A stretch of DNA of 64,000 nt from an uncultured Gammaproteobacteria bacterium (GTDB lineage: Bacteria > Pseudomonadota > Gammaproteobacteria > Steroidobacterales > CAZJFQ01). Location of the stretch: NCBI GenBank assembly GCA_964545335.1, contig CAZJFQ010000004.1, positions 5,306 to 69,305 of the forward strand, written 5' to 3'. This document shows positions 1 through 64,000 of the stretch, piece by piece. The position numbers and the translations under genes are program-made. Every line of letters starts with the position of its first letter. Position 1 is the stretch's first letter. The notes below the pieces were generated by a model. That model saw only the letters and a list, made by a program, of their open reading frames with translations, was not told the origin of the DNA and searched no databases.

Positions 1-120
1 GCGCAATATCATGGAAAGTCACGGCCTGTCAGGCGACGCGCTGTTCGACTGAGATCTACAGAATCAATAATTTTAAGTGATGATTATTAGATAGTTATCA
101 AGCTTACTTTATATTGTTTC

Positions 121-510
121 TCAAGTCCGGTTTCGATCATCCGGTTCGATTATCAGTCCACAGGCGACATTCCGGCCCTCGTGTACCAGCAGGTTGTAGG
201 TCCTGCATGCTGCCGCTGTGTCCATCACTTCGCACCCGATCCCGCGGGATCCAAGGTGGGCTATCACCTCGGCGGGAGGGAAAATCAAAGCCTTGCCCGA
301 ACCGAGGATGACTACCTGCGGCGTCAGTGCCAGGAGCGGATCGAGATCGGTGGTTTCCAGATCGGCCAGCGAAGTCTGCGGCCACTCGATGATCTGATCA
401 GGGGTCAGAATGATGCTATCGGTAATTATCCGGCCTCGCACACAAATCTGTCCCGGCGCGCAGGCCTGGACGAGATACTTATCGCCAGTCGATTCGAGGT
501 TGAATTGCAC
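121..510 (-). CDS. Mth938/DUF498-domain protein
   Basis: 129-aa ORF. The C-terminal stretch VVILGSGKALIFPP...GIGCEVMDTAAACRTYNLLVHEGRNVACGLI fits the DUF498 pattern I recall. Confidence 0.7.
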   Translation of the reverse strand: MQFNLESTGDKYLVQACAPGQICVRGRIITDSIILTPDQIIEWPQTSLADLETTDLDPLLALTPQVVILGSGKALIFPPAEVIAHLGSRGIGCEVMDTAAACRTYNLLVHEGRNVACGLIIEPDDRNRT

Positions 511-676
511 AAGTAAAAGGTAGCGCAGAACTACCTGCTATGTCAGGTGATGCGTCGAAATGCATACCGGGCTGATGCAGTATAGCTTCGGAGGTGTCCG
601 GTGTCCTACACTAGCGCCGGCGTGATTCCGCTCGCGTCGCGACACAAGATATCGATATTTTACCGAGGAGATTATC

Positions 677-2377
677 GTGCCGGTCCTGAGGAGACGCGAT
701 GCCCTGGGACAAGAGTCGCTGCCTGACGACATGCCACCGCTGCTGCGCAGGGTATTTGCTGCCCGCGGTATTCATGATGCGCAGGAACTGAACCATAAAA
801 TCAGCCATCTACTCCCCGTCAGTCGGCTGAACGGCATCGATGACGCCGTCAGGCTCCTGCTGCAACATCTCAAACGCGGCGCTGCGGTGACTGTCGTCGG
901 CGATTTCGACGCCGACGGTGCAACCGGTACCGTTCTCATTGTCCGCGCATTGCGCGCGCTGGGGTTTCCGGATGTCCGTTACCTGGTACCCAATCGCTTT
1001 GAACATGGCTACGGGCTAACGCCGGAAATCGTCACGCTGGCAGCGCGCGGTGATCCCGGACTCCTCATAACGGTGGATAACGGAATCACCAGTGTTGACG
1101 GAGTCAACACGGCCCGGGGGCAGGGTATCGATGTATTGATAACGGACCACCACCTGCCAGGAGAACAACTACCTGCCGCCAACGTGATCGTCAATCCGAA
1201 TCTTAAGAACAGTGACTTTCCGAGCAAATACCTGGCTGGAGTGGGGGTGGCCTTCTATGTGATGGCGGCACTCGCGCGTGAGACAGTCGCCACCGGATTT
1301 CAACCAGCCAGTCTGCTTGATCTGGTGGCGCTGGGGACGATTGCGGATGTCGTTCCGCTGGATTTCAACAACCGTGTTCTGGTCCACGAGGGTATCGAAA
1401 GAATCCGTGCCGGACGATGTTGCGCAGGCATCAAAGCCTTGCTGAACCAGTCGGGGCGAAAACGCGTCGATGTGACCACCGGTGATCTCGCTTTTGCTGT
1501 AGCGCCGCGTCTGAACGCTGCGGGTCGTCTCACGGACATGTCTACCGGCATCGAGTGTCTGTTGACCGACGATCCCGAACGTGCACGCGAACTTGCGGGT
1601 CAGCTCGACCGCCTCAATCGCGAGCGCCGCGACATCGAATCGAAGATGCAGGGGGATGCATTGGAGGCAATTGCAACGGAGTTGCCGGGGTGCGGATCTG
1701 ATGATATGCCACTGGCTGTCTGCCTGTATGACGAAGGCTGGCATCCCGGGGTGGTCGGCCTGGTGGCGTCTCGAGTCAAAGAACAGCTGCACCGACCGGT
1801 AGTAGCGTTTGCCCGGGACAACGAGCGGACACTGAAAGGCTCCGCCCGTTCAGTGCCCGGGTGTCACATGCGGGATGTGCTCGCCTTGGTCGAAGCACGC
1901 AATCCGGGGACGATCCAGCGTTTCGGCGGGCACGCCATGGCAGCCGGACTATCGCTGGATTTGCACAAGCTCGAAGCTTTTCGCACGGGACTGGTCGCTG
2001 CCGTTGCCGAAACGATCAGCCCCGCTGACCTCGAAAACGTCCTTTTGACCGATGGTGAACTGGATACCGGCGATCTGAACCTCGAGACGGCCACGCTGAT
2101 TCGCCACGCGGCTCCTTGGGGCCAGGCGTTTCCCGAGCCCTTGTTCGATGGACGGTTTGTTCCGGTTGAGCATCGGGTCGTGGGTGGTTGTCATCTCAAG
2201 TTGCGAGTTAAACCGTCCGCTGGCGGACCGGTGCTTGACGCGATCGCATTCAATTGCCGACAACATGAACGCTGGTTGACGCGAGCGGAAGTGACATTGG
2301 TCTACCGGCTGGATGTCAACGAATATCGGGGAATCAGGAGTCTTCAGCTGGTTGTTGAACATATAGAGCGGGGCTGA
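677..2377 (+). CDS. recJ: Single-stranded-DNA-specific exonuclease RecJ
   Basis: 566 aa. DHH-family motifs VVGDFDADGATG and LITDHH are present, and the length is typical for RecJ. Confidence 0.95.
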   Translation: MPVLRRRDALGQESLPDDMPPLLRRVFAARGIHDAQELNHKISHLLPVSRLNGIDDAVRLLLQHLKRGAAVTVVGDFDADGATGTVLIVRALRALGFPDVRYLVPNRFEHGYGLTPEIVTLAARGDPGLLITVDNGITSVDGVNTARGQGIDVLITDHHLPGEQLPAANVIVNPNLKNSDFPSKYLAGVGVAFYVMAALARETVATGFQPASLLDLVALGTIADVVPLDFNNRVLVHEGIERIRAGRCCAGIKALLNQSGRKRVDVTTGDLAFAVAPRLNAAGRLTDMSTGIECLLTDDPERARELAGQLDRLNRERRDIESKMQGDALEAIATELPGCGSDDMPLAVCLYDEGWHPGVVGLVASRVKEQLHRPVVAFARDNERTLKGSARSVPGCHMRDVLALVEARNPGTIQRFGGHAMAAGLSLDLHKLEAFRTGLVAAVAETISPADLENVLLTDGELDTGDLNLETATLIRHAAPWGQAFPEPLFDGRFVPVEHRVVGGCHLKLRVKPSAGGPVLDAIAFNCRQHERWLTRAEVTLVYRLDVNEYRGIRSLQLVVEHIERG

Positions 2378-2406
2378 CAAACTGCCGACAATCAGGGGGC
2401 GGAATT

Positions 2407-3348
2407 GTGCGGTCAATAAGTACAGCAGTCATAGGCGCGGGTTATCTTGGCAAATTTCACGCCGAGAAATTCGCCAATCTGGCGGAGTCCGATCTTGTCG
2501 CAGTCGTCGACATCGACATCGATCGGGCGCGTCAGGTCGCCGAAACCTGCGGCGCCAAGGCGCTTTCTGATTACCGCGACATCGTGGGCAACGTCGAGGC
2601 CGTAAGCGTTGTTGTTCCTACAGCCTTGCACCACCAGGTAGCCGCTGATTTCTTGCAGCACGATACGCATGTCCTGGTCGAGAAACCGATAACCGTGACT
2701 GTCGACCAGGCGCAGGCGTTGATTGCGTTGGCGCGGGAGCGCAATCGCGTCCTTCAGGTCGGTCACCTGGAACGCTTCAATTCGGCCATCCTCGCGTTGC
2801 GCGACACGTTGAGCAAACCGAGATTCATCGAATCGCATCGGCTGGCTCCGTTCAAACAGCGCGGCACGGACGTTAACGTCGTCCTGGATCTGATGATTCA
2901 TGACATCGACATCATTCAAAGTCTGGTTCGGGCCCCGCTTATACAGATCGATGCTAACGGCGTGTCCGTCCTGACCCGCGAACCCGACATAGCCAACGCG
3001 CATTTGCGGTTTGAGAACGGTTGTGTGGCAAATGTGACTGCCAGCCGGGTGAGTATGAAAAGTGAACGCAAGATCCGCCTTTTCCAGCATGACGCGTATA
3101 TCTCAATCGACCTGATGAATCGTAACTTGAAGATTTATCGGCGCTCCGATGACGGGGTGGATGAGGGCATGGAGCGAATCCAGGTCGAGGAACGTTCCTT
3201 TGAATCTGGTGATGCACTAAGAATGGAGATCAAAGCGTTTCTGGATGCCATCATCCATGACAAACCACCCGCAGTCAGTGGCGAGGACGGACTCAACGCC
3301 TTAAAAACCGCGATAGATATCACGAAAATGATGGAAAGCAACAATTGA
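2407..3348 (+). CDS. Gfo/Idh/MocA-family NAD(P)-dependent oxidoreductase
   Basis: 313 aa with a GTG start. N-terminal Rossmann motif AVIGAGYLGKFH and the EKP motif (VLVEKPI) typical of this family. Confidence 0.85.
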   Translation: MRSISTAVIGAGYLGKFHAEKFANLAESDLVAVVDIDIDRARQVAETCGAKALSDYRDIVGNVEAVSVVVPTALHHQVAADFLQHDTHVLVEKPITVTVDQAQALIALARERNRVLQVGHLERFNSAILALRDTLSKPRFIESHRLAPFKQRGTDVNVVLDLMIHDIDIIQSLVRAPLIQIDANGVSVLTREPDIANAHLRFENGCVANVTASRVSMKSERKIRLFQHDAYISIDLMNRNLKIYRRSDDGVDEGMERIQVEERSFESGDALRMEIKAFLDAIIHDKPPAVSGEDGLNALKTAIDITKMMESNN

Positions 3349-3440
3349 CGGCCCGGGTTTCTGGCGCCATGATCATTGCCACGATGCTGGGTCAGCCTGC
3401 GGCTAAAACCGGTCATTCCGGCGTATTGATTGCCGTCGCG

Positions 3441-4220
3441 CTAGAGCTCGAATCCCTTGGCGGCCCCGAATCCGTAAATGCCACGCTTCGATGGATGCGA
3501 TAGCCAGTCGCGCAGGATATTGACCTCTTCTGTGTCCGGTAAATCATCCAGACCTTCCCCACCCTTTATTGCCTTCAGAGCCTCCTTAACTGCGCGGTAG
3601 CGATCGCCTCGGACACCGGCGCGCCGCAAACCCACCGCATTCGGACCGCGATGACGGACAGGTTGGCCGCCCAGCAGAGTGAACGGCAGGACATCCATCC
3701 TTACCGCAGTTCGACCCGCAACCATTGCCAATCGACCGATGCGGGTGAACTGGTGAATCAGAGTGCCGCCGCCAAGTACGCAGCCGTCCTCGCAGATCAC
3801 GTGACCCGCAAGACCCACATAATTTGTGGCAATGACATTATTGCCGACCTGACAGTCGTGCCCGACGTGCGACATCGCCATGAAGAAACAGCCTGATCCA
3901 ATCCGCGTCGGGCGGTCGACCGAAGTTGAGCGGTGAATGGTGACGCATTCGCGAATATTGTTGTCGTCGCCGATTTCGACCCAGGTTTCCTCGTTGTCAA
4001 AACTGACATCTTGAGGCAGGTCGCCGATGACTGAATGTGCATGAACCCGGTTGTTGCGACCCATACGGACATAGTCGTGAATAACAGCGTGCGGACCGAC
4101 AACTGAATCGTCGCCGATTTCCACCGCTCCGGATATGACCGAAAAGGGCAGGACGCGAACGTTGCTCCCCAGACGAGCGTCGTTCGAAATGACTGCAGTA
4201 GGATGAATCAGATCCGCCAT
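3441..4220 (-). CDS. lpxA: Acyl-ACP--UDP-N-acetylglucosamine O-acyltransferase (LpxA family), divergent
   Basis: Hexapeptide-repeat protein that aligns by eye to E. coli LpxA (IHPTAV..., SHVGHDCQVGN with the catalytic His, GLRRAG). Start is set at Met44 of the 302-aa ORF (ATG at 4220), giving about 260 aa and removing the overlap with prfB. Confidence 0.85.
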   Translation of the reverse strand: MADLIHPTAVISNDARLGSNVRVLPFSVISGAVEIGDDSVVGPHAVIHDYVRMGRNNRVHAHSVIGDLPQDVSFDNEETWVEIGDDNNIRECVTIHRSTSVDRPTRIGSGCFFMAMSHVGHDCQVGNNVIATNYVGLAGHVICEDGCVLGGGTLIHQFTRIGRLAMVAGRTAVRMDVLPFTLLGGQPVRHRGPNAVGLRRAGVRGDRYRAVKEALKAIKGGEGLDDLPDTEEVNILRDWLSHPSKRGIYGFGAAKGFEL

Positions 4221-4347
4221 TGCCGCATGCTTTGTTCTTGGTCCGACGCAAATAATACCACCGTCCGTTGTTATTCCGACCCAACATTCATACGCGGTCA
4301 GGCATGCTAAACTTGCGCGCCAGTGTTCAGGCCCGAACCCCAAGGTC

Positions 4348-5443
4348 ATGGAAGTCAGTCAACTTCAGAGTCAGATCAATGATCTTAGCAAGCGCGTTGC
4401 GGCGCTAAGGGGGTACCTTTGACCTTGATAAAAAGAAGCGAAGACTAAACGAGGTGACCGAACTCCTGGCCGATCCGGATGTGTGGGGTGACCGGGAGCG
4501 GGCACAAAACCTCGGCCGTGAAAGGTCTGGTCTCGAAAAGGTCGTGCTGCAGTTGAAAACGCTGTCTGCCGGTCTTACCGATAGCGCCGAACTGTTCCAA
4601 TTGGCTCGTGAGGAAAACGATTCGGCGACGATGGACGAACTGGCAATCGACCTCGACCGGTACGCCACTGAGATCGAGCGTCTGGAGTTCCGGCGCATGT
4701 TTTCCAATCCGATGGATGCTGCCAATGCATTCCTCGACGTTCAGGCGGGTTCCGGCGGTACCGAGGCCCAGGACTGGACCGAGATGCTGTTGAGGATGTA
4801 CCTGAAATGGGCTGAGGCCCACGGTTTTGATGCCGAAATTATCGAGGCATCAGCCGGCGAGGTCGCCGGCATGAAGAGTGCAACGGTGCATATCCGCGGC
4901 GATTATGCGTTCGGCTGGCTGCGGACCGAAACGGGTGTGCATCGCCTGGTCCGCAAGTCACCATTTGATTCCGGGAACCGACGGCACACGTCTTTTGCTG
5001 CAGTGTTCGTGTCACCGGAGATTGACGACGAGGTTGACGTTGAAATAAATCCGGCTGATCTTCGTGTAGACGTCTACCGGGCGAGCGGTGCCGGTGGGCA
5101 GCATGTCAACCGGACTGAGTCGGCCGTCAGGATTACCCATATGCCGTCCGGCATAGTCGTGCAATGTCAGAACGATCGCTCGCAACATAAAAACAAGGCG
5201 ACCGCGATGAAGCAACTCAAAGCGAAGCTTTACGAACTCGAAATGCAGAAGCGCCGTACGGAGGCGCAGGCGATTGAGGACAGCAAGGCCGACATTGGTT
5301 GGGGCAGCCAGATCCGTTCTTATGTGCTGGATCAGGCGCGAATAAAGGATCTGCGGACGGGTGTCGAATCAGGTAACACGCAGGCAGTCCTGGATGGCGA
5401 CCTTGACCGGTTTATCGAAGCCAGCCTCAAGGAGGGCGTGTAG
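4348..5443 (+). CDS. prfB: Peptide chain release factor 2, made by programmed +1 frameshift
   Basis: Frame 0 reads ATG4348 [24 protein letters not shown] and ends at TGA 4420. A +1 shift at CTT TGA C joins the 4454..5443 ORF. SPF (RKSPFD) and GGQ (GAGGQHVN) motifs are present. Confidence 0.95.
4408..4423 (+). promoter_or_regulatory. prfB: RF2 autoregulatory +1 frameshift site (SD-like AGGGGG, then CTT TGA C)
   Basis: The sequence AGG GGG TAC CTT TGA C is read directly. It is identical in layout to the classical prfB recoding signal. Confidence 0.9.
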
Positions 5444-5462
5444 CAACATTTACGGGCAGCTT

Positions 5463-6950
5463 ATGACCGACAAGGACGAACATTCCCTGATCTCAGATCG
5501 TCGTCGCAAGCTGACACGGCTTCGCGAGCAGGGTCCGGCCTATCCGAATCACCACCGACGAACGGTGCTGGCGGGTGAACTGCATGCACACTGCGATGGC
5601 AAGAGCGACGATGCCATCGATGCGGAACAACTTGCGGTCCATGTCACCGGCCGAATGATGGCCAAGCGGATAATGGGTAAGGCCAGTTTTGTCCGTCTCG
5701 ACGATCGATCCGGATCGATCCAGCTGTTTCTGCAACGTGACGCGCTAGCCGATGGTCTTTACGCGGCGTTCAAGTCCTGGGATGTTGGCGATCTGATTTC
5801 CGCTGAGGGAACAGTGTTCCGTACCCGCAAAGGAGAACTGTCGGTCCGGGTAACGGCGCTGAGCATGCTGGCGAAGTGTCTGCGGCCACTGCCCGAGAAA
5901 TATCATGGCCTTGCTGATCAGGAACTTCGCTATCGTCGGCGGTATCTCGACCTGATCATGAATGATCGGACACGACGCACCTTTCGGATGCGTACCCGGA
6001 TCATCAGTTTTATCCGTCACTACCTGGATGCGCTGGACTTCATGGAAGTTGAAACGCCCATGATGCAGACGATTGCGGGCGGGGCGCTTGCGCGGCCGTT
6101 TGAAACTCATCACAACGCGCTTGACATGAAACTTTTCTTAAGAGTTGCGCCGGAGTTATTTCTCAAGCGCCTTATCGTCGGCGGACTGGAGCGAGTCTAC
6201 GAGATCAACAGGAATTTCCGTAATGAAGGTATATCAACTCAGCATAACCCGGAATTTACAATGCTCGAGTTGTACACAGCCTACGCTGACTACAACGACG
6301 TCATGAATCTGACCGAATCGATGCTGCGGAGTATGGCTCAGAGCCTGCTTGATTCCACTAACGTTGAGTACCAGGGACGAACGCTGGATTTCGGTCCGGA
6401 ATTCGAGCGGCGGACCTTGCAGGATGCGATTACTGGTCAAAACCCGAATCTTGACCCGTCCCGTATTCGAGATGAAATCCATCTTCGCGAAATCTGCGAC
6501 CAGCTGAGTATCCCACATCAGAAACACTACGGCGCGGGCAAGCTGCAGCTGGAAATTTTCGAAAAGACAGTGGAGGATCATCTGACGCGGCCGACGTTTA
6601 TTACAGCCTATCCCGCAGAGGTGTCGCCATTGGCCCGTCGTACGGATAACGACGAGTTCAGTACCGATCGTTTTGAACTATTTGCGGCCGGTCTCGAGCT
6701 TGCCAACGGGTTTTCGGAACTGAACGACCCTGAGGATCAGGCGGCTCGGTTCAGGGAACAGGCCGCGATGAAAGCGAAGGGCGATGACGAAGCCATGATC
6801 TTTGATGATGACTACGTGCGGGCCCTCGAATATGGCATGCCACCATGTGGGGGCCTTGGCGTCGGTATTGATCGGGTGGTCATGTTGCTGACAGATTCAT
6901 CGTCAATCCGGGATGTTTTGTTGTTTCCCGTTATGCGGCCTGAGTCATAA
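5463..6950 (+). CDS. lysS: Lysine--tRNA ligase, class II
   Basis: About 495 aa from ATG 5463 (MTDKDEH...). Class II motifs are present (FRNEG; [14 protein letters not shown]). The prfB-lysS order matches E. coli. Confidence 0.95.
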
Positions 6951-7901
6951 CAGAAGTTCGGAACCGGGTACGGAATAAGGCATACCCTTGAAGGTCAGTT
7001 TAGACGCTCCGGTCATCTCGAGTGCCAACGTTTCGCCGAGAGATGACAAATTTAGGACGGCAAGCATCTCGCAGCCGAATCCGTCCACCGAAACTGCGTC
7101 GACCACGGTGCCGACCGCCGCACTGTTGGAGAATATCCGAGCACCGGCAACCGGAGCATCCTGCTGCGTCGAACTGAGCCGAAACATACGTCGCTTGACG
7201 CGACCAAGATGTTGCGCTCGGGCGATCACTTCCTGGCCGGTAAAACATCCTTTCCTGAAATCAATGCCGCCGACGACATCCAGGTTGAGCATCTGCGCCA
7301 GGAACGTGTCGCTGGTCGCGGGGTAAATCATGGGAATGCCGGACGAGATCATCGTCTGACGCCACGCGATATCTGCCTCATGATTTTCGAGGCCGGGTGC
7401 GCCTGAAAACGCCGGTACGGCAGAATTGGCACCGGAGATCAGAAAGCTATGCGTTGGACCCGGAAGACCCGCCACAAACAGGTCTTCCGACACGGATACC
7501 GCCGCGATGTCTGCTGCTGACCCGAGTCCTGCTGAATTCAGGACCTGATCACATCCGGGACCTGAGAGGGCTGCAATGACGACATCCGACACGGCAAGTG
7601 AAACCTCAGACCGCAATACATAACGACCCAAAACACCGCAGGTAATGTCGAGCTGGGACCGCGGCAGGACCAGGCGAAAGTAATCCGCCTGGCGCAACAA
7701 CCAGAAAACAGCGACAACGCGTCCCTGCGGCGTACTGACGGAATTCAGCTGTATGCCAGGTGTTGCGAGTGCGACGACGTCATTGCTTGTCTGGCCCTGC
7801 AGGAATGCAGCAGCATCGGCGCCAGCCGCATCAATGGCCGCAAATTCAGATAATCGCAGAAACCGGCAATCCGGCATGATGCTCGTCGCTCGGTCCGTCA
7901 T
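6945..7901 (-). CDS. ygfZ: Folate-binding tRNA-modification/Fe-S repair protein YgfZ
   Basis: 318 aa with the signature [22 protein letters not shown]. Confidence 0.85.
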
Positions 7902-8030
7902 GGCTTGTCTGACCCCACCATTCTACGGTTGTCGGGACGGTGATTTCACGCGGTACCGCAGGTTTTGTTCGGCGGCAGGCTCTGATTGTTCATCGTGCAA
8001 ACAAGATACCTTTCTGGCAAAATTCTCGCC

Positions 8031-8198
8031 ATGTCCGAAGCAGGCAAAAAACCGTTACAGGTACCGGAGCGCGGCAAGAAGACATCGGCCCAAGCCCCGC
8101 GGAAAAAACCACGGCCAACGGAGACCGGCGGGCCGGCCGGGCTGGAGCCCACGCGCTACGGTGACTGGGAAAAAGGCGGTCGCTGTATCGACTTCTGA
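8031..8198 (+). CDS. DUF1674 protein, homologue of succinate dehydrogenase assembly factor 4 (SDHAF4/Sdh8)
   Basis: 55 aa from ATG 8031, inside the 70-aa ORF. The C-terminus EPTRYGDWEKGGRCIDF matches the conserved DUF1674/SDHAF4 C-terminal motif. It sits directly upstream of sdhC. Confidence 0.75.
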   Translation: MSEAGKKPLQVPERGKKTSAQAPRKKPRPTETGGPAGLEPTRYGDWEKGGRCIDF

Positions 8199-8248
8199 CA
8201 TACGCAAGCCCAAATAGACGTCGTTTCAAAATCTTAAGGAACAAAACC

Positions 8249-8647
8249 ATGACCCGGGGTAATCGTCCGCTGTCGCCGCATCTGCAAATTTACCGGCCAC
8301 AGTTGACGTGGGTACTCTCTATTCTGCATCGGTTTACCGGTGTTGTGCTCTCTGTCGGCGCCCTGCTACTTGTTGGGTGGTTGATGGCGGCTGCATCCGG
8401 ACCGTCGGTTTATTCAAAAGTGGCGCCGTATCTTGTATCAACTAGCGGGCTGATTATCATTGCCGCCTTCTCTTTTGCACTGATATATCACCTGCTCAAC
8501 GGCATTCGGCACCTGATTTGGGACACCGGGCACTGGCTCCGGCTCAGGGAGGTCTACGCGTCCGGATGGGCGGTCGTCATTCTGGCTATGGTATTAACAA
8601 CCACACTCTGGATCATTGTGCTGCTGACCTGGGGCGATGCCGCATGA
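8249..8647 (+). CDS. sdhC: Succinate dehydrogenase cytochrome b556 subunit
   Basis: 132 aa. Contains RPLSPHLQIYRPQLTWVLSILHRFTG, three TM helices, and fits the operon context. Confidence 0.9.
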   Translation: MTRGNRPLSPHLQIYRPQLTWVLSILHRFTGVVLSVGALLLVGWLMAAASGPSVYSKVAPYLVSTSGLIIIAAFSFALIYHLLNGIRHLIWDTGHWLRLREVYASGWAVVILAMVLTTTLWIIVLLTWGDAA

Positions 8648-9024
8648 ACCTGAAAACGTCGCTGAGTCTCGCGCTGGGACCGGGATCGGCCAAGAGTGGC
8701 GTGCGTCACTGGTGGCAGCAACGCCTGACTGCGGTGGCGCTGGTTCCGCTGGCGATTTGGTTTCTGGTGTCGTTACTGTCGTTGAACGCTACCGATTATG
8801 AGAGCGTAACTTACTGGATATCCAATCCGCTCAATACAGTACTGTTGATTATTTTTGTTGCTGTGCTTATTTTTCACTCAAAACTCGGTGTCCAGGTTGT
8901 TATTGAAGATTATGTGCACGGGCACGCGGTGAAGGTTGCATCGCTGGTGCTGTCCCGTTTTGTGCACTACGCAGCGCTCATCGCCGGCGTCTATGCCGTT
9001 ATTCACGTGGCGCTCGGAGACTGA
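8644..9024 (+). CDS. sdhD: Succinate dehydrogenase hydrophobic membrane anchor subunit
   Basis: 126 aa from ATG 8644 (ATGA overlap with the sdhC stop). TM-rich, positioned between sdhC and sdhA. Confidence 0.85.
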   Translation: MNLKTSLSLALGPGSAKSGVRHWWQQRLTAVALVPLAIWFLVSLLSLNATDYESVTYWISNPLNTVLLIIFVAVLIFHSKLGVQVVIEDYVHGHAVKVASLVLSRFVHYAALIAGVYAVIHVALGD

Positions 9025-9030
9025 TACGGC

Positions 9031-10824
9031 GTGAGTGATTCTTATAAAGTTATCGACCATTCCTACGACGTGATCGTCGTCGGTGCCGGCGGGGCCGGAC
9101 TACGAGCGACTCTCGGACTCGCGGAGGCGGGACTCAAGACCGCCTGTATCACCAAAGTGTTTCCAACACGCAGTCACACAGTGGCGGCTCAGGGTGGTAT
9201 CAGTGCCGCGCTCGGCAATATGGGGGCCGACGACTGGCGCTGGCATATGTTCGATACCGTTAAGGGGTCGGATTGGCTTGGCGATCAGGACGCCATCGAA
9301 TACATGTGCAAGGAGGCGCCCGACGCAGTCATTGAGCTTGAACACTATGGTGTCCCGTTTTCGCGCACAGAAGACGGGCGGATCTATCAGCGGCCTTTCG
9401 GGGGCATGACGACAAACTATGGCGAAGGTGTTGCCCAGCGAACCTGCGCCGCTGCCGACCGTACCGGCCATGCGATGCTGCACACACTTTATCAACAGTC
9501 ACTGAAACACGAAGCCGAGTTTTTTATCGAATATTTTGCGCTGGACCTGATCATGGATGACGAGGGATGTTGTCGCGGAGTCATGGCGTGGCAGCTGGAC
9601 GACGGCACGATCCATCGATTCCGTGCGCACCGGACGATCCTCGCATCCGGTGGCTATGGCCGGGCGTATTTCTCCTGCACTTCGGCACATACGTGTACCG
9701 GCGACGGCAACGGTATGGTTTTGCGGGCCGGTCTGCCGCTGCAGGACATGGAATTTGTACAGTTTCATCCAACCGGCATTTACGGTTCGGGCTGCCTGAT
9801 CACCGAGGGTGCGCGCGGCGAAGGCGGCTACCTGACCAACTCGGCGGGCGAGCGGTTCATGGATCGATACGCCCCGAACGCCAGGGACCTGTCTTCACGC
9901 GACGTGGTGAGCCGCTCGATGACAATTGAGATTCGCGAAGGGCGGGGTGTGGGTAACGATCAGGATCACATTCATCTGCATCTCGAACACTTAGGTACCG
10001 AGATCATTGACGAGCGATTGCCGGGTATCGCAGAGACAGCGCGAATTTTCGCAGGAGTCGATGTCAACCGGGAACCCATCCCAGTGCTGCCGACGGTTCA
10101 TTACAACATGGGGGGGATTCCGACGAATTACCATGGAGAGGTCCTGACGATTAAGGACGGCGATGCCAACTACGTAGTACCGGGATTGATGGCTGTAGGT
10201 GAAGCTGCATGTGTATCCGTGCATGGGGCCAATCGGCTGGGCTCCAATTCGCTCCTGGATCTTGTCGTGTTTGGTCGGGCCGCAGGGCTTCGCTGCGCGG
10301 CGACAGTAAGCGCGGACGCAAAGCATGCGTCGTTGCCACCTGATGCGGGCGATGCCTGCATGGCATGGCTGGACCAGTATCGGCATGCAAACGGTTCATT
10401 GCCAACGGCAGAAATACGGCTGCAGATGCAACGCACGATGCAGAATCACGCTGCGGTATTTCGAACCGGCGCGGTGATGAAAGACGGGATCGAGCAACTG
10501 AAGCAGATAAGGGAGAGTTTCCTGGACGTTCGCGTTGGCGATCGATCGTTGATCTGGAACACAGATCTCATGGAGACTCTTGAATTGGCTAATCTGCTCG
10601 CGCAGGCAACGGTTACAATGCATTCTGCCGAAAATCGTCGCGAAAGCCGGGGCGCACACGCGCGGGAAGATTATCCGGACCGTGACGATAAGCAATGGAT
10701 GAAACATACCGTGGCCTGGTACGACGCGGGAGAGGATTCGGTTCACATCGACTATCGGGATGTGCATATGAAGACTTTGACAGACGATGTCGACGTTATC
10801 CCGCCAAGGGCACGGGTATACTAG
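9031..10824 (+). CDS. sdhA: Succinate dehydrogenase flavoprotein subunit
   Basis: 597 aa with a GTG start after GGAGA. Contains [23 protein letters not shown] (the FAD-histidyl site) and HGANRLG. Confidence 0.97.
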
Positions 10825-10883
10825 GCGCTAGGCGCTAGGCACTAGGCTCAGGCCCAAAGCCTCAAGCCTCAGGTCTCAGGACT
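10821..10883. repeat. Degenerate 7-bp tandem repeat (about 9 units) in the sdhA-sdhB spacer
   Basis: Read directly as CTAGGCG CTAGGCG CTAGGCA CTAGGCT CAGGCCC AAAGCCT CAAGCCT CAGGTCT CAGGACT. Confidence 0.8.
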
Positions 10884-10890
10884 ACAAGAC

Positions 10891-11673
10891 ATGGCTCAGT
10901 TTCGATTACCCCCGAACTCGAGGATACAGCGAGGCCGTCATTTTGCAGCGGCGGATGGCACGGCCAACGCGCGGCAATTCTCGGTTTATCGCTGGGATCC
11001 GGACAGCGGCGAGAAACCCCGCATGGATACCTACGATGTCGACATGGACACGTGTGGGCCCATGGTGCTTGACGCGCTTATCAAGATAAAAGATGAGATG
11101 GACTCGACATTGACGTTCCGGCGCTCGTGCCGCGAAGGAATCTGCGGTTCCTGCGCGATGAATATCGGTGGCGAGAATACGCTGGCCTGCATCGTGGCGT
11201 GCTCCGATTACAAGAGCGCCGTCAAAGTATATCCACTGCCGCACATGCCGGTCGTCAAGGATCTCGTCCCCGACCTGACGGGTTTTTACGCGCAGTATGC
11301 ATCCATCGAACCGTGGCTTAAAACCGGTACACCGGCCCCGCCGGACCGGGAACGACTGCAGTCAAAAACGGATCAGGAAAAGATCGATGAACCGTCAGCG
11401 TGCATTCTGTGTGCCTGCTGTTCGACGGCATGCCCAAGTTACTGGTGGAACCCCGATCGGTATCTTGGTCCGGCGACACTGCTGGCGGCCTATCGATGGA
11501 TCATCGATAGCCGGGACGACGCCACCGGCGAGCGACTGGATGCCCTCGCAGATCCGTTTCGTTTGTACCGCTGCCACACGATTTTGAATTGCACCAAGAC
11601 CTGCCCGAAGCACCTGAACCCGGCACTGGCCATTGCCGAAATCAAGAAGATGATCGCGCAAAAGCGCCATTGA
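10891..11673 (+). CDS. sdhB: Succinate dehydrogenase iron-sulfur subunit
   Basis: 260 aa with three Cys clusters ([12 protein letters not shown]; [12 protein letters not shown]; [12 protein letters not shown]). Confidence 0.97.
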
Positions 11674-11680
11674 CAATGCT

Positions 11681-11944
11681 ATGACGGATCGCGTGAAATT
11701 TGCAAAGTTGTCGTGGCGTTGTCGCCGTGGCATGCGCGAGCTGGATTTCCTGCTGCAGCGGTACCTGACGGAGTATTACTCGAGGGCTACCCGGGACGAA
11801 CAGGCCGCGTTCAACCGGCTGTTGTGTCTGCAGGACCCCGTTATCCTCAGTTACGTCATGCGGCGCGAAAAGCCCGAGGATCTTAATCTAATAAGTGTCA
11901 TCAACCAGATCAGCTCCGCCGCTCGTCATCGAACCATGTCCTGA
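11681..11944 (+). CDS. sdhE: FAD assembly factor SdhE (YgfY/CptB, SDHAF2 family)
   Basis: 87 aa. WRCRRGMRELD carries the RGxxE motif. It lies directly after sdhB. Confidence 0.85.
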   Translation: MTDRVKFAKLSWRCRRGMRELDFLLQRYLTEYYSRATRDEQAAFNRLLCLQDPVILSYVMRREKPEDLNLISVINQISSAARHRTMS

Positions 11945-12338
11945 TCCGGTCGTTGCGCTCTGGATTGTCGGCATACACTGCGCTGGCGCCGGAACGCTCT
12001 GGCTGGTGCCTCTGCCGCCGGTGATCCACATCGCGCTGTTGGTTGCCTGTCTCTGGGGCGGTCAACGTGCGCTCGATCAACACGTGTTCCGCCGCGGTCC
12101 CGAAGCTTTTGTACGTTTGGTATGGGGTCAGACCGGGGATTGGACAATTACGGATCGTGCCGGTCGACGACACCGGGTGCGTCTGGTCGAAGCAGTCTGT
12201 CGGCAATGGCTGATTCTGCTGCGATTCCGCACCCCGCAGGGCCGCAGCCGGCACCTGGTCCTGGGGCCGCATTCTCTGCCCGGATCCGTGCGCCGGCGAC
12301 TTCTGGTTCGCGCGCGCCTGCTGCGATTTGTTGCATAG
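11895..12338 (+). CDS. ygfX: YgfX/CptA-like inner-membrane protein (DUF1434)
   Basis: 147-aa ORF overlapping the sdhE 3' end. It has two N-terminal TM helices and an Arg-rich C-terminal half laid out like E. coli YgfX. The sdhE-ygfX order is conserved. The start codon is uncertain. Confidence 0.55.
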   Translation: MSSTRSAPPLVIEPCPDPVVALWIVGIHCAGAGTLWLVPLPPVIHIALLVACLWGGQRALDQHVFRRGPEAFVRLVWGQTGDWTITDRAGRRHRVRLVEAVCRQWLILLRFRTPQGRSRHLVLGPHSLPGSVRRRLLVRARLLRFVA

Positions 12339-12416
12339 CACAACGAACCGACCCGCTGGTAGAATAGCCGGTCGTGATGAACGGACAAAAAGTGAACCCG
12401 ATCACGATCCGGAGGC

Positions 12417-12447
12417 GAACTTTAGTACCGGCAGCCGGTCTATCTGA
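12417..12447 (+). promoter_or_regulatory. Candidate sigma-E (RpoE/AlgU)-dependent autoregulatory promoter
   Basis: GAACTT (12417-12422), then 16 nt, then TCTAT (12439-12443) overlapping TCTGA (12443-12447). It lies about 45 nt upstream of the rpoE ATG. The consensus I recall is GAACTT-N16/17-TCTGA. Confidence 0.45.
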
Positions 12448-12488
12448 GTGGCGTTTGGATATGCCCCTGGAGCCGGGGGGCTGCCCGT

Positions 12489-13067
12489 ATGGGCAACAAA
12501 ACTAGTGACCAGTTGCTGGTCAAACGGGTCCAGCAGGGAGACAAATCGGCGTTTGATGTGCTGGTACTCAAATATCAGCACAAGATTGTCAAACTTGTAA
12601 TGCGCTACGTGCGGGATCCCAACGAAGCCCTGGACGTGGCCCAGGAAGCATTTCTAAAAGCCTACCGGGCGTTACCGGCCTTCAGGGGTGAAAGCGCGTT
12701 TTATACCTGGCTGTACAGGATCGCGATCAACACCTCGAAGAATTATCTGGTAGCTGGTAGCAGACGACCGCTGGAGTACGATCTGGATCCGCAGGACCCA
12801 GAACAGTACAACACCCATGCCCGGCTGAAGGAAGTTGATACGCCTGAGGGGCTGATGCTTTCCGCAGAAATACAGGATACGGTTAACAAAGCGATCGAGC
12901 AGTTGCCGGAAGATTTGCGTACAGCCATTATTCTGCGCGAAATGGATGGCATGAGTTATGAAGAGATCGCACAAACCATGGAATGCCCCGTCGGGACTGT
13001 GCGCTCGAGGATTTTCAGGGCCCGCGAGGCCATTGATAAGCGGCTGAAGCCGCTTTTGACGGAATGA
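12489..13067 (+). CDS. rpoE: ECF RNA polymerase sigma factor RpoE/AlgU
   Basis: 192 aa. Begins DQLLVKRVQQGDKSAFDVLVLKYQHKI, with sigma-70 regions 2 and 4 (YEEIAQTMECPVGTVRSRIFRAREAI). Confidence 0.95.
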   Translation: MGNKTSDQLLVKRVQQGDKSAFDVLVLKYQHKIVKLVMRYVRDPNEALDVAQEAFLKAYRALPAFRGESAFYTWLYRIAINTSKNYLVAGSRRPLEYDLDPQDPEQYNTHARLKEVDTPEGLMLSAEIQDTVNKAIEQLPEDLRTAIILREMDGMSYEEIAQTMECPVGTVRSRIFRAREAIDKRLKPLLTE

Positions 13068-13077
13068 GGACATCGAA

Positions 13078-13668
13078 ATGACTGACAAGCTCAGGGAGCA
13101 GGTGTCAGCACTGGTTGACAACGAGCTTGATGCAGGCCAAACCGATCTTCTGCTGAGGCGGATTGGCGCTGACCCGGACCTGCGCGGTACCGTTGAGCGG
13201 TATGTCCTGATGGGTGAGACAATCCGTGATGCACTGGCGCCGGCACGGATGGGCGAGTTTGCGGACCAAGTGATGGCAAAGATTGGAAAAGGCGCCGATT
13301 CAGGACGCGTCACAGTGCCGAGCCATACATTTGCTATGGTCGCCAAGGCTGCCGGGGGATTTGCCGTGGCCGCGACGGTAGCGACCATCGCGATTTTGAG
13401 TTTGCAGGGCGAGCCGGAACCGACAACGCTTACGTATCAGCCGGAAGGTGGTGTTGAGATCGTTCCGCCGCCGCCCTCGGAACGGCCCGATGCCGCTCAG
13501 ATGCGATTAACCGCATACCTTCTTTCGCACAGTGAATACTCCACATCGATGGGGCCAAAGGGTATGCTGACGCGGATCGTCAGCCACGCGGACTTTGACG
13601 TTCCGAACGAAGACGTGGAGGACGAAATGGAACAGGACGACCAGGCGACGGAGCAACAGCAGCAATGA
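13078..13668 (+). CDS. rseA: Anti-sigma-E factor RseA/MucA
   Basis: 196 aa. N-terminal LSALVDNELD motif, a central TM helix, and an acidic C-terminus. Operon position fits. Confidence 0.8.
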   Translation: MTDKLREQVSALVDNELDAGQTDLLLRRIGADPDLRGTVERYVLMGETIRDALAPARMGEFADQVMAKIGKGADSGRVTVPSHTFAMVAKAAGGFAVAATVATIAILSLQGEPEPTTLTYQPEGGVEIVPPPPSERPDAAQMRLTAYLLSHSEYSTSMGPKGMLTRIVSHADFDVPNEDVEDEMEQDDQATEQQQQ

Positions 13669-14654
13669 CGCGGGCCCGAGAGAAACTAACCGCGGCGTGT
13701 CTGTGTTTTGCCGTCGCACTACCGGCCTTTGCGCAAGGCGATGCCCGGATGTGGCTGGATCGCATGGAGAATGCAGTCGAGTATCTCAACTACAAGGGCG
13801 TCTTTGTCCACATACACGGAGGCCGCTCCGAATCGATGCAGATCGTGCACCGGGCTGAGGGCGAAGTCATAACAGAACGCCTTCACTCGCTGGATGGACC
13901 GAAACGCGAGATTATCCGGGTAGACAACACGGTCAAATGCATACTGCCCGACAAACAGTCCGTGCTGGTTGAACGATTGCAGGGCAAAACTGCTCTGCAG
14001 GCACGCTTGCCCACCTACACCACTCAACTCGATGAGACTTACAGTTTCCGGCTGAAACGGGAGCGGGGCAAGGTCGCCGGTCGCAGAACCCGCATCATTT
14101 ACATCGAGCCAAAAGACCGTTACCGCTACGGCTATCGTCTCGGTCTGGATGAAGAAACCGCGATGCCACTGAAAGCCCAGGTCATGTCCGCCGACAATGA
14201 AATTATCGAGCAGATCTGGTTTGTAAGCATCACACTGCACGACAGTATTCCCGACGCCGAATTTGAGGCTGTTACCGACCACGGTGATTTTGTCTGGTAT
14301 CAGCAAGACCCGAAAAGTCGGGCGCTCGAGAAAGATCATACGACGCTGTGGCGTGCCGCCCGCTTGCCAATAGGTTTTGTTTTGACTGAATCCAAGACCA
14401 GGATGATGGCGGGCTCCGATGAGCCGGTCGAGCATCTGGTTTATTCGGACGGACTCGCAGTCGTTTCAGTATTCGTAGAAATGCGCAGCGGCGGAGTTGA
14501 CGATATGGGTGGCTGGTCACGAATGGGCGCGGCCAATGTTTTTGCGACGCGACGTGACCTGCATCTCGTAACGGCTGTCGGCGAGGTACCGGCTACGACC
14601 GTCGAATACATCGCTGAATCGGTTCAGCCGACAACACTGGGCGCCATGCGATGA
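13665..14654 (+). CDS. rseB: Sigma-E regulatory protein RseB/MucB
   Basis: 329 aa with a signal peptide. Contains MucB/RseB-like YKGVFVH and follows rseA. Confidence 0.85.
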   Translation: MTRAREKLTAACLCFAVALPAFAQGDARMWLDRMENAVEYLNYKGVFVHIHGGRSESMQIVHRAEGEVITERLHSLDGPKREIIRVDNTVKCILPDKQSVLVERLQGKTALQARLPTYTTQLDETYSFRLKRERGKVAGRRTRIIYIEPKDRYRYGYRLGLDEETAMPLKAQVMSADNEIIEQIWFVSITLHDSIPDAEFEAVTDHGDFVWYQQDPKSRALEKDHTTLWRAARLPIGFVLTESKTRMMAGSDEPVEHLVYSDGLAVVSVFVEMRSGGVDDMGGWSRMGAANVFATRRDLHLVTAVGEVPATTVEYIAESVQPTTLGAMR

Positions 14655-15097
14655 TCACTGAAAGTGCCCTGGTCGTACGGCGCTCCGACCGCTTCGCCTT
14701 TGTACGCAGTGAAAGCCAGCATTTTTGTAAGCGTTGTGCCGAAGGTCGCGGCTGCGGCTCGCAACTGGGAGGCTTCATATTGAAGAACCGGCTGCACGAA
14801 GTAAGAGCGCTTGTTTGCGATCCAACCGTAAGGCCGGGAGACAGGGTATTGCTTGGATTGTCAGGTGATACGTTGCTCAAAACGGCGCTGCTGGTCTATG
14901 GCTTGCCGCTGGTATTCCTTTTTGCTGGTGCGCTGGCTGGCGCCGGCGGCGGCGAGGCGGGCGCCATGATCGGCGCGCTGGCGGGGCTAAGCACCGGGTT
15001 GCTGACAGTAAGGCTGTTAAGCAGGCGTCTGGCGACAAACGACCGCTGGCAGCCGGTGATCCTGCGGCGGCTGGACAAGCACGCGCCGACCCGCTGA
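14651..15097 (+). CDS. rseC: RseC/MucC family protein
   Basis: 148 aa. N-terminal Cys motif CKRCAEGRGCG plus two C-terminal TM helices. Confidence 0.8.
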   Translation: MITESALVVRRSDRFAFVRSESQHFCKRCAEGRGCGSQLGGFILKNRLHEVRALVCDPTVRPGDRVLLGLSGDTLLKTALLVYGLPLVFLFAGALAGAGGGEAGAMIGALAGLSTGLLTVRLLSRRLATNDRWQPVILRRLDKHAPTR

Positions 15098-15109
15098 AGT
15101 CAATCCCGC

Positions 15110-15355
15110 ATGAATTTCACGGTCTATACCCGGCCGGACTGTCCTCTCTGCGACCGGCTCCTCGCCGAACTCCGGTTTTTGTGTCGGGACCGGACGATTA
15201 CCATCCGGGTCGTCGATGTTGATCAGGATGTTGCACTTCAGCGTCGACATCACGAGCGCGTGCCGGTACTTCTGGCGGACGGAGAAGAGCTGTGTCATCA
15301 CCGCCTGGATCCATCCGCCGTTCGCCGCCGACTGGCGGCATGTCATGGAAAGTGA
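15110..15355 (+). CDS. Glutaredoxin-like protein (DUF836 type)
   Basis: 81 aa. Begins FTVYTRPDCPLCD, a CxxC motif in a thioredoxin-fold context. Confidence 0.7.
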   Translation: MNFTVYTRPDCPLCDRLLAELRFLCRDRTITIRVVDVDQDVALQRRHHERVPVLLADGEELCHHRLDPSAVRRRLAACHGK

Positions 15356-15414
15356 GCGGTTATAATCCGTTCGCGGCCAGGCGGGAATCTGACGCCTGAC
15401 TGTCACCGTGCTGC

Positions 15415-17208
15415 ATGGAACGTATACGCAACTTTTCGATCATCGCGCACATTGATCACGGCAAGTCGACGCTTGCCGATCGATTTATTCAGATTTGCGG
15501 TGGTTTGACAGAACGCGAAATGGCTGCGCAGGTTCTCGACTCGATGGAACTTGAACGCGAGCGTGGGATAACCATCAAGGCTCAGAGTGTCTCGCTGGAT
15601 TACACGGCTACCGACGGCACAACCTGCCAGCTGAATCTGATCGATACACCCGGTCACGTGGATTTTTCCTATGAAGTTTCCCGATCTCTGTCGGCCTGCG
15701 AGGGCGCGCTGCTGGTTGTCGATGCAGCCCAGGGCGTGGAAGCACAGACTGTCGCAAATTGTAATACGGCGCTTGAGCAGGGACTGGAAGTGGTGCCGGT
15801 GCTGAACAAAATGGATCTGCCGTCCGCGGACCCGGATCGCGTTATCGGCGAGATCGAGGAAATCATCGGTATTGAGGCCCGCGATGCCCTATGCGTGAGC
15901 GCCAAGACAGGTGAAGGGGTGCGCAAACTTCTGGATCGCCTCGTGGCTCGAATTCCACCGCCAGTCGGCGACCCGGGCGGCGCACTGCAGGCTCTCATTA
16001 CGGATTCCTGGTTTGATAACTATGTCGGCGTCGTTTCTCTGGTTCGGGTAGTCAACGGGGCGGTCCATCGTGGCGACAAAATCCGGGTTGTATCTACCGG
16101 CCGCGACTATGTCGTCGGCCGGGTCGGTTGCTTTACGCCGAAATCCCGGGATCGGGAGTTCCTGGCTACGGGGGAAGTCGGTTTTGTGATTGCCGGCATA
16201 AAGGATATTCACGGGGCACCGGTAGGTGACACGCTCACAGACGACAGGAATCCCTGCCTTGCACCGCTACCGGGTTTCGAAGCGGTGCAGCCGCGGGTTT
16301 TCTCCGGTCTTTTTCCGGTCGATTCTGACGACTATGGCAAGCTTCGTGAGGCGCTGCAGAAGCTTAGATTGAACGATTCGTCAGTCCAATTCGAACCGGA
16401 GACATCGGTGGCGCTTGGATTCGGTTTCCGATGCGGGTTTTTGGGCACGTTGCACATGGAGATCGTCCAGGAACGTCTCGAACGTGAATATGACCTGGAG
16501 TTGATATCAACGGCACCGACTGTCGTCTATGAGGTAGTCCGGACGGATGGGGCAGTCGTGTTAGTTGACAATCCTGCCAGGTTGCCGGCTCCGGGTCTTG
16601 TCGCGGAAATTCGTGAGCCCGTGATCGCGGCGAGCATTCTGGTTCCGCAGGAACACCTGGGCGGAGTTATCAGGTTATGCGTCGAGAAACGTGGTGTTCA
16701 GAGACGCATGCAGTATCTCGGGCAGCAGGTATCGCTTGAATACGAACTACCTTTGGCCGAAGTCGTTGTGGATTTCTTTGACCGGCTCAAGTCGGTGAGC
16801 CGTGGTTACGCGTCCTTTGACTATGTATTTCGCCGCTTCCAGCCAGCGGATCTGGTAAAGCTGGATGTCCTGATCAACAAGGAAAAAGTGGACGCGCTGT
16901 CGGTAATCGTGTACCGCGAAAACGCAGATCGACGGGGGCGCGAACTCGTCGATGCCATGCGGAATTTGATACCCAGACAAATGTTCGATGTTGCCATCCA
17001 GGCGGCGATCGGCGGTCGCATCATCGCCAGATCAACCGTCAAGCAACTTCGGAAAAACGTCACCGCGAAATGTTACGGAGGGGATATTTCGCGCAAGCGC
17101 AAACTGCTGGAAAAGCAAAAGGCCGGTAAGCGCCGAATGAAGCAGGTCGGATCGGTAGAGATCCCCCAGGAAGCATTTCTGGCGGTGTTGCAGGCCGGTA
17201 AAAAATGA
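15415..17208 (+). CDS. lepA: Elongation factor 4 (LepA)
   Basis: 597 aa. Contains [28 protein letters not shown] and NKMD. Confidence 0.97.
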
Positions 17209-17245
17209 CGAATACTGCCGATCGCCGCGATTGAGGCATTGTTGT

Positions 17246-18037
17246 ATGGGTTTTGACTTCGCACTTGTACTTGTTATTGCTGCCGTCGTAACGGGCGTCA
17301 CTTGGGCTGTCGATGCCTGGTATTTTCGGCCGGAACGGGAGCGGCTCGCGGCCATGGGTGCCTCAGGACAGGCGCCGGCGTCTGTCAATGAGCCGTTGCT
17401 GGTAGAGTATTCGCGCTCTTTCTTCCCGATCATCCTTCTGGTGTTGCTGGTGCGCTCGTTCTTGTATGAGCCCTTCAGAATCCCGTCCGATTCCATGATG
17501 CCGACCCTTCTGGACGGCGATTTCATTTTTGTGAACAAGTACGTATATGGACTCAGGTTGCCTGTGGTAAATACCAAGGTATTGCCAATGGGCGCGCCCG
17601 AGCGGGGTGATGTCGTGGTATTCAGGCTGCCCAGTGACCCGAGCACGAATTTCATCAAGCGTATCGTCGGGTTGCCGGGTGACAAGGTGAGCTTCGATCA
17701 GAAACAGCTCCTGATCAACGGCCAGCCGGTGGCCCGGGATTGCAGCAGTATATTTGTATATCCAGGGCATGAAAATGCACGGATGTGCGTGGAGTCTTTG
17801 GGTGAAATCAGGCACAAGATTATCCATCTGCCTCACGCCAGACCACGAAATGTAAGAGATGAATTCGTTGTGCCCGATGATCACTACTTTGTCATGGGTG
17901 ATAACCGAGACAACAGCAAAGATAGCCGCTTTCCGGAAGTCGGATTTATTCCTGAAACGCATCTTGTCGGTGAGGCGGTGAGGATCTGGATGAATCTTGA
18001 TTGGCAATGGAACCGGATTGGCAGCAAAATCGAATGA
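17246..18037 (+). CDS. lepB: Signal peptidase I
   Basis: Start at ATG 17246 (MGFDFALVLVIAAVVTGV, as in E. coli LepB). Catalytic IPSDSMMPTL and GDNRDNSKDSR are present. Confidence 0.93.
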   Translation: MGFDFALVLVIAAVVTGVTWAVDAWYFRPERERLAAMGASGQAPASVNEPLLVEYSRSFFPIILLVLLVRSFLYEPFRIPSDSMMPTLLDGDFIFVNKYVYGLRLPVVNTKVLPMGAPERGDVVVFRLPSDPSTNFIKRIVGLPGDKVSFDQKQLLINGQPVARDCSSIFVYPGHENARMCVESLGEIRHKIIHLPHARPRNVRDEFVVPDDHYFVMGDNRDNSKDSRFPEVGFIPETHLVGEAVRIWMNLDWQWNRIGSKIE

Positions 18038-18051
18038 CACAGAGGTGCCTC

Positions 18052-18417
18052 ATGAACAGCAGGCAACAGGGAATGACAGTCATTGGTGCATTGACCCTCG
18101 CTATTCTTGTTGGTGCATTTGTCTTTGCGGGTATCAAACTGACGCCCGTTTATCTCGAGTATATGAAAGTAGTTTCAGTACTCCAGGGCGTAAAAGACGA
18201 GATGGACGGCGCGAACCCGACACCAATGGCGATCAAAAATTCCATTGAAAAAAGACTGTATGTTGAGGGTGTAAAGGCTATTAAATTGCGTGATTTTTCG
18301 ATTCGCAGAGACAGCGCGAACTATGTAGTTCGGGCACAATATGATGATACGGCGACGTATATCGGGAACGTGTCCTTTCTGATCGTATTCAACAAGAGTG
18401 TAGAGATTATCCGTTGA
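18052..18417 (+). CDS. DUF4845-domain membrane protein
   Basis: About 121 aa from ATG 18052. N-terminal QQGMTVIGALTLAILVGAFVFAGIKLTPVYLEYMKV is the typical lepB-rnc intergenic gene of many gammaproteobacteria. Confidence 0.65.
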   Translation: MNSRQQGMTVIGALTLAILVGAFVFAGIKLTPVYLEYMKVVSVLQGVKDEMDGANPTPMAIKNSIEKRLYVEGVKAIKLRDFSIRRDSANYVVRAQYDDTATYIGNVSFLIVFNKSVEIIR

Positions 18418-19085
18418 AGCACTCGGACGAGTGGCTCAAAGAACATTTCGGCTACCGTTTCAAAAACAAGGAACTGCTCGAGGCGGCCCTGACGCATCGC
18501 AGCGCTGATCGCCGACACAACGAGCGTCTTGAATTTCTCGGCGATTCGGTACTCAGCGCTGTCATATCCGATGTACTTTTTCAAGCTGTGCCGGATGCTA
18601 CCGAGGGCGAACTGAGCAGAATTCGCGCCAGCCTGGTCAATGGTCAGACACTTGGCGAAATTGCATCAGGCCTCGCGCTGGGCGTCCACCTGAACCTTGG
18701 TAGCGGGGAGTTGAAATCCGGCGGATTCCGCAGGCCGTCCATACTGGCGGATGCACTCGAAGCGGTGCTTGGTGCTATTTATCTTGACGGTGGTTATGAC
18801 GCGGCCGCGGCGAGTATTCACCGTATCTTCTGTCACCGACTCGACCGCCTGCCGTCCGGTGACGATCTGAAGGATCCCAAGACCCGCCTTCAGGAATATC
18901 TGCAGGCACGTGGTCAGGCATTGCCAAATTATTCTGTTCTGGCAACGCGGGGCGAGCCCCACGATCGGACCTTTTCGGTGGTCTGTGAGGCGGACGAATA
19001 TTCGGCCAACGGCGTCGGCAAAAGCCGGCGGCAGGCAGAACAGGATGCGGCACGCTGCCTGCTGGAACAACTGGAGAATGTCTGA
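18414..19085 (+). CDS. rnc: Ribonuclease III
   Basis: 223 aa. ALTHRSA...NERLEFLGDSVL signature plus a dsRBD at the C-terminus. Confidence 0.95.
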   Translation: MKHSDEWLKEHFGYRFKNKELLEAALTHRSADRRHNERLEFLGDSVLSAVISDVLFQAVPDATEGELSRIRASLVNGQTLGEIASGLALGVHLNLGSGELKSGGFRRPSILADALEAVLGAIYLDGGYDAAAASIHRIFCHRLDRLPSGDDLKDPKTRLQEYLQARGQALPNYSVLATRGEPHDRTFSVVCEADEYSANGVGKSRRQAEQDAARCLLEQLENV

Positions 19086-19977
19086 AAACAGTTATCACTG
19101 CGGGTTTGCCGCCATAGTCGGGCGCGCAAACGTTGGCAAGTCGACCCTGCTAAACAGCCTGCTGCGACAAAAGGTTTCGATCGTAACCGCAAAGCCCCAG
19201 ACCACGCGGCATCGAATCCTCGGCATCAGTACGTTACCGGATTCCCAGGTGGTTTTTGTCGATACACCGGGCATGCACGATCCCGGAGGTCGAGCGATGA
19301 ACCGGGCCATGAATCGGTTGGCCCGACAGTCGCTTGTTGACGCCGATCTGGTCCTCTTCGTAATCGAAGCACTTCGGTGGAGTGACCAGGAAGATACTAT
19401 TCTCCGCGAGATTTTGGCGGCCTCCCGTCCTGTCATTCTGGTCGTGAATAAGGTCGATCGGGTCAGGCCGCGGGATAAACTTCTGCCATTTATCGACGAT
19501 ATGGCAGCAAAAGCGGAGTTTGAAGCGATCGTGCCGGTTTCTGCGCTAAAGGATCCTGATCTGGGTCAGCTACGCCGACTGGCTTCGGAGTCCTTGCCTG
19601 TAGCACCTCCGTGTTTCCCGGCCGAGCAGATTACCGATCGGAGTGATGCCTTTCGCGCAGCCGAGGTTATTCGCGAAAAACTCACCGCCGCGCTCCATCA
19701 GGAACTGCCCTACGGACTTGCCGTCGAAATCGAAAAGTTTGAACCCGCCGGACGGGGTATCCACATGTCGGCAGTGATATGGGTAGAACGCTCCGGACAA
19801 AAAGCGATCGTGATCGGGAAAAGCGGTAACCTTCTCAAGCGCATCGGTCGCGAAGCGCGTCTGGAGCTCAAGGCGCGCATGGTTTGTCCGGTTCATATCG
19901 ACCTCTGGGTCAAGGTTAAGAAAAACTGGTCTGACAGCGAGCGCTCGTTGCGCGAGCTTGGTTACGAACTGCAGTGA
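19078..19977 (+). CDS. era: GTPase Era
   Basis: 299 aa from ATG 19078, overlapping the rnc stop. Contains GRANVGKSTLLN and DTPG, with a KH domain at the C-terminus. Confidence 0.95.
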   Translation: MSENSYHCGFAAIVGRANVGKSTLLNSLLRQKVSIVTAKPQTTRHRILGISTLPDSQVVFVDTPGMHDPGGRAMNRAMNRLARQSLVDADLVLFVIEALRWSDQEDTILREILAASRPVILVVNKVDRVRPRDKLLPFIDDMAAKAEFEAIVPVSALKDPDLGQLRRLASESLPVAPPCFPAEQITDRSDAFRAAEVIREKLTAALHQELPYGLAVEIEKFEPAGRGIHMSAVIWVERSGQKAIVIGKSGNLLKRIGREARLELKARMVCPVHIDLWVKVKKNWSDSERSLRELGYELQ

Positions 19978-20693
19978 CTTCCCGTCTGAAAGCCGATCTG
20001 GAGCCGGCATTCCTGCTGCACAGCCGTCCGTATCTTGAAAGCAGCGTGATTGCCGACTTCTTCACCCGCGGCCATGGGCGGCTCTCACTCGTCGCCAAGG
20101 GCGCACGACGACCCGTGTCCAAACTACGCGGAATCCTGCAGCCTTTCTGCCGCTTGTGCATTTCCTTCACCCAGCGATCCGATCTGGGCACTTTGACCGG
20201 TGCCGACGCCGACGACCGACCGGTCAATCTTGGCGGTGACGGATTGATGGGAGCGTTTTATCTGAACGAACTCCTGATTCGGTTACTGCACCGCAATGAC
20301 GCGCAGACCGCACTGTTTGCAGTCTATCAACAGGCGCTGAAGGATCTGGCCGAAATAAGCCCGGTAGCGCCGGTGCTGCGGGTGTTTGAGAAGCAGCTTC
20401 TCGAGCTGCTCGGTTATGGTCTGGAACTGCGCAAGGAGGTAACCGGCGACCAGGCAATCGAGCCGGATCTGACCTACGAGTACCGGCTGGAAGAGGGTCC
20501 TGTAAGAACTGACGACGGTTGTACCAGTGGCCTGGTATTTTCCGGCAGCTCATTGATCGCCCTCGCTCGGGAGGATCTGTCCGAAAGCAAGAGTCAGCAT
20601 GATGCACGTCGGCTCCTCACCGCTGCACTGGAACTCTACCTGGGTGACAGGCCGCTTCGTACGAGAAAAGTAATGCGGGACCTGCGGCGCTGA
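19974..20693 (+). CDS. recO: DNA repair protein RecO
   Basis: 239 aa. AFLLHSRPYLESS is a typical N-terminus. Position after era fits. Confidence 0.9.
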   Translation: MTSRLKADLEPAFLLHSRPYLESSVIADFFTRGHGRLSLVAKGARRPVSKLRGILQPFCRLCISFTQRSDLGTLTGADADDRPVNLGGDGLMGAFYLNELLIRLLHRNDAQTALFAVYQQALKDLAEISPVAPVLRVFEKQLLELLGYGLELRKEVTGDQAIEPDLTYEYRLEEGPVRTDDGCTSGLVFSGSSLIALAREDLSESKSQHDARRLLTAALELYLGDRPLRTRKVMRDLRR

Positions 20694-20732
20694 GCTAGAG
20701 TAGCTTTTTCTCTTGATGAAGGTACTAAGCTG

Positions 20733-21470
20733 GTGCCGGACGTGTGCACACTGGGTGTAAATATTGATCACGTCGCGACGCTACGACAGGCGCGTGGAAC
20801 GACTTACCCTGATCCGGTTACAGCAGCACTGATGGCGGAGAATGCCGGGGCCGATGGCATAACGTTACACCTCCGCGAAGACCGTCGCCATATTCAGGAT
20901 AACGACGTGTATGAGTTGGCTGAGCGATTGACGACGCACATGAATCTCGAGATGGCCGTTACGGATGACATGTTGCAGGTTGCCGAACGAGTGAGGCCCA
21001 CGGATTGTTGTCTTGTACCGGAACGTCGGGAAGAGCTGACGACCGAAGGCGGTCTTGACATTGCTGGCCAGATTGACCGGGTCGCCGAGGCATGTTCCCG
21101 ATTGGCCAGTCACGGGACGCGCGCGTCGCTGTTTATCGACCCGGAAACCGAGCAGCTTGACGCGGCCTGTGAGGCCGGGGCGACGGTCATTGAATTGCAT
21201 ACCGGCGCCTATGCGGATGCCCCGAATTCGCGCCTGCAGGCAGCGGAACTGGAGAGGCTACGGAAAGCTGTGCAACATGGCATCACGCTCGGTCTCAAAA
21301 TTCACGCCGGTCATGGTCTGCACTATGACAACGTGCAACCGGTAGCCGGGATCCGGGATATTACAGAGCTGAATATCGGTCATGCAATCATTGCGCGTTC
21401 TATTTTCGATGGGCTGGCGGTTGCAGTCGCCGAAATGAAACGGCTGATGCTTGAGGCGCGGTCCGAATGA
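20733..21470 (+). CDS. pdxJ: Pyridoxine 5'-phosphate synthase
   Basis: 245 aa. Contains [16 protein letters not shown] and HLREDRRHI. Confidence 0.95.
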
Positions 21471-21853
21471 TCTACGGTATCGGCACCGACATCCTGCGCG
21501 TAGATCGCATCGAAAAAACATTGCAGAGATTCGGCAGTCACTTTGTCGACCGGCTGCTGTTACCGGCGGAGCGGATTTCGTTCGATCGGCAACGGAACCC
21601 CGTGCGTTTTCTCGCGATGCGTTTTGCCGGTAAGGAAGCCGTAGTAAAGGCCATGGGCACCGGCTTCAGGCATGGCATGTGGATACGTGACGTTGGCATC
21701 GTTCAAAATTCGCGTGGGAAGCCCGAAATTTGTTACTCGTCCCGCGGCGAGAGAGTGTGCCGGGATCTGGGCATCGGCGAAGGTCATATTTCTCTCACCG
21801 ACGATGGCGGATTTGTTTTTGCAGTCGCCGTGCTCATGAAGGCTCGGGGTTAG
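21467..21853 (+). CDS. acpS: Holo-[acyl-carrier-protein] synthase
   Basis: 128 aa. Contains MIYGIGTDI and [10 protein letters not shown]. Confidence 0.9.
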
Positions 21854-22642
21854 TTGCAGGTTATGCATTGCTTCGCATTTGATATTGAAACAGTACCCGA
21901 CACCGAGTTTGGTCGCCGCCTGCTCGCGCTGGAGGATATCGACGATAGGGATGTAGCGCAGATCATGTTCTCGCGACGTCGTCAGGTCACCGGTTCCGAA
22001 TTTCTACCAATTCATCAACATCGTGTCGTCGCAATTTCAGTGGCGTTACGGAACCGGGACGAGTTCCGTGTCTGGTCGCTTGGCCAGGAAGATTCAGACG
22101 AAGCGGAGATTATCCGGAGATTTTTTGCCGGGATCGAAAAATACACTCCCGACCTGGTTTCCTGGAATGGCAGCGGATTCGATCTGCCTGTCCTGCATTA
22201 CCGTGCACTGAGACATGGTATTGTCGCCCGCCGGTACTGGGAGACAGGTGACGAGGATCAGTCGTTTCGGTGGAATAACTACCTGAGCCGGTTCCACTGG
22301 CGCCATCTCGATCTGATGGACGTCTTGTCTGGTTTTCAACACCAGAACAGGGCGTCACTCAATGATATTGCCGTACTTCTCGGTTATCCCGGCAAATTGG
22401 GTATCACGGGTAAGGATGTCTTTGCACTGTTCAGCCAGGGTGATGTGCAGACAATACGCAATTATTGTGAAACCGATGTGCTGAATACCTTCCTGATTTA
22501 TCTGTCTTTCGAGCTGGTTCGCGGCAGAATCGACGCTGACGACTATAGACGGGAATGTGAGCTGGTCCGACATTCGCTGCAAGAGGCATCGAGGCCACAT
22601 TTCCAGGAATTTCTTGATGCCTGGCCGCAGACGGGGACCTGA
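21854..22642 (+). CDS. Predicted 3'-5' exonuclease related to the PolB exonuclease domain (DNA_pol_B_exo2-like)
   Basis: 262 aa. The three DEDDy motifs are readable: ExoI FAFDIETVPD, ExoII SWNGSGFDLPVL, ExoIII RNYCETDV. The ORF abuts the acpS stop. Confidence 0.7.
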   Translation: MQVMHCFAFDIETVPDTEFGRRLLALEDIDDRDVAQIMFSRRRQVTGSEFLPIHQHRVVAISVALRNRDEFRVWSLGQEDSDEAEIIRRFFAGIEKYTPDLVSWNGSGFDLPVLHYRALRHGIVARRYWETGDEDQSFRWNNYLSRFHWRHLDLMDVLSGFQHQNRASLNDIAVLLGYPGKLGITGKDVFALFSQGDVQTIRNYCETDVLNTFLIYLSFELVRGRIDADDYRRECELVRHSLQEASRPHFQEFLDAWPQTGT

Positions 22643-23963
22643 TCGGATCGTGGTGAAGGCACCTACCCAATTCCCGGAGCCGGTAACGGTCGATCAAATG
22701 CATCTCGACGGTTGGGGTGTGGCACGACACGGTGATCAGCGGCTGCGAATCGATCAGGCTCTCAGTGGTGAGCGGGTGCTTTTTCATCAGAAACGGCGGC
22801 GACGTGGCCGGGTCGAGGGTGTTATTGAGCGACTCATCGATGCCTCCCCGAATCGCGTGGACGCGCGCTGCCCTTATTTCGGCGTGTGCGGTGGCTGCTC
22901 CCTGCAGCATGTTGCGCCGGCCTACCAGCTTGAGATGAAGCAGGCCGCACTGATCGAGCATCTCAAGGACAGCGGTGTGACCTCGAACCGAGTCCTGAGC
23001 CCGGTGACGGGCCCCGAGTGGGGATACCGTCGACGGGCGCGCCTCGGAGCGAGATACGTTAGCGGCAAGGGTCGGGTCCTGGTCGGATTCCGCGAGCGTT
23101 TCAAATCGTACGTGACTGATATGGACTCCTGCGAGGTAATGGTGCCGGAAGCGTCGGCCCTGATCAGGCCCCTCGCCGATCTGATCCTGGGTTTGTCGCT
23201 CTTTCAGCGCCTGCCCCAGATCGAAATCACCGTGGCCGACAATCAAACGGCGCTCGTATTTCGAATTCTTGACACACCCAGTGATGCCGACACAGCAGCA
23301 TTGAAGTCGTTCGGACAGCAACATGGCGTCACAATTTATTTACAGTCGGGCGGAATAGACTCGGTCAAACCTTTATCACCACCGGTCCCATCCTTGCGTT
23401 TCAGGCTCGAGAAAAGTGATCTCACTTTCGAGTTTGGTCCGACTGAGTTTATCCAGGTCAACTCGGCAATAAATGAGAAACTGATAGACCGGGTTCTCAA
23501 GCTGCTCAGGCCTGAAACTACCGATGCCGTGCTGGATCTGTTTTGCGGAATTGGCAATATCACTCTGCCGCTGGGACGAACCGGCGCTAAGGTCACGGGA
23601 ATCGAATCAAATCCAACTGCCCTCAAACTGGCCCGCACAAACGCCCGACTCAACAAGCTGGATAACGTCTGTTTTCTTGAGAGTGATCTGACAGACGGGC
23701 TTGAGGAATTTTTTTCAACCCAATCGCATGTGGATCTGGTGGTCCTGGATCCGCCCCGTACAGGAGCTGAAGTTGTGTCACGCCAGCTCGGTTCACTATC
23801 GCCACGACGAATCGTGTATATTTCCTGTCACGCGCCAAGCCTGGCGCGTGACGCCGGCATACTGGGCACGGACTCCGGGTACCGGCTGGAAGCTGTCGGC
23901 GTAATGGATATGTTTCCACACACTTCGCACGTGGAGTCAATCGCATTGTTTGAAAAGGACTGA
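22617..23963 (+). CDS. rlmD: 23S rRNA (uracil1939-C5)-methyltransferase RlmD (RumA)
   Basis: About 448 aa from ATG 22617. TRAM-like N-terminus, Fe-S Cys cluster CPYFGVCGGCSLQH, SAM motif DLFCGIGN, and C-terminal DPPRTG...YISC. Confidence 0.9.
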   Translation: MPGRRRGPDRIVVKAPTQFPEPVTVDQMHLDGWGVARHGDQRLRIDQALSGERVLFHQKRRRRGRVEGVIERLIDASPNRVDARCPYFGVCGGCSLQHVAPAYQLEMKQAALIEHLKDSGVTSNRVLSPVTGPEWGYRRRARLGARYVSGKGRVLVGFRERFKSYVTDMDSCEVMVPEASALIRPLADLILGLSLFQRLPQIEITVADNQTALVFRILDTPSDADTAALKSFGQQHGVTIYLQSGGIDSVKPLSPPVPSLRFRLEKSDLTFEFGPTEFIQVNSAINEKLIDRVLKLLRPETTDAVLDLFCGIGNITLPLGRTGAKVTGIESNPTALKLARTNARLNKLDNVCFLESDLTDGLEEFFSTQSHVDLVVLDPPRTGAEVVSRQLGSLSPRRIVYISCHAPSLARDAGILGTDSGYRLEAVGVMDMFPHTSHVESIALFEKD

Positions 23964-23970
23964 TTCGGGT

Positions 23971-24474
23971 ATGAGTATTGAAATAGAACGCAAGTTCCTT
24001 GTGCTCTCTGACGAGTGGAAGAAGCATGCACACCGCGAAGACATCGTCCGCCAGGGATATCTTTCGAGCGAGGACAGTTGTTCAATTCGGGTTCGGGTGA
24101 CCTCAGAGTGCGGATTCCTGAACATCAAGAGTGGTGAACCGACCATGCGACGTATTGAGTATCAGTATGTGATACCGGTTACGGATGCCGAGGAGATGCT
24201 GTACAAATTTTGCCGGTGGCCGCTGATTGAGAAAAGACGATATTGGGTCGCACACTCCGGGCACGAATGGCAGATCGACGTTTTTGACGACGCCAATAAG
24301 GGCATGATCGTGGCGGAACTTGAACTGAAGCGGGAAGATGAGAAGTTCGAGTTGCCACCATGGGTCGGTGCAGAGGTTACAGACGATCCCAGGTATTACA
24401 ACGTGTACCTCCTCGACAACCCGTATACCACCTGGCCGGAGAACCGGCGCGCCGGAGCACACGACCTGGAGTGA
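23971..24474 (+). CDS. CYTH-domain protein (CyaB/ThTPase-like triphosphate tunnel metalloenzyme)
   Basis: 167 aa from ATG 23971. N-terminal EIERKFL (the ExExK signature), plus later VAELELK. Confidence 0.8.
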   Translation: MSIEIERKFLVLSDEWKKHAHREDIVRQGYLSSEDSCSIRVRVTSECGFLNIKSGEPTMRRIEYQYVIPVTDAEEMLYKFCRWPLIEKRRYWVAHSGHEWQIDVFDDANKGMIVAELELKREDEKFELPPWVGAEVTDDPRYYNVYLLDNPYTTWPENRRAGAHDLE

Positions 24475-24974
24475 TGTCCGGTCGCAGGATCATCATCGAT
24501 CTGGATCGCCAGACGCTGACTCTATTGCGTCAAGGAAAGCCGGCAGAGACTTATCCCGTGTCGACGTCGGCAATCGGTGCCGGCGAACAGGATGGCAGCG
24601 GCTGTACGCCTCGGGGAAAACACATCATCCGGGCCAGGATCGGTGCCGGACTTCCGGTAGGATCCGTCCTGGTCGCGCGCCGTCCGACCGGAGAAATATT
24701 CACCGAAAATCTTCGCGATAATCACCCGGATCGGGACTGGATTCTGACGCGAATCCTGTGGCTGAGCGGCACGGAGACGGGCCGGAATCGTCTGGGTCAG
24801 GTCGACACGATGCGACGATACATTTATATACACGGCACGCCGGACAGCGAAGCAATCGGCGTTCCAGGGTCTCACGGTTGTGTGCGAATGCGTAACAGAG
24901 ACGTTGTGGAACTATTCGACGCCGCCGATGTTGGCACCCCGGTCGAGATAATTCAGTCGCGGAGTAGACGGTGA
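24474..24974 (+). CDS. YkuD (L,D-transpeptidase catalytic) domain protein without a signal peptide
   Basis: 166 aa from ATG 24474. Active-site motif IHGT...GSHGCVRM. The N-terminus MSGRRIIIDLDRQ has no hydrophobic segment. Confidence 0.8.
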   Translation: MSGRRIIIDLDRQTLTLLRQGKPAETYPVSTSAIGAGEQDGSGCTPRGKHIIRARIGAGLPVGSVLVARRPTGEIFTENLRDNHPDRDWILTRILWLSGTETGRNRLGQVDTMRRYIYIHGTPDSEAIGVPGSHGCVRMRNRDVVELFDAADVGTPVEIIQSRSRR

Positions 24975-26014
24975 CACTGGGCCCGCTGATGTGTGACATA
25001 GGCGGTTCGGAACTCACCGCTGAAGATGTCGAGATCCTGGCCCATCCCTTCATCGGCGGCGTCATCCTCTTCAGCCGCAACTACGACAACCCAGACCAGT
25101 TGACGTCGCTGGTTTCTGCTATCCACGACATTCGAAATCCACCGCTGCTCGTCGCAGTAGATCAGGAGGGAGGCAGGGTCCAGCGTTTGCGGGAGTCGTT
25201 CACAAAACTGCCGGCGGCACATCTGATCGGGCGGCAGCATGACGTCGACCGGGAACACGGCCGACACCTGGCTGAACGCGCGGGCTGGATGATGGCCAGT
25301 GAACTCAGGGCCGTTGACATTGACATGAGTTTTGCGCCAGTACTCGATCTGGATTGGGGTCTGAGTGAGGTGATCGGTGATCGGGCGTTTCACCGTGATC
25401 CGGACGTCGTTGCCGAGCTCGGGTTTGCGTTTATGTCGGGCATGCGAACGGCAGGCATGGCAGCCACCGGCAAACATTTCCCCGGCCATGGGCATGTCGT
25501 AAAGGACTCGCACAAGACACTGCCTGGCGACCGGCGACCCGCTGAAGATCTTGCCGATGACCTGTTGCCCTTTGAACGGCTGATCGAAGCCGGGTTACCG
25601 GCGATCATGACGGCTCACGTCGCCTATCCGGCCATAGACGAACGACCCGCGGGCTTCTCCACCGCGTGGATCCGTGGATCGCTGCGCGATCGTCTCCATT
25701 TTGGCGGTGCAGTTATCTCAGATGATCTCAGTATGGAGGCTGCTGCAGTCGCGGGCGACATGACGGAGCGTGCCGAGGCGGCGCTGAATGCGGGCTGCGA
25801 TATGTTGCTGGTGTGCAATGACCGACCCGCAGTGGTGCAGGTGCTGGAGGATCTGGGGCAGCGGGTAGACCCGGTAAGCCAGGTTCGTCTGGCAAGCCTG
25901 CACGGCAAAGGAGGTCGGGAATGGCAGCAACTGGTCCATTCGGATACCTGGCGGGAGGCCCGCGAGGCACTGCGCCAGGTGCTCGATCAACCACCACTGG
26001 AACTAGACGCCTGA
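24971..26014 (+). CDS. nagZ: Beta-N-acetylhexosaminidase NagZ
   Basis: 347 aa. Contains ILFSRNY, VAVDQEGGRVQR and KHFPGHG. Confidence 0.93.
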   Translation: MTLGPLMCDIGGSELTAEDVEILAHPFIGGVILFSRNYDNPDQLTSLVSAIHDIRNPPLLVAVDQEGGRVQRLRESFTKLPAAHLIGRQHDVDREHGRHLAERAGWMMASELRAVDIDMSFAPVLDLDWGLSEVIGDRAFHRDPDVVAELGFAFMSGMRTAGMAATGKHFPGHGHVVKDSHKTLPGDRRPAEDLADDLLPFERLIEAGLPAIMTAHVAYPAIDERPAGFSTAWIRGSLRDRLHFGGAVISDDLSMEAAAVAGDMTERAEAALNAGCDMLLVCNDRPAVVQVLEDLGQRVDPVSQVRLASLHGKGGREWQQLVHSDTWREAREALRQVLDQPPLELDA

Positions 26015-26082
26015 GCGGTGTGCGGCGCGAAGGCGGTTATTACAGGGAATAAGAATCAGCTACTGATACAGGATGATCGCGG

Positions 26083-26820
26083 ATGACAGACATTGCAATC
26101 ATTGGCGGGACCGGTCTTACGGAACTCGGATCGCTGGATATCAGGCGGCGGGAAGTGGTGTACACGCCGTACGGAGAAGCCTCTGGCCCCCTGACTCACG
26201 GCGTACTTTGTGGTTGTGAAGCTATATTTCTGGCGCGACACGGCTACGGCTACACGATTCCACCGCACAAGGTCAATTTCAAGGCGAATATGTGGGCACT
26301 GCAGAGTGTCGGCGTCAGAAAGGTCATCGCTGTCAACGCTGTCGGCGGCATACGTAGTGACCTGGAACCGGGCATGCTGGTTTTCCCACATCAGATAATC
26401 GATTACACATACGGTCGGGAACACACTTTCGTCGAGTCGAACCTGGCGACGGTTACACACATCGACTTTTCGGAACCTTATTCAACGTCATTGCGGGAAA
26501 AGCTGATTGATGCGGCAAAATCCGCCGCTGTCCGGTTCTCGGAACAAGGCTGCTACGGTGCTATGCAGGGACCCAGACTTGAAACCGTCGCAGAAATCGA
26601 CCGGCTGGAGACAGACGGTTGTGACATCGTTGGCATGACCGGGATGCCGGAAGCGGCGCTTGCCAGGGAACTCGACCTCGAGTATGCCAGTTGTGCTGTG
26701 GTAGCCAATCGGGCGGCCGGGCGGGGTGCGGAATCCATACATCAGCAAATCGAAACCAATCTTTCACGTGGCATGGATCAGCTAAAGGTTCTGCTCGAAC
26801 ATCTGCTGCCAATGATGTAG
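26083..26820 (+). CDS. MTAP-family purine nucleoside phosphorylase (S-methyl-5'-thioadenosine/thioinosine phosphorylase)
   Basis: 245 aa. Contains IAIIGGTGL, FLARHG and NAVGG. Confidence 0.9.
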   Translation: MTDIAIIGGTGLTELGSLDIRRREVVYTPYGEASGPLTHGVLCGCEAIFLARHGYGYTIPPHKVNFKANMWALQSVGVRKVIAVNAVGGIRSDLEPGMLVFPHQIIDYTYGREHTFVESNLATVTHIDFSEPYSTSLREKLIDAAKSAAVRFSEQGCYGAMQGPRLETVAEIDRLETDGCDIVGMTGMPEAALARELDLEYASCAVVANRAAGRGAESIHQQIETNLSRGMDQLKVLLEHLLPMM

Positions 26821-26857
26821 GTCATTGCCCGGACGGCTGAACGACACACACGGGCGA

Positions 26858-27562
26858 ATGCAGCTGATAATCTTCGACCTCGACGGCACGCTGACGCAAA
26901 CCAGCGAGATCGATTCACGTTGTTACGAACTTGCCGTGCGCACGGTGACGGGTATTCAACGCATTGATACTGACTGGTCAACTTATGTGCACACCACTGA
27001 TGAAGCGATCGCGCGCGAACTTATCAAAAATTATTTTTCCAGGCCGGCCCGTGAATCAGAAATCAAGGCGATAAAGCGCTGTTTTAAAGAGTTGCTAGAT
27101 ATCGCCGCCGACGAAGAGCCGCACCAGTTTCAGCCGGTGCCTGGCGCGGCGGAGTTGCTGGCGCACATCAGTGCAACGACGAACTACCGCGCTATTATTG
27201 CCACAGGTGCATGGAGAGACTCGGCGGATATCAAGATCAGCTGCGCCGGCCTGGATGCCGGTTCGCTGCCGGTGGTTACCTCAGATGCAGCGCCAACCAG
27301 AGAGAAGTTGCTGGCCGGCGCCATATCGCTGGCAACTGACCGATACGATGTGTCCGGTTTTGACCGTATCGTTTCCGTTGGTGATGCGATCTGGGATGTA
27401 TAGGCCGCAGTGTCTCTGCAGGTGCCTTTTGTCGGCCTAGCCGGTGGTCCGGCTGCTGCCATCCTGAGAGAGGCCGGCGTATCATATGTATTTGAGGGGT
27501 TAGAAGATCCGAAGTCGTTTCTGGCTGCCTGTGACCGTGCCAGACCACCCGGGAAAGGATAG
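26858..27562 (+). pseudogene. HAD-superfamily hydrolase interrupted by an in-frame TAG at 27401-27403
   Basis: Motif I is MQLIIFDLDGTLT and motif IV is VGDAIWDV, then TAG. The same frame stays open for 52 more codons (AAVSLQVPFVGLAGGPAAAILREAGVSYVFEGLEDPKSFLAACDRARPPGKG) to TAG 27560-27562. That tail reads like the normal HAD C-terminus. Confidence 0.7.
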
Positions 27563-27568
27563 AGATCG

Positions 27569-27958
27569 ATGCAAGCTGGATTGGGCGTTACTGTTGGGCA
27601 AAGATTTCGAGATCACATACCGCTGAGCCCGGTTTTGACGGGCCTGGTGTCGTTGGTGGTATTTCCTGTACTGGCCTGTGACTTTCCGTCTGACGATGAT
27701 GTCATTATCCCTTACGGAGCCAGCGCAACTCATGATGAAATGCTCGCAGGTCAAAAAACAGTCAAGGCTCATGTTGCGGCTGTGGAGGAGTATTTGACGT
27801 GTATTCGCGTCGAATACACTGGCGCTGGCAAGTCACCCACGCCGGAGCAGCAAAAGATCTGGACCGCCCGGCACAACGCTGCGGTTGACGCCATGGATTC
27901 GGTCGCGGCGAGATTCAACGAACAGTTGAGAATCTTTAAACAGAATCAGCGACGCTGA
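27569..27958 (+). CDS. Hypothetical exported protein, possible lipoprotein
   Basis: 129 aa. Hydrophobic N-terminus ending VLAC (lipobox-like). No family recognised. Confidence 0.5.
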   Translation: MQAGLGVTVGQRFRDHIPLSPVLTGLVSLVVFPVLACDFPSDDDVIIPYGASATHDEMLAGQKTVKAHVAAVEEYLTCIRVEYTGAGKSPTPEQQKIWTARHNAAVDAMDSVAARFNEQLRIFKQNQRR

Positions 27959-28003
27959 AGGCCGCGGCGACTCGATATCCATTACCGGATCCAGACCTCC
28001 CGA

Positions 28004-28594
28004 ATGACTACCCACTGGCCCGAGGTAGGCGATCAGTTGCCAAAGCTGGGGAATGCTTTTACCCGCGGGTGCGGACGGCTGGTGCTCGCGCTTTACGAGT
28101 GGCGGATCACGGGCGATCTCCCAAATCGCGCCAAAATGCTGTTAGCCGTCGCTCCTCATACTTCAATCTGGGATTTCTTTTTTCTGTTTTCAGCCATGCT
28201 CGCGATCGGATTTCATAGTCACTGGCTGATGACGCGCGCTTTCTTCCGCTGGCCCTTAGGTCCCATTGTCCGATCTCTGGGTGCGACACCCGTGGACAAA
28301 GGCCGTTCCCAGGATCTCGTGAGCCAGATGACAGCCGAATTCCAGCGCCATGATCGCTACCTCCTGGCTCTTGCACCCGAAGGGACACGTCGCAAGGTCC
28401 CGGAATGGAAGTCGGGTTTTTATTTCATTGCGCACGGCGCCGGGATTCCGATTCTGCCGATTTCGATCGATTTTTCACGGCGCCTGATTCGGTTCGGTAC
28501 ACCGTTCGAGCCGTCCGGCGACTTCGACGAAGACCTGCCGAAACTCAAGGCATTCTTCGAAAATTCTGTTCCGAAACACCCTGAGAAATACTGA
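28004..28594 (+). CDS. PlsC-family (lysophospholipid/glycerolipid) acyltransferase
   Basis: 196 aa. HX4D motif APHTSIWD and the APEGTRRK motif. Confidence 0.8.
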   Translation: MTTHWPEVGDQLPKLGNAFTRGCGRLVLALYEWRITGDLPNRAKMLLAVAPHTSIWDFFFLFSAMLAIGFHSHWLMTRAFFRWPLGPIVRSLGATPVDKGRSQDLVSQMTAEFQRHDRYLLALAPEGTRRKVPEWKSGFYFIAHGAGIPILPISIDFSRRLIRFGTPFEPSGDFDEDLPKLKAFFENSVPKHPEKY

Positions 28595-28625
28595 ATTCTC
28601 TATTTCAAAGCGAGGTAGGCAGGCG

Positions 28626-29072
28626 ATGTTCGCAGAGGACCCCGGGTTGAACCGGTTGATTCGAAATAACTCCTGGCTGTTTGTACTGGCGATAAGTGTT
28701 ACGTTTGTCCTGCTGCGGCTTACGCTAAGCTTGTCTCCCGATTCCGACTTCCATGTAGCGGGATACAATATCCATCATCTGTTTACCGGTCTGGTTCTGA
28801 TCTCGGCGGGCGGCATACCGCTGGCGATTTTTCCTGTTCAGAGCCATTTCATGACGGCCGCGCGGATTACTTTCGGAATCGGCTTGGGCATGGCGCTGGA
28901 TGAATGGGTCTACCTCATTGCGACCGACGGCACTAATGCGGATTATCTGCTGCCGGCGTCTTTCTGGGGTGGCGTAGTAGCGATAGCCGCTGCTTGTCTT
29001 TATGCAATTAGTCTGGCTATTGGCTGGTGTCCGCGGGAGAAACAGGCAGACGTCGAAAGCCACAAGGGCTGA
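28626..29072 (+). CDS. Hypothetical integral membrane protein (about 4 TM)
   Basis: 148 aa with four hydrophobic segments. No family recognised. Confidence 0.5.
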   Translation: MFAEDPGLNRLIRNNSWLFVLAISVTFVLLRLTLSLSPDSDFHVAGYNIHHLFTGLVLISAGGIPLAIFPVQSHFMTAARITFGIGLGMALDEWVYLIATDGTNADYLLPASFWGGVVAIAAACLYAISLAIGWCPREKQADVESHKG

Positions 29073-29076
29073 CGAA

Positions 29077-29616
29077 GTGAATAATGTTTGTATTCGTTCG
29101 GGACTGAACGCAGATCTGGCGGGTATCGTGGAGATCTATAATCATTATATTGAAAACTCTCACTGTACTTTTGATATCGAAACGATCTCCGTCACATCCC
29201 GGCAGCCCTGGTTGCGGCAGTTTGGCAATGTTGGCCGCTACCGGCTTTTTGTCGCGACGCTGGATTCACGGATTCTCGGTTACGCCACGAGTTCGCGGTT
29301 TCATAACAAAGCCGGATACGATTCCTCGGTCGAAACAACTGTCTATGTTGATCCTGATTTTACGAGTCAGGGGATCGGGCGCGGGCTTTATGAATCCCTG
29401 TTTGATGCTCTGCGGGACGAAGATATACACAGGGCGTACGCTGGTGTTGCATTGCCAAATCCCGCGTCGATAAGACTGCACGAGGAGTTCGGATTTGAGC
29501 GGGTGGGCATATTCGCTGAGGTTGGAATAAAATTCGGGCAATACCGGGATGTCGGCTGGTACTGGAAATCAGTGAACAGCGAACCAGGATTGAATTCAGT
29601 GAAGGCGCAACCATGA
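29077..29616 (+). CDS. GNAT N-acetyltransferase, phosphinothricin/methionine-sulfoximine acetyltransferase-like
   Basis: About 179 aa from GTG 29077. Contains IVEIYNHYIENSHCTFDIE, QGIGRGLY and LHEEFGFERVG...KFGQYRDV, typical of the PAT subfamily. Confidence 0.8.
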   Translation: MNNVCIRSGLNADLAGIVEIYNHYIENSHCTFDIETISVTSRQPWLRQFGNVGRYRLFVATLDSRILGYATSSRFHNKAGYDSSVETTVYVDPDFTSQGIGRGLYESLFDALRDEDIHRAYAGVALPNPASIRLHEEFGFERVGIFAEVGIKFGQYRDVGWYWKSVNSEPGLNSVKAQP

Positions 29617-30344
29617 GCAGCAAGTCGATTGATGCCTACGACGTTGCCGAGCGCGTCGCTGCATACGATTACAGCATGGACATCATGCACCCGAATCGGC
29701 ACAAGATGGCCGACGTTGCACTCGAGGTGCTGCCCGTGTCCCGCAGCGCTGAACTGAGGATACTCGACATTGGTTCCGGAACGGGTTTCCTGCTGGAGAA
29801 GTTTTTGACGAGCTTTCCGAATTCAACCGCGGTGGCGGTTGACGGGGCCAGTGCCATGGCCGATGTAGCTAATGAGCGGCTGGATAGCCAAGCAACGCGC
29901 GTCGACTATCGTATTGGTGATTTCAGGGAGCTAAAGGGAATCGTCGCGGATGCGGGTCCTTTCGACCTGGTTATCAGCGCGTATGCTCTGCATCACCTCG
30001 ACCCGGAAGAAAAGTGTCGGCTGCTTACCGATGTGATCGATCTGATGACACCCGGTGCATGGTTTGTCAATGCCGATGTCGTTATGGGCGGCACGGAACT
30101 GCTGGAAACCCGATTTCAGGAACTTCGTGTTGCCGGAATCGTAGAACGTGCGGCCGGAGAGGATGACCGCTATCGTGATGAGTTGGCTACACGTCGAAAT
30201 CTCGATGCGATGGAGGCGGACGAAGGGGACCAACCTCAAACTCTGGCCACCGATCTTGGTGTCCTGAAAGCGGCCGGTCTGAAAGACACAGGCGTTTTCT
30301 GGCTTGAGTACCGGGAGGCGGTCACAGGCGGGCGCCGGCCCTAG
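29613..30344 (+). CDS. Class I SAM-dependent methyltransferase
   Basis: 243 aa. Motif I is ILDIGSGTGFL. ATGA overlap with the GNAT stop. Confidence 0.85.
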   Translation: MSSKSIDAYDVAERVAAYDYSMDIMHPNRHKMADVALEVLPVSRSAELRILDIGSGTGFLLEKFLTSFPNSTAVAVDGASAMADVANERLDSQATRVDYRIGDFRELKGIVADAGPFDLVISAYALHHLDPEEKCRLLTDVIDLMTPGAWFVNADVVMGGTELLETRFQELRVAGIVERAAGEDDRYRDELATRRNLDAMEADEGDQPQTLATDLGVLKAAGLKDTGVFWLEYREAVTGGRRP

Positions 30345-30365
30345 CGGCCTGCAACAGGAGAGCTA

Positions 30366-30794
30366 ATGAAGAGGTTGAGCGTTTTGTTGATGTCTTTGCT
30401 GCTGACCGGCTGCGATGACGCTGCACAGGGTTCTGAAGATCATGCCTTGGCTGTCGTGTACCGGCAGGTCGAGGCATTCAACCGCCACGACGTCGACGGA
30501 ATAATGGAGGTCATTCATCCGGAATTCAAATGGTTCAGTGTCAACGGCGACGCGGTCGAGGTAGAAACGGAAAGTGCTGAGGAGCTGGCAACCGCGATGC
30601 AGGACTATTTCAAAGCGCTGCCGTCAGTTCGTTCTCAGATCACTCAGTCGGTCGTTACCGGTCCCTATGTGGCGATAACTGAGCTGGCGACCTGGGATTC
30701 GGGCCCGGAGGCAAAACAGCAGACTTCTCTGGGGATCTACGAGGTGCGGGGAGGTCAAATCGTGCGCGTTTGGTATTTTCCGGCCAGCCAGTAA
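30366..30794 (+). CDS. NTF2/SnoaL-like fold lipoprotein
   Basis: 142 aa. Lipobox LLLTGC. The mature part resembles SnoaL-like/DUF4440 proteins (VEAFNRHDVDGIMEVIHPEF). Confidence 0.6.
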   Translation: MKRLSVLLMSLLLTGCDDAAQGSEDHALAVVYRQVEAFNRHDVDGIMEVIHPEFKWFSVNGDAVEVETESAEELATAMQDYFKALPSVRSQITQSVVTGPYVAITELATWDSGPEAKQQTSLGIYEVRGGQIVRVWYFPASQ

Positions 30795-30812
30795 CCAACA
30801 AGAGGAACCGTA

Positions 30813-32117
30813 ATGATGACTCTTCGCGACCTTGGCATTGCTACGTTTGCAATGTTGTTCATCCTTGCAGGCTGTACCGACACAACGAGTGGATCGGGAG
30901 AGGATACCGTCGACGCCATCGCAGAGGAATTTGTAGTGCTGGCGCTGAGCCTGGGCCGGCATGACGGTGGTTACGTGGATGCATACTTCGGACCCGAGTC
31001 CCTGGCAGATCTGGCCACCGAGCGGGATCAGTCGCTGGAAAATATCATACAGGCGGCAACGGCACTTGCTCAGCGTGTCGCGGCGTTATCCGGATCAACA
31101 GCCGACTCGGACACGCAGTCTCGTCTTCGGTATCTCGACAGACACCTGGTATCGATGATCGCGCGGATCGATGTGATCAATGGCGAATCAATGTCATTCG
31201 ATCAGGAAGCACGCAGAATTTATGACTCGAAACCGGCCCGGTATCCGGATAGCACGTTTCAGGAGGTTCTGGATCAGATCGATGCCCTGTTACCGGGAGC
31301 CGGTTCGCTGACCGACAGATACAACACGTACCGGGATCAGTTCATCATACCGGCAGATGCACTGGACGAGATTTTTCATGTTGCCATTGACGAGTGTCGC
31401 CGCCGTACTCTGCAGTATATCGATCTGCCTGCCAACGAAGATTTCACGATTGAATACGTCACGGACAAACCGTGGTCCGGCTATAACTGGTACCAGGGCA
31501 ATGCTGTCAGTCTGATACAGCTCAACACCGAACTGCCGGTATATATCGACCGAGCTGTAGATTTGGCGTGCCACGAGGGCTATCCGGGTCATCACGTCTA
31601 CAGCACACTGCGGGATGTACAGCTCTATCGGGGTCGTGGCTGGATCGAGTTTGCCGTTTCTCCGCTGTTTGGACCGCAGGGACCGATTGCTGAAGGAAGT
31701 GCGAACTACGGCATCGAAGTTGCGTTCCCGGGCGGTGAACGGCTTGCATTCGAGAAGACGGAGTTGTTTCCTCGCGCCGGGCTCGATCCCGGGGCAGCCG
31801 ATCGATATTATCGACTTCTGGACCTGTTGATGCGCCTGAATTTCGCGCACAACGAGGCCGCGCGTCGATATCTCGACGGGGAGCTGGATGTGGGGCAGAC
31901 TGTCGCGTACCTCATGCGGTACGGTTTGATGTCTGAGGCGAAAGCCCGGCAGCGCGTGCGATTTATCGACACCTACAGAAGTTATGTAATCAACTACAAC
32001 TACGGCAAGGAACTTGTAGCGGATTATATCTCGCGCTCGGCGGTGACGCCCGAGGAGCGCTGGGCCGCGCTCAGGGAGCTGCTGTCGGGTCCGTTTGTAC
32101 CCTCCGACCTCGAGTAA
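30813..32117 (+). CDS. Lipoprotein with HExxPGHH motif (DUF885-like putative metallopeptidase)
   Basis: 434 aa. Lipobox FILAGC and CHEGYPGHHVY, resembling the DUF885 HExxPGHH zinc-site pattern. Confidence 0.55.
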   Translation: MMTLRDLGIATFAMLFILAGCTDTTSGSGEDTVDAIAEEFVVLALSLGRHDGGYVDAYFGPESLADLATERDQSLENIIQAATALAQRVAALSGSTADSDTQSRLRYLDRHLVSMIARIDVINGESMSFDQEARRIYDSKPARYPDSTFQEVLDQIDALLPGAGSLTDRYNTYRDQFIIPADALDEIFHVAIDECRRRTLQYIDLPANEDFTIEYVTDKPWSGYNWYQGNAVSLIQLNTELPVYIDRAVDLACHEGYPGHHVYSTLRDVQLYRGRGWIEFAVSPLFGPQGPIAEGSANYGIEVAFPGGERLAFEKTELFPRAGLDPGAADRYYRLLDLLMRLNFAHNEAARRYLDGELDVGQTVAYLMRYGLMSEAKARQRVRFIDTYRSYVINYNYGKELVADYISRSAVTPEERWAALRELLSGPFVPSDLE

Positions 32118-32132
32118 TTTCAAACCGGGAAG

Positions 32133-32876
32133 TCAACGAACTGATGCGGGTAATTCCGGTTCCAGCGGCGGCTGGTCTTCCGGTTCGAAGCGATCGACAA
32201 CGGCAATCATGCCGTATACCGGATGATCGAATGAGTACAGCTCACCAAGGCGCCGGATGCGGCGATCTTCATGCATGCGAAAATCAGGCGCTCCGCCGTG
32301 TTCCAGCCTGAGATCAACCTTGAGATGGAGAAACCGGGTTCTCAGAAGCGTGATGTCACCAGTCAGCAGTGACGCGTCTTCCGCAACCGCTGCGATTTCG
32401 AAAGGCAGGGCCGTTTCATTATCATGACCGGCCTGGATCCATCCGACATGCAGCAATGGTTGGTACCGGTCCAATGTCTCCAGCCGGTCAAATTTGTCCA
32501 TGAGTTTCAACAACTCCTCCGGGATGAGTTCGAAGCTCAGAGTCGCCGGTTCCAACTCTTCCCCCTCGGGCGCCGTTTCATGCGTTGAGACATCGGTAGC
32601 TTGGGAATGATCGTTTTCATCAGTTTTGTCTGTCCAAAAGTCGGTATCGCCAATCGGCAACTCGGCCTGCGGGGGGCTCAGCGGAGAAAAATCCTCGGGA
32701 TAAGATGCATCGTGGCTGAGCTGTCGAAAGATGATGATTTCAACTGCGTAGGTGGGGACATCCTCCTGTTCGATTTCAGTAACGTCGTCATCAGGAACTT
32801 GCGACGCGACGGGAGATGTCACGAGCAGCGAGTACAGGCAGGATCGGACAAGAATTGCTGTGGATTTCCAGGACAT
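32133..32876 (-). CDS. CsiV-family (DUF2803) periplasmic peptidoglycan-associated protein
   Basis: About 247 aa from Met30 of the ORF, which removes the overlap with mfd. Signal peptide, then YAVEIIIFRQ near the N-terminus and FDHPVYGMIAVV near the C-terminus, as I recall for the CsiV family. The position downstream of mfd matches Vibrio. Confidence 0.55.
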   Translation of the reverse strand: MSWKSTAILVRSCLYSLLVTSPVASQVPDDDVTEIEQEDVPTYAVEIIIFRQLSHDASYPEDFSPLSPPQAELPIGDTDFWTDKTDENDHSQATDVSTHETAPEGEELEPATLSFELIPEELLKLMDKFDRLETLDRYQPLLHVGWIQAGHDNETALPFEIAAVAEDASLLTGDITLLRTRFLHLKVDLRLEHGGAPDFRMHEDRRIRRLGELYSFDHPVYGMIAVVDRFEPEDQPPLEPELPASVR

Positions 32877-32925
32877 AACGAAGCCAATCCGGGACCAGTT
32901 TACCGGCACTCGCCGACCATTGCAT

Positions 32926-35900
32926 TCAGTGCGCCTGAACTTCGGCACCCCGGCTGTCACCAAAATCGTCGAGCAAAGCCGCCACGAACCGAATCCGGGA
33001 ATCCGGCGATTCGAGTATGGCGCGAAACCGGAGACGGTTTGAGCCGTCGAGGGCGTAGCAATCGGGCCACCGTTGTATGAGGTCGACCAATATCTCCGGC
33101 GCCACGCTCGTATCGTTCCGGAACACGATGGCGCCGCCGGATGCGGAGGCCTCGATCTTCGTGATGCCCAGTGGCGCGGCTTTCAGTTTGAGGGCGGTAA
33201 TCCGAAACAGTGTTTTTGCTGCGGACGGCAGCAACCCGAAACGGTCGATCATCTCGACCTGAATGTTGTCAAGCTGTGCCTGGTCAGCGGCGCTGGCAAG
33301 TCGCTTGTACAATACCAGTCTGAGATGCACATCGGGAAGGTAGTCATCCGGCAACAGTGCTGCGACTGTGAGATCGACGATCGGACCATGATCCAGCGGG
33401 CGGTCTAGCTCGGGATCACGCCCGTCTTTCAGAGCTGCTACGGCTCTTGCGAGCAATTCAGCATAGAGTGAGAAACCAATCTCGGAAATCTGGCCACTTT
33501 GCTCTTCGCCAAGAAGTTCGCCGGCGCCACGAATCTCGAGATCATGAGATGCCAGTGTGAAACCTGAGCCCAGTTCTTCCAGTGCCTCGATAGCCTCGAG
33601 TCTCTTGACAGCGTCCGCAGTCATCCGCTGTTTTGGCGGCGTAATCAGGTAGGCGTAGGCGCGGTGATGAGAACGGCCAACGCGGCCTCGGATCTGATGA
33701 AGCTGGGCCAGACCCAACCGGTCGGCACGATTAATCAGAATCGTATTGGCCGTTGGCACATCGAGTCCGCTCTCGATAATTGTCGAACACAACAGGACAT
33801 TGAAACGGCGGTGATAGAAATCGAGCATGACCTGTTCCAGCCGGCGCTCCGGCATCTGGCCATGCCCGATTTCTATCGTCGCTTCCGGAATCAGTTCGGC
33901 GAGTTGTTCTGCGACATGATCGATGCTTCGTACCTCGTTATGTACAAAATAGACCTGACCGCCACGTTTTATTTCCCTTAGAACGGCTTCCCGAATCAGT
34001 ATGTCGTTCCACTCCGTAACGAATGTTTTGATTGCGAGACGCTCTTCGGGCGGTGTTGCTATCAGAGACATATCGCGAATACCACCAAGCGCCATATTGA
34101 GAGTGCGGGGGATTGGCGTTGCGGTCAATGTCAGGAGGTCAACTTCGGCCCTAAGTGTTTTCAATCGTTCCTTATGACGCACGCCAAATCGATGTTCCTC
34201 ATCGACGATGACAAGTCCCAGATCTTTGAACTTTATTGAATCCTGCAGCAGTATGTGAGTTCCGATGATGATGTCGACCGTGCCGGCAGCCAACCCGGCC
34301 CGAATTTCATTGGCCTGTTTTCCGGATCGGAACCGGGACAGGACTTCCACCCGGACCGCCCACTCGGCAAACCGATCGGAAAACGTCTGGTAATGTTGCT
34401 GGGCGAGCAATGTTGTCGGGACCAGAATTGCAACCTGTTTGCCACCGTGTACGGCAACAAAGGCGGCACGCAGGGCGACCTCCGTCTTGCCAAAACCAAC
34501 ATCACCGCAAACCAGTCGATCCATCGATTTGAGAGACGTCAGATCGTTGACGACGTCATCGCACGCTGCCGCCTGATCGGGCGTTGGCTCAAACGGAAAC
34601 TCAGACACAAAAGCCCGATAATCAGATTCGGCCAGCCGGAAGCTGAATCCGGTACGTGAGGCGCGGCGCGAATAGATATCCAGAAGCTCGGCAGCGACAT
34701 CGCGGATGCGCCGGGCGGCACGCCGGCGCGACTTTTGCCACTGGTCGCTCCCAAGCCGATGCAGAGGTGCCTGCTCCGGTGGTCCGCCGGAATAGCGGGT
34801 AACCAGATGCAAGGTGTGAACGGGGACATAGAGCCGGTCACCCTCCGCGTATTCCAACATCAGAAACTCGGTATGCAGGCCACTTACTTCCATGGTCTTA
34901 AGGCCCAGATAACGACCGATACCGTATTCTTCATGTACTACCGGAGATCCATGTTTTAAGTCTTTAAGATTACTAATGATTCTCTTTGGGTCGCGGCTGA
35001 CGCGTCGGCGTCGGCGAGTTCGTGCGCGGTCTCCGAACAGCTGTTTTTCCGCCAGCACCGCAATGTCAGGCTCTGTCAACTGGAGACCGGTTTCGATGGG
35101 CGCGACGGCGATACCGTGGTGTGCGTCGGCGCGAAGAAAATCGTGCCAGCTGTCAAAAACCGGCAGCCTGGTACCGTGCCTGCGAAGGACATCGAGCAAC
35201 ATTTCACGTCGCCCCGGGGTTTCTGCTACCAGCAAAGAACGGCCCGGGCGGGTTTGAATCCAGTCGTGCAACCCGGCCGCCGGTTGATCTGAGCGAGTAT
35301 CAATTCGAACCTCGGGTGGCAGCTTCGTTGAAAAATTCATGAACAATTGTTGCTGTCCGACGGACTGCAATTCAAAAGGACTGATTCGGATGCTCAAATG
35401 TTTCGCAAACCGCGAGGACAGTTCTTCCGGCGTCGCGAACAGCTCTGTCGGATCGAGCAGCGGTCGTTCCGGATCGGAATTGTGTGCGCGGTATCTTTCA
35501 GCTATGGAATCCCAGATATCCCTTGTTGCATCGTCTAAGTCCGGTGTCGCAGCGATCAGTGCCTGATCTGGTAGGTAATCAAAGAACGATGTGGTCTCGT
35601 CGTGAAACAGAGGCAGGTAGTACTCGATGCCGCCCGGGGCAAGACCCTGTGACACGTCCCGGTAAATACGCGAGCGGGTTGGATCGCCTTCGAACCGGGC
35701 GCGGTAGCGTTGTCGAAATTTCCGTATCACTGCCGGTGTCAACGAAAATTCCCGGGCCGGCAGCAGCTTGATCTCGTCGTGCCGGTCCAGTGTACGCTGA
35801 GTCTCTACGTCGAAGCGGCGAAGGGTGTCGATCTCGTCGCCCAGAAAGTCAATCCGGAAGGGCTGCTCACTGCCCATGGCGAACAGATCGATCAGCGAAC

Positions 35901-36414
35901 CTCGAATCGCATATTCGCCGTGTTCCTCAACCTGTGGCACGCGAATGTAACCGGATGAATTGAGTCTTTGTCCGAGTTCCGTGACATCCTGTTGATCACC
36001 AACGCGAAAGGTCAGGGTGCCGCTGGCGACATAGTCCAGAGGTGGTAGTTTCGGGAACAACGTACCCAGTGCAGCAACAACAATACCGCTGTGAAGATCT
36101 CTGAGGCGGCCTAGCGTATGCAGGCGATTCGACACGATATCCTGGTGCGGGGAGAAGGAATCGTATGGCAGCGTTTCCCAGTCCGGAAATTCCAGGACCG
36201 GATACGCCCGGGCAACGAAAAACCGGAGTTCTTCACGCAGTCGGTCCGCCTCGAGTGCGTTGCCGGTGACAACGACGATTGGGCCATCGTATCGACGTGC
36301 AATTTGCGCGAGTGCCAGCGATGCGGCAGCTCCATGCAGACTTCCCCAGCTGACTGCCGGTTGCCGGGCATCCGGTAGGAGAGGTGCGTCGAATGGACCC
36401 GGTAGCATGGACAT
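32926..36414 (-). CDS. mfd: Transcription-repair coupling factor Mfd
   Basis: 1162 aa. Helicase motifs GDVGFGKTEVA and DEEHRFG, with the TRG motif region. Confidence 0.97.
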   Translation of the reverse strand: MSMLPGPFDAPLLPDARQPAVSWGSLHGAAASLALAQIARRYDGPIVVVTGNALEADRLREELRFFVARAYPVLEFPDWETLPYDSFSPHQDIVSNRLHTLGRLRDLHSGIVVAALGTLFPKLPPLDYVASGTLTFRVGDQQDVTELGQRLNSSGYIRVPQVEEHGEYAIRGSLIDLFAMGSEQPFRIDFLGDEIDTLRRFDVETQRTLDRHDEIKLLPAREFSLTPAVIRKFRQRYRARFEGDPTRSRIYRDVSQGLAPGGIEYYLPLFHDETTSFFDYLPDQALIAATPDLDDATRDIWDSIAERYRAHNSDPERPLLDPTELFATPEELSSRFAKHLSIRISPFELQSVGQQQLFMNFSTKLPPEVRIDTRSDQPAAGLHDWIQTRPGRSLLVAETPGRREMLLDVLRRHGTRLPVFDSWHDFLRADAHHGIAVAPIETGLQLTEPDIAVLAEKQLFGDRARTRRRRRVSRDPKRIISNLKDLKHGSPVVHEEYGIGRYLGLKTMEVSGLHTEFLMLEYAEGDRLYVPVHTLHLVTRYSGGPPEQAPLHRLGSDQWQKSRRRAARRIRDVAAELLDIYSRRASRTGFSFRLAESDYRAFVSEFPFEPTPDQAAACDDVVNDLTSLKSMDRLVCGDVGFGKTEVALRAAFVAVHGGKQVAILVPTTLLAQQHYQTFSDRFAEWAVRVEVLSRFRSGKQANEIRAGLAAGTVDIIIGTHILLQDSIKFKDLGLVIVDEEHRFGVRHKERLKTLRAEVDLLTLTATPIPRTLNMALGGIRDMSLIATPPEERLAIKTFVTEWNDILIREAVLREIKRGGQVYFVHNEVRSIDHVAEQLAELIPEATIEIGHGQMPERRLEQVMLDFYHRRFNVLLCSTIIESGLDVPTANTILINRADRLGLAQLHQIRGRVGRSHHRAYAYLITPPKQRMTADAVKRLEAIEALEELGSGFTLASHDLEIRGAGELLGEEQSGQISEIGFSLYAELLARAVAALKDGRDPELDRPLDHGPIVDLTVAALLPDDYLPDVHLRLVLYKRLASAADQAQLDNIQVEMIDRFGLLPSAAKTLFRITALKLKAAPLGITKIEASASGGAIVFRNDTSVAPEILVDLIQRWPDCYALDGSNRLRFRAILESPDSRIRFVAALLDDFGDSRGAEVQAH

Positions 36415-36468
36415 ACGCCGGCTATCTTACCAGCCCGATTTCGGTTGCATGGCGGTGGGGCAATGACG

Positions 36469-36496
36469 AAAAAGCCGGCGCGTGTTTACGCCGGCT
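36469..36496 (-). terminator. Rho-independent terminator candidate downstream of the 36538..36831 gene
   Basis: On the minus strand, AGCCGGCG-TAAACACG-CGCCGGCT (a perfect 8-bp GC-rich stem) is followed by TTTTT. Confidence 0.55.
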
Positions 36497-36537
36497 GTTC
36501 TGGCCGGGACAATCAGCCCCGGATTACGAATCCCGTT

Positions 36538-36831
36538 TTAACTGTCCTGGTCGGCGTGGGGTACCACGGCGTGGAGCACGCGATCGTATTCAAAGAAAAC
36601 GACAAAGCCCGGGTAGACCCAGCGGCTGATCGGCGGGTCACCGACAGCGTCGTATTTGGTTACCGGGCTGCCGAACTGCGTTTCGACGCTGGTCATGGTC
36701 ATGCCCCGCGAAGGACGCTCGTGAGCCGACTGGGAGTCGATCTGGATCCCGTCAAGCAACAAGGTATCAGCGAACCCCACCCCGGCCAGGCTCAGTGCCA
36801 GGCTCAGGAACGCTACGACTTTAGCTTTCAT
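36538..36831 (-). CDS. Hypothetical small secreted protein
   Basis: 97 aa from Met21 of the ORF. Signal peptide MKAKVVAFLSLALSLAGVGFA. No family recognised. Confidence 0.5.
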   Translation of the reverse strand: MKAKVVAFLSLALSLAGVGFADTLLLDGIQIDSQSAHERPSRGMTMTSVETQFGSPVTKYDAVGDPPISRWVYPGFVVFFEYDRVLHAVVPHADQDS

Positions 36832-37080
36832 GCCGCTACTCCGATCCATCGTCGGGCCGAATATAGCACCGGGCCGACGCGAAACAAACAACCTGGTTCA
36901 CGGTTCCAACAAAGCGGAAGCCCCTGAAATTACAAGGGTTTCCAGATGCCTATCAGGAGAGATAAATGTCAGTTGGGGGATCCCTGGTGTGTCGGGGCTG
37001 CCGTCCTGATGCCTGTCGCCCGGAGCCCGTAGCGTTGTCGCCCGGGCTGCGTCCGGAAAAGTATGGTTTAATCGCCGTCA

Positions 37081-38331
37081 ATGTTTCGCCCCTTCGAAAT
37101 CTTCGTTGGCCTGAGATATTTACGAGCTCGCCGGCGTAATCAATACATTTCGTTTATCTCCGCGATGTCACTTTCGGGCATATCACTGGGTGTGGCCGCC
37201 CTGATCGTGATTATTTCTGTGATGAACGGATTTGAGAACGAGCTTCGCGAACGGTTTCTGGGCGCTACTTCGCACGGTTCCGTGTTCGCGTCTGACGGCG
37301 ATCTCGCCGACTGGCGCGAAATTCGGCAGCAGGCTATTGCCTCCCCGCAAATCGACGCAGCGGCACCGTATGTCCGGATTGAATCGATGCTGGTGAATGG
37401 ACGCACCCTGAGCCCGGCACGAATTCTCGGGATTGTGCCGGAGTACGAAACGACTGTATCGAAAATTGACGATGCGATGCTTGCCGGTCGCCTGGATGAT
37501 CTAACGGACGGTGCCTGGCGGATCGTGCTCGGATTGCAACTCGCCCGGCGTCTCGGCGTTGTCGACGGGGACGACATTATCGTCATGGTACCTAAATCCG
37601 GCACCGACGACGCGATTCCGATCCCCGAACAATGGCGTTTTACCATCAGTGGCGTTTTTGAAGTTGGCATCGAAGAACATGATGGCGTGTTGGCATTGGT
37701 TCATATGGCTGATGCCGCCCGGATGGCCGGAATTGAGCCGGGGCACGCCGGCGGCGTACGACTGCAGACGCAGAATATATTCCGTGCTGCCGATGTTGCG
37801 GCTGCTCTCGCCGCCGAGGTCGGTCCCGGTTATGAATCCACCGACTGGACAAAAGAAAATGCGAGTTATTTTCGCGCCGTGGCGATTGAGAAAACTATGA
37901 TGACAGTCCTGATGTTTCTGATCGTGGCCGTAGCCGCCTTCAATATTGTCGCCACGCTGGTAATGGTTGTGACTGACAAACGTTCGGAGATCGCAATCCT
38001 CCGCACGATAGGTTCGAGTCCGGCCAGCATTGTTTCGATGTTCATGACGCAGGGGATCGTCATTGGTCTGACTGGCACGCTGCTTGGCGTTGGAATTGGT
38101 ATTGCTCTCGCACTCAACGTAGATACAGTTGCCCCGTGGCTGGAGAGTGCTTTTGGTTTCAAAATTTTTGATCCAGGCGTCTATTACATTTCGGAGATTC
38201 CTTCGGATCTTCGGGCTGGCAACGTTGTGGCAACTGCATCCATCGCGTTTCTGCTAACGTTTGTCTCGACTCTTTATCCATCCTTCCGGGCAGCAAAGAC
38301 GCCACCAGCCGAGGCTTTGCGCTATGACTGA
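37081..38331 (+). CDS. lolC: Lipoprotein-releasing ABC transporter permease (LolC/E family), copy 1
   Basis: 416 aa. N-terminus FEIFVGLRYLRARRRNQYISFIS, FtsX-type C-terminal domain. Confidence 0.85.
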   Translation: MFRPFEIFVGLRYLRARRRNQYISFISAMSLSGISLGVAALIVIISVMNGFENELRERFLGATSHGSVFASDGDLADWREIRQQAIASPQIDAAAPYVRIESMLVNGRTLSPARILGIVPEYETTVSKIDDAMLAGRLDDLTDGAWRIVLGLQLARRLGVVDGDDIIVMVPKSGTDDAIPIPEQWRFTISGVFEVGIEEHDGVLALVHMADAARMAGIEPGHAGGVRLQTQNIFRAADVAAALAAEVGPGYESTDWTKENASYFRAVAIEKTMMTVLMFLIVAVAAFNIVATLVMVVTDKRSEIAILRTIGSSPASIVSMFMTQGIVIGLTGTLLGVGIGIALALNVDTVAPWLESAFGFKIFDPGVYYISEIPSDLRAGNVVATASIAFLLTFVSTLYPSFRAAKTPPAEALRYD

Positions 38332-38361
38332 CCGGCCTGCATGGCGACGCGGGATGTGCGT

Positions 38362-39606
38362 ATGAGCTTCAGCCCGGAACTGTATATCGGCACACGCTAT
38401 GTCAGGTCACACGGCCGCAATCGATTTCTGTCGTTTATCTCCGCAATTTCGATGCTCGGCATCGCTGTCGGTGTCGCCGTTCTGATCGTTGTGCTGTCGG
38501 TCGTCAACGGATTTGAGACCGAGCTGCGCGAGCGGCTTCTCAGCATGACTTCGCACGCAACGATATCGGGCTATACGGATGAACTTCGCAACTGGCAGGA
38601 TCTTCGCGGTATTGCTCTGCGCCACGATGAGGTTGTCGGCGCGGCGCCATACGTCGAGGCGGAGGCCATGCTGTTGGCCAACGGCGAGATGAGCGGAGCA
38701 CTCCTGAGCGGCATCGATCCGGAACTCGAGCAAACCGTGTCGGGCGTGCACGAAAAAATGACCACCGGGGAGCTTGGCAGTCTGCGGCCGGGCGCCTATA
38801 ACATTGTCTTGGGAAAAGCGTTAGCTGAAGCTTTGGGTGTCGGTGACGGTGACAAATTGTATGTTGCAGTTGCGCACAGCAGAGTGACACCGGTCGGTAT
38901 TTTCCCCACGGTGAAGAAATTTACCGTCAGCGGGCTTTTCGAAGTCGGCATGCACGAGTACGACCGCAACGTGGGCTTTATCCACCAGTCTGATGCACAA
39001 AAACTCTATCGCATGGGGTCCAGAGTGACCGGTGTTCGGCTCAAACTTGTCGATCTGTTCCGCGCACCGGTTGTAGTCCGTGAGGTCGCTCAGGATATCG
39101 GCGGAGTTTATGTCAGTGACTGGACGCGACGGCATGTCAATTTTTTCCGCTCGATTCAAACGACCAAAAGTATTCTATTTGTCATACTGTTGCTGGTGGT
39201 CGGCGTCGCTGCGTTTAACATCGTCTCAACGCTGGTTATGGTGGTGAAGGAAAAAGAGGGCGACATCGCCATATTGCGAACGCTGGGGTCAACGCCGGCC
39301 AGCATCACGGGAATATTCATGGTTCAGGGTACGATAATCGGATTCGTCGGCACCTTGGCGGGCGTAGCGCTGGGCTTGCTGATTGCCGTCAATACCGAGG
39401 TGTTGGTTCAGGGACTGGAGGCGGTGCTGAATACCAAATTACTTGCGCCCGACGTGTATTTCATCAGCGATCTGCCTTCGGAGGTGAGGGCGCGCGATCT
39501 TCTCGTCATCAGCACAACAGCGTTTGCCGTATCGTTCTTGTCGACTTTGTATCCGGCGCGTCGTGCGGCGCGGACTCAGCCGGCCGAGGTCTTGAGATAT
39601 GAGTGA
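38362..39606 (+). CDS. lolE: Lipoprotein-releasing ABC transporter permease (LolC/E family), copy 2
   Basis: About 414 aa from ATG 38362 (MSFSPELYIGTRYVRSHGRNRFLSFIS, parallel to copy 1). The C versus E assignment is by position only. Confidence 0.8.
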   Translation: MSFSPELYIGTRYVRSHGRNRFLSFISAISMLGIAVGVAVLIVVLSVVNGFETELRERLLSMTSHATISGYTDELRNWQDLRGIALRHDEVVGAAPYVEAEAMLLANGEMSGALLSGIDPELEQTVSGVHEKMTTGELGSLRPGAYNIVLGKALAEALGVGDGDKLYVAVAHSRVTPVGIFPTVKKFTVSGLFEVGMHEYDRNVGFIHQSDAQKLYRMGSRVTGVRLKLVDLFRAPVVVREVAQDIGGVYVSDWTRRHVNFFRSIQTTKSILFVILLLVVGVAAFNIVSTLVMVVKEKEGDIAILRTLGSTPASITGIFMVQGTIIGFVGTLAGVALGLLIAVNTEVLVQGLEAVLNTKLLAPDVYFISDLPSEVRARDLLVISTTAFAVSFLSTLYPARRAARTQPAEVLRYE

Positions 39607-40330
39607 CGACACTCAGAATCTGCAGCCTGGGAAATCCTCTGCCTCGGTACTGAGAACGCACGAACTTGCGCGTCACTTCAATGAGGGGGGATCGGTTCTT
39701 AAAGTACTTGATGGCATTAATCTGAATGTCGGCCGCGGCGAGCGCGTTGCGATCGTCGGGGCATCCGGATCCGGCAAAACGACATTACTGCAACTGCTCG
39801 GCGGACTCGACAAACCTACCGCCGGTACCGTTCACGTTTGCGGTGAGAGTATGGCGGAATTGTCTGATGCAGAGCGCGGACGGCTGCGAAACCGTGCTAT
39901 CGGTTTCATCTACCAGTTCCACCATCTCTTGCCCGAGTTTAGCGCGATAGAGAACGTCGCCATGCCTTTGCTGGTGCGACGTGAAAATCCGGCACAGGCC
40001 CGTCATGCTGCGGAGCGCTTACTGGATCGTGTTGGCCTTCGCGAGCGCCTCGGGCATCGACCGGGGCAACTGTCCGGCGGCGAGCGTCAGCGGGCAGCGG
40101 TGGCCCGAGCGCTGATTACCAACCCGGCCATCGTGTTGGCCGACGAACCGACCGGTAATCTGGATGCCGCTGCCGGCGAGCGTGTTCTCGAGCTTATGCT
40201 CGAGCTCAATGCAGAGCTCCGAACCAGCCTGGTCATCGTGACCCATGATCTCGGAATCGCAGCGCGCATGCAGCGCATGCTGTCGCTCTCCGAATCTCAC
40301 CTACACGAGCAAAAACAACTGTCGGACTGA
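39599..40330 (+). CDS. lolD: Lipoprotein-releasing system ATP-binding protein LolD
   Basis: 243 aa. Walker A GASGSGKTT, signature LSGGERQR, Walker B VLADEPTG. Confidence 0.93.
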   Translation: MSDDTQNLQPGKSSASVLRTHELARHFNEGGSVLKVLDGINLNVGRGERVAIVGASGSGKTTLLQLLGGLDKPTAGTVHVCGESMAELSDAERGRLRNRAIGFIYQFHHLLPEFSAIENVAMPLLVRRENPAQARHAAERLLDRVGLRERLGHRPGQLSGGERQRAAVARALITNPAIVLADEPTGNLDAAAGERVLELMLELNAELRTSLVIVTHDLGIAARMQRMLSLSESHLHEQKQLSD

Positions 40331-40393
40331 TACCCGACTACTGTTAGAACATCTGTCTTACCCGGACCAGCCGGGTGCTGCAGGAGGCCGGCT

Positions 40394-42664
40394 TTGCGAC
40401 GGACCGCAGTGCTGTTGTTGCTCGGTGTTCTGACACTGCATGCATCAACCAAACTTCCGGCACCGGCCACAGTGCTATGTTTGCTGTGTGCCGGTCTGTT
40501 TGTGTGCCGGTGGCGGTCTGTACGCTGGTTGACGGTACTCACTCTCGGCTTCTGCTGGGCATGGCTCGATGCCTGGCAGGGCCTTGAGGATATTCTGCCC
40601 GAAGCACTCGAGGGGCAGGAGATCGAGATTACGGGCCGGGTGGTGTCCTTCCCGGAAACGACTGCAAATGGCATTCGTTTCCTGTTTGCGCCGGATGCCG
40701 GAAACGGTGATCGGGATCATCCCTCCCTGGTTCGTCTGGCCTGGTATGACACGATTCGCCGTGTCGAGGCGGGCGAGCGTTGGCGATTAGTCGTTCGCCT
40801 CAAGCGACCCCGGGGTCTCAGAAACCCTGGCGGCTTTGACTACGAGGGCTGGCTGTTCCGCAGCGGGATCCGTGCGACCGGGTATGTACGCCGGGCAGAG
40901 GTCAATCAGAGGATCAAAGAGTGTCGGTCCGTGTCCGGTCTTTGTGTCCGCGCTGCGGTTGATAGAGCGATCAACGAGAGTGTCGGTTCATACCGTTCGG
41001 CCGGCCTGATCTCTGCGCTAGCCGTTGGCACGCGCCACAGACTCGGCGACCATGCCTGGCAGGTTTTAGCTGCCACCGGTCTCAGCCATCTTGTTGCCAT
41101 TTCGGGTCTGCATATTGGATTGGTTGGCGGTTTCGGTTTCCTCGCGGTAAAGAAACTCCTGCGTCATATCGTGATACCGGGCCCATTACAGCCCGTTGAC
41201 ATAGCCGCCGCGACGGCTCTCGTTTTGTCGGCGGTCTACGCGGCGCTGGCCGGCTTTTCATTGCCGACCTCACGCGCGCTGGTCATGATGGCTGTCGTTG
41301 CTGTCTCGGTGTTCCTGCGCCGGGAGCCCGCGCCGGACCGCATCCTGGCGGCCGCGTTGATTGGCGCATTGCTTGTTGACCCGATGGCGCCGCTGTCAGC
41401 GGGATTCTGGCTGTCGTTTGCGGCCGTCGGCATTATTTTTTTCGGCACCCGGCTCAGGAGCCAACGACTTTCAACGATAGCTTCGCTATACCGGCTGCAG
41501 ACAAGGCTTTTTCTGATGATGGCCCCCCTGGTGCTGCTGCTGTTTGATCAGGTCTCCCTCGTCGGTCCGTTCGTAAATATGATCGCTATCCCTTTGTTCA
41601 GCCTGGTACTGATTCCACTGGTGTTGGTAGCGACGCTGTTGTCTGGCATCGTGCCGGGTCTGTCCCGCCTCATATGGCAGATTTGTGCTGCGACGATCGA
41701 CAAAATCTGGCCGGGTCTGGAATGGGTGGCTCAAACCCCCGTGGCCCAATGGCAACCTGCAGATCGCCCGCTGGCATTGCTGGCGCTGCTGATGATCGGT
41801 GTCGTTGTGCTGGCGCTGCCGCGGGGGATACCCGGTCGCTGGCTTGGAATCCTGTTGTGTCTGCCGGCACTCCAGTGGCAACCCGTCCTTCCCGAACCGG
41901 GGGCGTTCCGATTCACGCTGTTAGATGTCGGGCAGGGTCTCGCGGCTGTCGTGCAAACCGAAAACCACACGCTGGTTTACGATACCGGGCCATCGTATCG
42001 GGATTCGCATACTGCGCGTCATACGGTTCTGCCGTATCTGGAATCCCGCGGCATATCGCGTATCGACATCCTGATGGTCAGCCATCTGGACAAGGATCAC
42101 GCCGGCGGCATGAACTACATACGGGCAGCTGTGCCGGTAACGCAGCTGTTGGTCGGGCTCGATGCCGCCGCCTCACGTTCAGGTACCCGTTGTATGGCAG
42201 GCATGAATTGGCGGTGGGACGAAGTCGCTTTTACAGTGCTGCATCCGTCGACCGGGACCGGATGGAACCGTAACAACGGATCGTGCGTACTGCGCGTAGC
42301 GGGGCGCGGCGGTGCACTGTTGCTCACCGGCGACATAGAGTACAAAGCCGAAAGTAATCTGATAAAAAGCGCACTGCCGCTATCCGCTGACATCATCGTC
42401 GTGCCCCACCACGGCAGCCGGACATCGTCGACCGTCGGCTTGATTAACTCTGTTAATGCGCGCTATGCCCTTTTCTCGAGTGGCTATCGTAATCGCTGGG
42501 GCCTTCCCGCCGGCGAAATTGTCAGGAGATGGGAGGACGCCGGTGCAACAACGCTAGTCACCTGGTCGTCCGGTGCCGTCGAGTTTCTGGTGGACCCGGA
42601 CACGGGTGTCGGTCGGCCGGTAGAGTATCGAAAGATCAACAGGCGCTATTGGACCGCTGACTGA
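40394..42664 (+). CDS. comEC: DNA internalization-related competence protein ComEC/Rec2
   Basis: 756 aa. Polytopic competence domain (GLSHLVAISGLHIG) plus a C-terminal metallo-beta-lactamase domain (VSHLDKDHAGG). Confidence 0.9.
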   Translation: MRRTAVLLLLGVLTLHASTKLPAPATVLCLLCAGLFVCRWRSVRWLTVLTLGFCWAWLDAWQGLEDILPEALEGQEIEITGRVVSFPETTANGIRFLFAPDAGNGDRDHPSLVRLAWYDTIRRVEAGERWRLVVRLKRPRGLRNPGGFDYEGWLFRSGIRATGYVRRAEVNQRIKECRSVSGLCVRAAVDRAINESVGSYRSAGLISALAVGTRHRLGDHAWQVLAATGLSHLVAISGLHIGLVGGFGFLAVKKLLRHIVIPGPLQPVDIAAATALVLSAVYAALAGFSLPTSRALVMMAVVAVSVFLRREPAPDRILAAALIGALLVDPMAPLSAGFWLSFAAVGIIFFGTRLRSQRLSTIASLYRLQTRLFLMMAPLVLLLFDQVSLVGPFVNMIAIPLFSLVLIPLVLVATLLSGIVPGLSRLIWQICAATIDKIWPGLEWVAQTPVAQWQPADRPLALLALLMIGVVVLALPRGIPGRWLGILLCLPALQWQPVLPEPGAFRFTLLDVGQGLAAVVQTENHTLVYDTGPSYRDSHTARHTVLPYLESRGISRIDILMVSHLDKDHAGGMNYIRAAVPVTQLLVGLDAAASRSGTRCMAGMNWRWDEVAFTVLHPSTGTGWNRNNGSCVLRVAGRGGALLLTGDIEYKAESNLIKSALPLSADIIVVPHHGSRTSSTVGLINSVNARYALFSSGYRNRWGLPAGEIVRRWEDAGATTLVTWSSGAVEFLVDPDTGVGRPVEYRKINRRYWTAD

Positions 42665-42771
42665 TCGGGCTCGGTGCGCAAGCAACCGGGTCGTGGGTTT
42701 CAGCGTTGCGGCCGGTGCAGTATCATGCGCGGCATCTTTGTCTTCATAACGCCTTTCTCAGTTAGCTCAGC

Positions 42772-43383
42772 ATGTTGGAGATCGTAATTTCGGGTGGGTG
42801 GCTGATGTTACCCATCATTGCGTGTTCTGTGATCGCGTTGGCCATCGTGGTCGAGCGGCTGTGGACATTGCAGCGAGAGCGGGTGCTGCCTTCCGATCTG
42901 ACCGAGAAAGTCTGGCGGTGGGTGCGGAGCAATCAGCTCGATTCCCGACACACTCAGGCACTAAACGACAGTTCGCCGCTCGGCCAGATATTGGCAGCAG
43001 GGCTTGGTAATCGTCACCGCGAGCGGGAGATCATCAAGGAGGCGGTTGAAGATACCGGGCGCCATGTCGTCCATGAACTCGAGCGATATCTCAATTCACT
43101 GGGCACGATCGCGGCTATTACGCCGCTGTTGGGTCTTTTGGGGACCGTCATCGGCATGGTCAAGGTATTCGGGGCCATCACGATTCATGGTGTTGGCAAT
43201 CCGAGTGTACTTGCGGGCGGAATTTCGGAAGCCCTGATCACGACTGCTGCGGGCTTGTCCGTCGCGATTCCCGCATTGATCGGTTACCGCTATCTGCGCG
43301 GCCGAATAGACCGGCTCGTGGTACAGATGGAAAAAGAAGCGCTGAAACTGATTGAAGCAATGGAAAGCGATAACGTCTCCTGA
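42772..43383 (+). CDS. exbB: MotA/TolQ/ExbB proton-channel family protein
   Basis: 203 aa. Contains LGLLGTVIGMV and ISEALITTAAGL. Confidence 0.85.
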   Translation: MLEIVISGGWLMLPIIACSVIALAIVVERLWTLQRERVLPSDLTEKVWRWVRSNQLDSRHTQALNDSSPLGQILAAGLGNRHREREIIKEAVEDTGRHVVHELERYLNSLGTIAAITPLLGLLGTVIGMVKVFGAITIHGVGNPSVLAGGISEALITTAAGLSVAIPALIGYRYLRGRIDRLVVQMEKEALKLIEAMESDNVS

Positions 43384-43802
43384 TGAATCTGCATACGCGA
43401 GCGCGCGAAGAACCCGAAATAATTCTCACGTCTCTGATCGATGTGGTATTGCTGCTGCTGGTATTTTTCATGGTATCCACCAGCTTTGTGAAGGAGGCAG
43501 CAATCAAGATTCGACTTCCTGAGGCCTCCGTCGAGCCCCCGCAGCAGGAGGCCGAAGCGCCACTGGAGATCGCAATATCCGCGACCGGTGCATACCTGGT
43601 GAACGGTCGTCAACTTGTCAACAACCGGCCGGAGACACTGGCGCGCGCGATCCGCGAAGTGGCCGGTGAAGAGACGGATGCTCCGGTTATTATTCGCGCG
43701 GACGGTTCGGCGAGCCATCAGGCCGTCGTTCGCGCGCTCGAAGTCGCCGGGCGTCTCGGATATACCCGCGTCAGTATCGCAACCGTGAATCCGCAGCCCT
43801 GA
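43383..43802 (+). CDS. exbD: Biopolymer transport protein ExbD/TolR
   Basis: 139 aa. N-terminal PEIILTSLIDVVLLLLVFFMV. Confidence 0.85.
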   Translation: MNLHTRAREEPEIILTSLIDVVLLLLVFFMVSTSFVKEAAIKIRLPEASVEPPQQEAEAPLEIAISATGAYLVNGRQLVNNRPETLARAIREVAGEETDAPVIIRADGSASHQAVVRALEVAGRLGYTRVSIATVNPQP

Positions 43803-43810
43803 GCCTTCGA

Positions 43811-45562
43811 ATGACAAAGGAATCTTCTGGCCCTGCCCCGTCCGCTGTTTACACGCGACTGCTGGGCTACGCCCAGCCGCACTGGGGCGTATTTCTGCTC
43901 GCTTTTGTGGGCATGGGCATTTACGCAGCGTGCGATGCCAGCTTTGCCTATCTGGTCCAGCCCTTGCTGGACAAGGGGTTTATCGAGCGCGACGAACAGT
44001 TCATAAAGTATCTGCCGGTCCTCATCATTGGACTTATCGTGCTCCGCGGCATCGCGGGCTTCACGCAGGATTATGCCCTGAATTGGATTGGTCGCCACGT
44101 CATTAAAGATCTACGTCGGCAGTTGTTTGAACATTATCTGCACATGCCGACACGTGTTTATGATCGGAGCTCGAGCGGGGTCATGCTTTCCAAGCTGACT
44201 TATAACGTCGAGCAGGTCGCTGTCGCGACGACCCAGGCGGTGCAGGTTCTCATAAAAGATACCCTAACGATCGTCGCGTTGATCAGTTTGATGTTCTACT
44301 GGAATGCGCGACTTGCCACGATTGTTCTCGTGCTCGCACCGATTATCGGCGGTTTGCTCGGAGCCGTAAGCAGGTTGTTTCGCCGCTACAGCACACGCAT
44401 ACAGAATTCAATGGGAGAGGTAACACGGGTCACAGAGGAAGTCGTGACAGGCCACAGGGTAGTCAAGGTTTTTAACGCACAGGAATATGAAAAAGAGGTA
44501 TTCGAAGAAGTAAATGAGAGAAACCGGCGTCTCCATATGCGCCTGGTTGTGACGCGCGCGGCGAGCAGGCCGGTGATTCAGTTGCTGGCGGCGATTGCCA
44601 TCGCCGGGGTGCTTTTTCTCGCGACGGATCCTGTTTCCGGTGAACTCCTGACTGTCGGCACTTTCATGTCATTTTTCGGCGCGATGGTGTTCAGCATGGC
44701 GCCACTCAAACGGATCACCAATATTGCAGTTCCTCTGCAGCAGGGAATCGCTGCCGGCATGAGCATTTTTGAGCTGATTGACAGTGACAAGGAGCCGCGA
44801 GGTGGCGTGATACCCCTTGATCGTGCTCGTGGCGAGGTGGAGTTCAGCAATGTCGGTTTTGCATATGACACGGACAACGGCCCGACACTCACCGACGTAT
44901 CGATAAGTATTCCGGCGGGTCAGAAGATAGCCATCGTAGGGAAGTCCGGCAGCGGCAAAACAACCCTGGTCAGCCTGTTGCCGCGTTTTTACGATCCCGT
45001 TTCCGGTACCATTCTCCTGGACGGACATGACATCAGAGAGTATCCGTTACGGGATCTTCGGAACCAGATCAGCCTTGTCAGCCAGGATATCGTGCTGTTC
45101 AACGATACAGTTTCGAACAACATTGCGTTTGGAAGCCTGAAGAACTCGACTCCTGAGGATATCGAAAGCGCAGCAAGGATTGCCCACGTGCTCGAGTTTG
45201 CACATCAACTTAGGGACGGTCTCGATACCGTGGTCGGTGATCGGGGAGTCCTGCTGTCCGGCGGACAAAGACAGCGAATTGCAATCGCGCGCGCGGTACT
45301 CAAAAACGCACCGGTGCTGATACTCGATGAGGCGACTTCTGCGCTGGACACCGAATCAGAGCGACACATCCAGGCGGCGCTCGACGATCTTATGAAGGAC
45401 CGGACAACCTTCATAATCGCCCATCGGCTGTCAACGGTGGAAAACGCCGACAAGATTCTCGTCCTCGATGGCGGTCGCGTTGCTGAGTACGGCACACATA
45501 GCGAACTGCTTGATCTCGATGGACTCTATTCCAGCCTGTATCGCATGCAATTCAATGTCTGA
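43811..45562 (+). CDS. msbA: Lipid A export ABC transporter MsbA
   Basis: 583 aa with six TM helices plus an NBD (GKSGSGKTT, LSGGQRQR, ILDEATS). Followed by lpxK. Confidence 0.93.
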   Translation: MTKESSGPAPSAVYTRLLGYAQPHWGVFLLAFVGMGIYAACDASFAYLVQPLLDKGFIERDEQFIKYLPVLIIGLIVLRGIAGFTQDYALNWIGRHVIKDLRRQLFEHYLHMPTRVYDRSSSGVMLSKLTYNVEQVAVATTQAVQVLIKDTLTIVALISLMFYWNARLATIVLVLAPIIGGLLGAVSRLFRRYSTRIQNSMGEVTRVTEEVVTGHRVVKVFNAQEYEKEVFEEVNERNRRLHMRLVVTRAASRPVIQLLAAIAIAGVLFLATDPVSGELLTVGTFMSFFGAMVFSMAPLKRITNIAVPLQQGIAAGMSIFELIDSDKEPRGGVIPLDRARGEVEFSNVGFAYDTDNGPTLTDVSISIPAGQKIAIVGKSGSGKTTLVSLLPRFYDPVSGTILLDGHDIREYPLRDLRNQISLVSQDIVLFNDTVSNNIAFGSLKNSTPEDIESAARIAHVLEFAHQLRDGLDTVVGDRGVLLSGGQRQRIAIARAVLKNAPVLILDEATSALDTESERHIQAALDDLMKDRTTFIIAHRLSTVENADKILVLDGGRVAEYGTHSELLDLDGLYSSLYRMQFNV

Positions 45563-45598
45563 TCCAGCCGGTTTTTTACGGCGATCTGCCGCATCGTC

Positions 45599-46606
45599 AT
45601 GAATCCAAATCATTGGTTGCAACGCGTCTGGTATGACAAGGGGGCAGGCGGATGGCTACTGATGCCACTGGCATGGCTTTTCTCGGTTTTTGTCGAAATC
45701 AGACGCAGCCTGTACCGGCACGGGATTCTCAGGTCGGTCGCTGTGGCCGCCCCTGTCATAGTCGTTGGAAATATAACGGTGGGCGGTACCGGTAAAACTC
45801 CGCTGGTCATATGGCTGGCACGGCGTCTCGGAGATCGCGGCCTTCGCGTCGGTATAGTCAGTCGTGGGTACGGCAGCACGGCCGGCAATCGTGTGCGCTA
45901 CGCACATCGTGACAGCGATCCGAAGGTGGTCGGGGATGAGCCGGTTTTGATGGCTCGGAGGTGCAACGCTCCTGTCGTAGTCGGCGTAGATCGGGTAAAG
46001 GCCGCAGAGCGTGCCGTCCGTGATGGTTCGGAGGTCATCATTGCAGATGACGGCTTGCAGCACTATCGGTTACGCCGGGATTTTGAAATAGCCGTTGTTG
46101 ATGGCGAGCGCCGATTTGGGAACGGACGATTACTGCCGGCAGGGCCGTTACGTGAACCGCGCGGTCGGGTCGACGAAGTTGATGCTGTAGTGATCAATGA
46201 TGGCCACCCTTGCGAGGGTGAGTTCGTCATGCACGTAGACGCCGAGGAGGCGATTCGACTCGATGGTAACGAGACGGTCAGATTGTCCGAGTTTTCGGGG
46301 CAAAGTGTGCACGCGGTGGCCGGTATTGGCAATCCAGCGCGGTTTTTCGCGGTTCTGAGAGACCACGGTATCGACGTGGAGGAACATCCTTTTCCGGATC
46401 ATGCCCGGCTTCGGCGGTGTGATATCGTCTTTACAGACGACAAGCCTGTGCTGATGACCGAAAAAGATGCGGTAAAATGCAGTTCTCTCTCATTACCGCG
46501 ACACTGGTTTGTACCCGTTGCAACCTCTCTGGATGACATGGATTCCCGGGAAATACTTGGTCGTATCGAAGCCGCGGTATCAAAACGGCGCCACGAATTG
46601 GCCTGA
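45599..46606 (+). CDS. lpxK: Tetraacyldisaccharide 4'-kinase
   Basis: 335 aa. Contains [16 protein letters not shown] and SRGYG. Confidence 0.9.
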
Positions 46607-46810
46607 GTGATAGAAAAACCGATGGACAAAAAACTGCTCGATATTCTGGCTTGCCCGTTGTGCAAAGGACCGCTGCAGCACTGGTCCGCCGCAAACGAAC
46701 TCGTCTGTCGCGCAGATCGCCTTGCATTCCCGATTCGGGACGACGTTCCCGTGATGCTGGAAGAGGAAGCTCGTCAGCTCAGCACCGACGAACTCGCGGA
46801 ACAAGGTTGA
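46607..46810 (+). CDS. ycaR: Trm112/YcaR-family small protein (UPF0434)
   Basis: 67 aa at most. Contains [14 protein letters not shown]. The start may be ATG 46622. Confidence 0.8.
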
Positions 46811-46831
46811 TTGGCCGGTGACGGAATCAGT

Positions 46832-47593
46832 GTGAGCTTTCGCGTTGTCATCCCGGCGCGCTATGCTGCGACGCGTCTGCCCGGAAAACCGCTCGTGGAC
46901 ATCGGCGGTAAGCCGATGGTGCAATATGTATATGACCGAGCCGTCGAAAGCGGTGCACTGCACGTGATCGTCGCGACCGACGATGACCGGGTAATTGCAG
47001 CCTGCCGCAAATTCGGCGCCGAAAGTCGCATGACCTCAGAGGAGCATGCATCAGGGACGGATCGCGTAGCGGAGGTTTGCGTTTTGGAGGGGTGGAGCGC
47101 CGCGGACGTTGTTGTCAACCTGCAGGCCGACGAGCCCCTGATGCCGCCGAGCCTGATCCGTCAGGTAGCCGGGCTGCTCGAGGACTTCGAGGAATCCGAG
47201 ATGGCCACGCTGGCGTGTCCGGTGCAAACAATGGACGAGTATTCGAACCCTAATGTCGTAAAACTCGTACGGGATACCGAGGGGAATGCGTTGTATTTCA
47301 GTCGTGCCCCGATACCATTTGACCGCGATGCTCAGCGCTCATCGTCTGCCGGCCGTTGCCAGGATGCACTCAGGCATCTGGGTATTTACAGTTATCGTGT
47401 GGCCACCTTGCTGAAACTATCATCGGCAGCCCCATGCCGAATCGAAGAAATCGAGAAACTCGAACAGCTCAGGGCGCTCTGGAACGGAATAAGAATCCGG
47501 GTGGGGATGACAGAGGAGCCGCCCGGGCCGGGCGTTGACTCCGAGGACGATCTGAAAGAGGTTCGCCACATCATCGAGTCACGTTCCGGCTGA
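46832..47593 (+). CDS. kdsB: 3-deoxy-manno-octulosonate cytidylyltransferase (CMP-Kdo synthetase)
   Basis: Start placed at GTG 46832 (VSFRVVIPARYAATRLPGKPL, the usual KdsB N-terminus). The ORF opens at 46811. Confidence 0.92.
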   Translation: MSFRVVIPARYAATRLPGKPLVDIGGKPMVQYVYDRAVESGALHVIVATDDDRVIAACRKFGAESRMTSEEHASGTDRVAEVCVLEGWSAADVVVNLQADEPLMPPSLIRQVAGLLEDFEESEMATLACPVQTMDEYSNPNVVKLVRDTEGNALYFSRAPIPFDRDAQRSSSAGRCQDALRHLGIYSYRVATLLKLSSAAPCRIEEIEKLEQLRALWNGIRIRVGMTEEPPGPGVDSEDDLKEVRHIIESRSG

Positions 47594-47669
47594 TCCCTGC
47601 GTGGCATCAAAGTGTATCCGTGCGGCGCGACCGGTTGCCCGTTCCCCGGCCCACATTTTATCGGACCCG

Positions 47670-49067
47670 TCAGGTGCTTTTTGCGCGCATCAGATACAAA
47701 GTTCGCTCAGATTCGCTTACTCGTTCCTGATCGTGAATCTCAAATAAATGCGCGAATTCCTGCTCGAAACAATCTTGCCTGTATTCCGGAAAAATGTCTT
47801 GCCGGGTTGTCAGTAGTCTCTGTACCTGTGAATCACTCTTGGGTACGAACTCGATAATCAGCCAGCGGCAGATTTTGCTGAAGAACCCGGCGATTTTTTG
47901 CATGGGCAGATTGTTGGAAATCGCCAGATGATGAACGAGTGCCAGTGCCATTCCCAGTTCCGCAGGTCCTCGGTCAGCAAGTGACTGCCGTTCGTCGTTC
48001 GCCCAGCCGATACCCGGGCTCGGATTGGTGAGGTCCAGAATCAGTGGCAGGATGCCTGTTTCTTTCTTTGCACACACCTCGCGATAATTCTTTTCGACCG
48101 CAGCAGGATCGATGTCGAAAGCTATCGTCGGTATTCCCCGTTCACTGGCAACGCGACTGAACAGTCCCGTATTTGCGCCCATGTCCCATACCGTGCTCGG
48201 GGCCACAGTATCGAGAAATCTGCCGACAAGTTCCAACTTGTGCAGTACGGCAGCATCCGAATAGTTCGTGTCTTCATAATACTCGCCCCATTCGGTGCCG
48301 TGTGGGCGCCATTCCAGGCTGTTTACTACGTTCCCGAGGTTGTCGATGAGGCCAAGCAAAGCCATCCGGCTTATGCTCCGTTGGCTGGTATCGACCGGTT
48401 TGTCGGCATACCGCTTCTGGGCCTTGGCATGCAGGTGAACGTGTGACAGCAATGCAGGTCGCAAATAGGTACGTCCAGGGAGTAACGTGCTCGTCACATC
48501 GAGGGGAATGCCGTCAATATGAATCCGTGACAATTGATTCAGGCGGACGTCGACGTAACTTATCAACGCGAGCGGGGCGAGGAAATGCTGACAGAACTGG
48601 CGGTACGCGATCCAGGGCGCCCCCTCTTTATATTTTTCAAAAGACAGTGTGTCGATGAATACTGGCCGGCCGTCATGGAACTGAATGTTGTAGGCGCTGC
48701 AGTCTTTGAGTGATTGGCCCTTGTCCAGCGCTCTCTTTTGAATGTCGATGGTCGCCAGCGCTGCATCCTTGAGCTGACTGAAACTCCATTCATACGGATA
48801 CGAGATAAAGCGAACGGGTTGCGGCCGGATGATCTTGTAGGCTTCCGGACCCTGTGCCAGCTCTGCCGACATCTCTTCGTGCTCAATGAGCAAGCCGGCT
48901 CTTGTCAGCTCGCTGTATAGGCCACTGTCGATGAGTCGGTTGTAGTCTTCCCGGTAGGAATGGTTGACCTGTCGGTAGACAGACCCGTCATGACGAAAAA
49001 CGAAGCCACTCGGGTCTCGAAAGGATGCTGGGTCGATTCCGGAGGCGCTACGGTTGCTCGTCGCCAT
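47670..49067 (-). CDS. Two-domain protein: N-terminal FRDPSG-motif domain with kinase-like DxxxxN...ID pattern, fused to a C-terminal class I SAM methyltransferase
   Basis: 465 aa. MTase motif I is VWDMGANTGLF and motif II is IAFDID (residues about 290-320). The N-terminal 250 aa contain FRDPSGFVF and KDCSAYNIQFHDGRPVFIDTLSF. Confidence 0.75.
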   Translation of the reverse strand: MATSNRSASGIDPASFRDPSGFVFRHDGSVYRQVNHSYREDYNRLIDSGLYSELTRAGLLIEHEEMSAELAQGPEAYKIIRPQPVRFISYPYEWSFSQLKDAALATIDIQKRALDKGQSLKDCSAYNIQFHDGRPVFIDTLSFEKYKEGAPWIAYRQFCQHFLAPLALISYVDVRLNQLSRIHIDGIPLDVTSTLLPGRTYLRPALLSHVHLHAKAQKRYADKPVDTSQRSISRMALLGLIDNLGNVVNSLEWRPHGTEWGEYYEDTNYSDAAVLHKLELVGRFLDTVAPSTVWDMGANTGLFSRVASERGIPTIAFDIDPAAVEKNYREVCAKKETGILPLILDLTNPSPGIGWANDERQSLADRGPAELGMALALVHHLAISNNLPMQKIAGFFSKICRWLIIEFVPKSDSQVQRLLTTRQDIFPEYRQDCFEQEFAHLFEIHDQERVSESERTLYLMRAKST

Positions 49068-49302
49068 GCCCGTTATCTCGATCTCCGCCCCGGAACAGCA
49101 TGCGCGCGCTGCGCCAGCTGTTGATTAGGAAAACCTTCAATTTGCTCCAATACAGCTTTATGTAAACTATCGCGACGAGCACACCGGCAAACAACATTTG
49201 CAGAACAAGACTGCCGGTGCCGGGATCGATATAGGCGTAGCTACTTGTCGGTACTGCGAAACTGGCTATCGCTACCAGTAGCAGTCTTCCTTGTTGGATC
49301 AT
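49048..49302 (-). CDS. Small membrane protein with YIDPGTGS motif
   Basis: 84 aa. A signal-like segment, then AYIDPGTGS, then a TM helix LVLQMLFAGVLVAIVYI. The 3' end overlaps the start of the methyltransferase gene by 20 nt. Confidence 0.5.
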   Translation of the reverse strand: MIQQGRLLLVAIASFAVPTSSYAYIDPGTGSLVLQMLFAGVLVAIVYIKLYWSKLKVFLINSWRSARMLFRGGDRDNGHGDEQP

Positions 49303-49478
49303 AGTCTGCTTTCTACAGTCATGGGCAGCCGTGCGCGGCTACGAAGATCGGTCTTGTGAAGGGTCTGGTGCTCGTTAGAGTCCGCGAATCAAGTCTATGG
49401 GAATCTCCGGCACCTGTACAAGAACGCGTTCTCAAAATAACAAGCTGGCATCTGTCCGGAAGCCCTCTGATATGAGGC

Positions 49479-51263
49479 TCAGCGAGTCTGTTCGCCCCAC
49501 GTCAGCGGCTCCGGGTTATGCTGACGGGATCCGTAGGTCGGGATTCTGGATCCTGGATTCCCTGTCACGCGTGCCCGGGGAAACAATTCCACCAGTGGTC
49601 TCCCCGACATATCTTCGGCCACACGGTATCCGGCCAGCCATAAAATCGTTGGCACCACGTCATAGACGTTGGCTTCGAATGCGCCGTGGATTCCTGACGC
49701 AGTACGGCCGTCAATCGCCATAATGACTCCAGTAGGCGCTGCCGCATGGCCAAACGATCCGGGTCGGTACTGTTGAAAGCCATGGTCGGATACTACCAGT
49801 ACGGTAGCGTCGGCTCCCGCTGATTCGATCACCCGACGCAGACCGGCCATCGTGAATGCGTAGTACCGTGAGATTAGTTCGCTATACCGTTCCCGGTCGG
49901 GTACCGGCACGGGAACTTCAGGGTAAAGATTGGACAAGGTCATCGCGGCGTGGCTAACGGTGTCAATACCGCGAAAGTAAAAGACATAAAGACCATGATG
50001 CGCGTCCGAATCGACGAGAAATTCAGCCAACGCAAAGTACGTCTCATCGTGTGCCAGTGCCAACCGAAGCTGTTGCAGAATCTCCGACTCTCCCCCCAAT
50101 AGCTGCGATCCTATTTCTGATGCAGGAACGTCGACGAATGCGCGCAGCCGTTCCGCGGTGAAGTCATGCGTAAAGCGACGAAAATCCGCTACCTCGGCTT
50201 CGAGATTCGGCGGCCAGGTAATCTGCCGGGCAGAAACTGTGCCGGCACCGGGTCGTACAGGAAAATCCCACAGGTGGAAGCGGTCGCTGATCAATCGGCC
50301 ATTAACATGCGATGCTGGCCACGTGGCCCACCATCCCGCCAACGTTATCGGCCAGCGCTCATCATCAATGATCTCCCAGAAAGCTGGCCGGCCCAGATCA
50401 GTGTTGGCTACGGGCCGCAGTTCTGCGAAACCGGACCACCGCAACCAGTGTACCCACCAAAATGTCTCCTCGAATCTTGGATTGACTGCCAGTGCACGTT
50501 GCATCCCGGGAACATCCCATGCGTTGAAAAAAAGTATTTTATGTTCGCGTGGACTCATTCCCGTGGCAATGGTCGCCCATATTCTTGGCGAATCTGTTGG
50601 CAACAGGGTTGCGAGCGGGCCGACGTACCCGCGCTGAAGAAACCATTCAAAATCGTCATTGCCTTGATCCTGCTGCCACCGTTGCAGGGTTTCCCAGCCC
50701 AGGCCGTCAACCGCAAGCAGAAGGATCTTACGTGCCGGCGCATCATCAATGGGCACTGACCCGTTTGTCGTTGGCGGTGGCATATGCAGGCTGAGATTCC
50801 CTGATGAAATCGAAGCGATCAGTGCGGTCGACGTTGCGGCTAACGACCAGAGGAGAAATCGGCCAGGCCGTCCATCAGCCGGACACCCAAACGACAGCGA
50901 CAGACCGACGAGTAAAACGCTGAGACCTGCATAGCGACGCGTCAGGTCGAGCCCGACAGCAGGATTGAGGGCAGTGACGGCTACCAGGACAATAATTCCG
51001 CAAACAAGAACCACAAGTGCAGTCACGCCTACAGAGCGCGTTTGCCACCCGGTTAAACGATTCGTCAGAGTCACAGTCAGACGGAACAGTATGGCCACGA
51101 CCAATCCGACACTGAGGGACGCAAGTGCTATGACCATTGCGTCTTGCGAGAGTATCGGCAAGTGACTGGCCTCAAAGATCTCCAGCGCGACTTCCAGAGA
51201 TGCGACGCCACCGAGGGCCATAAATGCAATCTGTCTTGAGCGACGAAAAGAGTCCGGATGCAT
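49479..51263 (-). CDS. Polytopic membrane protein with C-terminal nucleotide pyrophosphatase/phosphodiesterase-type alkaline-phosphatase-superfamily domain
   Basis: About 594 aa from ATG 51263 (the ORF opens at TTG 51308), with about 5 N-terminal TM helices. NPP-like motifs are LLLAVDGLG, PTDSPRIWATIATGMSPREHKI (compare PTxTxPNHxxxxTGxxPxxHGI), GIDTVSHA and VLVVSDHGF. Confidence 0.8.
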   Translation of the reverse strand: MHPDSFRRSRQIAFMALGGVASLEVALEIFEASHLPILSQDAMVIALASLSVGLVVAILFRLTVTLTNRLTGWQTRSVGVTALVVLVCGIIVLVAVTALNPAVGLDLTRRYAGLSVLLVGLSLSFGCPADGRPGRFLLWSLAATSTALIASISSGNLSLHMPPPTTNGSVPIDDAPARKILLLAVDGLGWETLQRWQQDQGNDDFEWFLQRGYVGPLATLLPTDSPRIWATIATGMSPREHKILFFNAWDVPGMQRALAVNPRFEETFWWVHWLRWSGFAELRPVANTDLGRPAFWEIIDDERWPITLAGWWATWPASHVNGRLISDRFHLWDFPVRPGAGTVSARQITWPPNLEAEVADFRRFTHDFTAERLRAFVDVPASEIGSQLLGGESEILQQLRLALAHDETYFALAEFLVDSDAHHGLYVFYFRGIDTVSHAAMTLSNLYPEVPVPVPDRERYSELISRYYAFTMAGLRRVIESAGADATVLVVSDHGFQQYRPGSFGHAAAPTGVIMAIDGRTASGIHGAFEANVYDVVPTILWLAGYRVAEDMSGRPLVELFPRARVTGNPGSRIPTYGSRQHNPEPLTWGEQTR

Positions 51264-51387
51264 TGCGTAATTTACCAGCAGTCCAAATCCACGGATCCGA
51301 ACACTCAAGACAAGCGTTGGCGATCCGGTCGTTTACTTAGGTGCCCCTCAGGTTCGATTGCCTCGCAATATGCAACAGTCTGATGTT

Positions 51388-51409
51388 ATGTCAGGTCGTG
51401 ACCTGCCAT
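51388..51409. promoter_or_regulatory. 22-bp imperfect palindrome (candidate operator) in the divergent promoter region
   Basis: ATGtCAGGTC-GT-GACCTGcCAT. The core CAGGTC/GACCTG is perfect (51392-51405). TATACT lies 9 nt downstream, and the TTG start of the 543-aa gene is at 51444. Confidence 0.35.
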
Positions 51410-51443
51410 GGGCATAGTATACTTAGCGGATGCACTGTGAGGC

Positions 51444-53075
51444 TTGTCGAAAGTGCTGACCCGTCGAATTTTGCACCCGATCTTCTTTAGCTTCGCTCCG
51501 GTGCTTTTCCTATATTCGCAGAATGTCGGTCTGACCACCGGCTTCGGATTCCTGCGCCCGATTCTGGTCATTGTTACCGGCTCGTTATTACTGTGGCTGG
51601 CGTTGTCGTGGATGTACTCGAGCAAGGAGAAAGCAGGAGTACTGGTAACACTGTTTCTGGTTCTGTTTTTCTCTTATGGGCATATCAATACTGCGCTCGG
51701 TGATCATTCACGAAAGCTGTTCACCTTTGCCTTTGAGATCGGTGGTCTCTCAATCGGGCCGAGCAAGCTTCTCGCTCTGGTGTGGTCCTTGCTGCTCATT
51801 TTTGCCGCCGTGCGTCTTTGTTTCAGAAAAAAAAGCCTGGGAGGAATGACGCAATTTCTGAACATTTCCGGTGCAGTTCTGATCGCACTTCCCGTTTTGC
51901 AGGTTGCTGCTTTCGAAATCAGAAATATCGGTAGCGACACGGCACTGAGATTCACTGACGAGACACTGCAAAACGCACAGGGCGACGGTCATGTGAGGCC
52001 GGATATTTACTACATTATTTTGGATGGCTACGGCAGGGCAGACACTCTCAGCGAACTTTACTCGCACGATAACTTTCAGTTTCAGAAGCGTCTGGAAGAT
52101 AAGGGGTTCTACGTCGCGAATGCAAGCACGACGAATTACTCGCAGACGATTCTCTCGCTGACATCCTCATTGAATTTTCAGCACTTGCCGGAAATGGTTA
52201 GCGAACTGAATCTGGAACCGTCCAATCGACGACCAATAATGAATATGCTCGCCAACAACAGGATCGTCGAATTTTTGCGTGGCCGTGGGTATCAATTCGT
52301 TTTTTTTCCTTCGGGTTACTGGGGCGTTGATCTAAAGACTGCCGATGTCGTCCTGCGCGGGGGTTTTGGCCTGTCGGAATTCGAGATACTCCTGCTCAAC
52401 ACAACCGCTTTGACCGACATCCTGTACGGGCTGCGCCGTCTGCCCGACCTTGGGGGGATTCGCCTTTACGATCCGTGGGAAGACCACCGGCAACGGATGC
52501 TCTATATTCTCGAAAATCTGCCCGAAGTTACGGCTATGGAAGAGCCGACTTTTGTTCTGGCCCACGTGCTTGTGCCCCACCCACCATTCGTATTGGACGA
52601 AAACGGAGACAGCCGTAACCTGAGGGAAATCAACGCTCGCCGTTTTTTCAGCTACGCCGATGGCCTCAATTTAGATGTGGGCCTGGACCTGGAGGGGTAC
52701 AGAGAGGGTTACCGTGCACAACTCCGGTTCTTGAACAAGAGGCTTGAGCAAATCGTTGATCAGATAATATCCCGATCGGAGCAGCCGCCGGTGATCATTC
52801 TCCAGGGTGATCATGGACCGTCGTCATTGCTGGACGACAAACTTTCGAACCCGGATCCCGAGAACCTGAGGGAGCGGATGCGAATTTTCAATGCTTATTT
52901 CTTCCCCAAAGTAGATGACGGTACCCTGTACGACGAGATAACTCCGGTCAACACATTTCGCGTACTGTTGAACCAGTACTTCGATGCTAATTTCGAACTC
53001 GCAGGAGATGTCAGCTATTTTTCGACCTGGGAGGAGCCTTACACATTCATCGATGTAACGGAGACTGTTCGTTAG
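51444..53075 (+). CDS. Polytopic membrane protein with sulfatase/LTA-synthase-like alkaline-phosphatase-superfamily domain
   Basis: 543 aa with about 5 N-terminal TM helices. Contains IYYIILDGYGRAD (metal-binding Asp), a Ser/Thr-rich nucleophile region ANASTTNYSQTILSLTS, VLVPHPPF and VIILQGDHGPS. Confidence 0.8.
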   Translation: MSKVLTRRILHPIFFSFAPVLFLYSQNVGLTTGFGFLRPILVIVTGSLLLWLALSWMYSSKEKAGVLVTLFLVLFFSYGHINTALGDHSRKLFTFAFEIGGLSIGPSKLLALVWSLLLIFAAVRLCFRKKSLGGMTQFLNISGAVLIALPVLQVAAFEIRNIGSDTALRFTDETLQNAQGDGHVRPDIYYIILDGYGRADTLSELYSHDNFQFQKRLEDKGFYVANASTTNYSQTILSLTSSLNFQHLPEMVSELNLEPSNRRPIMNMLANNRIVEFLRGRGYQFVFFPSGYWGVDLKTADVVLRGGFGLSEFEILLLNTTALTDILYGLRRLPDLGGIRLYDPWEDHRQRMLYILENLPEVTAMEEPTFVLAHVLVPHPPFVLDENGDSRNLREINARRFFSYADGLNLDVGLDLEGYREGYRAQLRFLNKRLEQIVDQIISRSEQPPVIILQGDHGPSSLLDDKLSNPDPENLRERMRIFNAYFFPKVDDGTLYDEITPVNTFRVLLNQYFDANFELAGDVSYFSTWEEPYTFIDVTETVR

Positions 53076-53374
53076 ACGGATATTCCCCGGCAGACCGACC
53101 AGCCAGCGGACCGCCGCACCGGCACGACCGGCACCACTTCGTGTAGAATCGAGGTCGACGAAGCGGTCAGGCGTTCGCTGGAAATCGAGAACGCAACGAT
53201 TCACTGGATGCCCTCCGGGAAGTACAATCTCGCTTCTTCGTCAGGCAAAAAGCGCCCGGACAGGGTGCCCTAGTCTGTATGTGAGAGCGAAGAAAACCCA
53301 GTAACATGCCGGATGCAAAACTGCGGAGCATTAGGCAGACATAGACAATTCTGGTCGCGGAGTGTGAAGGAAAG

Positions 53375-53851
53375 ATGAAGGTTCTTTTTGTCTGTATGGG
53401 GAACATCTGCCGGTCGCCGACCGCTGAGGCGGCATTCCGACGTCTGGCAGAACAGGAAGCGCGACATCTGGACTTGCTCATCGATTCGGCCGGGACTCAC
53501 GCATACCATTCCGGCGCGCCTCCGGATCGGCGTGCCCAGTCGGCAGCTTTGCTTCGTGGAATCGACCTCAGCCCGATTCGCGCCCGACAGGTCTGCAAAG
53601 AGGATTTTGAGCGATTCGACCTTATTCTTGCCATGGATCGTCACAACCATGAGTTGCTTAGTGACCAGAAACCAGCCGGAGTCGCCTGCGAGATCCGTTT
53701 GTTCATGGAATACGCGCAAAACCCCACGGGTGAAAACGTCCCGGATCCGTACTACGGTGGCGCTAACGGATTTGAACGCGTCCTCGACATGATTGAGGAC
53801 GCGTCACGTGGATTGCTGTCGCAGTTGAAGGAGTCGCGCCGCAGAGCGTGA
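53375..53851 (+). CDS. Low-molecular-weight protein-tyrosine phosphatase
   Basis: 158 aa. P-loop VLFVCMGNICRSPTAE and the DPYY motif. Confidence 0.9.
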   Translation: MKVLFVCMGNICRSPTAEAAFRRLAEQEARHLDLLIDSAGTHAYHSGAPPDRRAQSAALLRGIDLSPIRARQVCKEDFERFDLILAMDRHNHELLSDQKPAGVACEIRLFMEYAQNPTGENVPDPYYGGANGFERVLDMIEDASRGLLSQLKESRRRA

Positions 53852-53853
53852 GA

Positions 53854-56304
53854 TCAGGCTCTCTTTTTCGGCGGCTGTGGTCGGCTCGGCCCGGCCGAAT
53901 ACACCACGTACTTCTTTTTCGACTCAGGTTGTTGCCCGATCGCGGTCGGCGCCGCGTGTTGAGCAGTCACGGGTGCCGGGCTCTTGGCTTGTTCAGGTTG
54001 CGGTGAGTCTGCCGGTACATCGGCCGGTCCGGTGGGCATTTCCGCTTGTGGAGACGACTCTTTCTTGGGCGCCGATTTTGCTACCGGTTGTGATGCGGCT
54101 GGACGGGATTTATCCGGTTGCGTCGATTGAACCGTTGCCGCGGCCGTATCCGTGCTTACCGAACCCTTCATGACAGAACGTTCCTCGACCGGCTTTTCCG
54201 CTGGTGATTTTTTGTCCGCAGCCGGGTGCGATCTACTTCTGGTCGATCGGGTTCGAGGTTTCCTTGCGGCCGGCGTGCTGTCAGGATTCTTGGCCGGTTC
54301 GCGACCGCCGGCCGACGCCGACTTGTCGCTTCGCGGGCCGCGCGCAGTTTCTTCGCTGTCCTTCGGGCGCGGCCGCTTCCTGCGGCGCTGACCACCGCCG
54401 CTACTGCTACCGCTGGCACCGGAGCCGCCATCAGCCTGCCGCGATCCGCCACCCGACCGTGAGTCGGATCGACTGCCGCGACTGCTGTCACCGCGGCGGG
54501 CCGGACCACGCCCGCGTTGGGTGCTACGAGCCTGGCGTTGCGACCGATTTGTTCGACGTTGGCGCTGCGGCGGTCCACGGTGCTGCTGAGTTGACGGTTG
54601 TTTCCTGGCGCCGATGCCCAGCCAGCTTCGAATCCTGGCCCAGAGACTTGTCCGCGCAGTACGGCGTTTGCGGCTCTTCGAGGGTTCGGGTGCCGGTCGT
54701 TCCGGAACGATCGTGGGCACCGCTGCTTCCTCTGGCGATCCCTGTTGAGACAAGCCCAGCATGGGATCAATACCGGTATCCTCCGGTAAAGCGATCGCGT
54801 AGCTGGCGGCCGTATACTCAGGCAACAGCGTTTCATCATCGCGGACACGGCGGATACTGAAATTCGGAGTTTCCAGCGCCGGGCTTGGTATAACGACCAG
54901 CCGGATCTCATTACGCTGTTCGATATTATTGATCCAATCCCGTTTTTCATTCACCAGGTAGGTAGCTACTTCAACGGGCAACTGGGCGACGACCCGTGCA
55001 GTGCGCTCCTTGCGGGCCTCTTCACCAATAAGTCTCAATACAGCGAGCGCAAGAGATTCGATATCGCGGATGCTGCCCTGGCCGTTACAGCGCGGACACA
55101 CGATATGGCTGGATTCACCAAGTGAAGGCCGAAGTCGCTGACGTGACATCTCGAGGAGACCAAACCGGGAGATACGGGCAAACTGCACGCGGGCCCGGTC
55201 CATGCGAACAGCTTCACGCAACCGGTTCTCGACTTCCCGCTGATTGCGCGGCGGTCCCATGTCGATAAAGTCGATGACGATCAGTCCGCCGACGTCGCGG
55301 ATTCTCAATTGCCTGGCAACTTCATCCGCGGCTTCCAGATTCGTTTGCAACGCCGTCGCTTCGATATCCTGGCCTTTGGTGGCGCGCGCCGAATTGATGT
55401 CGATCGATACCAATGCTTCAGTGTGATCGATGACGACGCTACCGCCGGACGGCAGCGTCACTTTGTGGGCAAAGGCTGAATGAATCTGACTCTCGATCTG
55501 GAAACGCGTAAACAGGGGAACATCGTCCTCATAGCGTTTTAGTTTGCGTGAGTTGTGCGGCATGACCTGTTCGATGAATTGACTCGCCTCCTGGTGGACG
55601 TCTTTGTCATCAATCAGTATTTCGCCCACCTCATTGGTCAGATAGTCCCTGAGGGCACGAATGATCGCGTTGCTTTCCTGATAGATGAGAAACGGCGCGT
55701 CCCGTTGCTCGGTGGCTTGTCGTATGGATTTCCATATGCTGGCCAGGTAATCCAGATCCCATTGCAGTTCCTCGGCCGATCGTTCGACGCCGGCGGTCCG
55801 GACAATGGCACCCATACCGCGGGGAATGTTGAGCTCGCGAAGTGCGTCCCGGACCTCGTCGCGATCAGGCCCGGTAATACGCCGCGACACGCCACCGGCA
55901 CGCGGATTATTCGGCATCAGCACAAGGAACCGGCCGGCCAGAGCTACAAATGTAGTCAAGGCCGCGCCCTTACGTCCCCGTTCTTCTTTCTCGACCTGGA
56001 TGATCAATTCCTGACCTTCCTCGATAACCTTGCGGATATCGACTCGGACGCCCGGTTCGGGCGGTGCCGTGAAATACTCCCGGGCGATTTCCTTCAGCGG
56101 CAGGAAGCCGTGGCGTGTGGAGCCGAAATCGACAAAGGCGGCCTCGAGACTGGGCTCGATGCGTGTTATCCGGCCTTTGTAAATGTTGGCCTTTTTGTTT
56201 TCCCGCGAGGGAACTTCGATATCAAGGTCGTAAAGTTTCTGGCCGTCCACCATGGCCACTCGCAACTCTTCCGGCTGAGTTGCGTTTACCAGCATTCTTT
56301 TCAT
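53854..56304 (-). CDS. rne: Ribonuclease E
   Basis: 816 aa. Begins [30 protein letters not shown], with S1 and catalytic domains and the Zn-link CPRCNGQG, followed by an Arg/Ser/Gly/Pro-rich disordered C-terminal half. Confidence 0.95.
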
Positions 56305-56780
56305 TTGTCCCTGCTCTCAGTCTAGTCAGGGCCGACAGGTTGGGGCAGGTGTGCGGTGCCACCGGGGTGGAGAGACTGATTTGTGCGAGCGGCGACCGTG
56401 TTTGGCCGACCGACTGGGTCCGGGTAAGGTTGAACCATTTCCGGACCGGATAAAATCCTGTCATCTGCAATCTCTTTTGCACGCCCGTGGCCGAGTCGCG
56501 TCACCTGACACCGTTGCGCGGCTGTTCGTTTATGCCGCTTCCATTTTAGGAAAATGTCGGCCGAGCGATGATCCGGTCGCAAGACACGGATCAACAATTC
56601 TGCCGTCCCTTTCTACTGCACAGCGTGGGACGGCCATTAATCCAGCTACAATGAGGCCCGCTCGTGCCCGGAGCGATCCGGGTGCCACGGGCCTTGTGGG
56701 CAAGTACTATAACAATCCGGTGCTACTCCTTCAATGCAAACCAGTTTTCCAGCCCGTCTCCCGCCTTTTATGGGTCTGCC
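56305..56780 (-). promoter_or_regulatory. rne: Long structured rne leader / rne-rluC divergent control region
   Basis: 476-bp gap. Stems visible by eye are GGTCCGG/CCGGACC (56417-56447), GCCGTCCC/GGGACGGC (56602-56634) and CCCGGA-GCGA-TCCGGG (56667-56682). E. coli rne has a roughly 360-nt autoregulatory 5' UTR. Confidence 0.35.
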
Positions 56781-57749
56781 GTGAGCGCCACGGTTCGATA
56801 TGTCATCGTTGACGATGAAACAGCCGGGCAGCGGCTCGACAACTTCCTGATCCGACACCTTAAGGGGTTGCCCAGGAGCCGTATTTATCGGATCGTTCGA
56901 CGCGGCGAAGTACGCGTCAACCGCGGTCGGGTCCGGCCGTCGTACCGGCTAAAACCGGGAGATCGCGTCAGGATACCGCCGGTAAGGGAGGCAAGCCGGC
57001 AGGCACGGAAGCCGTCGGTCGAACTCACCGCGGTACTCGAGCAGCGGGTGGTGTATGAGGATGAGCGGCTCCTGGTCATCGACAAGCCGTCTGGTCTGGC
57101 TGTTCACGGCGGCAGCGGTGTCAGCCACGGGCTGATTGAAGCCTGTCGGGCCATGCGACCCGATTGTCGGCGACTCGAACTCGTTCACCGCCTGGACAAG
57201 GAGACCAGTGGCCTGGTTATGCTCGCCAAGCGGGCCAGCCTGCTGCGCGAACTGCATCGGTTGCTCAGGGAAAGCCGCGTGGACAAACGCTATATTGGCC
57301 TGGTTCGAGGCCGCTGGCCAACGGGGTGGAAGACGATCACGGCGCCGCTGAAGAAAAATGTCCTGCGTTCCGGGGAGCGGGTTGTCCGGGTCGATGCCGG
57401 CGGCCGGGAGTCTGCCACCGTAATTCGTCGTCTTGGCCGCCTCAGAGACGCCAGCCTTATCGAAGCACGGTTGCTGACGGGACGAACTCACCAGATACGG
57501 GTCCATACCGCTGCCGCGGGCTTTCCGCTCGCCGGCGACCGCAAATACGGTGACAAGGAGTTCAACCGGCGGCTCAAAACCCTCGGGCTCAAACGGGTTT
57601 TCCTACATGCCGCATCCCTGTCGTTCGCCGACCCGCTGTCCGGGGAAATACGGGAGTTTAGTGCGCCACTGGCTCCCGAACTCCGTGAGGTGCTGGATGC
57701 TCTGGAGTCCGAGGCCCGGCCCGACAGACAGCAACGCAGGGTCAGATAA
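56781..57749 (+). CDS. rluC: 23S rRNA pseudouridine synthase RluC
   Basis: About 322 aa from in-frame GTG 56781 (the ORF opens at 56664). Has an S4 domain and HRLDKETSGLV, with GRTHQIRVH. Confidence 0.9.
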   Translation: MSATVRYVIVDDETAGQRLDNFLIRHLKGLPRSRIYRIVRRGEVRVNRGRVRPSYRLKPGDRVRIPPVREASRQARKPSVELTAVLEQRVVYEDERLLVIDKPSGLAVHGGSGVSHGLIEACRAMRPDCRRLELVHRLDKETSGLVMLAKRASLLRELHRLLRESRVDKRYIGLVRGRWPTGWKTITAPLKKNVLRSGERVVRVDAGGRESATVIRRLGRLRDASLIEARLLTGRTHQIRVHTAAAGFPLAGDRKYGDKEFNRRLKTLGLKRVFLHAASLSFADPLSGEIREFSAPLAPELREVLDALESEARPDRQQRRVR

Positions 57750-58347
57750 TTTCGATTCCCAATCGCGCCAGCACGGCCGCCACCCAGATCAATGGCAGCC
57801 CGATCAAAGCGGTCGGATCCTTGCTGCGAATTTCATCGAACAGCGCAATACCGAGGCTCTCAGAGCGAAAACTGCCCGCGCATTCCAGCGGCTGCTCGCG
57901 GTCAACATAGCGGGTAGCCAGTTGCTCGGAAATCGGTCGGAAACTGACCACAGTAACGTCGACATGCCGGTACTGTTTCCCGTCACGACAGTCGAGTACG
58001 CAGACAGCGGTGAGAAACTCCACCGACTTGCCGGATGAGGCGACTAACTGTGCGATCGCGGTACTCCGGTCGGCCGGTTTACCCAGTATCTCATCACCGC
58101 GTACAGCGACCTGATCGGAGCCGATAAAGATTGCCTGCCCGGCACCCTGGCGTACGGCGTCCACTTTGGCACAGGCTAATCGGACCGCGAGTTGTTCCGG
58201 CGATTCGCCGGCAAGTTGCGATTCGTCGATGGCCGGCGCGTGTTGACTAAATGGTATGCCAAGACGCAGGAGCAGTTCCTTGCGCCCCATTGACGAGGAA
58301 GCGAGAACGAGCTGCGGTTGAATTCTCCCCGTGATCTCAGCCGGCAA
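57742..58347 (-). CDS. yceF: Maf-like nucleoside-triphosphate pyrophosphatase (YceF type)
   Basis: 201 aa. Begins LVLASSSMGRKELL. Divergent from yceD, as in E. coli. Confidence 0.88.
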   Translation of the reverse strand: MPAEITGRIQPQLVLASSSMGRKELLLRLGIPFSQHAPAIDESQLAGESPEQLAVRLACAKVDAVRQGAGQAIFIGSDQVAVRGDEILGKPADRSTAIAQLVASSGKSVEFLTAVCVLDCRDGKQYRHVDVTVVSFRPISEQLATRYVDREQPLECAGSFRSESLGIALFDEIRSKDPTALIGLPLIWVAAVLARLGIEII

Positions 58348-58437
58348 CGGAATGCCCTGTCTGGATTGTAGGTTCTGTCAAGGTGGCGCCACCACGGAGT
58401 TATCCTGTAAAAACAACAATTTGCGCGTTTATCCGCT

Positions 58438-58466
58438 TTGACATGCGGAAATGTGGTCACTATTAT
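58438..58466 (+). promoter_or_regulatory. Near-consensus sigma-70 promoter for yceD-rpmF (TTGACA-N17-TATTAT)
   Basis: TTGACA at 58438-58443, a 17-nt spacer, and TATTAT at 58461-58466. The yceD ATG is at 58476. Confidence 0.5.
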
Positions 58467-58475
58467 AGATCGATT

Positions 58476-59015
58476 ATGTTGCGCGAACTGCCGGCACGAG
58501 TTGATCTGGCGGAACTCGTGACCGGTGCGAAGCGTTTATCGGGATCGGTTTCACTGGCCGCGTTGCCACGGTTGGTCGAGCTGCTCGAGAACAGCACCGG
58601 TACAATCGATGCGACGCTGGAATTTTATGGGCACCGCAGCGGACAGCCGACAGCACGCGGATCTGTAGACGCCAAGCTGGATTTGCAGTGTCAACGGTGT
58701 CTGGAGCCGGTCAGCGTTCCTATTTCGTCGACATTCGAAGTAATCTTTGTTCAGAGTGAAGATGAATTGCGGAACCTACAGCAGAAGATTGAGCCGTGGC
58801 TGACGGATGGCGATATTCTCGAATTGAACCGCTTAGTCGAGGAAGAAGTCATACTAGCCATGCCCGCAATTCCGGTTCACCGCGAAACGAGTGACTGCGG
58901 CAAACTGATACGGCAACTCGAATCTTATACGGCGCGAGGGCAGGCGACATCGACTGACCGGCCGTTTGATAAATTAAAGGGACTATTGTCGAATTCGCAA
59001 TCAGGAGAGAAATAA
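58476..59015 (+). CDS. yceD: YceD (DUF177) large-ribosomal-subunit RNA accumulation protein
   Basis: 179 aa from ATG 58476. Contains CQRCLEPV, and [10 protein letters not shown] matches the E. coli YceD layout. Lies upstream of rpmF. Confidence 0.85.
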
Positions 59016-59209
59016 TGGCAGTTCAAAAGAGCAGGAAGACCCCATCCAAACGGGGTATGCGTCGGGCCCACGATGCTTTGAAAAACCCTGCGTTGTCCAT
59101 TGAGCAGACCACCGGCGAAACGCATCGTCGCCATCACGTGAGTGGAGACGGGTTCTATCGTGGTCGCCAGGTTGTCGAGGTTAAACAACCGGAAGAAGAT
59201 CTCGAGTAA
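59015..59209 (+). CDS. rpmF: 50S ribosomal protein L32
   Basis: 64 aa. Begins [22 protein letters not shown]. Confidence 0.97.
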
Positions 59210-59318
59210 TCCAAATCAGACCGTGCCGGCCAGGCCTGGTCGGTAACTCGCAAAAAAAAGCACAAAGTCGCATCGGCTGACAACAAAATAAGCGTTGCCG
59301 GCCGAGGGGGTAACACGG

Positions 59319-60335
59319 GTGCGCAGCCGCGGGCAAACGATTGCTGTTGATGCCATGGGCGGTGACCGGGGAGCAGAGGTAGCCGTCCCGGCCGCCCTTT
59401 CGGCATTGCGTGATCAGCCCACTATGCAACTCAAGCTGGTTGGATTGCCCGAGATAATAGGGCCGCTGGCGGCAGGTGCAGATGCCGGCGAGCGCAAGCG
59501 GATTGAAATCGTCGCGGCGTCTCAGGTTATCGGGATGGATGAGCCACCGCGCGACGCTCTGCGCAAAAAAAAGAATTCATCAATGCGCGTCGCGATCGAA
59601 TTGGTCAAGTCCGGCGTTGCGGACGCCTGTGTCAGTTCCGGTAATACCGGCGCGTTAATGGCAACGGCCCGATTTGTACTTAAGACCCTACCCGGGATTG
59701 ATCGCCCGGCAATCATTTCGGCTATTCCGGCAATCGGCGGTCACACGCACATGCTGGATCTCGGCGCAAACACGGACGCCACCCCCGAACAATTATTCCA
59801 GTTCGGCATCATGGGTTCCGTGGTTGCAGCGGATCTGCACAAAATCGACCGGCCGGCCGTTGGCCTGCTCAACATCGGGGAGGAGGAAATCAAAGGCAAT
59901 GCCGTGATACGCGATGCCGGCCGCCTGTTAGCAGCCAGCCAGTTGAACTATATCGGTTTTGTCGAAGGTGACGATATTTTTTCAGGTGATGTAGACGTCG
60001 TTGTTACAGATGGGTTTACCGGCAATGTATCTCTGAAAACGATGGAAGGCGTTACGCACATGCTCTCCAACTCGATTCGGGAAGAACTCTCACGTACCGT
60101 CATTAATCAGGTGCTCGGGGCCGCTGCAGCGCCAGTGCTGCGGTCGCTCAAAATCAGGCTGGATCCGCGCCGCTACAATGGGGCCACTCTGGTGGGCCTG
60201 AGCGGAATTGTGATAAAAAGCCACGGAGGCGCAGATGAGTTTGCATTCAGGAACGCCATTCATACGGCAATGATCGAGATCGACAAGGGCGTTCCGACTC
60301 AGATCAGCGAGTTGATTGACAAGCAAAATACATGA
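59319..60335 (+). CDS. plsX: Phosphate acyltransferase PlsX
   Basis: Contains IAVDAMGGD and GNTGALMA. The start is uncertain: the ORF opens at TTG 59295 and I chose GTG 59319. Confidence 0.92.
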
Positions 60336-61300
60336 AGTATTCAAATATAACGGGCACCGGACGATATCTTCCGGACAAGGTGTTGACCAATTTCGATCTC
60401 GAGAAAATGGTCAATACAACCGATGAATGGATCCGCACGCGTACCGGAATCGAACGCCGCCATATTGCCGCCGACGATGAAACCACCAGCGATCTTTGCG
60501 TACACGCAGCTGTCGAGGCCATGGAGGCGGCAGGAGTGACGGCCGCTGACATTGATTTTGTGGTGGTTGGAACGACGACGCCCGATCTCGTTTTCCCCAA
60601 TGTCGGGTGTTTGATCCAGGATCGTCTGGACATACATGGCCCAGCGGCATTCAGTGTTGAAGCCGCCTGCAGCGGCTTTATTTACGCGCTTGCCATTGCC
60701 GACAAGTTTGTTCGCAGCGGCGAATCAAAGTGCGCATTGGTCCTTGGTGCTGAGACCCTGTCCAAGTTCGTGGACTGGACCGATCGCGACACCTGTGTGC
60801 TTTTTGGTGACGGTGCGGGGGCTGTGATACTTGAGCCTGCTGACGAACCGGGCATTATTTCTACACACCTGCACGCGGATGGAAAGTACAAGGATCTGCT
60901 GTTTTTTCCGTCAGGCGTGTCGAAAGGTTTTGATAATCTCAAGTCCGGCAAGGATTTCGTACGCATGCGTGGCAACGAGGTTTTCAAGGTAGCTGTGATG
61001 ACACTGGGCCGCATAGTGGATGAAACACTTCAAGCCAATAAGCTGGAAAAGTCGGATATCGACTGGGTGATACCCCATCAGGCGAACATACGTATCATCA
61101 ACGCGACCGCCAAGAAACTTGCGATGCCGATAGAGCGCGTCGTAGTGACGGTAACCGAGCACGGTAATACTTCAGCTGCATCAGTACCGATGGCGCTCGA
61201 TGTGGCAATACGCGACGGCAGAATCAAGCGTGGCGAGACACTGCTGCTCGAAGCTTTTGGCGGGGGATTCACCTGGGGTTCGGCACTGATCCGATACTGA
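60332..61300 (+). CDS. fabH: 3-oxoacyl-ACP synthase III
   Basis: 322 aa. Active-site AACSGF is present, with HQAN and GGGFTWG. Confidence 0.95.
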
Positions 61301-61402
61301 GGGCTGGACGCCCGAGATTACACGCAGCAGGCCGCAGTCCACAGCCATCGCGCCGGCAACAGCCCGCGTCTCATTTTTTTTAATCCGCTGCAGCCTGTGG
61401 TC

Positions 61403-61963
61403 TCAAAACAAGCGCGAGGGCTGCGTCTTCTGTCCCGCTGATGTTCTGTCTTTCTGCCGACGCCGGTGCATGCGTTCGTGCAGTGCCTTACGTTTTGCGA
61501 TCAGCTTTCTCGTTCGCTGGTCCCGATCCAGACCTGCTCGCATACGCCTTGACAAGGCGTCGCGAAATGCGCCGAAATCGTCATACGCGTCGATCACGTG
61601 TTGCATCTCCTGTAGGACGAGTTCGACCATGATGGCGTCATCGAGAAATCCCAACCCCGGGATATGATCCGGAATGAGGTCCTCGGGATCCGCGCAATAG
61701 GCAAGGGCACTCAAGACCTGTGATCTCTCGCGTGCAGGCAGCGCCCAATCTTCATCCCGCAGCATACCGATCAATGAGTGCATTCGGTCCATGCGTTCCT
61801 GAACATAGGCGGGAACCTTCACTTTGCGCACTTCCTTCAACATGTCTTCGCCGGCATGGATGATGTCTTCCTCTTCGGCGCAACGAACGGCAGCCCGCGC
61901 ACGCTTCATGACCCTGCGTAAATGACGCACATCAGCGTCGCTTATTTCAAAGGTAATGCGCAT
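61403..61963 (-). CDS. DUF1232 (YkvA-family) domain protein
   Basis: 186 aa. DLIPDHIPGLGFLDDAIMV is the DUF1232 core. The C-terminus is basic. Confidence 0.7.
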   Translation of the reverse strand: MRITFEISDADVRHLRRVMKRARAAVRCAEEEDIIHAGEDMLKEVRKVKVPAYVQERMDRMHSLIGMLRDEDWALPARERSQVLSALAYCADPEDLIPDHIPGLGFLDDAIMVELVLQEMQHVIDAYDDFGAFRDALSRRMRAGLDRDQRTRKLIAKRKALHERMHRRRQKDRTSAGQKTQPSRLF

Positions 61964-62201
61964 AGAGACTCCGGATTGACCCGAACCAAAAGCCTAAAGA
62001 CGCAACGCTCCGGGGTCAACCAAAAACGGGGCCAGATGCTGAGGCTGCATGGGAGAACGCGCGAACATGCTGACATCTATTGTGTCTCAAATTGGGATTG
62101 CTCGTCACGCTACGTTCCTTTCGGTACCATCCGCCGCTGGACAGCGGCGTCTGTGGAAGGGGTTCTGTTTGATTAGTCGCAGCCAGATCCAGTGGTGGGG
62201 C

Positions 62202-63719
62202 ATGTTGTCAGGACCGGTAGCGGCATTGCTTATCTACCTGCTCCTGCCCGACTCCTATACAACAGCCGCGGATAAATGGGTGCCATTGACACAGGCCGGT
62301 CGCGCAACAGCGGCGATCGGAATCTGGATGGCCATCTGGTGGTTAACTGAAGCGATCCCCGTGTATGCCACGGCGTTACTGCCACTGGCTCTGTTTCCCC
62401 TGACCGGCGCGGCCACAATTGAAGAGACCGCATCACGTTATGGGGACGATCTTATTTTTCTTTTTATGGGCGGATTCATTCTCGCACTGGCAATGGAGAA
62501 GTGGGGGCTGCACAAGCGCATTGCCTTTTCCGCATTGACACTGGTTGGTTCGGATCCCAGGCGCATCATCGGTGCCTTTATGCTCATCACGGCATTCATC
62601 AGCATGTTTGTAATGAATACGTCAACGACGATCATGATGCTGCCGATCGCAGTCAGCATAATCGGGTTACTTGGTTTCCGCGGCCGTGACAACGAAGGTC
62701 CAGAACAAACGAAAGCGACGCATGATGAGGCTCGCAATTTTTCGCTGTGTTTGTTGCTAGGAATCGCCTACGCAGCCTCGATCGGCGGCATTGGCACAAA
62801 GATCGGCACCGCGCCAAACGGAATCTTACTGGCGTTCATCAAAGATCGATTAGGCATTGATATCAGTTTTGCACAATGGATGGCGATTGGCGTCCCAGTT
62901 GTTCTCGCATTTTTACCGCTTGCCTGGCTGGTGCTCACACGATTGATCTTTCCGCTGAAATCCGCCCGACTCGAGGGCAGCGAGGCTTTGATTCGAAATG
63001 CACACGCAGCGCTGGGCAAAATTGATCGAGGTGAAGTGTTGACGTTGTTCGTGTTTCTGTTTGCTGCGGTGTTCTGGATTGCGCGGCCGGTACTTGTCGA
63101 AATAACGCTGGCGGGATATCAACCCTTCGGCGGCGTCACGGACGCCGGTATCGCGATCGTTGCCGCATTGTGCTTGTTCGCGATTCCGGTCGACATTCGC
63201 AGACGTGAGTTCGTAATGGACTGGGAAACCGCCGTACGTCTGCCGTGGGGGGTTCTCGTGTTGTTTGGCGGCGGTCTGAGCCTGGCCGCTGCGGTGGACA
63301 ACAACGGCGTGAGCGAATTTCTCGGGAGTCTGTCGAGTCAGCTCACCGGTTTGCCGGCAGTCGCCATTATCTTGCTGGTGGTTGCAATGCTTATATTTCT
63401 GACGGAACTGACCAGCAATACGGCGACGACGGCAACGCTGATTCCGGTACTCGCCGCGGTCGCCCCGGGGCTGGGACTGGATCCTCTCGTATTGATCGTC
63501 CCGGCAGGTATCGCTGCGAGCTGCGCGTTCATGCTGCCGGTGGCGACGCCCCCAAACGCTATCGTTTTCGGCACCGGACTGGTCCGGATTCCGGAAATGA
63601 GCCGGGCGGGGATCTGGCTCAACCTGATCGGCATCGTGCTGATTACCACCCTGATGTACCTGGTCGCGATGCCATTGCTGGGTGTCAAGGTTGCAGTTCT
63701 CGCCGGCGGCGGCGGATGA
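62202..63719 (+). CDS. DASS/SLC13-family anion:sodium symporter (dicarboxylate/sulfate type)
   Basis: Polytopic. Contains WWLTEAIPVYATALLP and the paired hairpin motifs SNTATTA and PPNAIVFG. The start is uncertain (ATG 62202 chosen, TTG 62169 possible, ORF opens at 62049). Confidence 0.85.
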   Translation: MLSGPVAALLIYLLLPDSYTTAADKWVPLTQAGRATAAIGIWMAIWWLTEAIPVYATALLPLALFPLTGAATIEETASRYGDDLIFLFMGGFILALAMEKWGLHKRIAFSALTLVGSDPRRIIGAFMLITAFISMFVMNTSTTIMMLPIAVSIIGLLGFRGRDNEGPEQTKATHDEARNFSLCLLLGIAYAASIGGIGTKIGTAPNGILLAFIKDRLGIDISFAQWMAIGVPVVLAFLPLAWLVLTRLIFPLKSARLEGSEALIRNAHAALGKIDRGEVLTLFVFLFAAVFWIARPVLVEITLAGYQPFGGVTDAGIAIVAALCLFAIPVDIRRREFVMDWETAVRLPWGVLVLFGGGLSLAAAVDNNGVSEFLGSLSSQLTGLPAVAIILLVVAMLIFLTELTSNTATTATLIPVLAAVAPGLGLDPLVLIVPAGIAASCAFMLPVATPPNAIVFGTGLVRIPEMSRAGIWLNLIGIVLITTLMYLVAMPLLGVKVAVLAGGGG

Positions 63720-63756
63720 TCGGTATAATGTGTAGGTGCCTGAAGTGCTTTTGACC

Positions 63757-64000
63757 ATGAGCGGAAGAACTGCGACTGACGGATTGATGCGACATGCCGG
63801 CGTGCGAATCGGATCGATTGCTTGCGCGGTCGTCATGTTGTCCGGCTTCATATCGGGCCGGGGGAATGCCGAAACATTTGTGCTGCCACCGCCAGACATC
63901 GACCTGGTGGGCAGTACCGCGACAGTAGTTTCGATATATGAGGATACGATGCCGCAGATTGCGCGTCGGCATGGTCTGGGCTACTGGGAAATTCTGTATG
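63757..64000 (+). CDS. L,D-transpeptidase (YbiS/YcfS/ErfK family), 5' fragment running off the window
   Basis: ATG 63757, open to the window end. Signal peptide, then FVLPPPDIDLVGSTATVVSIYEDTMPQIARRHGLGYWEIL, resembling the N-terminal region of E. coli LdtA-E. Confidence 0.6.
   Translation, partial: MSGRTATDGLMRHAGVRIGSIACAVVMLSGFISGRGNAETFVLPPPDIDLVGSTATVVSIYEDTMPQIARRHGLGYWEILY

Follow-up and report, generated by a model that had tools for sequence, protein, structure and literature searches.

The nod-box n5 operon of S. meliloti pSymA consists of nodL, an unnamed 71-aa ORF, noeA and noeB (Ardourel et al. 1995, via PMC9048898 and PMC4053727), and noeA and noeB are host-range nodulation genes known by genetic phenotype. 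A published nodL mutation has polar effects on both noeA and noeB; loss of O-acetylation was the sole alteration detected in the mutant's Nod factors, so the target of noeA/noeB is probably not the main Nod factor. A comparable trio was described bioinformatically in 2022 as Lani_1193, Lani_1194 and Lani_1195 of Legionella anisa, in a pan-kinome survey that proposed effector roles in Legionella (PMC9758233). The 5.8-kb cassette analysed here, from an uncultured gammaproteobacterium, carries a trio that is homologous to the S. meliloti small ORF, noeA and noeB and corresponds to the described Lani_1193-1195 neighbourhood (PMC9758233), and the initial annotation's impression of a gene combination outside any described system is therefore not sustained.

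All three core proteins are homologous to those of S. meliloti, where small ORF, noeA and noeB stand in the usual order of the family (small ORF, kinase-methyltransferase gene, alkaline-phosphatase (AP)-fold gene) and the small ORF runs 23 nt into noeA (20 nt in the present cassette). Identity is nonetheless only 34% to NoeA (over 98% of the length, E 3e-79) and 27% to NoeB over part of the protein; this island belongs to a far more conserved clade, with more than 8000 homologues of its 465-aa protein at 58-69% identity across phyla. Unlike in S. meliloti, the NoeB-like gene is inverted and no longer follows the kinase-methyltransferase gene as it usually does, an NPP-type gene is added, and both nodL and a nod box are absent. 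The published account of the Legionella trio agrees with the present locus in its kinase-like domain with R/D/N/D residues joined to a class I methyltransferase, in its small hypothetical protein and AP-fold protein as conserved neighbours, and in a spread that includes Archaea, but does not describe the Y[IL]DPG[TS]GS peptide signature (PMC9758233).

Two further kinds of system are similar in architecture. WbdD (E. coli O9a, PDB 4azs) is likewise a single polypeptide with both a kinase-fold and a class I methyltransferase domain, and phosphorylates a sugar hydroxyl before methylating that phosphate (PMC3482155). The methyltransferase domains match by Foldseek (2.1e-5), but the 465-aa fusion has the reverse domain order, no C-terminal coiled coil and ~13% identity to WbdD, which itself has no small-peptide or AP-fold partner; WbdD is an analogue and not a family member. 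The 543-aa AP-fold protein, in turn, shares with EptA/MCR-1, LtaS, OpgB and BcsG a ~5-TM N-terminal anchor, an exoplasmic AP-fold domain, a metal-binding Asp, a Thr nucleophile and a DH pair, although its sequence similarity to them is marginal and they need no kinase-methyltransferase. EptA, LtaS, OpgB and BcsG move phospho-groups through a phospho-Thr intermediate. In BcsE-BcsF-BcsG, which makes pEtN-cellulose, the genes for a cytoplasmic protein and a small one-helix membrane protein accompany that of a membrane AP-fold transferase; BcsE and BcsF are not known to be homologous to the proteins here and serve as architectural analogues. The module would most likely decorate a surface or secreted glycan with a phospho-form, its work being split between the cytoplasm and the exterior.

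An insertion between kdsB and the LMW-PTP gene

In the window, the whole 64,000-nt stretch analysed, msbA, lpxK and kdsB lie upstream of the cassette, and a low-molecular-weight (LMW) phosphotyrosine phosphatase (PTP) gene and rne lie downstream. Its features, in window positions, are as follows.

46811-47593, plus strand: kdsB, host gene of the left flank (PF02348, E 2.5e-56; TIGR00466, E 9.3e-83)
47594-47669: left junction, 76 nt, where the 3' ends of kdsB and the kinase-methyltransferase gene face each other
47670-49067, minus strand: kinase-methyltransferase fusion, NoeA/Lani_1194-type, 465 aa
47673-48290, minus strand: class I SAM-dependent methyltransferase domain, ~residues 260-465
48318-49025, minus strand: protein-kinase-like domain, ~residues 15-250
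49048-49302, minus strand: small membrane peptide, 84 aa
49210-49233, minus strand: YIDPGTGS codons, residues 24-31 of the small peptide, from the motif census
49303-49478: spacer, 176 nt, between the NPP-type and small-peptide genes
49479-51308, minus strand: NPP-type gene, 594 aa from ATG 51263 or 609 aa from TTG 51308
51309-51443: divergent intergenic region between the NPP-type and NoeB-like genes
51444-53075, plus strand: NoeB/Lani_1195-like membrane AP-fold gene, 543 aa
53076-53374: right junction, 299 nt, from the NoeB-like gene to the LMW-PTP gene
53375-53851, plus strand: LMW phosphotyrosine phosphatase gene, host gene of the right flank (PF01451, E 1.2e-39)

All four ORFs of the block are present at the positions first given for them, the 3' end of the small-peptide gene extends exactly 20 nt past the kinase-methyltransferase start, and the 176-nt gap is likewise confirmed. 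The interval is an insertion, as had been proposed, because kdsB directly precedes the LMW-PTP gene in close relatives: the nearest kdsB relatives (68% identity; loci L101 and L102) and a Steroidobacteraceae MAG (L103) have the order msbA-lpxK-trm112-kdsB-PTP-rne without the cassette, and the kdsB-to-PTP gap in relatives is 68-307 nt. A 98%-identical relative (L087/L088) carries the same cassette at the same position, NPP-type gene included. No island-end direct or inverted repeats were found flanking the cassette. The 176-nt spacer has neither an Rfam match nor a promoter-like site beyond chance, and the divergent intergenic region has one sigma-70-like match on the minus strand (51394-51367), a count not above chance.

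The low G+C content seen in the initial annotation is partly upheld. At 53.9%, the cassette has a lower G+C content than any other 5.8-kb window in the 64 kb (mean 56.5%, sd 1.0), and the 543-aa gene, at 50.8%, is the lowest 1.6-kb window; the suggested 42% is not reached, with 500-nt windows across 51.25-53.25 kb ranging from 48.8 to 54.8%. The deviation is mild, because the GC3 of the four genes (57-61%) falls within the host range (56-69%). We regard the interval as a horizontally acquired island whose core is a NoeA/NoeB-type three-gene module, and hold the joint claim of module identity and foreign origin with high confidence.

The position of the island bears on the LPS side of the initial annotation's reading, an LPS-specific module that adds a phospho-substituent to lipid A or the Kdo/core. 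The island adjoins msbA-lpxK-kdsB, EptA-type enzymes modify lipid A, and Lani_1195 has an HHpred match to EptA (5FGN, 3.2e-27; PMC9758233). However, the neighbourhood is an insertion site rather than an operon, the relatives carry its host genes without the cassette, and kdsB and the cassette genes converge. The module is, moreover, common in Chloroflexi, Clostridia, Actinomycetota, Parcubacteria and methanogen MAGs, groups that for the most part are not expected to produce LPS. The lipid A/Kdo link drawn from gene neighbours is thus weak, the module having landed in the kdsB-PTP spacer; the adjacency is probably coincidental, and an LPS-specific role is improbable.

The kinase-methyltransferase fusion and the small membrane peptide

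In the 465-aa protein, a class I methyltransferase follows an N-terminal protein-kinase-like domain. The initial annotation had called the protein a methyltransferase with an unusual N-terminal domain; the first part of that call stands, and Foldseek identifies the N-terminal domain as protein-kinase-like. In an AF2 model of residues 1-252 (pLDDT 81.8), all of the top 50 PDB matches are kinases (TM 0.31-0.47), including PknG (2.8e-4), CK2, RioK1 and AmiN. R32, D122, N127 and D139 are invariant (motifs LKDCSAYN and FIDTLSF), and their counterparts in Lani_1194, for which a kinase-like reading was reached independently, were assigned as equivalents of PKA K72, D166, N171 and D184 (PMC9758233). 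The beta-3 lysine is replaced by arginine, and the ion-pair glutamate was not identified (PMC9758233). Both points weigh against the mechanism proposed below.

The methyltransferase domain has a weak PF13489 match and Foldseek matches at 1e-5 to 1e-4 to AzeJ, Ecm18, the methyltransferase domain of WbdD and ChlM. Its motif I (WDxGANxG) is invariant, as is an N-P-S after strand 4 that is followed by a nearly invariant proline (NPSP). Amino-methyltransferases carry (D/N)PP(Y/F) at this position, and NPSP could mean N-methylation instead of phosphate methylation. Having no hydrophobic segment, the fusion is predicted to be soluble and cytoplasmic.

The 84-aa protein begins with a Sec-type signal peptide (residues 1-23, predicted cleavage after SYA); YIDPGTGS follows, then a single TM helix and a basic tail, and the protein has two hydrophobic segments. 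Y[ILV]D[PA]G[TS]GS is present in 70 of the 75 listed homologues, usually just after an AxA-type site, and the 84-aa protein is matched at E 5e-10 by the ORF that precedes noeA in S. meliloti. About half of the Lani_1193 homologues have a Sec signal peptide by SignalP6 (probability 0.5-0.74; PMC9758233). YIDPGTGS is predicted to lie at the outer membrane face, on the grounds of the signal peptide and the positive-inside rule; the peptide is probably exported and cleaved, leaving Y-I-D-P-G-T-G-S outside and the basic tail in the cytoplasm.

Such exposure would also allow the peptide to be the substrate, receiving a phospho-form on Thr/Ser from the AP-fold enzyme, much as PptA modifies pilin, with the product a modified membrane peptide of signalling or structural role. 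The motif is extremely conserved, with T/S at fixed positions, and the peptide travels with the enzymes, directly upstream of the kinase-methyltransferase gene in at least 67 of 77 loci. Yet an exported N-terminus would be out of reach of a cytoplasmic kinase-methyltransferase, the peptide is kept in loci without an AP-fold gene, and there is no precedent, so we consider this very improbable.

Two membrane-anchored alkaline-phosphatase-superfamily enzymes

The other two proteins are membrane-anchored enzymes of the alkaline-phosphatase superfamily, as first annotated, each with five hydrophobic segments within its first ~170 residues. The NPP-type protein matches PF01663 (E 4.6e-16; 59.8 bits, cut-off 23) and contains the catalytic core motifs originally quoted: AVDGLG at 199, PTDSPRIWATIATG... 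at 237 and SDHGF at 507 (609-aa numbering). The cassette had been taken for a four-gene unit, which is not borne out: of 83 related loci, only one (L051) has an NPP relative close to the module, and the NPP-type gene is a lineage-specific addition.

The 543-aa protein itself has no Pfam match, but PF00884 is matched by 32 of its 36 homologues. It aligns to NoeB by hhalign (probability 79%, E 1.6e-5, 256 columns) and BLASTP (7e-7), and shares 36.7% identity, across 98% of its length, with a Singulisphaera 'LTA synthase family protein' whose gene adjoins a kinase-methyltransferase homologue. The motifs quoted for it are all present (ILDGYGRAD at 192, PHPPF at 378, GDHGPS at 455). In its family, D194, H379 and D456 are invariant, H457 is nearly so, and residue 235 is T in 33 of 36 members and S in 3; the sulfatase/formylglycine motif [CS]xPxR is absent. 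The active site is accordingly of the transferase type (EptA/LtaS-like) and not the sulfatase type, in agreement with the initial annotation, and the family profile matches the EptA soluble domain (4kav) weakly (E 0.095). The protein is predicted to have five TM segments and an exoplasmic AP-fold catalytic domain, NoeB/EptA/LtaS-like, with a Thr nucleophile.

Since hydrolases predominate in PF01663 and PF00884, the NPP-type and sulfatase-like proteins might instead be exoplasmic hydrolases that free phosphate or sulfate from organic esters for nutrition, with the methyltransferase gene unrelated to both. This is the least probable reading: the formylglycine motif is absent, a 5-TM anchor is typical of transferases, the AP-fold enzyme co-evolves and keeps gene order with the kinase-methyltransferase and peptide, and related loci are surrounded by glycan-synthesis genes rather than Pho/Cys regulon functions.

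Distribution and proposed role of the module

Module loci occur in dozens of phyla, Archaea included, and gene order and overlapping stop/start codons are conserved across phyla. The AP-fold gene is directly downstream of the kinase-methyltransferase gene in 41 of 73 loci; other downstream partners are another PF00884 subfamily or a metallophosphoesterase. The two proteins co-evolve (r = 0.67, Mantel p = 0.001), and one locus (L001) holds the nearest relatives of both genes of this island. Since about one in three loci lacks an AP-fold gene within 5 kb, the kinase-methyltransferase and peptide pair may act without it. Neighbours of the module elsewhere include epimerases, glycosyltransferases, nucleotidyltransferases, Wzx-like flippases and ABC ATPases; these glycan-biosynthesis surroundings lend suggestive support to the surface-decoration role first put forward.

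They could also fit a WbdD-like terminator, in which a methyl phosphate added in the cytoplasm caps the non-reducing end of a polyprenol-linked glycan and sets chain length and export, the AP-fold enzymes being unrelated, co-travelling decorators. Among kinase and methyltransferase pairs, only WbdD has been characterised as acting on a glycan (PMC3482155), and Foldseek recovers its methyltransferase domain; the related loci often contain glycan-synthesis genes, and 9 of them have ABC-transporter ATPase genes. We nevertheless judge such a terminator unlikely, given the reversed domain order, the lack of a coiled-coil ruler and the length of 465 aa against 708 aa. It would not account for why the fusion is so closely linked to, and co-evolves with, the AP-fold gene and small peptide, and conservation of the module (mean 58% identity) across very different glycans makes a polymer-specific terminator unlikely.

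For the preferred reading, in which a glycan or lipid, either secreted or at the surface, is decorated, we tentatively propose a mechanism in two compartments. Firstly, at the inner face, the kinase domain would phosphorylate a membrane-bound substrate and the methyltransferase would methylate the product, as in WbdD's formation of methyl phosphate. Secondly, at the outer face, the AP-fold enzyme or enzymes would move or trim a phospho-group through a phospho-Thr intermediate, the NPP-type protein being a second such membrane enzyme added in this lineage. Finally, the small peptide, its gene translationally coupled to the kinase-methyltransferase gene, may tether the soluble enzyme to the membrane and couple both sides, as BcsF does in BcsEFG. 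The AP-fold gene is on the opposite strand here, so its co-expression with the kinase-methyltransferase gene is not guaranteed. We give the combined explanation, an acquired NoeA/NoeB-type island with two-compartment decoration, about an even chance of being correct, and it is the best overall. Relative to a plain methyltransferase, the fusion of a kinase-like domain to a methyltransferase changes the mechanistic picture of the module.

The cassette between kdsB and the LMW-PTP gene

Between kdsB and the gene for a low-molecular-weight tyrosine phosphatase (LMW-PTP), the window carries four open reading frames in two divergent units. Three of them, encoding a small peptide, a kinase-methyltransferase fusion and a membrane protein with an alkaline-phosphatase (AP) fold, form a core trio that is already in the literature as the noeA/noeB (Lani_1193-1195) module; that this identity and a foreign origin of the cassette module both hold is, in our judgment, very likely. 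The initial annotation had described a four-gene cassette of possible foreign origin, and the analysis agrees that it is real and foreign.

Features of the cassette and its flanks
Left flank: msbA, lpxK, Trm112-like ORF, kdsB
47670-49067, minus strand: 465-aa kinase-methyltransferase fusion (ORF list and translation)
49048-49302, minus strand: 84-aa small peptide; 20-nt overlap between the 3' end of its gene and the start of the 465-aa gene
176-nt spacer between the small-peptide gene and the NPP gene (ORF list)
49479-51263 (ATG start) or to 51308 (TTG start), minus strand: NPP-type protein of 594 or 609 aa (ORF list)
51444-53075, plus strand (divergent): 543-aa AP-fold protein (ORF list)
Right flank: LMW-PTP gene, rne

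Synteny was compared using kdsB homologues and contig look-ups. In the two contigs with the closest kdsB relatives (L101 and L102, 68%) and in a Steroidobacteraceae MAG (L103), the gene order is comEC-exbBD-msbA-lpxK-trm112-kdsB-PTP-rne, and the gap between kdsB and the PTP gene is only 68-307 nt, with no cassette. The order given in the initial annotation, kdsB followed directly by the phosphatase gene, holds in all three, and the interval comparison it proposed comes out in its favor. A 98%-identical relative from another metagenome carries the cassette at the identical site. A 67-aa ORF between lpxK and kdsB (46607-46810, plus strand), whose counterparts in relatives match PF03966 (Trm112p-like), belongs to the host's conserved gene order. 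The kdsB identity falls from 100% to 69% and then 57% in a homologue search, so the host, an uncultured gammaproteobacterium, has few close relatives; a metagenome scan with kdsB for island-less relatives returned only matches at or below 51% identity, and one further kdsB-homologue contig (L104), whose right flank differs, does not inform the synteny. Among signs of an insertion mechanism, flanking repeats are no larger than chance-size matches, and neither integrase nor tRNA genes were seen in the ORF list. An Rfam search gave no match, promoters and terminators are no more frequent than in shuffled sequence, a check for phage carriage found none, and a look-up of the exact sequence of the window's own 465-aa protein returned no record. 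An anti-phage defense system is rejected, as PADLOC models gave a chance-level mad2 match alone (E 0.0023).

The composition of the cassette is mildly deviant. In the 64 kb, whose mean is 56.5% G+C, no other window of equal length is as low as the whole cassette (53.9%), and the same is true of the 543-aa gene (50.8%), in keeping with the low G+C first reported by hand count; the lower figure of that count, 42%, is too low, since the lowest 500-nt window has 48.8%. Strong compositional foreignness is rejected because the GC3 of the cassette genes (57-61%) lies inside the host range. Elsewhere, positions 54000-54750, in the 3' half of rne (minus strand), reach 65-69% G+C with a strong negative AT skew, probably reflecting the low-complexity C-terminal part of RNase E; rne encodes 816 aa in the window and 1002 aa in the Steroidobacteraceae MAG.

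The kinase-methyltransferase fusion and its small peptide

A literature search for a sulfatase-like, a methyltransferase and a kinase-like protein together found nothing, and the link to a described system came from tblastn against plasmids, which led to noeA of Sinorhizobium meliloti pSymA, where the order is nodL, an unnamed 71-aa ORF, noeA and noeB. NoeA aligns with the 465-aa protein at 34% identity over residues 1-458 of 465 (BLASTP E 3e-79), a full-length homology, and noeA is present on 57 Sinorhizobium plasmids. Both noeA and noeB are host-range nodulation genes, known since 1995; a nodL mutant is polar on both, and the sole Nod-factor change detected was the loss of O-acetylation. The family has already been defined around Lani_1194 of Legionella anisa (PMC9758233). 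According to that study, Arg replaces K72 in its kinase-like domain and equivalents of D166, N171 and D184 are conserved, 94% of about 2000 homologues carry a fused methyltransferase, and homologues of Lani_1193 and Lani_1195 adjoin the gene in 65% and 38% of 816 neighborhoods, respectively. In the same study, Lani_1195 is EptA-like by HHpred (3.2e-27), and SignalP assigns Lani_1193 homologues a Sec signal peptide with moderate probability. The view that the gene combination is not a described system therefore fails for the core trio.

The family is large. More than 8000 relatives of the 465-aa protein have 62-69% identity to it, and a scan of one genome per species yields at least 598 loci with the fusion; among the matches listed, identity is 56-64% and the loci include Chloroflexi, Aminicenantes, Planctomycetota, Clostridia, Actinomycetota, Parcubacteria, Chlamydiota and three archaeal MAGs. 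A profile of the N-terminal domain finds at least 4648 clusters at 50% identity. Most of the 150 best-scoring among them are ~455-470 aa long and have the same match span, and shorter ones are probably fragments. Across phyla and domains, the fusion's identity (56-69%) resembles that of KdsB to its nearest class-level relatives (57-69%), whereas the partner AP-fold protein averages only 35%, so the fusion enzyme seems to be under strong constraint.

The 465-aa protein has no hydrophobic segments and is a cytoplasmic fusion of a kinase-like domain and a methyltransferase, with activities that are predicted. Its N-terminal domain matches no Pfam or NCBIfam family, and its profile has no match among PDB chains, against which single sequences of the four proteins also gave nothing useful. 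The AlphaFold model of residues 1-252 (pLDDT 81.8) has a predicted protein-kinase-like fold: its top 50 Foldseek PDB matches are all kinases, including PknG, CK2, RioK1 and AmiN, with modest scores (E 2.8e-4 upward, TM 0.31-0.47). In the alignment, LKDCSAYN and FIDTLSF resemble the kinase catalytic loop and the DFG aspartate. R32, D122, N127 and D139 do not vary in either of two sequence sets, of 27 and of 15 members, and NoeA retains them (LSDATAYN, FIDHLS), giving the Arg-for-K72 substitution and the D166, N171 and D184 equivalents, with PKA positions assigned after PMC9758233 and motif spacing rather than by residue-level structural superposition. The domain had earlier been called merely unusual, its kinase fold having gone unnoticed; the Foldseek comparison suggested at that stage places it among kinases and the C-terminal half among class I methyltransferases.

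The C-terminal domain matches PF13489 below its cut-off and has 180 Foldseek PDB matches at E <= 1e-3; the 50 listed all have the class I SAM-methyltransferase fold and include the methyltransferase domain of WbdD. After strand 4, an N-P-S triplet is invariant and is followed by a nearly invariant P (NPSP). Since amino-methyltransferases carry a similar motif, (D/N)PP(Y/F), NPSP may keep N-methylation of an ethanolamine-type head group possible. The fusion could alternatively be a pure WbdD-like chain terminator, a reading that shares the pairing of the two domains; however, WbdD is a 708-aa protein ordered methyltransferase-kinase-coiled-coil, whereas the window protein has the kinase first, then the methyltransferase, and no C-terminal extension in its 465 aa.

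The small peptide is translationally coupled to the fusion. In 75 homologues, the N-terminus resembles a signal peptide that ends in an AxA-type site, and a motif, one TM helix and a basic tail follow; the motif, Y[IL]DPG[TS]GS, is present in 70 of them, and some Chloroflexi peptides keep it without a signal peptide. No Pfam or NCBIfam family matches the peptide. The S. meliloti 71-aa ORF is its counterpart (E 5e-10; AHA|YLDPGTGS) and overlaps noeA by 23 nt, compared with 20 nt in the window. On plasmid pSINAC01 of Singulisphaera acidiphila DSM 18658 (L106), a fusion 57.9% identical to the window's lies next to an 'LTA synthase family protein' (36.7% identical to the 543-aa protein), and a 60-aa ORF with ...LAYLDPGSGS... 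and a TM helix sits just upstream of the NoeA-like gene (5796-5978) but is absent from the record's feature table. With that ORF unannotated and the S. meliloti counterpart labeled only as a hypothetical protein, the module's peptide gene seems to be often missed or unnamed. That the peptide is itself the substrate is an improbable rival to the mechanism considered below.

The AP-fold enzymes and the module across loci

In each of the two membrane enzymes, five hydrophobic segments lie within the first ~170 residues. No Pfam or NCBIfam family matches the 543-aa protein itself, although 32 of 36 homologues match PF00884, and profile searches of PDB chains gave only marginal matches to sulfatases and EptA. 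In the alignment, D194, H379 and D456 are invariant and H457 is nearly so; at position 235, 33 of 36 members have T and 3 have S. This is the layout of EptA/LtaS-type enzymes, in which about five N-terminal TM helices anchor an exoplasmic AP domain that has metal ligands and a Thr as its nucleophile. A true sulfatase is rejected: the window protein lacks any [CS]x[PA]xR formylglycine motif, a string found in only 1 of the 36 homologues. With T or S at position 235 throughout and no such motif, its sequence marks the protein as an EptA/LtaS-type enzyme, not a sulfatase. NoeB matches it by BLASTP over 130 aa (E 7e-7) and by hhalign over 256 columns that include the metal Asp, nucleophile and GDHG (probability 79%, E 1.6e-5), which points to a shared fold and partner position and stops short of orthology.

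The NPP-type protein, a second AP-superfamily enzyme, is a clear member of PF01663 (59.8 bits against a cut-off of 23, E 4.6e-16) and contains AVDGLG, PTDS...TG and SDHGF; on our reading, its putative nucleophile aligns with the known NPP Thr. The enzyme superfamilies of the cassette were thus read correctly from the start: the profile search proposed for the NPP-type protein succeeds, and for the 543-aa protein, first called sulfatase/LTA-synthase-like, the second half of the label stands. Both enzymes have a membrane anchor, catalytic domains predicted to lie outside and a hydroxyl nucleophile. They might alternatively, though improbably, be scavenging hydrolases.

The peptide gene lies directly upstream of the fusion on the same strand in at least 67 of 77 loci. 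Of 73 loci, 41 have an AP-fold gene immediately downstream and 50 have one no farther than 5 kb away. The window's AP-fold gene is 2.4 kb off, on the opposite strand, past the NPP gene. Still, pairwise identities of the fusion and AP-fold proteins correlate (r = 0.67, Mantel p = 0.001), and the nearest relatives of both window proteins share one foreign contig (L001), so the inverted 543-aa gene belongs to the module. The NPP gene is rejected as part of the conserved module, since a relative lies nearby in only 1 of 83 loci; the plasmid collection holds just two remote haloarchaeal matches. Recurrent neighbors, namely epimerases/dehydratases (17 loci), glycosyltransferases, nucleotidyltransferases, flippases and ABC ATPases, place the module in a glycan-biosynthesis context, and its genes are co-inherited.

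Where the usual AP-fold gene is absent, the downstream gene often belongs to another PF00884 subfamily, and at single loci it encodes a metallophosphoesterase or a KpsC/S-like protein. At four loci (L045, L032, L028 and L037), two or three tandem NoeB-like paralogues follow the fusion, and extra AP enzymes per module, the window's NPP included, may be a recurrent theme. Seven Anaerolineae-type loci (L034 1457-2479, L036, L053, L057, L060, L071 and L084) instead have a protein of ~330 aa that matches nothing in Pfam; it has two hydrophobic segments, and its C-terminal domain (TYVLGDDLYDESFSID...WLFDKNDIKTATKVLM) is very conserved. In L040 (5274-6878), L070 and L022, the gene after the fusion has a Capsule_synth (KpsC/KpsS-like) domain (E 1.2e-8). 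KpsC/KpsS-like enzymes build glycan on a phosphatidylglycerol-type lipid, and these genes may hint at the kind of substrate.

Candidate mechanism and significance

A two-compartment decoration with a phospho-form is a tentative mechanism, which we consider possible though doubtful. The fusion would phosphorylate and then methylate a membrane-bound substrate at the inner face, for which WbdD is a precedent (PMC3482155), the AP-fold enzyme would transfer or trim a phospho-group outside, as in EptA/LtaS chemistry, and the peptide would couple the two sides. With msbA, lpxK and kdsB alongside, the substrate might be specifically LPS, but the insertion evidence weakens this reading, as does the occurrence of the module in phyla that are not expected to make LPS.

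On a bolder reading, which we regard as unlikely, the trio would work as a portable, self-contained machine, making its own lipid-linked donor and adding to cell surfaces a phospho-form not catalogued so far. DgkA and DgkB recycle diacylglycerol after EptA and LtaS. Here, the kinase domain would re-phosphorylate the lipid left by the transferase, the methyltransferase would methylate the head group, the AP-fold enzyme would move the methylated phospho-group to an outside acceptor, and the conserved YLDPGTGS peptide would hold the halves together. The product could be methyl phosphate or an N-methylated phosphoethanolamine/phosphocholine-like group. If true, a machine that runs on ATP, SAM and a common membrane lipid alone would explain why the fusion keeps ~58% identity among dozens of phyla from both domains of prokaryotes, and why the module is so readily transferred.

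The window's module is a fresh instance of an already known family with predicted chemistry, and it leaves the existing picture of that family unaltered. That picture is broad, with at least 4648 clusters (50% identity) extending from rhizobia and Legionella to Chloroflexi, CPR bacteria and methanogens. What the locus adds is a clear case of the module's arrival on a foreign island, at a clean insertion site, a peptide signature (signal peptide, Y[IL]DPG[TS]GS and one TM helix), the co-evolution of the fusion and AP-fold proteins, and an extra NPP enzyme. Cultured organisms for studying the module are S. meliloti, S. acidiphila DSM 18658 and Gemmatirosa kalamazoonensis, the last two being carriers of the conserved clade. 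The product, if solved, could reveal a new decoration of surfaces or signal molecules, with a bearing on symbiosis, Legionella and many uncultured lineages.
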